48,644 nt of DNA from Nostoc sp. DedSLP01. GTDB lineage: Bacteria > Cyanobacteriota > Cyanobacteriia > Cyanobacteriales > Nostocaceae. The notes beneath the pieces were generated by a model. That model saw only the letters and a list, made by a program, of their open reading frames with translations. It was not told the DNA's origin and did not search any database. The stretch covers positions 1 to 48,644 of the forward strand of contig JAVRCJ020000015.1 of NCBI GenBank assembly GCA_034530875.2, read 5' to 3'. The position numbers and the translations under genes were made by a program. This document shows, in pieces, positions 1 through 48,644 of the stretch. How positions within the stretch are numbered: position 1 is the stretch's first letter; the number at the start of each line of letters is the position of its first letter.

Positions 1-1861
<1,861 letters not shown>

Positions 1862-1904
1862 GTTACAAAGCTTCTTTCATCACTGACAATCAAATACTTT
1901 ACAG

Positions 1905-1933
1905 ACTCTTGCATCAAAGCAAGAGTTTTTTTT
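1905..1933 (+). terminator. Intrinsic terminator of psbDC
   Basis: ACTCTTGC-ATCAAA-GCAAGAGT followed by a T run. Confidence 0.85.
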
Positions 1934-1993
1934 ATAGTAATTTGCAGTTGAATAAAATAGTAAGACAAGCAAAATTAATAATCTATCTAAAGA

Positions 1994-2188
1994 ATGAATA
2001 CTATGAGTGATTCAAATTTTATCGATACTTTGCGCTGGACAAATGAAGCCAAGGAAAAGTTACAAAATATTCCCTTTTTTGTGCGTCCTCAAGCGAAAGC
2101 TCGAATTGAAACCTTGGCTCGTCAAGCTCAGCAAGAGATTGTAACAGGTGATTTAGTAGAACAGGCTAGGCTTGAGTTTGGACAATAA
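1994..2188 (+). CDS. Small PCP_red-domain protein (ChlB C-terminal-like)
   Basis: [25 protein letters not shown] motif. Confidence 0.85.
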
Positions 2189-2349
2189 AATATTTGTAGC
2201 TAGTGATGTTAGAAGAAAAATCTTATCTTTTAAGGATAAAAAATTTAAGCAAATCAATAGTGTGTTTAGCAAATGATTTTTACTCTACTCAAATACGCTT
2301 AAACAATTAGCCCTGAACTCCAGTTCAGAGCGGATGACGAAGCCAACAG

Positions 2350-2530
2350 TTACAGCGTTTTTTATCTATTTAAACCACAATCTCCGGTAGTGGTGCAATA
2401 CAGTTCAGTTAAAGGCTAATTCTGTTGTGGGTTTTTGAGACGCGATAAATCGCCGTCTCTACAAGTGTTTTGGTCTTATCTGAACTGTATTGCCCTATAA
2501 CGTGGTCTATTTAGGTGAAAATTGCTGTAA
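2350..2530. mobile_element. Nested MITE/REP-like elements
   Basis: Outer imperfect IR 2350-2378/2502-2530 (22/29 match); inner IR GCAATACAGTTCAG at 2395-2408/2480-2493; central hairpin GAGACGCGATAAATCGCCGTCTC at 2437-2459. Confidence 0.75.
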
Positions 2531-2571
2531 GTGATTTCTATAGCAGTTCTAAATCATTTGCGAACAATAAG

Positions 2572-2600
2572 ATCCCCGACTTCTTTGAGAAGTCGGGGAT
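2572..2600. repeat. Dispersed palindrome, possible terminator between convergent genes
   Basis: ATCCCCGACTTCT-TTG-AGAAGTCGGGGAT perfect 13-bp stem. Confidence 0.7.
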
Positions 2601-2667
2601 TTGAAGCCCCTCGATTTTCACAGAGGTTAAGTTGAAACCAATGAACATTGTGCAATCATCACTCAAC

Positions 2668-4164
2668 CTACCTGACTGAAAAAGCCTCGCTGAAGCGGCG
2701 CGTCACAGGCTCAGTAATGAATGTCAAAATTGACTTTTTACGAGTGACAATTTCACCCGTACCAGCCATTCCTGGTGTAAATTCGACTTCTTGACCCCGG
2801 ATATTCACTGAGTGTTTGCTTAACTTAATTCTTGTGGGAAAAACTAAGCCTAATTCTTTATCAACGATCGCATTCGGACTAACTTGTATGACTTCGCCAT
2901 CTATAGTGCCAAATTCTTGGAAGGGGAAAGTCGCCATTTTTACTTTCGCCTTCATTCCTTGACGAACAAATCCGATATCGCGGTTGAGGATTTTTACCTC
3001 CAGAAGCATTTCTTCCCCTTCCGGCAAAATTGACAGTAATTCTTCACCTGGTTGCACTGGCCCCTTAGTGGCTTTGACACCGTAAATCGTACCACTAACC
3101 GGAGCATCGATGGTTTCCAAAGCTTGCTGCTTTCTTGCCTGCTCTAATTGACCTTGAACGGTTGTGAGTTCTTCTTTGCGCTTGTTCATTTCGGTCAAAA
3201 CTTCGCTTTGGCGTTCTGATGCGACACGCTGGGCTTGATTTTGTGCAGCTTTGTAAGCTTCTTCAGATTGGCGAATTTCTTGGGTTTGGGCGGCAATATC
3301 TTTTTCTAATGATATGACTCTATCTTGAGCCTCGACTATTTTATTCTGGGCGTTGGTAACTTCATCTTCTGACCTGGTGATTTCTGTTCTCGCACGAGTT
3401 AATCTTTCTTGGGCTTCTAAGTAATCAACTCTTGGCACAGCACCGGGGCCCATTAGTCTGCGTAGGCTTTTTTCTCTTTCTAAGGCGATCGCCAAATTAC
3501 TTTCAATGCGACTGCGGATGCTTTGGGCGTTTAAAACGTTGATTTTAGCATTGCTAAGGCTGCTTTTAGCTGCGACTAAGTTATCTTGCAATCTAGTCAA
3601 ACGCACTTTAGCTTGGTCGAGGAGTGCTAGTTGGCGATTGGCTTCAGCTTCGGCTGCGGCTTGACGCGCTTGGAAATCTTGCAAACGGGAGGTTAACAGT
3701 TCATCTTGCAGTTTTGTGCCTGCAAGTTTACCTCCAGTGCGTTCTGCATCCAAACGTTGCAAATCATCCTGAATCAATCTGGTAGATTTAGCGAGACGGG
3801 AAACGTCGGCTTTCTGCAAGTCTGGATCTTTTTGAACCAAAACTTGACCTTTAGTAACGCGATCGCCTTCTCGCACTTTTACAGCCACAATTGAGCCTCC
3901 AGCCAAGGATGTCACAGGTCTAACCTGCGTGGAAGCTATTAATTCCCCTGGTGCTGTTGCTACTTCATCAATTTGCGAAAAGTGTGCCCAGGCAATCGCC
4001 CCAAATACTATAAAACTAATCGTTCCGGCTAATAATCTTGTGTACAGAGGCGGCAATTCCTGTACTGCTTTCCCCAATTCATACGTGAGTTGTTCCTCAG
4101 GTTGGGCGAATCGCTCTTTTGTTTGACGTGCTTGAGCAGCATTTGCAGCTAGGGGAGATCTCAT
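2668..4164 (-). CDS. HlyD-family membrane fusion protein (type I secretion adaptor)
   Basis: N-terminal TM, VKVREGDRVTKGQVL motif, long coiled coil, IDAPVSG and DIGFVRQGMKAKVK..FPFQEFG. Confidence 0.92.
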   Translation of the reverse strand: MRSPLAANAAQARQTKERFAQPEEQLTYELGKAVQELPPLYTRLLAGTISFIVFGAIAWAHFSQIDEVATAPGELIASTQVRPVTSLAGGSIVAVKVREGDRVTKGQVLVQKDPDLQKADVSRLAKSTRLIQDDLQRLDAERTGGKLAGTKLQDELLTSRLQDFQARQAAAEAEANRQLALLDQAKVRLTRLQDNLVAAKSSLSNAKINVLNAQSIRSRIESNLAIALEREKSLRRLMGPGAVPRVDYLEAQERLTRARTEITRSEDEVTNAQNKIVEAQDRVISLEKDIAAQTQEIRQSEEAYKAAQNQAQRVASERQSEVLTEMNKRKEELTTVQGQLEQARKQQALETIDAPVSGTIYGVKATKGPVQPGEELLSILPEGEEMLLEVKILNRDIGFVRQGMKAKVKMATFPFQEFGTIDGEVIQVSPNAIVDKELGLVFPTRIKLSKHSVNIRGQEVEFTPGMAGTGEIVTRKKSILTFITEPVTRRFSEAFSVR

Positions 4165-4299
4165 AGAATTTTGGATTTTAGATTTTGGATTTGAGGTTAG
4201 GGAGTAGGGAATAGGGAACAGGGAATGGGGAATAGGGAATTGTTTTTTATAATTTATATCGTTTCACATTTTCCCCACTCCCTACTCCCTACTCCCCAT
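4165..4299. repeat. STRR 7-bp repeat clusters in inverted arrangement
   Basis: ATTTTGG/ATTTTAG units, GGGAATA-type units at 4200-4240, complementary CCCTACT units at 4273-4299. Confidence 0.85.
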
Positions 4300-5175
4300 T
4301 CAAACTGCTACATAGCGCCGCAAAAAATTTTCTAATGTCTCCAATTGGAAGTTAAAAATCGCTTCTAAATTGGCTATTTCATCTTTTGTACAGAAAAATT
4401 CATTTGCTAGCAATGTCCGATATGTACCTAAAGCTTTTGGGATTTGGGGATTAAATAAACCCAATGCACCTTGTAACCCATCAATAAGAAATAGTGGTGA
4501 ATTAATTATTACTGGCTCTTTGGCGAAGATCCGACCAAAAATTCGGGGAATATCTTCTCTAAATAAAATTTCCGGCCCTCCCACGGGTAGAATCTGGTTG
4601 CGAGCGCCTGCGACTGTTACAGAATCCACTACCATCTTTGCCAAATCATCAGTACTGACAATTGAGGTACGATTTTTGCGATCGCCAATCAACAAATACA
4701 ATCCTGTTTCCCGAAATCGTTCTACCAGTGGCAACAAGTTAGATGCTAATCCTGCTGGGCGTAAAATTGTGTAATTCAAACCACTAGCTTCTAAATATCG
4801 CTCTACTGCTCGTTTGGCTTTGAATACAGGGGCGTTTTCATAACCGCGATCGGCTCCTAGTACGGAAATGAAAACAAAGTGTTGTACGCCATTGGCTTTT
4901 GCTTGGTCAATCAGTTCAATATTGGCACGGTAATCTAGGGATAAAGCATCGCTATCAGAACCGTGGGCGCTGATAATATACTTCACACCTTGACTAGCTT
5001 TTTGAATATCTTTTTCCCGCTGCAAATCACCGATGAAGATTTCTGCGCCCCGGTGTTCTAATTCTCCGTAACGCGAGGTCAGACGAGCAAATGCCCTTAT
5101 AGGCTGCTCTCTTTGGCGTAGCAGCCGCACGACCCTGCGACCAATTCCTCCGGTTGCTCCAGTTACTAGAAACAT
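4300..5175 (-). CDS. Atypical SDR / NmrA-like NAD(P)-binding oxidoreductase
   Basis: MFLVTGATGGIG Rossmann motif; SGLNYTILRP; ATG at 5175 preferred. Confidence 0.9.
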   Translation of the reverse strand: MFLVTGATGGIGRRVVRLLRQREQPIRAFARLTSRYGELEHRGAEIFIGDLQREKDIQKASQGVKYIISAHGSDSDALSLDYRANIELIDQAKANGVQHFVFISVLGADRGYENAPVFKAKRAVERYLEASGLNYTILRPAGLASNLLPLVERFRETGLYLLIGDRKNRTSIVSTDDLAKMVVDSVTVAGARNQILPVGGPEILFREDIPRIFGRIFAKEPVIINSPLFLIDGLQGALGLFNPQIPKALGTYRTLLANEFFCTKDEIANLEAIFNFQLETLENFLRRYVAV

Positions 5176-5204
5176 ATAAATACCTAAATGAATAGTTACC
5201 AAGA

Positions 5205-5452
5205 AAGGCAGGAGTTAGGAGGCAGGAGGCAGGAGGTTAAGAGTATCAATTAAAACTTTAGTTCTGGGTTAAAAGCCCAGTTCAAAGTGATAATTATACT
5301 GAGACTGCTTGCAGTGTTAGCGTTCGCATAGCGTCTCGTAGAGAAGCGGCACGTTAGCGTAGCGGGGCGAAGCCCAGTGCGGTATAAAACGTCCTTGTTC
5401 AATCCCACCTTTTTAAGGGTGGGTTCCTCCTGCCTTCTGCCTTCTGCCTCCT
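5205..5452. repeat. Intergenic composite: inverted AGGCAGG/CCTTCTG STRR arms around SDR-like hairpins
   Basis: GGCAGGAGGCAGGAGG (~5220) vs CCTCCTGCCTTCTGCC (~5426); internal GCGTTCGCATAGCGTCTCGTAGAGAAGC and CCCACC-TTTTAAG..GGTGGG. Confidence 0.65.
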
Positions 5453-5754
5453 GAAAGCGTTTATAGTTCTCGAAATGCTCGGTATATGCTCAAAACTTGT
5501 TTCTCAATACTTAAACATCCAATATGAGCGTTTTTTTATACTTTCTAACCATGCTCAAGATATCCTCACGCCAACTAAAGCTAATAGGTCTTACTTTATT
5601 TATCTTAATAGTTGCTAATTTAATAAAAGCTACGAGTTTTTAAATTTTTGGTTTTATTCGGCGAACGATTTAGGCGATCGCAATATTTATCTATACTATG
5701 CAAGCAGCACACCGCCAGAACGTTACAGCGTTTGGCGGTGATGATATATTCAAA

Positions 5755-6657
5755 CTATTCAGATACTTTGTTGCTAGCTCTATTAGCACGTGCCTCAGCT
5801 GAAGCCATAACTTCATCAAAATTCTCCAAAACTTCACCAGGGAAGTTTTCCAGAACTCTGGTAGAAATTGCGACTCGTCCTTTACCTTCATCCAAGTCAA
5901 TAATTACAGCTTTAATTGGTTGACCAATTTGAAATACCTTGTCTAAAGATTCAATGAATTTTTGGCTTACCTGCTTGATATGAAGTAAAGCGCTCATTCC
6001 ATCTAAATCGACAAACACACCAAAAGGTTTGATACCAGTAACTTTCCCTTCTACTAATTGACCTAGTTCTAACAAACTGAAGTTACTAGAACGAGCTGCT
6101 ATGCGTTGGGAAAGAATCAGTTTATTGGCGCTTTTATTAATTTCTAAAAAGCCTACAGTCAGAGTTTGACCTTTGAGCGCTTCTAAATTATCGCGTTCTG
6201 CCAAGTGCGATCGCGGAATAAATCCCCGCAAAGACAGAACCTCGACCGTGACACCACCTTTATTCACACCAGTAACTTTTACTTGCACGGTCTGGGCATT
6301 TTCCTGCATTTGCGCTAATCGTTCCCAGATGTGCTGAATTTCCAACTGCTTTCTAGAAAGAGTGACTTGACCTTCGGCATCTTGATCTCGGATAATCAAA
6401 AACTCTAGTTCCTCTTGCAATGGCAGCACTTCCGATAAATCTGTCACTGCTCTCAAAGAAGCCTCATCGCGGGGCAGAAAAGCTGACGATTTGCCACCAA
6501 TATCAACATAAGCTCCATCATGGTCAAATTGGAACACTTTGCCATGTACAACCTGTCCCTTTTGAAACTGGTAGTCGTGTTTTTCTAGTGCTTTGGCAAA
6601 ATCGTCCATTGTAAACGACGAATTGGCTGTTTGAGAAAGTTTCGATTCGGAATTCAT
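5755..6657 (-). CDS. S1 RNA-binding domain protein (ribosomal protein S1 paralog)
   Basis: Three S1 repeats (GAYVDIGGKSSAFLP, LRGFIPRSHL, FGVFVDLDG..ALLHI). Confidence 0.9.
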   Translation of the reverse strand: MNSESKLSQTANSSFTMDDFAKALEKHDYQFQKGQVVHGKVFQFDHDGAYVDIGGKSSAFLPRDEASLRAVTDLSEVLPLQEELEFLIIRDQDAEGQVTLSRKQLEIQHIWERLAQMQENAQTVQVKVTGVNKGGVTVEVLSLRGFIPRSHLAERDNLEALKGQTLTVGFLEINKSANKLILSQRIAARSSNFSLLELGQLVEGKVTGIKPFGVFVDLDGMSALLHIKQVSQKFIESLDKVFQIGQPIKAVIIDLDEGKGRVAISTRVLENFPGEVLENFDEVMASAEARANRASNKVSE

Positions 6658-6729
6658 GACTTTTGAAGATTAATTTTTATTTGAGCTGATGCCACTGGAG
6701 TTTAAATTGTCATTTGTCAGTTGTCTTTT

Positions 6730-6763
6730 ACTAATGACTAATGACTAATGACTAATGACCAAT
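6730..6763. repeat. STRR (CTAATGA)x4
   Basis: Tandem CTAATGA overlapping the 3' end of the hydrolase gene. Confidence 0.85.
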
Positions 6764-7504
6764 CACCAATTGACTAAAGAGTTGTTGCACCTGCTCCCAA
6801 GCATCGGCAGCAGCTTTAGGATTATAACTGCCACGATGGTCACAGAAAAATCCGTGGTCAGCTCCATCGTAGCGGAACACACGATGAGGAATTTTATATT
6901 TTTCTAACTCTGCTTCAATCTCATCTACTTGTGCGGCTGGAATGCTAGCATCTTCTTTACCAAACAAAGCGTAGAGAGTACCTTTAATATCTCTGGTGCG
7001 GGTGAGGGTGGGAGTACCACCTCCTGGGGTGCGGGTGGTGATTCCAGCCCCGTAGAAGGAAGCCGTAGCTTTAATATCTGGTAAGGTGGCTGCAAGATAC
7101 GCGACATGACCGCCGAAGCAGAAACCAATACAGCCAAAGCCATCTTTTTGAACGTTGGGGAGAGTTTTCAGGTAGTCAATTGCTATTTGAATATCGCTTA
7201 ATAACTTTGATGCTTGAGTCTGTTCCCAAGCATATTTTCTACCAATTTGAATATCTTCTGGAGTGTAACCAGTTTCAAAGCCAGGGGCAATACGTTCAAA
7301 AAGTGCAGGTGCGATCGCTACATACCCAAGTTTGGCAATTCGTTCTGTAACTTGGCGAATGTGAATGTTGACGCCGAAAATCTCCTGCAACACCACAATT
7401 CCCGGATAAGTACCAGATTCTTTCGGTTCTGCTAGATAAGCAGACACTTGAATATTATCTTGCAAAAGTTTAACCGTTGTGGTACTTATTACTTGCTCTG
7501 TCAT
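6752..7504 (-). CDS. Dienelactone hydrolase family protein
   Basis: QEIFGVN, GFCFGG nucleophile elbow, YDGADHGF. Confidence 0.93.
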   Translation of the reverse strand: MTEQVISTTTVKLLQDNIQVSAYLAEPKESGTYPGIVVLQEIFGVNIHIRQVTERIAKLGYVAIAPALFERIAPGFETGYTPEDIQIGRKYAWEQTQASKLLSDIQIAIDYLKTLPNVQKDGFGCIGFCFGGHVAYLAATLPDIKATASFYGAGITTRTPGGGTPTLTRTRDIKGTLYALFGKEDASIPAAQVDEIEAELEKYKIPHRVFRYDGADHGFFCDHRGSYNPKAAADAWEQVQQLFSQLVIGH

Positions 7505-7769
7505 AATAATTTTTACCAGTATTATGCAATCGGCAGTGTTTTTATTTGATATAACTATGCCAGTATGTCTAGGTTATTTCCAATAAAATTATCAATTCCC
7601 ATAGCGATCGCATTGAAAATTTGTAATAAAAAAATTTCATCTGTAAATCAAATTATTGATATCAAAAAGCAGCCGATCGCCAAAGGAGTCCTGACTTACA
7701 AGTGTTAATTATTCAATATATGAAAGTAGCGCTCAGGACTCAGCAATCAGCACTCAGTTTTCAGGAGGT

Positions 7770-8759
7770 TTGGTGATGATTCAATTCCGCATTCAGCCAG
7801 ACAGCGAAATTCCCGCATCAACACAGTTGTTTAATCAAATCCGATTTGCGATCGCTTCCCGGCAATATCCACCTGGATACAAATTGCCGAGTACAAGGGC
7901 ACTGGCAATGCAAACTGGGTTACACCGCAACACCATCAGCAAAGTTTACCGTCAACTCGAAGATGATGGATTTGTAGAAAGTCTGGCTGGTTCCGGAATT
8001 TATGTGCGCGCCCAAGGTCATGAGGGCGGTAGCAGGCTACAATCACCAACTCTCAAAGAACATCCCAACGCCTATAAAACTGTCCAGCAAGCGCTGGATG
8101 ATCTACTCTCTCAAGGATGTTCTCTGAGTCAAGCTAGAGAGCTATTTTTAGCAGAGATTGACTGGCGCTTGCGTTGTAGTGCGCGAGTATTAGTTGCAGT
8201 TCCATCTCATGACATGGGCGCTGGTGAGTTGATGGTATATGAATTAGAGCGATCGCTAAAAATACCAGTACAGTTGGTAGCAATGGAAGAATTAACAGCG
8301 GTGCTAGATAAAACCACTTCTGCGACAGTAGTCACCAGTCGGTATTTTATCAATGATGTAGAAGCGATCGCTGCTCCTAAAGCTGTACGAGTGATTCCTC
8401 TAGATATCTACGATTACAGCAAAGAACTCAGCTTATTAAAAACCTTACCAAAAGAAAACTGTGTGGGTATAGTTAGCCTTAGTTCGGGAATTGCCCGCGC
8501 CGCCGAAGTCATCCTCCACGGTTTGCGCGGAGATGAACTGCTGGTGATGACTTCCCAACCAAAAGATGCTTATAAACTGCAAGCAATGGTTAAGCGGGCT
8601 GAGGTAATTATTAGCGACTTAGCCAGTTTTCCGGCAGTGCAAGCAGCAGTACACGCAGCGGATGAAGATATTATTCGTCCGCCAAAGCTGATTAAAGTTG
8701 AAAATTATATCGGTGCTAACTCGATTAACTTGCTCAAACGAGAACTCGGTTTGAGTTAA
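7770..8759 (+). CDS. plmA: GntR-family regulator, cyanobacterial PlmA subfamily
   Basis: IQFRIQPDSEIPASTQLFNQI..KLPSTRALAMQTGLHRNTISKVY HTH; divergent from dienelactone hydrolase. Confidence 0.88.
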   Translation: MVMIQFRIQPDSEIPASTQLFNQIRFAIASRQYPPGYKLPSTRALAMQTGLHRNTISKVYRQLEDDGFVESLAGSGIYVRAQGHEGGSRLQSPTLKEHPNAYKTVQQALDDLLSQGCSLSQARELFLAEIDWRLRCSARVLVAVPSHDMGAGELMVYELERSLKIPVQLVAMEELTAVLDKTTSATVVTSRYFINDVEAIAAPKAVRVIPLDIYDYSKELSLLKTLPKENCVGIVSLSSGIARAAEVILHGLRGDELLVMTSQPKDAYKLQAMVKRAEVIISDLASFPAVQAAVHAADEDIIRPPKLIKVENYIGANSINLLKRELGLS

Positions 8760-8841
8760 TCTCAAAATAATCCGACGAACATCTTTAACAGTGCCCGCCC
8801 GTGGGGTAACACATGTGATGAATCAAACAATTACTTTCTTT

Positions 8842-8875
8842 CCCCACTCCCTATTCCCCACTCCCCACTCCCCAT
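8842..8875. repeat. STRR (CCCCACT-type)
   Basis: CCCCACTCCCTATTCCCCACTCCCCACTCCCCAT. Confidence 0.85.
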
Positions 8876-8897
8876 ACTTCTTCACAGGAGGAATGCG

Positions 8898-10097
8898 GTG
8901 GCACAGATTGTAATTGTGGGTGCAGGCCCAACAGGTGCAACACTTGCCCTGCTCCTGGTAAAACGTGGTATTACTGTCACGTTAATTGAAGCAGCAAAAG
9001 ACTTCCACCGCGTATTTCGCGGCGAAGGATTAATGCCCAGTGGCTTAGATGCCCTAGAGCAAATGGGTCTATTGACGTTGTTAGAGCAAATTCCCCACCG
9101 ACAACTCGACGCATGGGAATTTGTTATTGGAGATAAACAATTGTTTCGAGTTGACGAACCAATGGGGTCAAGCCGACCTTGTACGTTGGTTTCACAACCG
9201 CCACTGCTCAAAGCACTGATTTCACAAGCTCAAACCAATGATGGGTTTGAATTTATCCAAGGCGTTACTGTCAAAGATTTACTCTGGAATAATCAACGCG
9301 TTGCAGGTGTAGTACTCAGCGATGGCAGAGAATTTACTGCTGACCTGGTAATTGGCACAGATGGTCGAAATTCTGTTGTGCGACAACGTATAGGATTGGA
9401 ACTGGTACGCCAGCCCAAAAATATTGACATTCTTTGGTTTAAACTCGCTGCTAGTCCGGAATTTGCGGCTGATAATGTGTTTCGTACAATTTTAAATGGC
9501 GATCGCGCATTTACCATTTTTCATGGAGCAGAATCAGGAAAACTGCATTTAGCTTGGATAATGTCCGCCAACGAAAACGCTGACTCCAAGCAAACCAATT
9601 GGGCAGAGATTTTTGCATCGCTATCACCCTCATGGCTAGCAGAGCATTTTCGTAATTATGCAGATACTATCGAATCTCCGATTCGGCTTTCTGTTGTGGT
9701 CGGTTATTGTCCAAAATGGCACGCACCAGGAGTACTGCTTTTAGGCGACGCTGCACACCCAATGTCTCCCGTGCGTGCCCAAGGAATTAATTTAGCATTG
9801 CGTGATGTCATTGTTGCCGTTAACCATCTTGTGCCGCTGTTCCATAAAAAAGCTCGGTACGAAGAGATCGATATGGCATTAGAGCAAATTCAAGCCGAAC
9901 GCCAGCCAGAAATTATCCGCGCCCAGAAACTCCAATTACAGGAAGCTAAACAAGGCGAACTACTGCGACAAAATTCACTGCTGCGATCGCTGTTGATTCA
10001 ACTTGCTCCCTTCCTCGGTAAAATAATTCAAAAGTCTTGGTTAAAACGCCAATATGAAATGCGTCAAGGCATAACACAAGTAAACTTAAATGTCTAA
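8898..10097 (+). CDS. FAD-dependent monooxygenase
   Basis: GAGPTG, ADLVIGTDGRNS, LLGDAAHPMSPVRAQGINLALRD motifs. Confidence 0.92.
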   Translation: MAQIVIVGAGPTGATLALLLVKRGITVTLIEAAKDFHRVFRGEGLMPSGLDALEQMGLLTLLEQIPHRQLDAWEFVIGDKQLFRVDEPMGSSRPCTLVSQPPLLKALISQAQTNDGFEFIQGVTVKDLLWNNQRVAGVVLSDGREFTADLVIGTDGRNSVVRQRIGLELVRQPKNIDILWFKLAASPEFAADNVFRTILNGDRAFTIFHGAESGKLHLAWIMSANENADSKQTNWAEIFASLSPSWLAEHFRNYADTIESPIRLSVVVGYCPKWHAPGVLLLGDAAHPMSPVRAQGINLALRDVIVAVNHLVPLFHKKARYEEIDMALEQIQAERQPEIIRAQKLQLQEAKQGELLRQNSLLRSLLIQLAPFLGKIIQKSWLKRQYEMRQGITQVNLNV

Positions 10098-10292
10098 AAA
10101 ACCTTCATCACAAAAGAATTCAGGAGTCAGGAGTTCTAATTGAATTGGGTATTTGGCATTGCAGAAACTGAATCGAAGTGCTTGGATTGGTGAAATGCCG
10201 TGGCAATCAATTCTTCTTGGGCAGACCTTCGCCATTTACTATTTTTGTCTGTCAAATATTTTTTCTACTATGAATACCAAGCAATCTATTTC

Positions 10293-11213
10293 TTACTCTT
10301 GAGATTCAACCTTTTCGATAAATTTCTCAATTGCTTGTAAATATGAGTTGCTTCCAGGCTGATAAATTCGGAAATGTTCTGCTTTTGGAACGAATAAAAT
10401 TTGTTTAGGTTCAGGGGCATCATTGTATAGCTGTTGACTCATGTAAGATGGCACAACACTATCAGCAGTTCCATGAATAAATAAGACAGGAAGACGTAAA
10501 AAACGAACTTTAGCAATAGAATCAAACTTTTGTGTTAGTAGTAAATCCACAGGAAACATCCATAACCAATTTCTCTGTTTAATTTCTTCAGCCATTGATG
10601 TAAAAGAACTTTGCACAATTAATCCATTAGCTTCTGGATGTTTGACTGCCAAATTTATAGCAACTGCTCCTCCAAGTGATTCACCATAAATGACAATTTG
10701 TTCCGGGAGAATTTTTCGTGTTTTGACTAAATAATCCCAGGCAATTTGACTATCTTGATAAAGCTGAGACTCGCTAGGAAAACTGCCCTTACTACTACCA
10801 AAACCTCGATAGTCAATTACCAGTACAGAAAACCCTAACTGTCGCATTACTTGAAGTCTGGCTACATGATTGTAATAACTCTTGTTCCCAGCAGCACCGC
10901 AAAAGTATAAAAAGACTTTAAGCGATTTGAGAATTCTGACAGGTTCATTTAAAATTACAGTAAGTTTCTCTTTTGGTAATGGTGCTGGAATCCACCAGCC
11001 ATGTATATATTCACTAGAATTATTAATAGCTAAACGCACATCTTCGTAAGGAAGAAGAAAGTCGGACGAACTGGGTAACGTTAAGATTTGTGGGGTAGGT
11101 CGAAAGATTAAATAACGCTGCCGAGAAAACAAAAATAGACAAATTGAAATGTAGGCGATCGCCATTAATCCTATACTTCTTAGCAGCAGTTGGCGAAGAT
11201 TAAAATCTAGCAT
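10293..11213 (-). CDS. Membrane-anchored alpha/beta hydrolase
   Basis: N-terminal TM, DYRGFGSS, YGESLGG, IHGTADSVVP. Confidence 0.9.
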   Translation of the reverse strand: MLDFNLRQLLLRSIGLMAIAYISICLFLFSRQRYLIFRPTPQILTLPSSSDFLLPYEDVRLAINNSSEYIHGWWIPAPLPKEKLTVILNEPVRILKSLKVFLYFCGAAGNKSYYNHVARLQVMRQLGFSVLVIDYRGFGSSKGSFPSESQLYQDSQIAWDYLVKTRKILPEQIVIYGESLGGAVAINLAVKHPEANGLIVQSSFTSMAEEIKQRNWLWMFPVDLLLTQKFDSIAKVRFLRLPVLFIHGTADSVVPSYMSQQLYNDAPEPKQILFVPKAEHFRIYQPGSNSYLQAIEKFIEKVESQE

Positions 11214-11273
11214 ATTTTCTAGTTATTTTCTAACATTCCCAAAAGAGCGACCGCCATTTTATTTAACTTATTA

Positions 11274-13721
11274 CTAATCCAATCCCCATTCTAATTTCAA
11301 AGTTTCCAATTTAGGATTCTTTACACTCATTCTCTTACACTCATCTAAAAATTCTTTCACTTGTTCTTCATTGAGGCTTAACCCTCCATCTTGCAAATTA
11401 TGGATATAAGTAATTACGTCTGAAGTTGTTAAAGCCGAACTTATTTCTTCCAAAATAATTGCATTTCTTACTTCGCGGCAAACTAACTCAATATCAGATG
11501 AAGTAAATCTAGTACTTTTGTCAGCTAATATTTCAAAATTAACTAGCTGATTCATATCAATTTGTGACAAATAGTGTTTAAATAAATCTATTCTTTCTAC
11601 TCTGTCGGGTGGAAAAATAGGAATCTTCCAGTCCAATCTACCAGAACGTTTTAAAGCACTATCAATCCCACTCAAATAGTTAGTGGCAGCAATGACAATT
11701 ACATCACTATTTTGGAGATTATTTAATTCTATAAGTAATTGATTGATTGTTGCCTTTTGGTCTGTGTGTGCGTTATCTTCATTACGATTAAATCCAATAC
11801 TGTCTAACTCATCAATAAATAACAGAGAAGGAGCTTTCTTCTTAGCCTGAGCAAAGATATCTCGGATATTTTTTTGACTTTGACCAATCCAAACACTGAC
11901 AATATCAGCAGGAGAAAACTTAAAGAAATATCTACCAGATTCATTAGCAAAGGCATTTGCTAGTAGAGTTTTACCGCATCCTGGTAAACCATAGAAGAGA
12001 ATTCCGCCAATTGAGCCTTTGTATCCTTTAGATTGCAGCTTTAGAAGTTTAGTTAATTTTTCTTTTTCTTCATTTAGTCCTTTAACTTGACTAAAGTCAA
12101 GCTTCGATTCTTTAATGCGATTACTAATTGGATATGCTGGTACTAAACTAGGCTTTTTAGCAGTATATTCAAAAGATGGATAGTCTATATAATCAAATGA
12201 TACTGGCACTAATTGATGATTTTCATAATCAGGAGCCATGATTATAACTTGGAAGCGATCGCCATAATATTCACACAGCTTATATTCTAAAATTTCCTTC
12301 GCTTTTTTTAACTGATAATAGTTGCGTGCTATCTCAAAACCAGGAATTACCAACCAAAGGCTTTCCAGCTTATTCGGCCAAACTTTTGATTTTCTCAAAA
12401 CTCTTTTAATTGGATCTAAGAAAAGATTATTATCTTGAAATTCATTGTATTTGAGAGTTTCGATTTCAACCACTACCTGATTTTTAACATAAACTTGTAT
12501 GGTTTCGCTTTGGTATTCTTCTTCATCATCAGATGTATCTTCATCTATTGTTTCCTCATCTCTGGAAGTCAATTCCACTTCACAGCCAATCTGAGATAAA
12601 TCATATCCTAGACTTTCTAAAGTTTTAATCGCAAAATACTTGAGATAGATATATTCTTTACTTTCATACTGCCACTTAAGAGTATAAAAATGCTCAGCTT
12701 TCATCTTCAGTAATAACTGCGATTCGGCTTGTATTTGAGCTTTTTGTAATTCTAGAAAGTAATCTACTAAAGATGCATCATCTTCCTCTATTTGATAATA
12801 TGGCAGTTCCAAGAGTAGGCGGAAATGGGCATATACTTCTTCTTTATATTCAACAGAGGCTTCATTTGGGTATTTACACCTGAGAGTAAAAGTAAAAGGA
12901 ATTTTCCGGGCAACTCTATCTACCAAGTATCCCAAAGCGTCTTCTTGTTGATGCGCTTGAATTTCTAATATTGATGGACAATGAAATAAAATAAAGAATT
13001 GCTCAGAATTATATTTATTAGCGTATAAAGATATCTGTTCAAATTGCTGGTCAAATTTTTCTGAATCAAGTAATTCTAAACCAGTATTTCCGAGGATGAT
13101 GCTGGTCATAGTTGACCTAGAAAATTGAAAAATATTAGCATCAGTTATAGAATTTTCTTTATCTTCTTCACAGTCGTCATCTGAGGGAAGACTAGTCTGA
13201 ATTTTTTTATGAGCAGTTGTTGGGATACTATTACTACCTCCATATTGATATTTTCTAATTAATTCATAATTAAAGATTTTGACAACGATATCACAAAAGA
13301 AATCATCTACTTGGGGAAGCAAAAAAATACCTACTGGCTGGTCAGAATCTAAACAAGCTTGGAATCTTTCGTATTCTTGTTCTGAACCAAAATCGAATAA
13401 GTAATAGAAAAAATCGTGTTTTACTGAAATATTATTTCTTAACTTGACTGAAATTGATTGAGAATCAACTACTTGGTTTTTCGGCTCTACACCTTTAATT
13501 GAAATAGCTATTTTTGTATCTAACGGAATGTGCAAATCTAATTCTGGATTTGCACAAAGCCCTAGTTGAGTAAGAGCAGTATTAAAATCATTTACGAATG
13601 ATTGACTTCTACGCTGGTAGCCAAACTGTTCTATGATATTTTTGACTCGGAGGCTTTTTTTGGTTTTCCCAGTTCTTTGGAGTTCATTTTTAATCGAACG
13701 TAAGTAGGCTGTATATGTCAT
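11274..13721 (-). CDS. AAA+ ATPase (CDC48/FtsH-like module) with a ~540-aa N-terminal region including a possible PD-(D/E)xK-like domain
   Basis: Walker A GLPGCGKT, Walker B LLFIDELD, SRH ATNYLSGIDSALKRSGRLD; ATG at 13721 has AGGAC upstream (ORF open to 13763). Confidence 0.85.
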   Translation of the reverse strand: MTYTAYLRSIKNELQRTGKTKKSLRVKNIIEQFGYQRRSQSFVNDFNTALTQLGLCANPELDLHIPLDTKIAISIKGVEPKNQVVDSQSISVKLRNNISVKHDFFYYLFDFGSEQEYERFQACLDSDQPVGIFLLPQVDDFFCDIVVKIFNYELIRKYQYGGSNSIPTTAHKKIQTSLPSDDDCEEDKENSITDANIFQFSRSTMTSIILGNTGLELLDSEKFDQQFEQISLYANKYNSEQFFILFHCPSILEIQAHQQEDALGYLVDRVARKIPFTFTLRCKYPNEASVEYKEEVYAHFRLLLELPYYQIEEDDASLVDYFLELQKAQIQAESQLLLKMKAEHFYTLKWQYESKEYIYLKYFAIKTLESLGYDLSQIGCEVELTSRDEETIDEDTSDDEEEYQSETIQVYVKNQVVVEIETLKYNEFQDNNLFLDPIKRVLRKSKVWPNKLESLWLVIPGFEIARNYYQLKKAKEILEYKLCEYYGDRFQVIIMAPDYENHQLVPVSFDYIDYPSFEYTAKKPSLVPAYPISNRIKESKLDFSQVKGLNEEKEKLTKLLKLQSKGYKGSIGGILFYGLPGCGKTLLANAFANESGRYFFKFSPADIVSVWIGQSQKNIRDIFAQAKKKAPSLLFIDELDSIGFNRNEDNAHTDQKATINQLLIELNNLQNSDVIVIAATNYLSGIDSALKRSGRLDWKIPIFPPDRVERIDLFKHYLSQIDMNQLVNFEILADKSTRFTSSDIELVCREVRNAIILEEISSALTTSDVITYIHNLQDGGLSLNEEQVKEFLDECKRMSVKNPKLETLKLEWGLD

Positions 13722-14070
13722 TTTGTGTCCTATTGCTTGAGTAGGGTTAATTAGCATCCCCAAGAAAACTAAATATATAGTTCCCTAACTTACATATCCA
13801 GCTAACTCAAGCAAGCGATATTGCCTGGCAAATCTAAGTCTACGCTTTCCAAATATAAAGACTCATTTGATGAAGCTAAATATTCTTTACAGCAGTATGA
13901 AAAATAATTTTGCACAACTCATCGCTACAGCCTGGTTAGTGCGGAATTAAAGGGAGGCTTATTAGTGTTTGAAATCAACAGGTGACGGGCAAATTCCAGG
14001 TGGAAGATTAAAGAAGATTGGCCAAACAGGGCATGGGGCATTGGGCATTTGGCATTTGTCAAACTTCAAA

Positions 14071-14301
14071 TTCCAAGCTCAGATATTTATTGCCAAAGTT
14101 CAGAGGTTCATGGCCAAACCTCAGATATTCATCGCCAAACCTCAGATATTCATCGCCAAACCTCAGATATTCATCGCCAAACCTCAGATATTCATCGACA
14201 AAGTTCAGAGGTTCATCGCCAAACCTCAGATATTCATCGACAAAGCTCAGAGGTTCATCGCCCAACCTCAGATATTCATCGACGAAGCTCAGAGGTTCAA
14301 A
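14071..14301. repeat. Tandem array of 11 x 21-bp units, two variants
   Basis: A=GCCAAACCTCAGATATTCATC, B=GACAAAGYTCAGAGGTTCATC; order a,B,A,A,A,A,B,A,B,A,B; bracketed by inverted GGGCATT/AATGCCC STRRs. Confidence 0.95.
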
Positions 14302-14506
14302 TTTCACTATCAAAAGCTCAAGAATCATTAACTTCTTTAATTCAATTAACTAACTCTCTCTACTGCTCCCTGCCCCCCATACCCTATGCTCAATGCCCAA
14401 TGCCCCATGCCCCATCCCCCAAACCGTATTTTGGGCGACAAATTGCACTCTTAACGTGATATTGGTATTACAGCGACTCAATCTCTATCATCAGTTAACA
14501 AACATT

Positions 14507-14704
14507 ATGGGTTTTGCAAACCTATCGATCGCAGAGATAGCAGCCGACTACAGCACTCCTGTAGAAAAATTGTTTTCTCTCGACAACCAACTCTTAATTG
14601 CCGACAAACACCAAAAGAGCCGTTTGGCGTTAGAGGATGCAAAGGCAATTATTTTCCGAATATATTCTGAAATACGCCTAAAAAGTTGGCGAGTCGGTGG
14701 GTGA
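14507..14704 (+). CDS. Small conserved cyanobacterial protein (IF-2 N-terminal-like) upstream of psbV
   Basis: MGFANLSIAEIAADY...RLALEDAKAII; ATG at 14507, while the upstream ORF extension is STRR-derived. Confidence 0.75.
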   Translation: MGFANLSIAEIAADYSTPVEKLFSLDNQLLIADKHQKSRLALEDAKAIIFRIYSEIRLKSWRVGG

Positions 14705-14801
14705 TACCGAAGTCACCTTAAGGGTTATCTCAGGCTTTGGATATAGAGATTGAGCGTAGTTTTATTAGCTGTGTTGAGCGTCAAAATCTTTAAGGGGAAA
14801 C

Positions 14802-15293
14802 ATGTTTAGAAGACTAATTGGCGTTGTTGTGGCTACTGTTATACTCACATTTGGGTTGATTGCTGGTAGCGCGACAGCAGTGGAACTGGACAAAGCTACC
14901 CGGACAGTGCCATTAAACGATAAGGGTGACACCATTGTACTTAGCCTCAAACAAGTCAAAGAAGGTAAACGGTTATTTGCTTACGCTTGCGCTCAATGTC
15001 ATGTTGGCGGCGTTACCAAGACTAACCAGAACGTGGGACTTGAACCAGAAGCTCTGGCATTGGCAACACCAAATCGTAATAACATTGAAGGCTTAGTGGA
15101 TTACATGAAAAATCCCACTACTTACGATGGGGTAGAGGAAATTTCCGAATTACATCCCAGCACTAAGAGCGCGGATATTTTCACAGAAATGCGAAATCTG
15201 ACCGATGATGATTTAGTAGCGATCGCTGGCCATATTCTCCTACAACCTAAGGTTGTTGGTGATAAGTGGGGAGGCGGCAAAATCTATTACTAA
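14802..15293 (+). CDS. psbV: Cytochrome c550
   Basis: Signal peptide, CAQCH, YMKNPTTYDG, HPSTKSADIF, KWGGGKIYY. Confidence 0.98.
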   Translation: MFRRLIGVVVATVILTFGLIAGSATAVELDKATRTVPLNDKGDTIVLSLKQVKEGKRLFAYACAQCHVGGVTKTNQNVGLEPEALALATPNRNNIEGLVDYMKNPTTYDGVEEISELHPSTKSADIFTEMRNLTDDDLVAIAGHILLQPKVVGDKWGGGKIYY

Positions 15294-15520
15294 ATCCCTG
15301 TATAAGCACTTAAGCTGAGCCTTTGGGATTGAGTATTGGGCATAGGGAAGCAGACGGGCAGAGGGGCAAAAGAGAAAGACTGGCAGCAACTTCTCCTCTG
15401 CTCCTTTACTCCCTAGTTCCCAGTCCTCAGTCCCCTGTTTTTTTTCTAAAAAATATCAAAATCTCCCTTTATAACATTTATCTTCATTCACAAACTTTTT
15501 AGGATATTTGCACGGCTTTT

Positions 15521-15572
15521 TGTTATAATTTCGTGCCCATTATTAAAAAAAATCTATCTACGACATATTGTC
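15521..15572 (+). promoter_or_regulatory. petE promoter: extended -10 and GAC-N5-GTC palindrome (candidate PetR operator)
   Basis: TGTTATAAT at 15521-15529; GACATATTGTC at 15562-15572. Confidence 0.55.
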
Positions 15573-15635
15573 ATATTTGGCGTTGATTTTATTTAAAATG
15601 AGAAAGGAAAAAAAATGTTTGTTTAGGAGAGAGCC

Positions 15636-16052
15636 ATGAAATTGATTTCAGCAAGCTGGCGACGCCTTAGTTTAGCTGTGTTAACAATCCTTTTAGTTGT
15701 TAGCAGCTTCGCTGTTTTTACTCCCAGCGCTGCGGCTGAAACATACCAAGTGAAACTTGGTACCGATAAAGGAATGCTGGCATTTGAACCCAAAAAGTTG
15801 ACAATTAAACCAGGCGACACAATTGAATGGGTGAACAATAAAGTTCCTCCCCATAATGTTGTGTTCGATCCTGCCAAAAACCCAGGTGGAGACAAGTCCT
15901 TAGCAGCATCTCTGTCTCATAAGAAACAGTTGATGAGTCCCGGTCAAAAAGTAACAACCACTTTCCCCGCAGACGCACCTGTTGGTGATTACACCTTCTA
16001 TTGCGAACCTCACCGTGGTGCTGGAATGGTTGGTACAATCACTGTCCAATAG
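15636..16052 (+). CDS. petE: Plastocyanin
   Basis: Signal peptide; PPHNVVF and YCEPHRGAGMVG copper ligands; AGGAG RBS. Confidence 0.98.
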   Translation: MKLISASWRRLSLAVLTILLVVSSFAVFTPSAAAETYQVKLGTDKGMLAFEPKKLTIKPGDTIEWVNNKVPPHNVVFDPAKNPGGDKSLAASLSHKKQLMSPGQKVTTTFPADAPVGDYTFYCEPHRGAGMVGTITVQ

Positions 16053-16157
16053 CTAAAAACATCGTCGTTGGCAACTAGATGATTTTTTCAGCTTTTCTCA
16101 GTGAAATTAGCTAATAAGCAACACGCCACACTCTCAGAGTGACCACACAAAGGATAA

Positions 16158-16233
16158 TGGCGGTAACGAGTCATCTGCCCACTTAAGGTGCTAAGTACCC
16201 TGTGGCAATGGAGGGTTGAACTCGTTACCGCCA
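16158..16233. other. Long stem-loop between petE and the cytochrome c6-like gene
   Basis: Perfect 14-bp IR TGGCGGTAACGAGT/ACTCGTTACCGCCA with additional internal pairing. Confidence 0.7.
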
Positions 16234-16310
16234 ATTTAGATCGAATTTAACTTAATGAGTTGGTAATCGCGTTTATACTCTTCCTGGAGGCTTGTTGCGA
16301 GGAAATTCTC

Positions 16311-16655
16311 TTGAGAATACTTCTATCAGTTTTGCTTTTAGCGATCGCTCTATTCAAATTAACATTCATTCACCCAGCACTAGCTGCCGAAATATCCAAC
16401 GGTGCTAAAATTTTCGAGGCTAACTGCGCTTCTTGCCATATCGGTGGCGGTAACATCCTAATTAGCGAGAAAACCTTGAAAAAAGAAGCATTATCAAAGT
16501 ACCTACAAGATTACAATACAGACTCAATTCAAGCAATTATTCACCAAGTACAAAATGGCAAAAATGCCATGCCTGCCTTTAAAGACAAGTTAAGTCCTCA
16601 AGATATTCTAGAGGTAGCCGCTTACGTTTTTCAGAATGCAGAGCAAGGCTGGTAA
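16311..16655 (+). CDS. Cytochrome c6-like protein (PetJ paralog)
   Basis: [22 protein letters not shown], ends QGW; start uncertain (TTG at 16311 or 16260). Confidence 0.9.
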
Positions 16656-16679
16656 AGCAACTAAAAGTTTACTACTTTG

Positions 16680-16733
16680 GACAATAAGTGCTAGATTTCT
16701 GACTGAAGTTGCTCAAATCTAGCACTTATTGTC
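16680..16733. terminator. 19-bp perfect inverted repeat, probable terminator between convergent genes
   Basis: GACAATAAGTGCTAGATTT ... AAATCTAGCACTTATTGTC. Confidence 0.7.
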
Positions 16734-16800
16734 TATTTGTACCTTTCAACCCAAAGCTCAATTTACTATTTCTCTCATTATCCAAAATCATCCAACAAGT

Positions 16801-16905
16801 TATACCAATTTCAAAAAAGAATGCGACAAATAGACCATCTGTAGAGACGCAATGAATCGCGTCTTCACCCAAGATGTGTTGCGATCGCTAATTGATTTGG
16901 TATTA
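16801..16905. mobile_element. MITE-like element with internal GTAG-type hairpin
   Basis: Ends ATACCAA.../...TTGGTAT; internal GTAGAGACGCAATGAATCGCGTCT. Confidence 0.6.
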
Positions 16906-17002
16906 AAAGTAAAAAGTAAAAAGGCAAAATAAATAATAAAAAGGGTGCTTAACTACCTCTATTTATTTAGAAATTTTCTTTTTACTTTTTACTAGCAAGA
17001 AA

Positions 17003-18655
17003 CTATTCTTCTGGATTAGTATTTTGTGCGTTTTCCTTCAATTGACGCAAATTTTGTAGTAAATCTTGCTTCGATTTAGAAGTTGGTGTCGATTGATTTT
17101 GATTGATTGTTGGTACTAACAAAGGTTGAGAAGTACTAGCTGCTGGTGCAGGCGCAATTTGATTATTTTTGATTTTGACATCAGATGATGGTTTAGAAGT
17201 AGCAGCTGGTAAGGGTTGGGATTGATTACTATTGGCTCTTGGTATCACTAATGGTTTGAGAGTATTTGCAGGCGAGGATGCAGGCTTATTATTCTGAATT
17301 GGTAGCTGCGATGATGGTTTTGCAGTACCTGTCGGTGATTTGCTATTTACTCCTGGGACAATCAAAGGCTTGAGAGTACTTGCAGGTGAGAAGGCAGGCT
17401 GGTTATTTCTGATTGGCGTTTCTAATAATGGTTTAGAAGTAGGTTGTGCCGATGGTGCCAGCTGATTCCCATTTACTGCTGGTGTTAATGATGGGAAGGG
17501 TTTTCGATCTTCACTAGCTCCAGTTGTACTGCTAGTGCCATTTTGGAAAACTAAATTAAATGGATAAGAACTGAGCTTTTTATCTCCCTTAGGCAATTCT
17601 TTGCTAAAGTATTCCCTTGCTTTTGTTCGCAATTCAGGGGAGAGTGACTTGTCTTGGAACTTAATATCTAACACCTTGCCATCAGGATCTACTATTAATA
17701 CACCCAAAACAGCGCCTTCCAAATTCGGCTTATCTGTAGCTACTATCTGCCTAATTACTGGTTTTTGTTCGGCATTGGGATATTCTCGTTGCACTTGTTT
17801 TCTCAGCGCATCGTAAGAATCCAACTGTGCGATTGTCTGTTGAGTTCCTTTAGGAGATAAATCGCTGGCTGGGATGGTAGCTCCCCTAGTTCCGATTAAA
17901 GTATTGCTATCTCCTCGACCTTGTTTTAGAGAGTTGACGAGGGAGTTTTGAGCAATTTGATTAGACGCATCATTACTCGGTTGCGTCATTGGCGAAATTG
18001 GATTTGCCTGTGCTGTTGTGATGGGGGGAGCATCAGGAAGGTTCTGAGATTGGGCATTTTGCAGAATGTCATTAGGTATGTTCTGCGCCTGCAACTGTGG
18101 CAACCTATTTACAGGTAGCGGTTCGGGTGCCTCGAATTTGCGATCGCTCTCATTTAAACGAGGAGCTGATGACGTGAATTTCGGTCTGTTATTAAATTTA
18201 GAACTGTCAATTTTAGAAGCATCAAACCCCAAATTATAATTTGGAATCATCCGCAAAGACTGTCTTGTTGGTATTGAGGAGACCCGATAGCTATTTGATG
18301 ATGGCGGTAGAGGAGGCAGTACTAGCTGACTCGATGGCGGTGGTGCCAAGGGAGATAATGCACTTTGAGCGTTAAAATTCGGAGCAGAAAGTGGCGCTAT
18401 TGGAGGTAATTGTTGTATACCAATTTGGGGCTGCGGCTGGGTGCTTTGCGGCAAACGGCTTTGGTCGACTTGGCTCAATTCCATAAGTCCGACCGTTTTT
18501 GATGATGCTGTTTCATTGGGCTTGCTGGAGTCTATGGGCATCAACGGTACAATCATGGCGATCGCACCGTGAATGCCAACAGATGCAAGAGCTGCTATCC
18601 CAATTGGTTGGGTAAGAATTTCTGGTATGGTTTTCAGCAGGGAGACGTAAGACAT
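17003..18655 (-). CDS. Pro/Ser/Gln-rich membrane-anchored protein, possible TonB-C-like domain
   Basis: N-terminal anchor ALASVGIHG, Pro-rich linker, compact segment LIVDPDGKVLDIKF..SYPFNLVF, repetitive tail. Confidence 0.65.
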   Translation of the reverse strand: MSYVSLLKTIPEILTQPIGIAALASVGIHGAIAMIVPLMPIDSSKPNETASSKTVGLMELSQVDQSRLPQSTQPQPQIGIQQLPPIAPLSAPNFNAQSALSPLAPPPSSQLVLPPLPPSSNSYRVSSIPTRQSLRMIPNYNLGFDASKIDSSKFNNRPKFTSSAPRLNESDRKFEAPEPLPVNRLPQLQAQNIPNDILQNAQSQNLPDAPPITTAQANPISPMTQPSNDASNQIAQNSLVNSLKQGRGDSNTLIGTRGATIPASDLSPKGTQQTIAQLDSYDALRKQVQREYPNAEQKPVIRQIVATDKPNLEGAVLGVLIVDPDGKVLDIKFQDKSLSPELRTKAREYFSKELPKGDKKLSSYPFNLVFQNGTSSTTGASEDRKPFPSLTPAVNGNQLAPSAQPTSKPLLETPIRNNQPAFSPASTLKPLIVPGVNSKSPTGTAKPSSQLPIQNNKPASSPANTLKPLVIPRANSNQSQPLPAATSKPSSDVKIKNNQIAPAPAASTSQPLLVPTINQNQSTPTSKSKQDLLQNLRQLKENAQNTNPEE

Positions 18656-19264
18656 GGCTGTTATCGTTCACTCGGCTCAGTTGCAGTTGACTAACAATTT
18701 TTCCTTTCACACTATCTTGCAAGAGGTGCGTCCCTCTAAGGCAATAATAGCTTCATAGACTGGGAATACAAACGCTAAGGTTCTCATTTCCTCAAGTTTT
18801 TTATTTTTTAATGATGCTGTATCATGTCTTCAAGTTTCGCTTGTTAAATTGGATCGATTAGTATCTTTGTTTTGTATTGCGATCGAGGATGCAATTCAAA
18901 GTAATATTTTAGATATTTATAAAGTTTCAATATCCTAACTAAGTCAGACTAGATCGCTGCATTTGCTCAGGTTGCCCTATTTTTCTAGTGTTTTTCAGTC
19001 AACCAAGCTTCCGTAACAAATGGCACACCCGGTAGTTATCGACTAAGACCTTTATAAAAATCCTACCACATCATCTGACGACAAACTGTTGTTAATTGTA
19101 CCATTTTCTTGACATCCTAGCTGTAAAACCCATCTATAGATATTTAGGTTTCGTTCTCAAAAGTGAGTATGCAGACAATGGTAATTTCAGCTTCTAACTA
19201 CTGACTAAATTGATTGATTAAAAAATTTTTAACTTTCAATACTTATAGCTAAAGAAAATTTCAA

Positions 19265-19960
19265 ATGCCGTTACCGACAGTAATTGTCCCTGGATATCTA
19301 GAAAGCGCGATCGCTTACCGCCAACTGGAGCAACTTTTACAACAGTTAGGTTTTCCGACTGTCACAGTACCGCTACGACGACGCGATTGGCTGCCAACTA
19401 TTGGAGGAAGATCTGTAACGCCGATTTTGCAACAACTCCATACCACAGTCCAGCAGATATTACAGCAACATAACGCTACTCAAATTAACTTGATTGCTCA
19501 CTCAGCTGGTGGTTGGATATCCCGCATTTACATGGGAGAAAAACCCTATTTTGCACGGGGCGACCTCAAACCATCCCTCTGGCAAGCGCACCCCTTGGTT
19601 GCTACTTTCATTACCTTGGGTACGCCGCACATTAGCCAAGAACGTTGGACGCGCTCAAATCTGGATTTTGTCACCAACAACTATCCTGGAGCTTTTTACA
19701 AAAACGTTCGTTACGTTTGTGTAGCGGGCAAAACTATCTTCGGTCAAAGGCGGCGCGGTAGCTGGTTAGCTTACAGTAGTTACCAGTTAACCTGCGGCAA
19801 AGGTAACACTTGGGGAGATGGAATCACGCCCATTGAAGCAGCGCATTTGGAAGGCGCAGAAAATCTGACAATTGAAGGTGTAAACCATTCTCCTAGAAGT
19901 CCTGGAATTTGGTACGGCTCTCCAGAAGCCTTAAAAGCTTGGACACAATATCTGATTTGA
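19265..19960 (+). CDS. Lipase/esterase (PGAP1-like alpha/beta hydrolase)
   Basis: LIAHSAGG, ITLGTPH, GDGITP, GVNHSP. Confidence 0.88.
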   Translation: MPLPTVIVPGYLESAIAYRQLEQLLQQLGFPTVTVPLRRRDWLPTIGGRSVTPILQQLHTTVQQILQQHNATQINLIAHSAGGWISRIYMGEKPYFARGDLKPSLWQAHPLVATFITLGTPHISQERWTRSNLDFVTNNYPGAFYKNVRYVCVAGKTIFGQRRRGSWLAYSSYQLTCGKGNTWGDGITPIEAAHLEGAENLTIEGVNHSPRSPGIWYGSPEALKAWTQYLI

Positions 19961-20060
19961 AAAACTTTATTTTTATATAAGAAAAGCAAAATTTCTTAAA
20001 AATTCTTGGCTAGAATAATAATAAGAATAAATACCTAATTAAGAACAGGAGGGGTGAGTA

Positions 20061-20681
20061 ATGCAAAGCACCCAGTTCGACAGGATTTTACGACGAGTAG
20101 CAACCATATTATCGGTTGTGATTCTGACTCTGTGCTTAATTTACGTTTCAAGCGGAATTTTACTTTCTTTTTATTACGAACCGACAGCAGGCGGTGCTTA
20201 TAACTCGTTAAAGATGATTAATACCCAACTGCCATACGGTTGGTTGTTTTGGAGAGCGCACGAACTTGCTGGTAACGGGCTAATTGGCATTGCCTTAATT
20301 CAAATTGTGGTCATGTTTTTAGGTCGGCAATTTCGCAAGAGTTGGCTGGCTGCTTGGATTAGCGGAATTTTGTTTACCTTGAGTGCGATCGCCCTAGATT
20401 GGACAGCGATGATTCTAGACTGGACTCAGGAAGGATACTGGCGTTTTAACATCGAGCTAGGAACCATCGAAGCAATTCCTTTCATCGGCGGGCAACTGCG
20501 CGACATCCTCACAGGTGGTGGAGCCATTAACACAGTTACTATCGAACACCTTTATACGATACACACCTATCTAATTGCTATGGCGACGTTAATTCTTGCC
20601 TTAGTTCACTTCTCGGCTTTACTGTGGCAAGAACGGCAACTAGTAGAGACGCCATTAATCGCGTCTATACAAGACGATTAA
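20061..20681 (+). CDS. Cytochrome b6-like protein (divergent PetB paralog)
   Basis: FYYEPT..AYNS..I, YGWLF..AH, LDWTQEGYW, EAIPFIGG, HTY..H; AGGAGG RBS. Confidence 0.85.
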   Translation: MQSTQFDRILRRVATILSVVILTLCLIYVSSGILLSFYYEPTAGGAYNSLKMINTQLPYGWLFWRAHELAGNGLIGIALIQIVVMFLGRQFRKSWLAAWISGILFTLSAIALDWTAMILDWTQEGYWRFNIELGTIEAIPFIGGQLRDILTGGGAINTVTIEHLYTIHTYLIAMATLILALVHFSALLWQERQLVETPLIASIQDD

Positions 20682-20767
20682 CCCAAGTCTTTCCAAGACT
20701 TAGGAGTTATTCTCCTTGTCCCCTTCTCTCCCCTGCTCCTCTGCCCCTCTGCTCCCCATCTCCCCAA

Positions 20768-22657
20768 CTAAGATAATTGCGCCAGTGGTATATCTTCAAC
20801 TTCTGGTAACTTTTCCAGAGACAGGGGAGTAGATTGGGTAGCGCCAGATAAACGTTTTAAAAGGCTAGGTCTGGGGTCATGCAATAAGTAGATAATGCGA
20901 TCGCCAACTTCCCACTCTTGGTTAGCTGGCATTACTTGTAAACGTTCTTCTCGTTCTACTAGTAGCGGTATCAATACCCCAGACCGAATTTTATCTTGGA
21001 TGCGATCGTATTGAGTGGAAAATTCCGATTCATTAAGCGTCGTTGTCCCTAGTTTGACTCGTCCATCATTGAGATACTCATTCCAAGTCTTAATGGCTAA
21101 GTCTGGGATAAAAGCTTGATTAACTTTAATATTGGCTGAACTATTTGCTTGCGGATCCCGAGGGAAAACAGCTAAGACACGTGGCGGATTAAACTCCTCA
21201 GCTGCCCGTTGAGCCAAAACAAAATTCACTTCACCGTTATTTGTCATCGCCAAAAAAGTACCCATAGAGGCAAGTCCAGCCTCTTCCAAAACAGCCGCAT
21301 CAAGGGCACTACTCGCAATCACCCGCAGATTTTGTGCTTCAGCTTGCACGAGACATTGCGGGTCAGTGTCAATCATGACCACGTTTTCTCCCCGTTCTTG
21401 AAAGAACCGGGCAATTAAAAGACTTAATGGATTGCAACCGACAATCACTGCCCCAGTTGCATCTTTCGAGGTAATTTCCAGCCACTTAGCAATCCAGCCA
21501 GCCGTTAGCCCTTGACAGACTACAGTCATGATAATTGTCAGGAAGACTAGAGCTTTAATGGAATCACCGCCATTAAAACCCCGCTGCGTTAGCAAAATCG
21601 CAAATAAAGAAGCAACAGAGGCAGAAACAATTCCTCTAGGAGCAACCCAGCTTAAAAACAATTTCTGCCGCCAGTTGAGGTCGCTGTTCCAGGTACACAA
21701 CAGGATATTAATCGGGCGAACAACGAACATTAGTACCAAAACAGTGAATAAACTACCCCAACCCAAAGCAAACACACTGGCAATTGATAAGTCAGCCGCT
21801 AAGAGGATAAATAGTACTGAAACGCTAAGAATGGTCAGCTGACCCTTAAAGCTTCTTAAAAGACGTTCTTCTGGCACAGAGGAGTTAGCAAATACTGCTC
21901 CAGCAACTACCGTTGTCATCACTCCCGATTCGCTGCGGATCATTTGCGATAAAGTAAACAGACTCCAAAGTATCGCCAGCACCACTAAATTTTTTAGCTC
22001 GAATGACAGAAAACTGGCGCGTTTGAAAATCAAACTCATCATATAACCGCCAATGCCGCCAATTGCCGCACCAACACCCAACCGCATCGCTAAACCAACG
22101 ATCGCATTGATTGGCGCAGCGTCACCGTTCAAAATCGTATCGAGGACAACGAAGGCCAGGATCGCTCCTACAGGGTCAATTAAAACTCCTTCGCCTTCTA
22201 AAAGCGTCGCCACCTGTCGGTCTACATTGATTTGTTTGAGGAGGGGACCAACTACAGTTGGGCCTGTAACCACGACTATAGAAGCATAGAGAAAAGCTAT
22301 GTTCCAAGGAAATTCACCCAGCCAGTGAGCAGCCATACTCCCACCAAGCAGTGTGATGAGAGTTCCCAGCGTAACAAGCAATTGTAGGCTGACTGAAACT
22401 CTGCCTAACTCTCGTAAATCTAAATTGAGTCCACCTTCAAACAAAATTATTGCCGTTGCCAAGGCGACAATAACTTCCAGCCCAGTGCCTAGCAAATGGG
22501 GGTGCAACAGTCCTATGCCATCAGAGCCAAATAGGATGCCCAACAGCAATAACAAGACGATGCTGGGTACCCGGAGGTATGCAGCCAGCACTTGGGCGCT
22601 GATGCCTGCAAGCACAGCGATCGCCATTTGGAGGGTGATTTCAAAAGATGCTTCCAT
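20768..22657 (-). CDS. CPA1 cation:proton antiporter with TrkA-N (RCK) domain
   Basis: Many TMs, ILFEGGL, TGPTVV, LEGEGVLIDPVG, APRGIV; C-terminal AVIVGCN. Confidence 0.92.
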   Translation of the reverse strand: MEASFEITLQMAIAVLAGISAQVLAAYLRVPSIVLLLLLGILFGSDGIGLLHPHLLGTGLEVIVALATAIILFEGGLNLDLRELGRVSVSLQLLVTLGTLITLLGGSMAAHWLGEFPWNIAFLYASIVVVTGPTVVGPLLKQINVDRQVATLLEGEGVLIDPVGAILAFVVLDTILNGDAAPINAIVGLAMRLGVGAAIGGIGGYMMSLIFKRASFLSFELKNLVVLAILWSLFTLSQMIRSESGVMTTVVAGAVFANSSVPEERLLRSFKGQLTILSVSVLFILLAADLSIASVFALGWGSLFTVLVLMFVVRPINILLCTWNSDLNWRQKLFLSWVAPRGIVSASVASLFAILLTQRGFNGGDSIKALVFLTIIMTVVCQGLTAGWIAKWLEITSKDATGAVIVGCNPLSLLIARFFQERGENVVMIDTDPQCLVQAEAQNLRVIASSALDAAVLEEAGLASMGTFLAMTNNGEVNFVLAQRAAEEFNPPRVLAVFPRDPQANSSANIKVNQAFIPDLAIKTWNEYLNDGRVKLGTTTLNESEFSTQYDRIQDKIRSGVLIPLLVEREERLQVMPANQEWEVGDRIIYLLHDPRPSLLKRLSGATQSTPLSLEKLPEVEDIPLAQLS

Positions 22658-22923
22658 GTTGTAGATTTTGAGCCATTTATTTCAAAATCTGTTGTTAAAA
22701 ACCGTAGATATTAACTCTACAGGGTACAACATCATACACTTTCTCCTTTCCAGAATTTTGTGTTTTTTCTATTTAGGCATTTGCCAGAATCAGGAGCATC
22801 GGACGTTAATGCACCTTACCCAAAACCGCACAAGGAGCTACAGATTTTTTTGTGTATCCATACCTATTCAAACCTTTGCCTCCACCCAGTTTAGCTGCCG
22901 CAAAGTTTTTTTGGCAAAAACTG

Positions 22924-22952
22924 TTGACATCGCTAAAGAAATTAGTTACCTT
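22924..22952 (+). promoter_or_regulatory. Sigma70-type promoter of tRNA-Glu
   Basis: TTGACA (22924-22929), 17-bp spacer, TACCTT (22947-22952). Confidence 0.6.
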
Positions 22953-22972
22953 ATAAAAGGTCTGAGCCTGAT

Positions 22973-23045
22973 GCCCCCATCGTCTAGAGGCCTAGGACAC
23001 CTCCCTTTCACGGAGGTAACGGGGATTCGAATTCCCCTGGGGGTA
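22973..23045 (+). tRNA. trnE: tRNA-Glu (TTC)
   Basis: Acceptor GCCCCCA/TGGGGGT, anticodon arm CCTCC-CTTTCAC-GGAGG, T-arm GGGGA-TTCGAAT-TCCCC; CCA not encoded. Confidence 0.97.
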
Positions 23046-23126
23046 CTAAAAAAATATAATTATTTAATTGGCAAAAGCCAGACATGAAGAATTATCATTC
23101 AGGGAATGTCCTGAACGATAACTTTA

Positions 23127-23744
23127 TTAAACATTGGCTTTTTCATTACCTAGTGCTTCTACACGCTGGTAGATAGCTAGAAGATTTAACCGCAAATCTT
23201 TACTCAGGCGGTTTTCAATAATACCTATTGGCATAGTCAGTTTAGGCCAAACTTGAATTGTGTAGCAGAGATTAGTTCCTACACACTCACCCAAGGAATA
23301 AGGCTCTAAGTACCAGCGGCCAGAAAAGTCTTTAAAATCTCCTTCTACCATCTGAAAATTAATTTCTTTGGGGAAGTATTCTTTTAGATCTAGAACTACC
23401 CGCGCACAAAAGTTGAAGTTTAGTAAGCGCTGGGAGCCTATTTGTTCGAGTCGAATACCACCGTCAGGATGCTCGATGAGGCTACTTTTGGCAAGGTTGG
23501 GGATGAAGTCAGCCAAGGCTTCATAATCTGTCAGAACTTGCCATATTTTTTCCACTGGTTGGGGAATTTGGATTCTAGCAGTGATTTGCCGCTGCCGTTG
23601 TGCTATTTTCTGGATTTGAACTTCTACTTTGTCCAACAAAGCAACTGTATCAGCAGGCAAATCAGCTTCTAAAACTTCTAAGTTGATGTCATCAGTGGAA
23701 GACTGGAAATCGAGGTTCTCTGTTGTGTTGTGTTCTTGAGTCAC
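23127..23744 (-). CDS. SRPBCC / polyketide cyclase-dehydrase family protein
   Basis: WQVLTDYEALADFIPNL, MVEGDFKDFSGRW. Confidence 0.9.
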   Translation of the reverse strand: MTQEHNTTENLDFQSSTDDINLEVLEADLPADTVALLDKVEVQIQKIAQRQRQITARIQIPQPVEKIWQVLTDYEALADFIPNLAKSSLIEHPDGGIRLEQIGSQRLLNFNFCARVVLDLKEYFPKEINFQMVEGDFKDFSGRWYLEPYSLGECVGTNLCYTIQVWPKLTMPIGIIENRLSKDLRLNLLAIYQRVEALGNEKANV

Positions 23745-23752
23745 TGTCAGAA

Positions 23753-25819
23753 TTATGGTTTGCTTTCGTCAGAAAATTGCGGCAGAGTCAGAGTGAAGCA
23801 AATTTCGCTCTGTTGAGAATCCTCGATTGGTAGACTTTCAACTGCGATCGCTCCATTGAGATGCTGCACTAAAGACTTGACTAAAGCAAGTCCCAAGCCT
23901 GTCCCTGGAGTCCAGCGTCCTTTTCCACGACGGAACTTATCAAAGATGTAGGTCGCTTCTTCTTCAGAAATGGCACGTCCGATGTTCGTCACCTTTATGA
24001 TAACTCGATCTACTTGTTGCTCGACTTGGTGAAAGGACTCTAGGCGAACTACAGTATCATGCTCTGAGTATTTACAGACATTTGTCAGCAATTCTTGGAG
24101 AATGCGGTCGAAACTTTCGAGTTCAGTTTGAAGTTTCAGCGATTCTTCTGGTAAATCTAAAGAAATCTTTAATGCTTTCTCGGCTAGTTTTGGCTCAAAA
24201 GATGCCGCTATATGCCCAATTCTAGTATTTAAATCTATAGTTTCTAATTGCGGAGCTTCGTGAGGCGATTCTAGTTTCTGGAGTGTTAGCAGGTCATTAA
24301 TTAAGTTAATTTCCTTTGTACATTCCTGCTCTAGGATATCCAGATATCTCACCTGACGTTCTGGCGCTATTCCTGGCAAACGTAAGTTGCGAATTGACAT
24401 TAGCATGTTTGTCAGAGGGTAGCGCAGGCGATCGCTCATATTACTCAAAAATTCATCTTTGAGTTCGTTTAGTTGCCGCAACTGCTCGACATATTGTCTG
24501 GTTCTTTCATGCAATTTTGCTTGAAGTTCCAGGCTGCTTTGTAGTTTTGCTGTGCGCTCGTCTACCAAAGTTTGCACTTGACGCAATGTCTGGGACTGGA
24601 TGATGGCATTGCTCGCTTGAGCGCAAACCATTTCCACAAGATTTAATTCTGTTGGCTGCCAACTGCGAGCCTGAGATTGCTGCAATACCAAGAATCCTAA
24701 AATTCTACCTTGACTTTCTAATGGCATTAACAGCACCGCAGGAAAGTCCTCTAGTGCAAATAATGCAGCAGCACTGGAGATCTCGTTCTGGGCTGTAAAA
24801 TCTTCCAAAATTACTGGCTTTCCAGAATCTATGAAGGCACGCTGGCATAAACCACACTCTGAAAGCAAGAAAGATTGCTCTGAGGTCTCTGATTTGCTAG
24901 TGCGGGAATTTGGTGTTGCCTTAGCCCATTCACTAACTACTGTCGCTTTGGCTTTGGGAACTTGTTTTTTCTGTTGAGTTCTAAACAGTGGGTCTGTATA
25001 TTTCAACAGTATCAGCAAACCCCGATCTACTTGTAGAGATTCAGCGGTAGAAGTTACTGCTAATTGGAGCATTTGATTGAGCTCCAAGTTGCTACGGCTT
25101 AATATAGTTAGCTGCTTGATCAAGCTTTGGTGCTGATTGCTTTTTTGCAACTCCTGTTGCTGTTGGGCAATGAGCTGGACTTCGGCGACGCGAGAAAAAG
25201 CGATCGCGCAAGAAGACTCCACTTCTTTAAGCAGTTGTTTTTCTGATTCGCTCCAATCATAAGGTTGGAATTTAATCAGACAAATCACTCCATTGTTATT
25301 GCCGCCAAACCGGGTAGGAATTGCCAAAACTGCTTTTATCGGTAGCGGGAGATACTGACATCCAATTACCAAACTGTTCTGAATAATCGAAATATCTTCA
25401 ATAGTTAATGGTTCAGCAGCACATTGCAGCACTGGAGAATGCATGAGCAACTGTTCCATCGAAAATACTTCTTCTGGATGAGGCAAGCCTAAATACTCAT
25501 CAGCACACCAATTTGTAGCAGTTGGTTCATTAGATATGTCACCTGTTACTGAAACCAAGCAGCAGCAATCTACTTGAAAAGTAACTCCTAGCAATTTGGC
25601 AATATCTTGCAGTATCAATGTCGTTGTCGAGTGATTGGCAACGATCTGGTTAATCTTTTGTACCAACTGGCGGGCAGGTTCTTCCTGATGCTGCATCAGC
25701 TTCACTTGGTAAGAAGGTTGTAGTCGATCTACGTCATTTAAGTAGTGTGGCGGCGACGATAAAGGTTTTTTCATTCTTGGCACGCCCTTGGATGATAAAT
25801 CCATTGTTTTTGCACCCAA
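23753..25819 (-). CDS. GAF-GAF sensor histidine kinase-like protein with a degenerate H-box
   Basis: Two GAF domains; H-box region EFLSNMSDRLRYPL; N-box ELLTNVCKYS, F-box IFDKF, G2 GTGLGL; start uncertain. Confidence 0.85.
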   Translation of the reverse strand: MGAKTMDLSSKGVPRMKKPLSSPPHYLNDVDRLQPSYQVKLMQHQEEPARQLVQKINQIVANHSTTTLILQDIAKLLGVTFQVDCCCLVSVTGDISNEPTATNWCADEYLGLPHPEEVFSMEQLLMHSPVLQCAAEPLTIEDISIIQNSLVIGCQYLPLPIKAVLAIPTRFGGNNNGVICLIKFQPYDWSESEKQLLKEVESSCAIAFSRVAEVQLIAQQQQELQKSNQHQSLIKQLTILSRSNLELNQMLQLAVTSTAESLQVDRGLLILLKYTDPLFRTQQKKQVPKAKATVVSEWAKATPNSRTSKSETSEQSFLLSECGLCQRAFIDSGKPVILEDFTAQNEISSAAALFALEDFPAVLLMPLESQGRILGFLVLQQSQARSWQPTELNLVEMVCAQASNAIIQSQTLRQVQTLVDERTAKLQSSLELQAKLHERTRQYVEQLRQLNELKDEFLSNMSDRLRYPLTNMLMSIRNLRLPGIAPERQVRYLDILEQECTKEINLINDLLTLQKLESPHEAPQLETIDLNTRIGHIAASFEPKLAEKALKISLDLPEESLKLQTELESFDRILQELLTNVCKYSEHDTVVRLESFHQVEQQVDRVIIKVTNIGRAISEEEATYIFDKFRRGKGRWTPGTGLGLALVKSLVQHLNGAIAVESLPIEDSQQSEICFTLTLPQFSDESKP

Positions 25820-26719
25820 CCTTTTGGCATATTGTTTACCGTTAGTTGTGTTGCTAGACCTTGATAATTGATAAATTTTCTATGAATGCTTTCTCTCACC
25901 TGTTATAGCCCTTTTCTCTGTCAGATGGCCAAGTTTCCGAATATTTTAAGTAAATTGCTACATGTATATTCAGACAGTTTAGATATGCTAAAATCTTTTG
26001 CCCAGGTTATTTTTAATTTCTTTATTATTGATGTGACTAACTAAGTTCCTAACTAACTCCGACTTAGAATATCCTGTTGTGTAAGTATACTTAAACCGTA
26101 ATTTCTCTGGAATCAAAGCACAGTCATCAGTAGTTCTAACCGTAAAAGTACTGGACTAGGTTAAAAATTTTTGTAAGATTTATTTCAATTTTGCCCTGTT
26201 TAACAAGCGAGTCTTGGCTCTGTGCTAGCTTCAAGAAAGATATAAAAAGCGCAAGCTTGAGATTGTTTGGCGCAGCTGCGATCGCAATACTCTGATGTTG
26301 AATAGAGTATTGCGAAATCTAGATACACAGTGCTTTCTAGAGGATGCTATCTCAAGTGTTAACTTCAAGTGAAGGCACTCACAAGTAATATTTCTACACT
26401 TACGTTTTTTAAAACAGCAATACTGGAGGGTTTTCCGTAAACTCTGAGTACACCCTAGCCTAGTGTTAGTTTTGGTTTTAGTAATTGGGTAGAAATTACT
26501 AGGTATTAGCAGTTATGCATCGATACAGTTGAGATAAGCCTGTTTTTTCTTCCCCCTGTTAAGAGTTCCCTTGCCTCCACAGACGAGCTTTCTTAACCCA
26601 AGCGTATTGAGTTATGCATTACCAACTTCATAAATATAAGTATAATTAAACGCAAATCAATAATCTATAAAATTTAACAATGAATTTTATCTTTGAGTGC
26701 AAATCAAGCTAAATCTTGG

Positions 26720-26760
26720 AATGCAGCCGAATTATTTAGCCAGAATAACCGAGCTGCATT
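26720..26760 (-). terminator. Hairpin downstream of the RHH regulator
   Basis: AATGCAGC...GCTGCATT. Confidence 0.4.
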
Positions 26761-26775
26761 CGCCTGGATATAGGA

Positions 26776-27111
26776 CTATCCGGCCAAACTCTCGACACTC
26801 AAAGGCACCATATCGCCATTCCTCGTCAGTCCTAACAACATTGGTTGTTGGGGTTGGATTAGCTGACCCGTGAGGACGCAACGTTCTTCTTGCTGAGCTG
26901 TGGCGGCTATGCTAGCTCGAATATCGGCTCGGGAAAATCGCGGCTTCCACTCACCTGACTTTTGCTGGACATAATTCCAAAGAATATCTCGGATCAGAGC
27001 TTGATATCCCTGATTGCCAGCGATTTCTTTGAGTTTATCTTTGAGTTCCCGTTCTAGGCGGATGCTGGTAACTTCCATATCGGTGGTTGGGGTGCGAGCG
27101 ATTGTATGCAT
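26776..27111 (-). CDS. trcR: Ribbon-helix-helix repressor, TrcR (All0854)-like
   Basis: VTSIRLERELKDKLKEIAG..GYQALIRDILW RHH pattern; divergent from HNH remnant and Alr0857-family gene (synteny recalled from Anabaena PCC 7120). Confidence 0.75.
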   Translation of the reverse strand: MHTIARTPTTDMEVTSIRLERELKDKLKEIAGNQGYQALIRDILWNYVQQKSGEWKPRFSRADIRASIAATAQQEERCVLTGQLIQPQQPMLLGLTRNGDMVPLSVESLAG

Positions 27112-27132
27112 GACTTTTTCTCCTTAAAGGTA

Positions 27133-27161
27133 TAGACAGGATAGTAATACAAGTGTAGTAT
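27133..27161 (+). promoter_or_regulatory. Promoter overlapped by a direct-repeat operator (candidate TrcR site)
   Basis: TAGACA (27133-27138), 17 bp, TAGTAT (27156-27161); GTAATAC-AAGT-GTAGTAT repeat with 11-bp period at 27144-27161. Confidence 0.65.
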
Positions 27162-27182
27162 GTTTAAAGGAATGTTCAATAG

Positions 27183-27431
27183 GTGAAATTTTCTGTGATA
27201 TCCATTTACCCCATCTCTACTTCCTTATGCGCTACCAATTGCCGAGCCGATTGGGAATCAGCTGCTGCGGGAGTGGAGTATTTATTTATGGGCGGTATTA
27301 GCCAAAATCATGGGCAAATCACAGAGGGTAATCATGAGTTTAGATATCTGAGCATTGGTCGCTTGATTGCGAAACCACAACTAGGTAAAGAAAGCGGGGG
27401 GTACAGACAAAGAAATTCTGTACCGATATAA
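27183..27431 (+). CDS. Hypothetical protein / possible leader ORF
   Basis: 82-codon ORF directly after the predicted promoter, ending 28 bp before a terminator. Confidence 0.45.
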   Translation: MKFSVISIYPISTSLCATNCRADWESAAAGVEYLFMGGISQNHGQITEGNHEFRYLSIGRLIAKPQLGKESGGYRQRNSVPI

Positions 27432-27458
27432 GACCAAAAAGTTTTTCGGTCAATTTCC

Positions 27459-27496
27459 AACCCCCGCTTCAGGTAAAGAAGAAGCGGGGGTTTTTT
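27459..27496 (+). terminator. Intra-operon intrinsic terminator (possible attenuator)
   Basis: AACCCCCGCTTC-10 nt-GAAGCGGGGGTT followed by TTTT. Confidence 0.85.
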
Positions 27497-27511
27497 ATAA
27501 GGAGTCAAGCT

Positions 27512-27849
27512 GTGACGACTGCAAGGCAAGTGTTAGAGCAATCCGTAGTGATGTTTTATCAGATTTATTTACCACTATGTTGGATCAATATCAAGCGGGC
27601 GATTATTTTATTAGTAACAAAACAAACTGAAGTACTGGGTTTTACCACGGAAAGTAAATTGCAAATTCACTCACCTAAGTTGGTAGTGGATTTGGAAAGT
27701 TCCAGCCTTTAATTGACGAAAAGCGTTGCTGTGAAACGATCGCACCTACCAAAATTATGGGTGCAGCAAACATCTAAGGCTAGATTATCTGATACCGCGA
27801 TCTACAGACTGAACAGTTTTGGATAAATGTGCAAGCAAACCTGGAATAA
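27512..27849 (+). pseudogene. Decayed HNH endonuclease gene
   Basis: Three fragments in different frames: MTTARQVLEQSVVMF..YLPL..INIKRAI; WKVPAFN*RKALL*NDRTYQNYGCSKHLRLDYLIPRS (from 27693); EQFWINVQANLE* (27811-27849). Confidence 0.8.
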
Positions 27850-27865
27850 CAGGAGAGCATAAGGA

Positions 27866-28255
27866 ATGCTGAAATTAACTTACACTGAAAGCAGCTTTTA
27901 TTTAGAATTTCTCACTCAGTCGCTAGAAGAATGGGTAGCGCAACGAGTGATTTTGGCGCTACGAGTCGGGCATACTCTTAGCGTTGAACCAAGTACAGCT
28001 TCCTTTTTGCTTCCTGTTGATTTACCGGAAGTAGAAGTGCTAAAGGCTGAGGTAAGAAGAGATGACAGAGAAATCATTGCTCTGTGTGTCTGTGATAGCG
28101 AATATGTGGAAGTCACCTTGCGGGGTTCTTGGCTTTCGGATCCTTGTGAAGATGCCGCAGGTGTGTTTGTGACCACAATGAGCGATCGCGCCGAGTTCTT
28201 TTTGCACAAACTTTGGCAAGAAGCTCAAGCCTGTGCTTCCGTCATGAGCGAATAA
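27866..28255 (+). CDS. Alr0857-family protein
   Basis: MLKLTYTE..F.LE.L..SLEEWVAQRVILALRVG..L.VEPSTASFLLP; AAGGA RBS. Confidence 0.8.
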   Translation: MLKLTYTESSFYLEFLTQSLEEWVAQRVILALRVGHTLSVEPSTASFLLPVDLPEVEVLKAEVRRDDREIIALCVCDSEYVEVTLRGSWLSDPCEDAAGVFVTTMSDRAEFFLHKLWQEAQACASVMSE

Positions 28256-28265
28256 ATGAAATTAG

Positions 28266-28289
28266 AGGGTGAGTAAAATTTCTCACCCT
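28266..28289 (+). terminator. Hairpin after the Alr0857-family gene
   Basis: AGGGTGAG-8 nt-CTCACCCT. Confidence 0.55.
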
Positions 28290-28722
28290 TGATTGCCCGA
28301 TTTCTAACAGTTTAGGAATTTTCACCAAGTTAGTAACTTTGGTGTTTGAGTTTGTTGATGATTTGTCACAGAGCGATCGCCATCTTTCATCAACAGCTTA
28401 ATAAAAATTAAAAAAGTATTAATACGCGGTTTGAGATTAATTTCTTGCTGACGACCGTTTTATTTTTTTTGCCTTTTAGCTTTTTGTTTTTATTTTTTAC
28501 GGAAGAACTCAGAAGTCAGAATAGTTAAAGAATCAGGATTTGCAAAGTTTTCTTAAATAAAAAATAACTAATTAAAAAGTAGATAGGGCGTGTGCCTTAC
28601 CTATTTTTATTTTTAATGCCATAAATTTTCTGAAAACCAGTTTCAATTTCCGAAACGAGCCTGACAAATAGTGAAAAAAAAGGTTAGGTTAACTGTTAAT
28701 CATAAGCGGCACCGCAGCAGCG

Positions 28723-29673
28723 ATGGTAAAAGAATTAGCAATTTACACCCGCGGACTAACTAAGCAATTTGACCGACACGTTGCTGTCAATGATGTTGAT
28801 TTAGAAATCCAAGCGGGTGAGGTATATGGACTGATTGGGCCGAACGGCGCAGGTAAAACCACTCTCATCAGAATGTTGGCGACTGCTGAGGAACCAACTA
28901 CGGGGGAGATTTATATTAACGGCGATCGCTTGCTACGTGACAAGAGTAACCCCAAGCTCAAGCGTCGTCTTGGTTACTTACCGGACGACTATCCACTGTA
29001 TGAGGATTTGACAGTCTGGGACTACTTAGATTATTTTGCGCGTTTGTATCGCTTGCGGGAACCGCGCCGCACTCAACGCCTACATGAAGTTTTAGAGTTA
29101 ATCCAACTTGGTAATAAACGCCACAGCTTGATTTCTACTCTCTCACGAGGGATGAAACAGCGTTTGAGTTTAGCGCGAACCATTATCCACGAACCGATTT
29201 TACTATTACTAGATGAGCCTGTTTCTGGACTTGACCCGATTGCGAGAATGCACTTCCGTGAAATCATCAAGGCCTTACGAGAAGCTGGGATGACAATATT
29301 AATTTCCTCCCACGTTCTCAGCGATTTAGCGGAATTATGTACTTCCGTGGGAATTATGGAACTTGGTTTTTTAGTAGAAAGTACTTCCCTACAGCAACTT
29401 TACCAACGTCTTTCACGCCAGCAAATCGTGTTATCTACTTTAGGAAAAATAGAGGCACTTTTGAGTGAAGTGAAACATCATCCTTTAGTAGAACAGTGGG
29501 AGGTGATACCAGGAAAAAACAGCGTGCGGGTGAATTTTTCAGGGACACAGGAAGATTGCGCGCAATTATTGCGATCGCTCATTGAAACAGGAATTCCTTT
29601 AACTGATTTCCACTGCACGCAAGAAGACTTAGAAACTATTTTCTTAAAATTAGGTCACAAACAAGCATCTTGA
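28723..29673 (+). CDS. ABC transporter ATP-binding protein
   Basis: GPNGAGKT, LSRGMKQR, LLLDEP, SSH. Confidence 0.95.
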   Translation: MVKELAIYTRGLTKQFDRHVAVNDVDLEIQAGEVYGLIGPNGAGKTTLIRMLATAEEPTTGEIYINGDRLLRDKSNPKLKRRLGYLPDDYPLYEDLTVWDYLDYFARLYRLREPRRTQRLHEVLELIQLGNKRHSLISTLSRGMKQRLSLARTIIHEPILLLLDEPVSGLDPIARMHFREIIKALREAGMTILISSHVLSDLAELCTSVGIMELGFLVESTSLQQLYQRLSRQQIVLSTLGKIEALLSEVKHHPLVEQWEVIPGKNSVRVNFSGTQEDCAQLLRSLIETGIPLTDFHCTQEDLETIFLKLGHKQAS

Positions 29674-29700
29674 TTTATTTATAGCTTCCACTCCCCATTT

Positions 29701-31476
29701 TTGGAGATTTTTTCTATGATGCTCAATTTGATAGATAAAATTGGCGATGCCAATCCGCAATTATTGCGGGAATTGAAAGGACGCCTGAAATTTTTTAATG
29801 TAGCGATCGCTGTTGCAACTTCGCTACTACTGCAAGTAGTAGTTTTTTTATATCAGTTGCGCGAACTTCCTAATGAAAAATATTCACTGTTGGGGACATA
29901 CTGTCGTTTGCGTCCAATATACGAACAGCGACAAAGAGAGGTTTATCGCCAAACAGATCAATCTAAAATTAATGAATTCAATAATTTTCTGTCCAATAAT
30001 TTCTGCCCTGAAAACCAAATTGATTGGCAGTCATGGTGGCGAGACCATTGGGAGTATATATTCCTGACTTTGAGTGTAATTTTTATATTTACACTTTTAG
30101 TTGCAGGAACTTATTTACTTATTAACGATCTAGCCAAAGAAGAACGTCGCGGTACGTTGAATTTTATTCGTTTGAGTCCTCAGTCAGAAACAAGTATCTT
30201 GACTGGCAAGTTGCTAGGAGTTCCCAGTTTAATTTATCTGGTAGTTTTAGCAGCTCTTCCTTTACATTTGTGGGCTGGACATTCTGCTAACATAGCTTTT
30301 AGTCACATTTTTAGTTACTACGCTGTTATTGTTAGTAGCTGTATTTTCTTCTACAGTAGTGCATTACTTTTTGGATTAGTTAGTCGCTGGTTCAGTGGTT
30401 TTCAACCGTGGCTAGGTAGTGGCGCTGTTTTATTTTTCTTATTTATGACGATGATAATAGCATCGTCTTATAGCAATAGTTTAAATAATTCAGGTGCTTG
30501 GTTGAGACTTTTTAATCCTTGGGATGTAACCAATTATCTGTTCCCGAATTTGTTCCGTAGATCCAATGATTCTCCTCTGACAAATTTGGAGTTTTTCTAT
30601 ATCCCATTAGGAAATAGCCTTGTAACTGTTGTCGGCTTCCATTTATTCAACTATGGAGTGTGTACTTACGGTATTTTCAAAGCAATGAAACGTTGTTTTC
30701 GTAATCCTCAAGCTTCAGTAATCAGTAAGACACAAAGTTATATAATAGTAGCTTTTTGCCAGTTGATGATGTGGGGATTTACCTTGCAATATTGGGACAA
30801 ACTTTCCGATTTAGATCGGCAGGTTGAGCGAAGTTTTCCTTTGATGGCATTATATAATTTGGCATTGCTTTTCAGTTCGATCGCTATTCTTTCACCTCAC
30901 CGCCAAGCTGTACAAGATTGGGCGAGATATCGACATCAAGATAGCAAAAAGAGTATTTGGTGGGATTTAATTTCGAGCGAAAAAAGTCCGGCATTAGTGG
31001 CGATCGCCATTAATCTTATAATTGTTAGTATCCCTTGGATAGTCTGGATTTCAGTGGCATCTCCTTCTAATACATACCATACCCCAAATTGGTCAGGTGA
31101 GAATTTTGATAGGTTGAAATTACTTTTAGCTCTAGCTTTGAGTATTAGCATGATGTTAATTTATGCTACTATAGCTCAATTGATACTTTTGCTAAAAACT
31201 CCTAAACGTTCTTTTTGGGCAATTGGGACTGTTGGTGGAATGATGTTTCTACCACCGATGATTTTAGAATTACTTGGTATGTCTTCATGGAAGCATCCGA
31301 CTATATGGCTGTTTTCAACTTTTCCCTGGTCAGCAATACAATACTCTGGTGCGACAACAATTTTTATGGCATTCATAGCGGAGTTGAGTGTTCTCGCATT
31401 GTTAAATTTCCGCTTAACTAAACAGGTGAAATTAGCAGGAGAATCTGCTACCAAAGCATTGTTAGCAGGACGTTAG
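29701..31476 (+). CDS. ABC-2 type permease-like membrane protein
   Basis: NPQLLRELKGRL, KEERRGTLNFIRLSP, GKLLG, many TMs; start may be ATG at 29716. Confidence 0.85.
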   Translation: MEIFSMMLNLIDKIGDANPQLLRELKGRLKFFNVAIAVATSLLLQVVVFLYQLRELPNEKYSLLGTYCRLRPIYEQRQREVYRQTDQSKINEFNNFLSNNFCPENQIDWQSWWRDHWEYIFLTLSVIFIFTLLVAGTYLLINDLAKEERRGTLNFIRLSPQSETSILTGKLLGVPSLIYLVVLAALPLHLWAGHSANIAFSHIFSYYAVIVSSCIFFYSSALLFGLVSRWFSGFQPWLGSGAVLFFLFMTMIIASSYSNSLNNSGAWLRLFNPWDVTNYLFPNLFRRSNDSPLTNLEFFYIPLGNSLVTVVGFHLFNYGVCTYGIFKAMKRCFRNPQASVISKTQSYIIVAFCQLMMWGFTLQYWDKLSDLDRQVERSFPLMALYNLALLFSSIAILSPHRQAVQDWARYRHQDSKKSIWWDLISSEKSPALVAIAINLIIVSIPWIVWISVASPSNTYHTPNWSGENFDRLKLLLALALSISMMLIYATIAQLILLLKTPKRSFWAIGTVGGMMFLPPMILELLGMSSWKHPTIWLFSTFPWSAIQYSGATTIFMAFIAELSVLALLNFRLTKQVKLAGESATKALLAGR

Positions 31477-31498
31477 TTTAGTAATTCAAGCATATTAT

Positions 31499-31530
31499 AT
31501 CCCCGGCTGATTTAAAAAGCTGGGGATTTT
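31499..31530 (+). terminator. Terminator after ABC operon
   Basis: ATCCCCGGCT...AGCTGGGGAT followed by T-rich run. Confidence 0.65.
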
Positions 31531-31616
31531 ATTTTTTTACGACTTATTTATAACTCAATACAGTTCACTCAAGGAGAATTGTATGTTGTATTGAGCGAAG
31601 TGAAACCCAACAAATA

Positions 31617-31738
31617 GGGATTAGCAAGAAATAAATTATCCAATCTTGTGGGGTGGACATCTTGTCCGTCCCTTTCTACGGGCGGGCGAGACGCCCACCC
31701 CACAAGAAAAGTTGTATATTTTTTTATTTGGTAGTCCC
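31617..31738. mobile_element. MITE/REP-like element inside an older repeat
   Basis: Ends GGGATTAGCAAG / TTTGGTAGTCCC; internal TCTTGTGGGGTGG...CCACCCCACAAGA; flanked by AAACCCAACA / TGTTGGGTTT. Confidence 0.75.
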
Positions 31739-31837
31739 ATAATCGAAGATGTTGGGTTTAGTTTTTAGTCTTAACACCAAGCGTATTCATTTATAACTGA
31801 TATATTATATTTACTGGTAAAATATTACACATACAAT

Positions 31838-32326
31838 TTGATAATTATGCTATATACTTCTTTTGAAGAACTACGCTATACAGCTATCCAGTTTTTAGAA
31901 CAAAGCGCTCCACAACGTCTAGAAATCCTCAGGAAATTAGGCATAGCTCGTTATGATTTTTTAACTAAAATACGTCTCAATGAAGCAAATATAATTTGTG
32001 TGATGCGGTTTCTAAAATATCCCAGTCAACTAAAATTTCCTAACCTTCAAGAAGCTGATTTATCTGGTTTAAATTTAGATGGTATTAACTTCATTCGAGG
32101 AAATTTATCAGCAGCAAATCTGCAAGGTAGCAGTTTAGTCAATGCAGACCTTTTATTTGCAAATTTGACAAAAACAGATTTGAGGAATGCAGATTTACGA
32201 GGTGCAGCTTTGAATGAGACTATTTGGTTAGATAGCTTGGTAAATAATTGTCAGTTTGGCATGGGTACTGGTTTAACTCATCTGCAACGACAAGATTTAC
32301 AACTGCGGGGAGCTATATTTGATTAG
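31838..32326 (+). CDS. Pentapeptide repeat protein
   Basis: A(D/N)Lxx repeats (ADLSG, ANLQG, ADLLF, ADLRG). Confidence 0.9.
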
Positions 32327-32468
32327 CTTAGAAATAGGGAGTAGCTAAAGAAGCGATTAATCGCGTTTTTAGTTGTTAACTTATGTTAATGGATGTCTAT
32401 AGAGAAAAAGATAATTAAAATACAAAAAGTTATAAGATTATGAAATTGAGATTAGTTTGGATAAATTA

Positions 32469-33632
32469 ATGAGTATTAAACTGCCACAAAAATTAATGCT
32501 ACTTGGTTCTGGAGAACTAGGCAAAGAATTTACCATCGCTGCTCAACGTCTTGGAAATTATGCGATCGCTGTTGACCGCTATCCTAACGCTCCAGCGATG
32601 CAAGTTGCTGACTGCTTTGAAGTGATTTCTATGCTTAGTGCCGATGATTTAGAAGCTATAGTTACTAAACATCAGCCAGATTTTATCATACCAGAAATTG
32701 AAGCTATCCGAACAGAAAAACTTATAGAATTTGAGCAGCGAGGTATTACAGTTATCCCGACTGCGGCTGCCACTAACTATACAATGAACCGCGATAGAAT
32801 TAGGGAATTAGCACATCAAGAATTAGGTATCAGAACAGCTAAATATGGTTATGCAGTAACTCTAGAGGAGTTGATTGCTATTTCTGATGAAATTGGGTTT
32901 CCTAATGTTGTTAAACCCGTAATGTCATCATCTGGAAAAGGTCAGTCTGTAGTGCAGGATAAGAATGAAGTTGAGAAAGCTTGGAATTATGCGATCGCTA
33001 ATTCTAGAGGTGACAGCCAAAAGGTAATTGTAGAAGAATTTATTAACTTTGAAATTGAAATAACTTTACTCACCATTAAACAGTGGAACGCTCCCACAAT
33101 TTTCTGCTCTCCGATTGGTCATCGCCAAGAACGAGGCGATTATCAAGAATCGTGGCAACCAGCAGAAATTTCTGAAGACAAAATATTAAAAGCCCAAGAA
33201 ATAGCTATAAAAGTTACCGATGCTTTAGGTGGAGCCGGAATTTTTGGTGTTGAATTTTTCATTACTAAGGATGAAGTGATTTTTTCTGAACTTTCTCCTA
33301 GACCCCATGATACGGGTATGGTGACATTAATTTCCCAAAATCTCAATGAATTTGAATTACATCTCCGAGCTATTTTAAACTTGCCAATCCCTCATATAGA
33401 ACAGCTAGGAGCATCAGCTAGTGCAGTGATTTTAGCTTCAGAAAAATCTGATTCTATAGCTTTTACTGGTGTAGCCGATGCTTTGTCAGAAAAAGATGTA
33501 GATATTAGATTGTTTGGTAAACCTAACGCTCATCCATATCGGCGGATGGGAGTAGCTTTAGCAAAAGGTGTGAATGTCCAAGAGGCTAGGGAAAAAGCTA
33601 CTAAAGCTGCTAGTAAAATTAAAATCATTTAG
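32469..33632 (+). CDS. purT: Formate-dependent GAR transformylase
   Basis: LLGSGELGKE, KPVMSSSGKGQS, SELSPRPHDTG, RRMGVALA. Confidence 0.98.
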   Translation: MSIKLPQKLMLLGSGELGKEFTIAAQRLGNYAIAVDRYPNAPAMQVADCFEVISMLSADDLEAIVTKHQPDFIIPEIEAIRTEKLIEFEQRGITVIPTAAATNYTMNRDRIRELAHQELGIRTAKYGYAVTLEELIAISDEIGFPNVVKPVMSSSGKGQSVVQDKNEVEKAWNYAIANSRGDSQKVIVEEFINFEIEITLLTIKQWNAPTIFCSPIGHRQERGDYQESWQPAEISEDKILKAQEIAIKVTDALGGAGIFGVEFFITKDEVIFSELSPRPHDTGMVTLISQNLNEFELHLRAILNLPIPHIEQLGASASAVILASEKSDSIAFTGVADALSEKDVDIRLFGKPNAHPYRRMGVALAKGVNVQEAREKATKAASKIKII

Positions 33633-33760
33633 TTTATTTAACTAAGTTGGTTTATCCTTTGCTAATCAAAAATATTCATCGCTCATCAAGGTTTGTTTTG
33701 AACGTATATTATTTTTGACTTTAAGGAAGAGTAATTAGGGTTGTGCAAAATCGAACATCA

Positions 33761-33777
33761 ATATCGAATTTCGATAT
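33761..33777. promoter_or_regulatory. Palindromic operator-like site upstream of chrA
   Basis: ATATCGAA-T-TTCGATAT perfect 8-1-8 IR, 39 bp before the start codon. Confidence 0.5.
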
Positions 33778-33815
33778 ATTAATGCTGTCAACATAATTAA
33801 ATCAGGAAAATCACA

Positions 33816-35003
33816 GTGACCCAGGAAGCTGAGGATATCCAGAAACCTGAAAATGCTCTGACTTCTAAACAGCAGCAGCAGCGCTTAACGGAACTGGCGA
33901 TAGTGTTCTTGCGACTGGGGACGATCGCCTTTGGCGGCCCTGCTGCCCACATCGCTATGATGGACAATGAGGTGGTGAATCGCCGTCAGTGGATGAGTCG
34001 AGAGAAACTGCTGGATCTACTGGGGATTACGAATTTGATTCCGGGCCCCAACTCAACGGAATTAGCAATTCACATCGGCTACGAAAGAGCAGGATGGCGT
34101 GGTTTACTGGTTGCGGGAGGCTGCTTTATTTTGCCTGCGATGCTGATTGTTTGGGCATTAGCCGCCATTTATGCTCGCTACCAAACTGTTCCCCAGGTGG
34201 AATGGTTGCTGTATGGAATTAAGCCTGTAATTATTGCGATCGTGCTTCAGGCTGTGTGGAATTTGGGAAAAAAGGCAGCTAAAGATACGCCCACAAGCGT
34301 TGCTGGGGTGATGGCCATCGCAGCTTACTTTGCAGGATTGAATGAAATTTTGGTGCTGATTTTGCTAGGTATTGCTGTCATGCTACTGAAAAATTGGCAA
34401 AGCAGAGGACAGATAACGGGAGCATTCCTATTACCGTTTTCTGGCGTTCTGGCTCAGGTTAGTACCACAGCAGTGACATCAGTCAGTTGGATTAATGTCT
34501 TTTTCTTCTTTCTTAAAATTGGCTGCGTTCTCTATGGCAGCGGTTACGTATTGCTAGCATTTCTGCAACGCGAACTAGTCGAACGTAACCAGTGGCTGAC
34601 ATCACAGCAGCTTTTAGATGCCGTGGCCATTGGGCAATTTACACCAGGCCCTGTTTTCACCACTGCAACATTTATTGGCTATTTGTTAGCAGGAAATGCA
34701 GGAGCGATCGCGGGTACAATCGGCATTTTTTTACCAGCCTTTGTACTGGTGTGGGTGGTTAATCCTTGGGTTTCTAAGTTGCGCCAATCTCCTTGGGCAA
34801 GTGGATTTTTGGATGGCGTGAATGCAGCTTCTTTAGGATTAATTGCAGGAGTTACTTACACATTAGGACGAGCCGGACTAGTCGATTGGTTAACAATTAT
34901 CTTGGCAATTGCAAGTGCGATCGCTGTATTCCAATTCAAAATAAATTCTGCTTGGTTAGTGCTAGCAGGAGGAGCGATCGGATTGGTGTCGCATATTATA
35001 TAG
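33816..35003 (+). CDS. chrA: Chromate transporter (long-chain CHR)
   Basis: FLRLGTIAFGGPAAHI, IPGPNS, FLKIG..LYGSGY, GQFTPGP. Confidence 0.93.
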   Translation: MTQEAEDIQKPENALTSKQQQQRLTELAIVFLRLGTIAFGGPAAHIAMMDNEVVNRRQWMSREKLLDLLGITNLIPGPNSTELAIHIGYERAGWRGLLVAGGCFILPAMLIVWALAAIYARYQTVPQVEWLLYGIKPVIIAIVLQAVWNLGKKAAKDTPTSVAGVMAIAAYFAGLNEILVLILLGIAVMLLKNWQSRGQITGAFLLPFSGVLAQVSTTAVTSVSWINVFFFFLKIGCVLYGSGYVLLAFLQRELVERNQWLTSQQLLDAVAIGQFTPGPVFTTATFIGYLLAGNAGAIAGTIGIFLPAFVLVWVVNPWVSKLRQSPWASGFLDGVNAASLGLIAGVTYTLGRAGLVDWLTIILAIASAIAVFQFKINSAWLVLAGGAIGLVSHII

Positions 35004-35023
35004 AATTGAGCAGAGGGCATTAG

Positions 35024-36160
35024 TTATTCCCTTTCACTTGTCTGCCCCTCCACCCTTCTTGGCAAGCGAAACCAAAATCTAGAACCACCTTCTGCGCGGG
35101 GTGAATAACCAATACTACCTCCCCAACGTTCTACTGTGATTCGGCAAAAATAAAGACCTAGACCTGCTCTGCCTGATTTATCTTTGCCTTGGGAAAACTT
35201 TTGAAATAAATTTTTAACCATTTCTGGTGCTACGCCAGAACCGCGATCGTCTAGGTTAACTAAAACATATTCTCCATCCAGTTGCAGACCAATAGTCACA
35301 GCAGAATTTGGAAAACTGTAACGATAAGCATTTTCTAGTAGATTAGAAATCACTCTATCTAAACGAGATTTTTCTGCTATAACTGTGCAGTCTATTGCCG
35401 TGTCAATTTGGGTAGCAAGCTCTAATTGTACATTTTTTAATGAAAAATTAGGCTTTAAAAACTCAATTACCTCTTGTATGGAATTTAAAATATTGGGTGC
35501 ATTTTGAATATCAATATTAGGATTTTCTAAAGACGTCAACTCAGCAGAAAAAATATCTAAAATATCCTTAATGAGCATTTCTTGTTTCCAGCATTGCTGT
35601 ATACCTAATTCTAAATATCCTTTCCCTTTGGGTGTTAAATTTTCAAACTCTAGAAGTGAAAAACAGCTAGTTATAGCACTCAGTTGTCCTGCTATATCAT
35701 GCATAATACAATGCAGTAAAACATCTTTTTTTTGATTATCTTTCAGCAATTGGTGATAAATTAACTCATATTCTCTACCTTTTTGTATTAAATATTGTTT
35801 ATTTTGATAAGTTTCTTCTAGAAGTTTAATTAACAAAATTTTTTTGCGATCGAGTAAAATTGCATAAGCTTCAAATTGATATTCTTTGCCAGTGTTATCT
35901 ACTTCAGTCCAAAAACCAGAACTGAGTTTTTTTCTACTATTATTTATCCAAAATTCTTCAGCATCAATTAAAAAGTTATTTAAAAAACAAAATTTTTCTT
36001 CAGGGATTGATATATTCATCCCTGAAGTTAATTGACGAGCGCAAAATTGATTTAACCAATCAGGTGTATTACCAATTATTTTAAATAAACCTGTATTAAT
36101 ATACTCTAACGTGAGAATATTTAAAGCAGCCAGTACATCACTTGTCATAAACCCATTCAT
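35024..36160 (-). CDS. Cytoplasmic sensor histidine kinase
   Basis: H-box MHDIAGQL, N-box NLLENAYRYS, G1 DDRGSGV, F LFQKF, G2 GLGLYFC; no TM. Confidence 0.9.
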   Translation of the reverse strand: MNGFMTSDVLAALNILTLEYINTGLFKIIGNTPDWLNQFCARQLTSGMNISIPEEKFCFLNNFLIDAEEFWINNSRKKLSSGFWTEVDNTGKEYQFEAYAILLDRKKILLIKLLEETYQNKQYLIQKGREYELIYHQLLKDNQKKDVLLHCIMHDIAGQLSAITSCFSLLEFENLTPKGKGYLELGIQQCWKQEMLIKDILDIFSAELTSLENPNIDIQNAPNILNSIQEVIEFLKPNFSLKNVQLELATQIDTAIDCTVIAEKSRLDRVISNLLENAYRYSFPNSAVTIGLQLDGEYVLVNLDDRGSGVAPEMVKNLFQKFSQGKDKSGRAGLGLYFCRITVERWGGSIGYSPRAEGGSRFWFRLPRRVEGQTSERE

Positions 36161-36195
36161 ATTAAATATTGATAATTAATTTTATTGTCAACTTA

Positions 36196-36594
36196 CTAAT
36201 ATAAATTTTTATTTGATTTTTCTTGTAACAAACTCAGTTCGTTAGCTTCTTGTTGAGTAGTCAAGAGATGATTTTCATCAAAACTACTATCTAAGAATAA
36301 TACCCAATCTCCTTCTTCAGTAGAGAATATATGAATATCTACACAAATGCCATACTCTGTTTTGATAAATGGTAGAAATAGGGAATCATCATCTAGTGGT
36401 AGTAAACCTTCTAGAAAGGTAACCTGCTGTTTGATATTTTCTGCTTTATTAAGGTTAATAATTCCATATTTTGCTAATTTACCACCCCATTGCAATAGGC
36501 TACCATCTTTCTTAACCAATAGATAGGCAAGAGAACGCTCCACTGTTAAAAACTTTAAAAGATAGGCAATCACAGAAGCAGGGACATCTAGCAT
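36196..36594 (-). CDS. Hypothetical protein (possible PAS-like fold), coupled to the GTPase
   Basis: 132 aa; ATG abuts the GTPase stop (TAAATG). Confidence 0.7.
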   Translation of the reverse strand: MLDVPASVIAYLLKFLTVERSLAYLLVKKDGSLLQWGGKLAKYGIINLNKAENIKQQVTFLEGLLPLDDDSLFLPFIKTEYGICVDIHIFSTEEGDWVLFLDSSFDENHLLTTQQEANELSLLQEKSNKNLY

Positions 36595-37095
36595 TTAGGA
36601 AACCAATATTTTTTCAGCAAGAGTTTGAAAAACTTCTTCTACACCAGTTCCATCTTTAGCACTTGTTTTAATCACAGTCCAACCCTTTTGTAGAACCTCA
36701 TCTATTTCAGTAGATTCAATTTCCCATTCATCTGTGAGATCGGATTTGTTCATCACCAAAATAAATGGAACTTTCCCAATAGCCTCTTCTACTCTTGTTT
36801 GCAGATCGAAAGCTTTGTCTAAGGTATTATGCCTTGTACCATCTACGACTAATAAATAACCAGCGGAACCTCGTAAATAAGACATTCTTAGTGTTTGAAA
36901 ATCGTCTTCTCCATAAAGATCCCAAAGAATAAGGTTTAATTGTTTTTCTTGAATATCAATAGTTTTTTTATCAATCTTGACGCCCACAGTTGTATGGTAT
37001 TTTTCAGAAAAAATACTATGTACGAACCTCGACACTAAACTGGTTTTACCTGTAGCAAATGCACCTATCATACAAATTTTTTTTTGGACGGTCAT
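36595..37095 (-). CDS. Stand-alone Rab-like small GTPase (prokaryotic Ras superfamily, Rup-type)
   Basis: G1 GAFATGKT, G2 YHTTVG, G3 WDLYGE, G4 NKSD, G5 SAK; Rab-like YLRGSAGYLLVVD. Confidence 0.93.
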   Translation of the reverse strand: MTVQKKICMIGAFATGKTSLVSRFVHSIFSEKYHTTVGVKIDKKTIDIQEKQLNLILWDLYGEDDFQTLRMSYLRGSAGYLLVVDGTRHNTLDKAFDLQTRVEEAIGKVPFILVMNKSDLTDEWEIESTEIDEVLQKGWTVIKTSAKDGTGVEEVFQTLAEKILVS

Positions 37096-37109
37096 AAATT
37101 GAGATAAGA

Positions 37110-38945
37110 TTAATCAGATTTCGGAGTTAGAAATATTTTGAAAGATACTCTACGACTACTAGCACTTTGAGATTCTGATTTGGCTGCTGGCTGCAAAGGT
37201 TGGCTAGAACTTACACCGATCGCCTTAATTTGTTTTGTATTGATTCCTTGGGCTTTTAAATAAGATAAAATCTTTTCACTGCGGGCTTGGCTGAGGAATA
37301 GATTTGTTTGTTCTGTTCCAGTAGTATTAGTATGCCCAATAATTTGAATCTGCACGTCTTTACTCAAATATTTAGCAATATCTAAAAACTTGCGTATTAA
37401 TAGGGCTAAATTAGATAGTTTGCTAGCTTCGCCAGAATTGAATTCAGTAGTGCCTTCTGAAAAAAACACTCTTTGTTGTTCTATTTGTTTTTTATATGCC
37501 TCCAATTGGCTAAGCTCTATTTCTATAAGATTTTTATCTTGGTATTCACTAATACCTGGAATAAAAGGCCATAGTTTTCTGGCTTCTAAAATCCATTGAC
37601 GAGGTGCATAACCAGTTGCACTCAGCAAACCCTTTTTATTAACTTGTAATGATACTGTTGGCAGTGGACGTAATAATTCTTTAACTCTTTTGGCAGTAAA
37701 TTGTGGTTCCAAAGAAAGATAAGGTTGCCAGTGACTAATTACTTGTTTGGGATTGAGATTTGTTTTTTCTATAAGTGTATTGGGATCTACTGCTAAGGGA
37801 TCGCGCATTCCCCAAATAAAGTATTTGCCAAAACTTTGTTTGGAGTTAGTGACAACAATTCCAGGCTGGGAGTTGAGCTTTTGCAGATAGGATTGCCAGC
37901 GAAGTTGTTCTCTAATAGTAAAAAAGCCCCAAGTTCCAAAAGCGATCGCAATTGCACCTAAGAAAATCCACGCATAAGTATAATTTTTTTTAGCCGCAGA
38001 TTTATACTGAACTACCAAGCAAGCTTCTAGGTCGGGTTTGCTTAGTTCAAATGGTTCTGTATCTCCGGCAAAATTTTTAATTTCTTGACCGAACTTGAGG
38101 TGAATTTTTTCAATTGCTTCTTGTAAAACTAACCTTAATTCTTGAGGAGGATTTCCCCGAATCATGGCTGCTATTAAGGCTTGCGGCCCTTGTTCAATCC
38201 AAATTGTGACTTCTCCAAAGCGTAAACTTTTTATCCCATCTCCTTGTTGGACGCTGAACGAATCTTTGATAAAATCCTGAATAGCTGTCAACATAGCAGC
38301 TACTAAATCTGGATCGTGAGCCGCAATCTGTTTCATTACTATATGTTGAAGTAATAATCCAGATTCTTTATGAATCAGAAATATTTGTTCAACTCGATAA
38401 ATTAGCGTTCGTAGCAGTACAATTTCCGCAAATGATTTTCCCGTGCGTTGCGCTTCTAGCCTCCACTGAAAACTTTGTGGAGACAAACTATGTTCTAAGG
38501 TTTGATTCAGAGATTGAGTCATTTGCTCAAGAGCCGTAGCAATTGCCTTACGAGTAGCCGGTCCAATAACTGGAAATAATGCTTCTGTAAGCACATTATG
38601 GTCTTGGTTAACAGAAACTTGAATGGCTTCTTCAACAGTTGCTACCATTACTTCTCCAAGTTGTTTATCTTGCTTTGAACGCAAGATCACAGCTTCTGGA
38701 AGCATTTTGCTAATATCTTCTGGTTGAATCTCAGGATTTTCTAGACGCTGATAAAGTTTTTGCAGTTTAGTTGGCTCAATATCTAGCAGCAAACTACGGA
38801 GTATAGTTAATTCATCCTGAATTTCTGAGATTTGGCTGTTGTTCAATCCTTCAGGAGATACTTTTGGTATTTGATTCATTGAAGATTCATTCATTACCAA
38901 AATCTCCCAATACATACTCTTTTTGAAGTAACATTTTGCTGCCAA
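37110..38945 (-). CDS. Trans-envelope protein: helical N-terminus, longin/roadblock-like domain, TM, C-terminal OmpA-like domain
   Basis: YRVEQIFLIHKESGLLL..DLVAAMLTAIQDF; TM YAWIFLGAIAIAFGTWGFF; IIGHTNTTG..NLFLSQARS..RRVSF; start may be ATG at 38894. Confidence 0.85.
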   Translation of the reverse strand: MAAKCYFKKSMYWEILVMNESSMNQIPKVSPEGLNNSQISEIQDELTILRSLLLDIEPTKLQKLYQRLENPEIQPEDISKMLPEAVILRSKQDKQLGEVMVATVEEAIQVSVNQDHNVLTEALFPVIGPATRKAIATALEQMTQSLNQTLEHSLSPQSFQWRLEAQRTGKSFAEIVLLRTLIYRVEQIFLIHKESGLLLQHIVMKQIAAHDPDLVAAMLTAIQDFIKDSFSVQQGDGIKSLRFGEVTIWIEQGPQALIAAMIRGNPPQELRLVLQEAIEKIHLKFGQEIKNFAGDTEPFELSKPDLEACLVVQYKSAAKKNYTYAWIFLGAIAIAFGTWGFFTIREQLRWQSYLQKLNSQPGIVVTNSKQSFGKYFIWGMRDPLAVDPNTLIEKTNLNPKQVISHWQPYLSLEPQFTAKRVKELLRPLPTVSLQVNKKGLLSATGYAPRQWILEARKLWPFIPGISEYQDKNLIEIELSQLEAYKKQIEQQRVFFSEGTTEFNSGEASKLSNLALLIRKFLDIAKYLSKDVQIQIIGHTNTTGTEQTNLFLSQARSEKILSYLKAQGINTKQIKAIGVSSSQPLQPAAKSESQSASSRRVSFKIFLTPKSD

Positions 38946-39000
38946 CAGAAAAAATGCACTGACGCTGGAATAATTAAGTTTGTGCTTTTCAATTCTGGAT

Positions 39001-39609
39001 TTAAGATTTGTGTTCTGCGTTCAGCCGGATGCCTAATTCTGTAAACATAGCTGCAAGTTGAGAACGGTCTGTTTTTTCTGTACGAAGCTCTTTAACTTCA
39101 CGTTCTAGTAAAGCTAGAATCTCCTGAGATTTTTGTTGAATATCGTTTTGTAAGCTTTTGGATTGGTTGAGAATCTGCTCGCGTAGCTCTCTTTGACTAG
39201 TAATACTTTGTTCGTCAAATTGAGTAAATTTCTTTTCTAAACTTGTAGTTATATTTTTATTTTGTTCTGCAAATTCTCTCACCTGAGCATCACGTTCTAT
39301 CTGTTCATTTTTTAGTCGCTGTGTTAAAGAATCAATTTCTTGTTTAATATAGTTTTCTAAAGTATCTAACCGTTTTCTTGTCTCATCTTGCACGTTACCT
39401 AATTCTTTAATTATACGTTCCTCTAAGCGGCTAAATCTTTTTTCAATATCCCGAACTTGATTGCCAAAAAGAATTTCTCTCACTTTATCTAAACTTCTAC
39501 TTTCGCTAAGACTATGACTATTAAATTGCAACTCATTTATTGATGAATTCGATGCTTGTTGTTCTGAATTGAATGAATTATGATTGATGTATTCTTCAGG
39601 TAGGTTCAT
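39001..39609 (-). CDS. Coiled-coil protein
   Basis: LDKVREILFGNQ then heptad-rich E/K/Q/L sequence; AAGGA upstream. Confidence 0.8.
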   Translation of the reverse strand: MNLPEEYINHNSFNSEQQASNSSINELQFNSHSLSESRSLDKVREILFGNQVRDIEKRFSRLEERIIKELGNVQDETRKRLDTLENYIKQEIDSLTQRLKNEQIERDAQVREFAEQNKNITTSLEKKFTQFDEQSITSQRELREQILNQSKSLQNDIQQKSQEILALLEREVKELRTEKTDRSQLAAMFTELGIRLNAEHKS

Positions 39610-39869
39610 TTTTTTTATTCCTTGGGAAACTAAATCTGGGTTTGGTTATGAGGTTGATAGACTATTTATAGTGCAGATAATAATTCAGTATAAAGTATAC
39701 TTAAGTAGGAAAAAAATATATCTGCTTCGATATATTAAAAATATCTAAATTTTAGTCAAAGCAATGATGAACTTTTGAAGATTCTTAAAAGCACCTCATC
39801 GTTCATCGGTCTTTGAACCCATTATGGATGAAAGAAACATCGGTAATTCAATTCTTTTCCCCTTTCCCC

Positions 39870-40130
39870 TGTGTTTCTTCCAAGAGGGTCTGTGCATTCG
39901 CTCAGCCAACTGACGCCGGATTGGTTCGAGCATATTTTGGATAGCGTGTCTGGTGTTTCTAATCAAGATGGAGAGGTTGAGGTAATGAAAGCGATCGCTC
40001 TTGGCGATGTCTGCGACGGGCTACGCCTACGCAACTTTTAAGCATTTCGAGATACTCGTAATCTTCTACTCCTTTTCTGAGCCACTTCAGTTTCATGGAA
40101 GGAACAACTCTTTTAATACCTACCTGTTTT
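39870..40130 (-). pseudogene. C-terminal remnant of a DUF4091-like (GH123-associated) gene
   Basis: VVPSMKLKWLRKGVEDYEYLEML, then in another frame LEPIRRQLAERMH; no N-terminal part seen. Confidence 0.6.
40009..40029. repeat. 21-nt SDR5-type insertion splitting a HIP1 site
   Basis: GCGAT|GTCTGCGACGGGCTACGCCTA|CGC; removing the insert restores GCGATCGC. Confidence 0.8.
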
Positions 40131-41131
40131 CCACAATAGAACAACATCCCTTCACAAGGATAATAATGTTTGTATTTTTTCTATAAATTAAGTTTGAACG
40201 TCTTTGGCAGAGTCTTTTGTCTTTAAGCGAACTCACCAGTATAAAATTCTTGTCAATCCAAGGCTTTGGTTAATGAAGCCTTGATGAATTCTCTAGCCGA
40301 ACGTCTAGTTTCAGAATCACTATCATTCCCACAGGTCTGGGATTTTTTACTCAAGCCATTGCAATCGCTGCTTGATGAACATTTCAAAAGATTGATAAAT
40401 TTTTGCGTCTAGTGAGAATTTCATTAATGATTATTCGATTGAAGAGCTTTTATATCAATCATATAAAATTTATATAAAGCTTAAATGCTTTTAAGCGCAA
40501 AAAGTTTTTTGGTTAATATATTAATTTAACTTATGATTTTAAAAATTCATTTCTTTAATAGAAAACTATTTTGTCTAATTAAAGAAAAATTATTTTTAAC
40601 AAAAAAGCTCTGACATTGAAAACTAACTTAATAATACTAGTACTGTAAGTGCAAAACAATAGCAGCTATCGACACAAAAGCCAGTATATTGAAAAAAATA
40701 TTTAATTAAAATCAATACGCATATTACAATGTATTATTAATTGTCTTTATTAATTTTTTAAAGACTTGGTAAAGGAGTTTAGTTAATCGTTAGTTCGTGA
40801 TAATTAAATAATTACAACTTCATTCAAAAAATATTAACCAATCAAAGTTTTTGAAACACATACTTACCATTTACATGATGGTTTAAGTACTTTTTAAGAA
40901 CATAAATTATCTAATTTTGTGGAATAGACGTCTCGCTTGCTTGTAATGCAAGTCGGGCTTTTCTGGTTCGCCCACAATAATTAGTTGGAATTTTTTTTAA
41001 GTTCCCAAGCAAATAATTAATGTTTTCTAACTTAGCATTACGCAAATGGTGAGCGATCGAGATTAAACCGATGGATAGTTTTTTGGCTGAAGCTGAACTT
41101 ACGTATTAGTAAGAAATTCAGGAGAAATAAT

Positions 41132-42508
41132 ATGGCATTTATTTTCGGCAAAACAACTGCTGATAATCTTTCTGGGACTTCGGGAAATGACACGATAGTT
41201 GGTTGGGCTAATGGTGGTAATGCCAATAGTCCCTCCGGTAACGACACCTTGAATGGTGCAGCTGGTAACGATTCTCTTGCAGGAGGGACGGCAAACGACA
41301 GTCTAATTGGTGGCGCAGGAAATGACACACTTAATGGCGGTAGAGGAAACGACACTTTAATTGGTAATGCGGGTGCTGACATTTTCAAAGGCAGTCAGGG
41401 TAGCGACAGCATTAATGGCGCAGATGGTATTGATACCGCAGACTACAGCCAACTAAATCAAAGCATTATCTTGTCAAAGGTTGGAACCATTGAAAAAGCT
41501 GGCGGTTCGGAGCAAGACCAACTTTTTAGAATAGAAAGGATTATTGCTAATCCTAATGTTGCTAACAACACTATAGATGCATCATCATCTTTGTCTGGGG
41601 TATTTATCACCGTTAACCTGCAAACTGGAAGTTTAGCTGCCAATAACGTTCCTGGTTTCGGAACATTGTCATTCACTGCAATCAACTTTGATAATGTTGT
41701 CGGCACAAATGCAAGTGACAGAATTACTGGCGATAACCAAAGTAACCGATTATCCGGTAACGGTGGCAATGACACACTTAATGGAGGCGCAGGTACTGAC
41801 ACCTTGAATGGGGGAACAGGCAATGACACTTACATTATTGACGGTGCTGCTGACACCATTATCGAAGCTGCTAATTCAGGCACAGATACCGTCCGGTCTT
41901 CTATCACCTACACACTCGCTGCCAATGTAGAGGATCTGAGGCTAACAGGAACTAGTGCCATCAATGGGACTGGTAACAATCTTAACAACCTACTTTTTGG
42001 TAATACTGCCAACAATACTCTCAGTGGTAAAGCAGGCAATGACACCCTAGACGGTAATTTAGGCAATGATATTCTCAATGGTGAGGATGGCAATGATAGT
42101 CTACAGGGCGGGCCTGGTAATGATAAACTCAATGGAGGATCTGGAAACGATATCCTAATAGGTGTTTTCCCTGATAACGTACTTCCACCAGGATTAAACG
42201 AAAGCGATACCCTGACTGGTGGGCTTGGGCTAGATAGATTTATTTTGGGAGACAGTGTAAATGTTTTCTACGACGATAACAACACTGCGAATCCTGGTTT
42301 TGGAGATTTGGCTGTTATTACTGACTTCAACTCTAGTGAAGATCTAATTCAACTCAAAGGATCTACACAGGACTACCGCTTAGAAGTTGTTGGCAGTAAC
42401 ACGCGAATATTCTTAGACAAATTAGGATCGGAGCCAGATGAAATCATAGGTATTCTCCAAGGGACAACCAATCTCACACTTGAGAGTGGCAACTTCCTTT
42501 TCTTTTAG
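41132..42508 (+). CDS. RTX-type calcium-binding repeat protein
   Basis: Many GGxGNDxLx nonapeptides; no signal peptide; AGGAG RBS. Confidence 0.93.
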
Positions 42509-42537
42509 TAGGAAAATACTGCACAAGCTACAAACAA

Positions 42538-42667
42538 TATAGGAATCTGACTTGATTCATGAAATTATTTGCGTAGACAGGGAGTAGGGAGTGGGGAGTA
42601 GGGAGTGGGAAATAAGCCTTGTTTGGGTGTACTGATTTTTTTCACCAAATCAAATATGAGTCCTATA
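42538..42667. mobile_element. MITE with internal STRR
   Basis: Ends TATAGGAATCTGACTTGATT / AATCAAATATGAGTCCTATA; internal GGGAGTA/GGGAGTG repeats. Confidence 0.7.
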
Positions 42668-42894
42668 CATTGTTTGGACTTTCTCTGGTAGAGCCACTTT
42701 CCCTAATTTTTCTTATACGCAACAAATCCTTTTACTGGTAAATAGGGGAAGACAGTAGTGTGTTCCCTCTTACCGGATAAAAGACTATTTTCCTGTTTGA
42801 TAAATTAAAAATTATTTTATTTTTATATTTTTCAAATTGCTATATTTTTTAATTAATAAATTAATTAAAAATCAAAAATTATCTAGCTAATTTT

Positions 42895-44355
42895 ATGGAG
42901 AAAACAATGCATAGCACTCAATTGTTTAAATCAAAAAAATGTATGTTTAGTAAAAAATTTCCTCTTAAACAATACTTATTAGTAGCAAAAACATTATTGT
43001 TTACAATAATGATATTAAATACTGGCACTAGTATAGTTAATGCTGCACCTCAAGCCTTGCGTTCTGATATTAAGATTCGCAATGTTCTCAATACGGCATC
43101 GATTATTCCTTCTGTGAGGATTACAAAAGATCCGCGCAACAATAATCTTTATTATCTCAAACGCAATGGTGATATTTATCAAGTAAATTTAGCTTTATCT
43201 ACTAGTACGCTTGTCTACAGTTTTAATAATCATAAGGTTAGCGAGACACAAGGTATAGCTATTGGCTCTGACGGTACAATTTATTTAATTGGGAATGAAA
43301 ACCTGGCTAGCGATCGCACCAGAGCAATTATTGTTAAAGGTGTAATTAATTCAAGTACTAAACAGCGAATTTGGTCTGTTTTGGCTAGGAGTGAAGGCTA
43401 TCCAAAAAGCAAAACAGCTTACGACCATCGCTTCAGCGGTGTCGTTGTTAGCCCCGATGGTAAGTTTATCTATGTGAATAGCGGTTCTCGTACAGATCAT
43501 GGTGAAGTTCAAACCGCTGGTGGTTTATATCCCAATACTCGTGAAGTAGGGTTAACAGCCTGCATTATCCGTCTTCCTACTAACGGCAAAAATCTTTTTC
43601 TTGCCAACAATCGAGCAACTTTAAAGGCAGCTGGCTATATTTTTGCAGAAGGGATACGCAATACTTATGATATGGCTTTTGCGCCTAATGGAGATTTATT
43701 TGGTGCAGAAAATGGCCCCGATCGCGATATGTCAGAAGAATTAAATTGGCTGCGTCAGGGTTATAATTATGGCTTTCCCTGGCGTATAGGCGGGACAGAT
43801 AATCCTCAACAATTCCCTAACTATAATCCTGCCAAAGACCGTTTATTAAACCCTAAATTTGGGGCAGTTCAAAAAGGCTACTATTATAACGATCCAACCT
43901 TTCCGGTTCGCCCCAATATCACTTTGACTGAACCAATTCCTAATTTTGGGCCGGATGCAGACAAGTACCGCGATCCTCAGACTGGCCAAATCAAAGATGC
44001 GAGCCTTCTGGGACAAAGTATAACTACTTTTACAACACACCGTTCTCCTTTGGGTTTAGTTTTTGATACACAAGGAGCAATGAGTCCAGAATTCAAGAAA
44101 GATGGATTTTTATTGAGTTGGACTATAGGCGACCCGGCTGGCGAATCAGTAGCAGGCCCTTTTAAAGATTCCAGTCAAGATTTGTTGCATTTAAACTTAA
44201 CTAAAGTCGGAAATAGTAACTATCGACTTCAAGCTAAACGCATTGTCCAAGGTTTTAATAATCCCGTTGATGCTGAGATTATCGGTAATAAGATTTATGT
44301 TCTGGAATACGGTGGAAACCAAGGAATTTGGGAAATTACTATGCCAACTAAGTGA
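42895..44355 (+). CDS. Secreted glucose/sorbosone dehydrogenase-like beta-propeller
   Basis: Signal-like segment ending VNA; GIRNTYDMAF..GDLF..ENGPD..EELN..G.NYGFP; start uncertain. Confidence 0.85.
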   Translation: MEKTMHSTQLFKSKKCMFSKKFPLKQYLLVAKTLLFTIMILNTGTSIVNAAPQALRSDIKIRNVLNTASIIPSVRITKDPRNNNLYYLKRNGDIYQVNLALSTSTLVYSFNNHKVSETQGIAIGSDGTIYLIGNENLASDRTRAIIVKGVINSSTKQRIWSVLARSEGYPKSKTAYDHRFSGVVVSPDGKFIYVNSGSRTDHGEVQTAGGLYPNTREVGLTACIIRLPTNGKNLFLANNRATLKAAGYIFAEGIRNTYDMAFAPNGDLFGAENGPDRDMSEELNWLRQGYNYGFPWRIGGTDNPQQFPNYNPAKDRLLNPKFGAVQKGYYYNDPTFPVRPNITLTEPIPNFGPDADKYRDPQTGQIKDASLLGQSITTFTTHRSPLGLVFDTQGAMSPEFKKDGFLLSWTIGDPAGESVAGPFKDSSQDLLHLNLTKVGNSNYRLQAKRIVQGFNNPVDAEIIGNKIYVLEYGGNQGIWEITMPTK

Positions 44356-44440
44356 GAAAAATTTGGATGAGAAATAGAGTTCTGAATTCATAAATTTTTT
44401 GAACTACACATAGTCGTATCGCCCAAATTTAATAAACTAA

Positions 44441-44470
44441 ATGAGGGTAGCACAACAGTCCTACCCTCAT
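44441..44470. terminator. Hairpin between convergent genes
   Basis: ATGAGGGTAG-10 nt-CTACCCTCAT. Confidence 0.65.
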
Positions 44471-44506
44471 AGCTATTAATTATTCTGAATTCTGGCTGCT
44501 AAACTC

Positions 44507-45025
44507 TTAAACCTTTGCTTCCAAAGATTTGAGTAATTCAGTATTCACACCTGATTCACGAGTCAGGGCAATTTTGCCAGTGCGGGCGATTTCTCTCAAA
44601 CCAAATTTTTGTAAAACTTGCACGATCGCTACCAGTTTACCTGGATCTCCTACAACTTCTAAAGTCAGAGAATCTTCCGCCACATCGACGACTCGCGCCC
44701 GGAAAATCTGAGACAGTTCGATAACTTCAGAACGATTGTTGCTGGTAGCATTGACTTTTAACAGCATCAATTCTCGTTCTACACAAGGAGTTTCGGTGAT
44801 ATCCTGCACCTTGAGGACATTAACTAACTTGTATAATTGCTTGGTGAGTTGTTCGATCACGCGATCGTCACCGGGTACAACCATCGTAATTCGCGACACT
44901 CCTCCCTGTTCAGCCGGGCCAACAGCAAGGCTTTCGATATTAAAACCACGACGAGCAAATAAACCAGAAATGCGGGACAGAACGCCCGCCTCATCTTCTA
45001 CGAGAACTGAAAGAGTATGTTTCAT
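44507..45025 (-). CDS. ilvN: Acetolactate synthase small subunit
   Basis: [36 protein letters not shown] domain; EIARTG. Confidence 0.97.
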
Positions 45026-45300
45026 CTTCGCCAACAGAGGCTAGAGCAGGATTTAAGTAACGCAGACACTAGCTAAAGTTTGCGCTAGACGTACTGCTCC
45101 ACTAACGAATAATAAGTGAGACCTTTTATTTTAAACTTAATAGCTGCACTCATTGCATATTGATAGAGACAATTTATCTAGAAATTATCTCGCAAGCAGG
45201 ATTCTCTTTTAATACATATCTTTTCATCGGCAGATGTTAAATCATGGTCAAGTTTTGTATATTCAGAGCTAATTGAACTTTTTATCGGAGATAAGTTGTT

Positions 45301-45657
45301 ATGGGTTGGTTACAAAGACTATTTGGCATGGAAAAACCTCAAAATGCCGAAGTAAATCCTACTGCCCAAGCAGTACCGCAAACTCCTAGTTCTACCGCTA
45401 CGCAAACAATACCGCCAGAACGTCTAGGATTAAATGGAGAATACGACCAAAGTGGTTTAGCCAAGCGGGTAGCGTTAGCATTCGACCAAGATGCACAACT
45501 CGATGATGTTGATACCCTTTGGGTTGCTCAAACAGGTAGCACTGTGGTTCTAAAAGGTAAAGTTCCCAACCAACAAATTCTCGACAGAATGGTTTCGGTA
45601 GCCCGTACCGTGAATGGCGCTACAAATGTTGACACCACCCAAGCTCAAGTCGGCTAG
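45301..45657 (+). CDS. BON-domain protein
   Basis: GEYDQSGLAKRVA..LWVAQTGSTVVLKGKV..VNGA..VD. Confidence 0.88.
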   Translation: MGWLQRLFGMEKPQNAEVNPTAQAVPQTPSSTATQTIPPERLGLNGEYDQSGLAKRVALAFDQDAQLDDVDTLWVAQTGSTVVLKGKVPNQQILDRMVSVARTVNGATNVDTTQAQVG

Positions 45658-45705
45658 GTGGGGAGACAAGGGGACAAAGGGACAAGGAGAATAATTCTTA
45701 ACTCT

Positions 45706-46644
45706 TCACTCCTCACTCCTCACTTGTGAGTCAATACCTCTAACTACTTTTTCAATCCAATCTAAAATTGCTTGGTTCACTTGTTCCGGACATTCATCAT
45801 GGGGACAGTGACCCACATCTTCTAAATTCAGCACTTCCAATTTCTTGTTATATTGGGCAAATTGGGTTGCCAAAGCTGGGGGAACAAACCGATCTTTTTG
45901 CCCCCAAATTAGCAGCATAGGAATTGTTAAGGTTGGTAATACTGCCTTGACATTGGGACTAAAGTTAATTCCAATTGCAGCTTTGAACAAAGCGCTGAAC
46001 GCCCTCGCCGAGCCTCGGTCTTGGGGAGGGCCAGCTAAAATTTCTATGAGTTCATCAGTAATCGCTTCTGGATTAGCATAAGCGAGACTCGCCCAGCGAC
46101 GCAGCACACCTGGACGGCGGACAAAGTTAAACACAGGTTTGAGAATCAACGGCGAAGCGACAATATTTTTAATTCCTCTCACTAGTGGTCGCAGCACAGG
46201 AGGAATTGCTTCTTGTTCCAGTGAAGGATCGGGTAAACTCATCATCACCATACCGCGTACCATATCGGGATGGGTGGCGGCGGCGGCTAAAGAAATCAAC
46301 GAACCGTTGGAATTGCCGATTAATATTGCTGGTTCGCCAATAAAGGTTTGCCAAAAATCGTAAACTTGTTCTACCCAAAGTTCTACGCTGTAATTAGCTG
46401 CGGCTTTTTCTGAAGCGCCAAAACCCAGCATATCGATCGCGTAAACTGTGTGATGTTCGGCTAATACTTCTAAATTATGCCGCCAATGACCGATAGAAGC
46501 ACCAAAGCCATGTAACAGAATTAGAGGTTGTGTCTTTTCGTCATTTTGGGCAGAGCGAATATAAGTATAACGAGTTTGCCAACCCCGCCAAACCCAATCT
46601 CTTTGATTGCCAACTCGCTCTTGCCAATGTAGTGTAGTAGTCAC
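45706..46644 (-). CDS. Alpha/beta fold hydrolase
   Basis: LLHGFGASIGHWR, DMLGFGAS, GNSNGS, GHCPHDECP; GTG at 46644 likely start. Confidence 0.92.
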   Translation of the reverse strand: MTTTLHWQERVGNQRDWVWRGWQTRYTYIRSAQNDEKTQPLILLHGFGASIGHWRHNLEVLAEHHTVYAIDMLGFGASEKAAANYSVELWVEQVYDFWQTFIGEPAILIGNSNGSLISLAAAATHPDMVRGMVMMSLPDPSLEQEAIPPVLRPLVRGIKNIVASPLILKPVFNFVRRPGVLRRWASLAYANPEAITDELIEILAGPPQDRGSARAFSALFKAAIGINFSPNVKAVLPTLTIPMLLIWGQKDRFVPPALATQFAQYNKKLEVLNLEDVGHCPHDECPEQVNQAILDWIEKVVRGIDSQVRSEE

Positions 46645-46785
46645 GTCGCTTCGCTCCGAATTCAAAATTAATAATCTTCAAAAATAATGAGGCTTGTATC
46701 TTTTTTTGTTTTTGTTCGCAGTTCTCTGTAATTTTTTAGTCTTGAAATACTATTATAAAAAAATTGCCAAATGTCCGCGATATCA

Positions 46786-46810
46786 AGAGACGTTGCAATG
46801 CAACGTCTCT
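46786..46810. repeat. SDR/REP-like palindrome
   Basis: AGAGACGTTGCA-A-TGCAACGTCTCT, followed by AC (GTAG on the minus strand). Confidence 0.75.
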
Positions 46811-46842
46811 ACATCTGGATTTAGAATGTCATAGCTATCTAT

Positions 46843-47457
46843 TTAAATAGCAGTTATAAAAGGTTGAAAAGGTTGTAATAAAATCCCTAAAATTTTATCA
46901 ACTTCTTTAATATAGTACTCAGTGGAATCTATATAAACAGTCGTTTCTTCTAAAAATAAAAATTTCCAGTTAGTTCCACTAGTAACCGAACCATAAATTT
47001 GCCTAACTTCATTTCCCTGATTTTGATTGAATAACTGCGCTGCCATCATTGCTGCTATACATTGACCAAGACCACCAATAATATCTTCTTTTTTTGCCTC
47101 AAAAATAAAAATAACTGGTGTAGAAATAAATAATTGTTCTTGGGAATTGCTGATAATGTAATCGCAAAAACCTTGCAAGCCTTGACTTATATCAACATTA
47201 AATTCATTGCCAGAAAACAGTGATATTTTATTATTTAATAATCTTCTGACCTCTGCCAGGATTGGTGCAATTAAAAACTCTGACCTGGCTTTTTCAGTTG
47301 AAATTGCAGTTGCTAAAGGAATGTAATCACTTAAAATCGTTCTCAGAATTTCTGATGGTGTAACAGGTTTTGTATCAGCAAATAAATTCCGAGTTTCATC
47401 AAGGGTTAAGTTAAAAGTTTTTTTGACCTTAGCGAGACTAAAATCGCTGTATGCCAT
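46843..47457 (-). CDS. Conserved cyanobacterial PD-(D/E)xK-fold protein
   Basis: EKARSEFLIAPIL, GFCDYII, EAKK, GQCIA.M, YGSVTSGTNWKF. Confidence 0.75.
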   Translation of the reverse strand: MAYSDFSLAKVKKTFNLTLDETRNLFADTKPVTPSEILRTILSDYIPLATAISTEKARSEFLIAPILAEVRRLLNNKISLFSGNEFNVDISQGLQGFCDYIISNSQEQLFISTPVIFIFEAKKEDIIGGLGQCIAAMMAAQLFNQNQGNEVRQIYGSVTSGTNWKFLFLEETTVYIDSTEYYIKEVDKILGILLQPFQPFITAI

Positions 47458-47539
47458 CCTTTTGCCTTGTGATTGTCTATTTCGTTTATTTCATATATTG
47501 ATGCAACTTAATTTTAGCCCTATTAATGGGAGCGATCGC

Positions 47540-47792
47540 ACCTACAAAGCCAGAGCGAATAGGCGTAGGTTGGGTTGAGGAACGAAACCCAACAAAGCTC
47601 AGATGATGTTGGGTTTCGCTGTCGCTCAACCCAACCTACTTTTCCTGTTAACTGAACCGTATTGACCTACAAAGTCAGAGCGAATGGAATTCGCGGCTAC
47701 ACAAACAAAGTCCGCCTCCGCGGACTCAGAGAAAATTAAGGTTAACCCACGGAGGTGGGTTTTGCCTGTGTAGACGCGGTTTCTAACCGCCC
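47540..47792. mobile_element. Cluster of REP/REPIN-like cruciform elements with a 21-bp direct duplication
   Basis: GTAGGTTGGGTTGAG...CTCAACCCAACCTAC (47565-47639); ACCTACAAAGYCAGAGCGAAT at 47540 and 47665; second double-hairpin element at ~47694-47779. Confidence 0.75.
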
Positions 47793-47794
47793 TT

Positions 47795-48643
47795 TTAACG
47801 TGAATTCGACTGCGATTCAACTTTGGCTTGATTCGCTAACTCTTTCGCTCTCGCCTGGGAATCAAACTTTAATTTATTATCCCACTGCTGTGCTTTGTTG
47901 AACTTGGCAACAGCACCATCAATATCTTGATTTCGCGCTAACTTTTCACCTTGGATGACTAACACTGTCGCCCCTTGCGCCAACCGCGCTGGAGTTTGGC
48001 ACGATTGCAACTCTTCTAACACTTCTGGATGGGTGATGAGGTAATTATTTAGCAAGTCGCAACCACTGAGTAATAAATTATCGAAATCCAAGTCCCATAA
48101 GATCGCGGTGTTGTGAGCACTTGCAGAAGCCAGTGTCTTGCCATCGGGGCTGAAGCCGACGCTATAGACCTTACTGCTATGCCCTGTGAGGGTTTTGATG
48201 GCTTTGCCCGTGCTGACATCCCAGAGTTTGATGGTCTTGTCAGCACTTGCAGAAGCCAGTGTCTTGCCATCGGGGCTAAAGACTACGCTAATGACCCAAC
48301 TGCTATGCCCACTCAGGGTTTTGATGGCTTTGCCCGTGCTGACATCCCAGAGTTTGATGGTGTTGTCATAACTGCCAGAAGCCAGTGTCTTGCCATCGGG
48401 ACTAAAGACTACGCTAATGACCCAACTGCTATGCTCACTCAGGGTTTTGATGGCTTTGCCCGTGCTGACATCCCAGAGTTTGATGGTGTTGTCATCACTG
48501 CCAGAAGCCAGTGTCTTGCCATCGGGGCTAAAGGCTACGCTTCTGACCCTACTGCTATGCCCTGTGAGGGTTTTGATGGCTTTGCCCGTGCTGACATCCC
48601 AGAGTTTGATGGTGTTGTCAGCACTTGCAGAAGCCAGTGTCTT
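47795..48643 (-). CDS. WD40-repeat protein, C-terminal part (runs off window end)
   Basis: One open frame of [31 protein letters not shown] 42-aa repeats continuing into ..[15 protein letters not shown]; the ORF track shows only the tail because there is no in-frame start codon. Confidence 0.95.
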
Positions 48644-48644
48644 G

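Follow-up and report, generated by a model that had tools for sequence, protein, structure and literature searches.

The five genes that occupy positions 35024..39609 of the window (the whole 48,644-nucleotide stretch of Nostoc DNA under analysis), all on the minus strand, constitute a Nostoc-type copy of the Group 1 Rup cassette; as a gene cluster it was known before, and what our models and alignments appear to add are predicted folds for its longin and PAS domains, two distinct glutamine-bearing domains, and a free-standing fifth gene encoding a 132-aa protein. We propose that the cassette could operate as an envelope-to-cytoplasm switch, in which the longin would load the GTPase, which in that state would dock on a glutamine helix of the kinase and change the activity of the kinase, a scheme to which we give an even chance of being right. 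ORF calls bore out the co-orientation, sizes and intergenic gaps (55, 14, 0 and 35 bp) given in the initial annotation (Table 1); the best N-terminal alignment of the OmpA protein begins at the ATG at 38894 (594 aa), a start that would make the first gap 106 bp instead of 55. Pfam matches were obtained for OmpA (E 1.6e-13), Ras (E 5.8e-34) and HATPase_c (E 9.8e-23), with none for the 132-aa ORF. Scans for promoters and terminators gave counts at chance level (26 vs 22.7 and 3 vs 3.8, respectively).

Table 1. Genes and predicted domains of the Rup cassette.
Feature	Position	Strand	Basis
Coiled-coil protein, 202 aa (DUFY of Group 1 Rup system)	39001..39609	-	ORF call; 130/138 loci
Trans-envelope protein DUFX:OmpA, 611 aa (TTG start) or 594 aa (start at ATG 38894)	37110..38945	-	Pfam OmpA; 131/138 loci
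Predicted cytoplasmic longin domain, residues 167-293 of 594-aa form, order bb-a-bbb-a-a	38016..38396	-	AlphaFold2 and VIA-align
Single predicted transmembrane helix, residues 309-327	37914..37970	-	Hydropathy; helix in model
Periplasmic region: predicted BON-like repeats (two), then OmpA-like domain, putatively peptidoglycan-binding	37125..37913	-	Secondary structure, Foldseek
Group 1 Rup small GTPase, 166 aa	36595..37095	-	Pfam Ras, G motifs
Free-standing PAS-like domain A, 132 aa, QQxxN helix at end (Gln115, Asn118)	36196..36594	-	ESM Atlas features, profile match, tree
Kinase N-terminal domain B, residues 5-150: predicted PAS fold and long helix (Gln126, Arg129)	35711..36148	-	AlphaFold2
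Soluble histidine kinase, 378 aa: domain B, His154 H-box, HATPase_c	35024..36160	-	Pfam and motifs

The neighborhood of the Group 1 Rup GTPases, described as close bacterial relatives of Rab/Ran/Ras/Rho, was catalogued from genomes in 2014 together with an envelope-to-output hypothesis (Wuichet and Sogaard-Andersen, Genome Biol Evol 7:57, PMC4316618), and Table S2 of that paper lists the Nostoc punctiforme (Npun_F1891) and PCC 7120 (all3030) copies. The initial annotation had such GTPases as catalogued but lacking a demonstrated function, and our literature searches indeed found no experimental study of any Group 1 Rup cassette; it understated what was known, the whole gene set and a hypothesis for it being already in print (PMC4316618). 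As in the published system, our locus combines a coiled-coil gene, a DUF-TM-OmpA gene, a Rup without a G3 glutamine (166 aa, as in N. punctiforme) and a kinase with an N-terminal invariant glutamine (which we infer to be Gln126 here), all in the same order. The sections of PMC4316618 available to us give no fold for DUFX or for the output N-terminus, and describe neither two glutamine domains nor a free-standing fifth gene.

Co-conservation of the gene set, a check named in the initial annotation, proved strong. From 227 fetched loci we obtained 187 distinct Rup loci, of which 138 had enough flank (a best-hit, Nostocales-heavy sample, part of which was also used to build the profiles); the coiled-coil gene is present in 130 of these and the longin-region gene in 131, so that the association is not a matter of chance. 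Domain A or B adjoins Rup in 137 of the 138 (75 with both, 49 with B only, 13 with A only). Across 121 genomes of the host's family Rup occurs in 67, the cassette being missing from about half; all 56 B-positive and all 51 A-positive genomes fall within these 67, and the 54 genomes without Rup have neither domain. Domain A is missing from nine of the 56 B-positive genomes and is hence dispensable. When covariation was scored by MI-APC on 86-164 paired loci (effective 54-103), the top scores of six of seven pairs were no higher than five shuffled pairings gave; the exception, one longin-B pair (z 8.5 vs 5.2-6.4 shuffled), involves poorly conserved columns and we do not trust it.

The 166-aa protein is a Group 1 Rup GTPase, an assignment made on motifs and neighborhood: its G motifs are eukaryote-like (G1 GAFATGKT, G2 Thr36, G3 DLYGE without glutamine, G4 NKSD, G5 SAK), it has no C-terminal cysteine, it lies with a DUFY gene, a DUFX-TM-OmpA gene and an output kinase bearing an N-terminal glutamine, and PMC4316618 counts Nostoc loci laid out in this way among Group 1. 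It is a single-domain protein, present as a single gene copy in the genome, with Rab23, Sec4 and Rab1 as best solved relatives. Members of the Rab family have a G3 of the WDTAGQE type, with a catalytic glutamine, and a C-terminal cysteine motif for geranylgeranylation. We rejected a true Rab, since the Rab23 alignment shows WDLYGED in G3 and the protein ends at residue 166 without cysteine; an MglA, since G3 is DLYGE rather than TVPGQ/GTPGQ and no MglB gene is coupled (no Robl_LC7 Pfam match occurs in the five proteins); and a Roco protein, since the ORF is stand-alone with no Roc-COR fusion. Separate long Roc-like ORFs lie elsewhere in the genome. When Rup columns are numbered by the Ras residues to which we take them to correspond, 91 of 115 sequences have Glu at Gln61, 108 have Phe at Gly12 and all have Tyr at Tyr32, a combination that would fit an amide supplied in trans without an arginine finger (PMC2265111). 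The G3 glutamine is likewise missing from a second cyanobacterial subtype of Rup, a distant one, which has His, Gln, Ser or Arg, not Glu, after DxxG.

From the cytoplasm outward, the trans-envelope protein is predicted to comprise a longin fold, a single membrane helix, a BON-like region and an OmpA-like domain; AlphaFold2, VIA-align, Foldseek and hydropathy agree here with the longin-like/TM/OmpA architecture first suggested from the sequence. The AlphaFold2 longin model aligns with the solved structure of Sec22 (Z 13.1, rmsd 2.8, 123 residues aligned), and further with a CPLANE subunit (Z 12.9), VAMP7 (12.7) and MON1A-CCZ1 (10.5), and its predicted bb-a-bbb-a-a topology is that of solved longins; no roadblock structure is among the best 50 matches listed. 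When every member of the longin, A and B alignments was compared with Pfam, no family was significant (Fuz_longin_1 appeared for 2 of 100 longin members only, E 0.015), nor did searches of PDB sequences with the three profiles return anything significant. Conservation is highest in strand 1 (0.92) and in helix 1 (0.81), which carries invariant residues and, in dimers of longin/roadblock domains, forms the platform for the GTPase (PMC3747258). The membrane helix (best 19-residue hydropathy window 1.79) is helical in the model and lies at the same position in 28 of 29 homologues. In OmpA-like domains an Asp/Arg pair binds diaminopimelate; the domain here, whose fold scores Z 15.0, has the Arg (Arg538, 29 of 29 homologues) but Asn523 in place of the usual Asp (Asp in 18 of 29). 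Rv0899 (PDB 2l26), the top Foldseek match (272 columns, E 5.3e-8), shares the BON-plus-OmpA periplasmic architecture, but its domains are arranged differently (rmsd 19.8) and the match covers none of the cytoplasmic longin part; Pfam BON itself was matched in distant paralogues only.

A 2013 review placed no longin domains in prokaryotes (PMC3747258), and later work found them in Asgard archaea, where GTPase genes generally do not share operons with regulators (PMC10933270). As with the eukaryotic longin exchange factors and their Rabs (Mon1-Ccz1/Rab7, TRAPP/Rab1, Inturned-Fuzzy/Rab23; PMC6864590, PMC3747258), a predicted longin (Z 10.5-12.9 to such proteins) is encoded here beside a Rab-like GTPase; unlike them, the longin belongs to a single-pass, putatively wall-binding protein and its exchange role is putative, and the GTPase, unlike eukaryotic Rabs, has neither a G3 glutamine nor a prenylation cysteine. 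In MglA/MglB and the actinobacterial conservon, too, a small GTPase comes with a partner of roadblock/longin type (in the conservon there is a histidine kinase as well), but they differ in G3 (TVPGQ/GTPGQ vs DLYGE), the present cluster has no stand-alone MglB gene, and its helix order matches longins.

Domain B, at the kinase N-terminus, is predicted by AlphaFold2 (pLDDT 93.6) to be a PAS fold that ends in a near-invariant QxxR helix (Gln126 and Arg129 each in 84 of 86 sequences); its best match is middling (Z 8.7), within a list dominated by PAS/LOV domains. Judged from its sequence, the 132-aa protein is probably a PAS-like domain related to this kinase N-terminus, with QQxxN at its end (Gln115 in 69 of 70, Asn118 in 63 of 70): ESM Atlas features indicate PAS/HNOBA (0.87-0.91), and domain A matches domain C by profile (94.8%), domain C in turn matching a solved PAS at only E 0.11. 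Profile similarity between A and B is weak (25%, E 7.7e-4), which counts against the proposed switch, and BLAST finds none. In a mixed A/B alignment the A rows collapsed onto the B half. Ten natural A-B tandem fusions support a pairing of the two domains. A range of outputs (kinases, hybrid kinases, class III cyclases, SpoIIE, HD and sigma-54 activators) carry A or B at the N-terminus; given that one or other adjoins Rup at nearly every locus and that the outputs are interchangeable, these two domains are likely a GTPase-docking input plug. Outputs of the distant Rup subtype begin with a third variant ending QxxNE (Gln and Asn each in 15 of 16). Glutamine with Asn/Arg in this register follows 3 of 99 ordinary PAS-end motifs in the genome; glutamine alone, however, is common there (27 of 99), a second point against the switch.

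The kinase retains its catalytic motifs (His154 in 79 of 84, Asn277 and Asp305 each in 83 of 84; N, G1 and G2 boxes present), with an atypical H-box (HisKA E 0.026, below the Pfam cut-off). For the phosphorelay suggested in the initial annotation no partner emerged: the surroundings of 68 Nostocales loci have no response regulator in common, and a receiver-domain profile from 13 hybrid relatives singled out none among 198 matches. The kinase target must be encoded elsewhere.

A signaling role is supported, and the envelope-to-cytoplasm switch could run as follows. A signal, likely wall integrity or tension, would be sensed by the predicted wall-binding membrane protein, whose predicted longin domain, as a dimeric exchange factor or platform, may load Rup with GTP; loaded Rup would then dock on the conserved glutamine helix behind the kinase PAS domain, the QxxR/QQxxN helix being the candidate docking site, and alter kinase activity. 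The helix amide may also complete the Rup active site, with its missing G3 glutamine, in which case the effector would double as a GAP in the manner of the Asn thumb for Rap. The likeness to Rap1/Rap1GAP (PMC2265111) is by analogy only, in that Rup has no cis glutamine, keeps the Tyr32 equivalent and faces a candidate amide on a partner helix, here in a PAS-helix domain. The 132-aa protein might be a second docking subunit, pairing with the kinase PAS domain or competing for the GTPase. The coiled-coil protein, proline-free over residues 37-198 with a hydrophobic period of 3.6-3.67 and with no Pfam family above cut-off, is likely a scaffold. Further points against the switch are the dispensability of domain A, the Asn523 of the OmpA-like domain, the atypical H-box, the lack of a linked response regulator, and the fact that longins also serve in GTPase-free roles and, in some complexes, as GAPs (PMC10933270). 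A bolder form of the scheme, which we hold only tentatively and rather doubt, would place a full Rab-style cycle in one bacterial operon, with a wall-anchored true longin as exchange factor, PAS plus QxxN/R-helix domains as effector-GAPs for any signaling enzyme, and the Nostocales 132-aa protein as a stripped-down dedicated GAP or co-receptor after cyclase loss.

The same parts could be wired differently, with the longin acting as a GAP or terminator, the part that MglB plays for MglA, or with Rup using its own Glu63 to hydrolyze GTP, and the glutamine helix serving as a non-catalytic effector surface. Such wiring seems unlikely to us, even with Glu at the Gln61 position in most Rup sequences, glutamine frequent in helices after PAS domains, Ras Q61E cited with increased intrinsic activity (PMC2987813), and longins that, besides GTPase-free roles, act as GAPs in some complexes, as roadblock/longin proteins can (PMC10933270); Q61E is elsewhere reported at about one-eighth of wild type (PMC6813200), and partners of the second Rup subtype keep the QxxN helix although Glu is absent there. 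The initial annotation also entertained a polarity module, whose wall-anchored protein would mark a pole or septum and localize the GTPase MglA-style for filament motility or differentiation. A putative peptidoglycan-binding anchor with predicted longin and small GTPase does resemble MglA/MglB logic, and the cassette is common in Nostocales, but its absence from about half of the family genomes and its presence in many phyla (Acidobacteria, Bacteroidota, Desulfobacterota, Nitrospirota and others) speak against a filament-specific role, as do outputs that are interchangeable second-messenger enzymes and transcription activators, a G3 that is not of MglA type, and the lack of any motility or division gene recurring near the 68 Nostocales loci; we find it improbable.

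Signaling might instead run inside-out, with the PAS domains sensing a cytoplasmic ligand and the GTPase relaying their state to the membrane protein, so as to change how the envelope is tethered. The probable PAS-like fold of A and B is often ligand-binding, and the membrane protein has no recognized sensory domain beyond its BON-like and OmpA-like parts; control of the enzyme by the GTPase is nevertheless the simpler account of A and B standing at the input position of many different enzymes, and A is kept under selection where its cyclase is dead or lost, which makes this direction quite improbable. The 132-aa gene is probably left over from a cyclase fusion, its domain A nesting in the tree among A-cyclase fusions, and 9 of the 13 tails of such fusions lack at least one residue of what we take to be the cyclase catalytic motifs. 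These facts, with its loss from nine B-positive genomes, would suit a decaying remnant without present function beside a working four-gene system, a view to which we give very little credence: dN/dS is 0.18-0.35 in nine non-independent comparisons, similar to neighboring genes, and the protein stays intact at ~130 aa in a 17-row clade of several Nostocales families, with Gln115 and Asn118 preserved. We rejected pseudogene status for the ORF.

In this putative operon a predicted longin is encoded together with its GTPase and with candidate effector/GAP domains that are small and soluble, so that the exchange-factor and glutamine-in-trans ideas underlying the envelope-to-cytoplasm switch could be put to the test with no more than four purified proteins and a few point mutants. 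A "longer" homologue search scored 8000 candidates, and an estimated ~2500 stretches in the species-level genome collection fit the motifs of the Group 1 Rup GTPases.

Re-reading of the sequence reproduces the five minus-strand ORFs of the initial annotation, with the same lengths and gaps (55, 14, 0 and 35 bp). Pfam places genes 2, 3 and 5 in OmpA, Ras and HATPase_c, respectively, and returned no family above cut-off for genes 1 (coiled-coil) and 4 (132 aa). The cassette is real and conserved. Three scans yielded 227 loci (single related loci are cited below by L-number), with distinct GTPases in 187 and enough flank in 138; in these 138, a sample weighted to best hits and Nostocales, the coiled-coil gene is found in 130, the membrane protein in 131, a counterpart of the 132-aa protein's PAS-like domain (domain A) in 88, one of the kinase N-terminal domain (residues 5–150, domain B) in 124, and A or B in 137, bearing out the anticipated co-conservation of the neighborhood. 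Among 121 Nostocaceae genomes, an even sample of kin that are not independent, Rup occurs in 67 (the window's subtype in 60, rows of at least 188 bits), domain B in 56, A in 51 and both in 47; none of the 54 genomes without Rup carries A or B. The longin-region gene is present in 66/401 genomes across the phylum. The Nostoc sp. DedSLP01 genome holds a single cassette, whose nearest relatives are Nostoc loci with GTPases 80–85% identical. Four loci (L061, L124, L195, L182) are rearranged, Rup and domain A lying on the strand opposite the coiled-coil and membrane genes and facing them.

Coordinates of the cassette, its neighbor and the related loci discussed in the text
Feature	Location	Remarks
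Cassette	window 35024-39609, minus strand	GC 34.5% (genome 40.9%)
Rup GTPase	window 36595-37095	best solved match Rab23
Predicted longin part of membrane protein	window 38016-38396	second-best match CPLANE subunit
Best-aligned start of membrane protein	window 38894	ATG, 594-aa form
Glycine/aspartate repeat protein	window 41132-42508, opposite strand	458 aa, upstream of cassette
Longin-BON-OmpA paralogue	L232:6420-10028	1203 aa
Second-subtype cassette (example)	L229:4765-12931	
Tandem cassette duplication	L244:5582-14555 (= L134)	

This system has been catalogued. PMC4316618 (Wuichet and Sogaard-Andersen) describes Group 1 Rup GTPases lacking the G3 Gln, encoded beside a coiled-coil gene, a DUF–membrane helix–OmpA gene and the gene of an output enzyme; the N-terminal region of this enzyme has an invariant Gln, which the authors suggest is offered to the GTPase in trans. 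Table S2 of that paper gives 27 Group 1 rows, including Nostoc punctiforme Npun_F1891 and PCC 7120 all3030, and on transcription of the N. punctiforme gene the paper cites Dong et al. 2007. Our searches of the openly licensed literature found no experimental study of any Rup. The cassette is another member of this Group 1 system, which was recognized in genome sequences a decade ago; the folds assigned here, the Gln helix common to three domain variants and the account of how the 132-aa gene arose sharpen it for experiments without making it a new type of system.

The GTPase has each of the five G motifs, and among solved structures it is closest to Rab23, Sec4 and Rab1 (E about 1e-24); true Rab identity was rejected, as the protein has neither the G3 Gln nor a C-terminal Cys. 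In Ras numbering, the Gln61 position is Glu in 91/115 homologues and the Gly12 position Phe in 108/115, while all 115 keep Tyr at the Tyr32 position. Given these residues, a classical arginine finger would fit poorly, and a Rap-like hydrolysis route, in which a partner would supply an amide, is plausible (PMC2265111). For Ras Q61E, the relevant passages of PMC2987813 and PMC6813200 conflict on whether Glu aids hydrolysis. Elsewhere in the genome (C4, C7, C12, C23), four ORFs of 1015–1288 aa have Ras-like domains, two of them in one ORF, and are probably of Roco type.

The membrane protein, numbered from the start at which it aligns best with homologues, was modeled with AlphaFold2 from a 29-row alignment (mean pLDDT 74, poor in the N-terminal 60 residues and linkers). 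Residues 167–293 are predicted to form two strands, a helix, three strands and two helices, the longin order as defined in PMC3747258. Structure search matches this part to Sec22 (Z 13.1, rmsd 2.8, 123 aligned), a CPLANE subunit (12.9), VAMP7 (12.7), synbindin (12.0), TRAPP (10.6), MON1A–CCZ1 (10.5) and a Lokiarchaeota longin (10.1), at 7–13% sequence identity; sequence searches with the same region did not detect the relationship. Conservation across 100 homologues is highest in strand 1 and helix 1, the latter being the element through which longin/roadblock dimers bind GTPases (PMC3747258). After the predicted longin part come one predicted membrane helix, a pair of BON-like repeats and an OmpA-like domain. 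Of the Asp and Arg with which OmpA domains bind peptidoglycan, the Arg is invariant and the usual Asp is replaced by Asn in the window protein. CPLANE contains the Rab23 exchange factor; other Rabs and longins score almost as well as the paired Rab23 and CPLANE matches, which are probably coincidence. The L232 paralogue has neither Rup nor coiled-coil gene within the 15 kb examined, and in one cyanobacterial genus of the sample second copies of this kind occur frequently.

Domain B is modeled as a PAS domain followed by a long helix (pLDDT 93.6; best structure match middling, Z 8.7) bearing Gln126 and Arg129, each in 84/86 rows. Domain A, PAS-like by its ESM Atlas features, ends in QQxxN (Gln 69/70, Asn 63/70), and the A and B profiles align collinearly, if weakly (25%, E 7.7e-4). 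Outputs of a second cyanobacterial Rup subtype open with a third version of the domain, which matches A (94.8%) and likewise ends in QxxNE. Downstream of ordinary PAS-end motifs in the genome, that position often has Gln alone (27/99) but rarely Gln with Asn/Arg (3/99). The fusion partners of A and B are kinases, hybrid kinases, cyclases, SpoIIE, HD domains and sigma-54 activators, and at 10 loci A is joined to B; such a distribution is typical of a modular input. We infer that the Gln helix, directly upstream of the kinase H-box helix (His154), is a putative GTPase docking site. Of 84 kinase rows, 79–83 keep His154 and the ATP-binding boxes, although the H-box is atypical; in acidobacterial relatives the kinase is extended by receiver and Hpt domains. 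Across 68 Nostocales loci the cassette has no recurrent response regulator nearby, and none stands out in this genome.

The second subtype (L228–L231, L233–L242) comprises a coiled-coil gene, a 724–982-aa longin-BON-OmpA protein and a 174–190-aa Rup with G3 D[LI]EG followed by His, Gln, Ser or Arg, often succeeded by PAS kinases or cyclases opening with the QxxNE domain; some genomes carry both subtypes. In the tandem duplication, one GTPase copy precedes an A-cyclase and the other a B-kinase, which suggests that either domain alone can serve as output.

A midpoint-rooted tree was built from 70 A domains over 136 columns, and many of its forks are open. In it, 17 free-standing Nostocales rows form one clade (100/99) nested within a 25-row clade (97/92), whose other eight rows carry a ~200-residue tail; Pfam or an alignment identifies the tail as a class III cyclase in seven, length only in one. 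Scored on the catalytic motifs, 4 of 13 aligned cyclase tails keep every residue and 9 do not. Nesting and motif loss together suggest that the 132-aa gene probably derives from a fusion whose cyclase part, in many cases inactive beforehand, was lost, with the change presumed to run from fused to free-standing form. The gene is still under purifying selection (dN/dS 0.18–0.35), which places the function that was kept in domain A.

We propose, with evenly balanced confidence, that envelope state would act through the longin domain to promote GTP loading of Rup, which would then dock on the Gln helix and alter kinase output, the same contact triggering hydrolysis. Covariation between cassette proteins was uninformative. 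An alternative that we think unlikely is that the longin is the GAP or that Glu63 catalyzes in cis; a polarity landmark is more doubtful again, and inside-out signaling slightly more so. Least probable is that the 132-aa gene is vestigial.

The repeats of the upstream 458-aa protein resemble the calcium-binding RTX type. On the flanks of the cassette (L016–L047, L063, L085–L102), ~30/68 Nostocales loci have genes that by sequence appearance encode an ABC transporter set, a membrane transporter and possibly a universal-stress-type protein, together with one for a protein of ~1080 aa. In the window and eight close relatives the cassette instead adjoins a chromate transporter.
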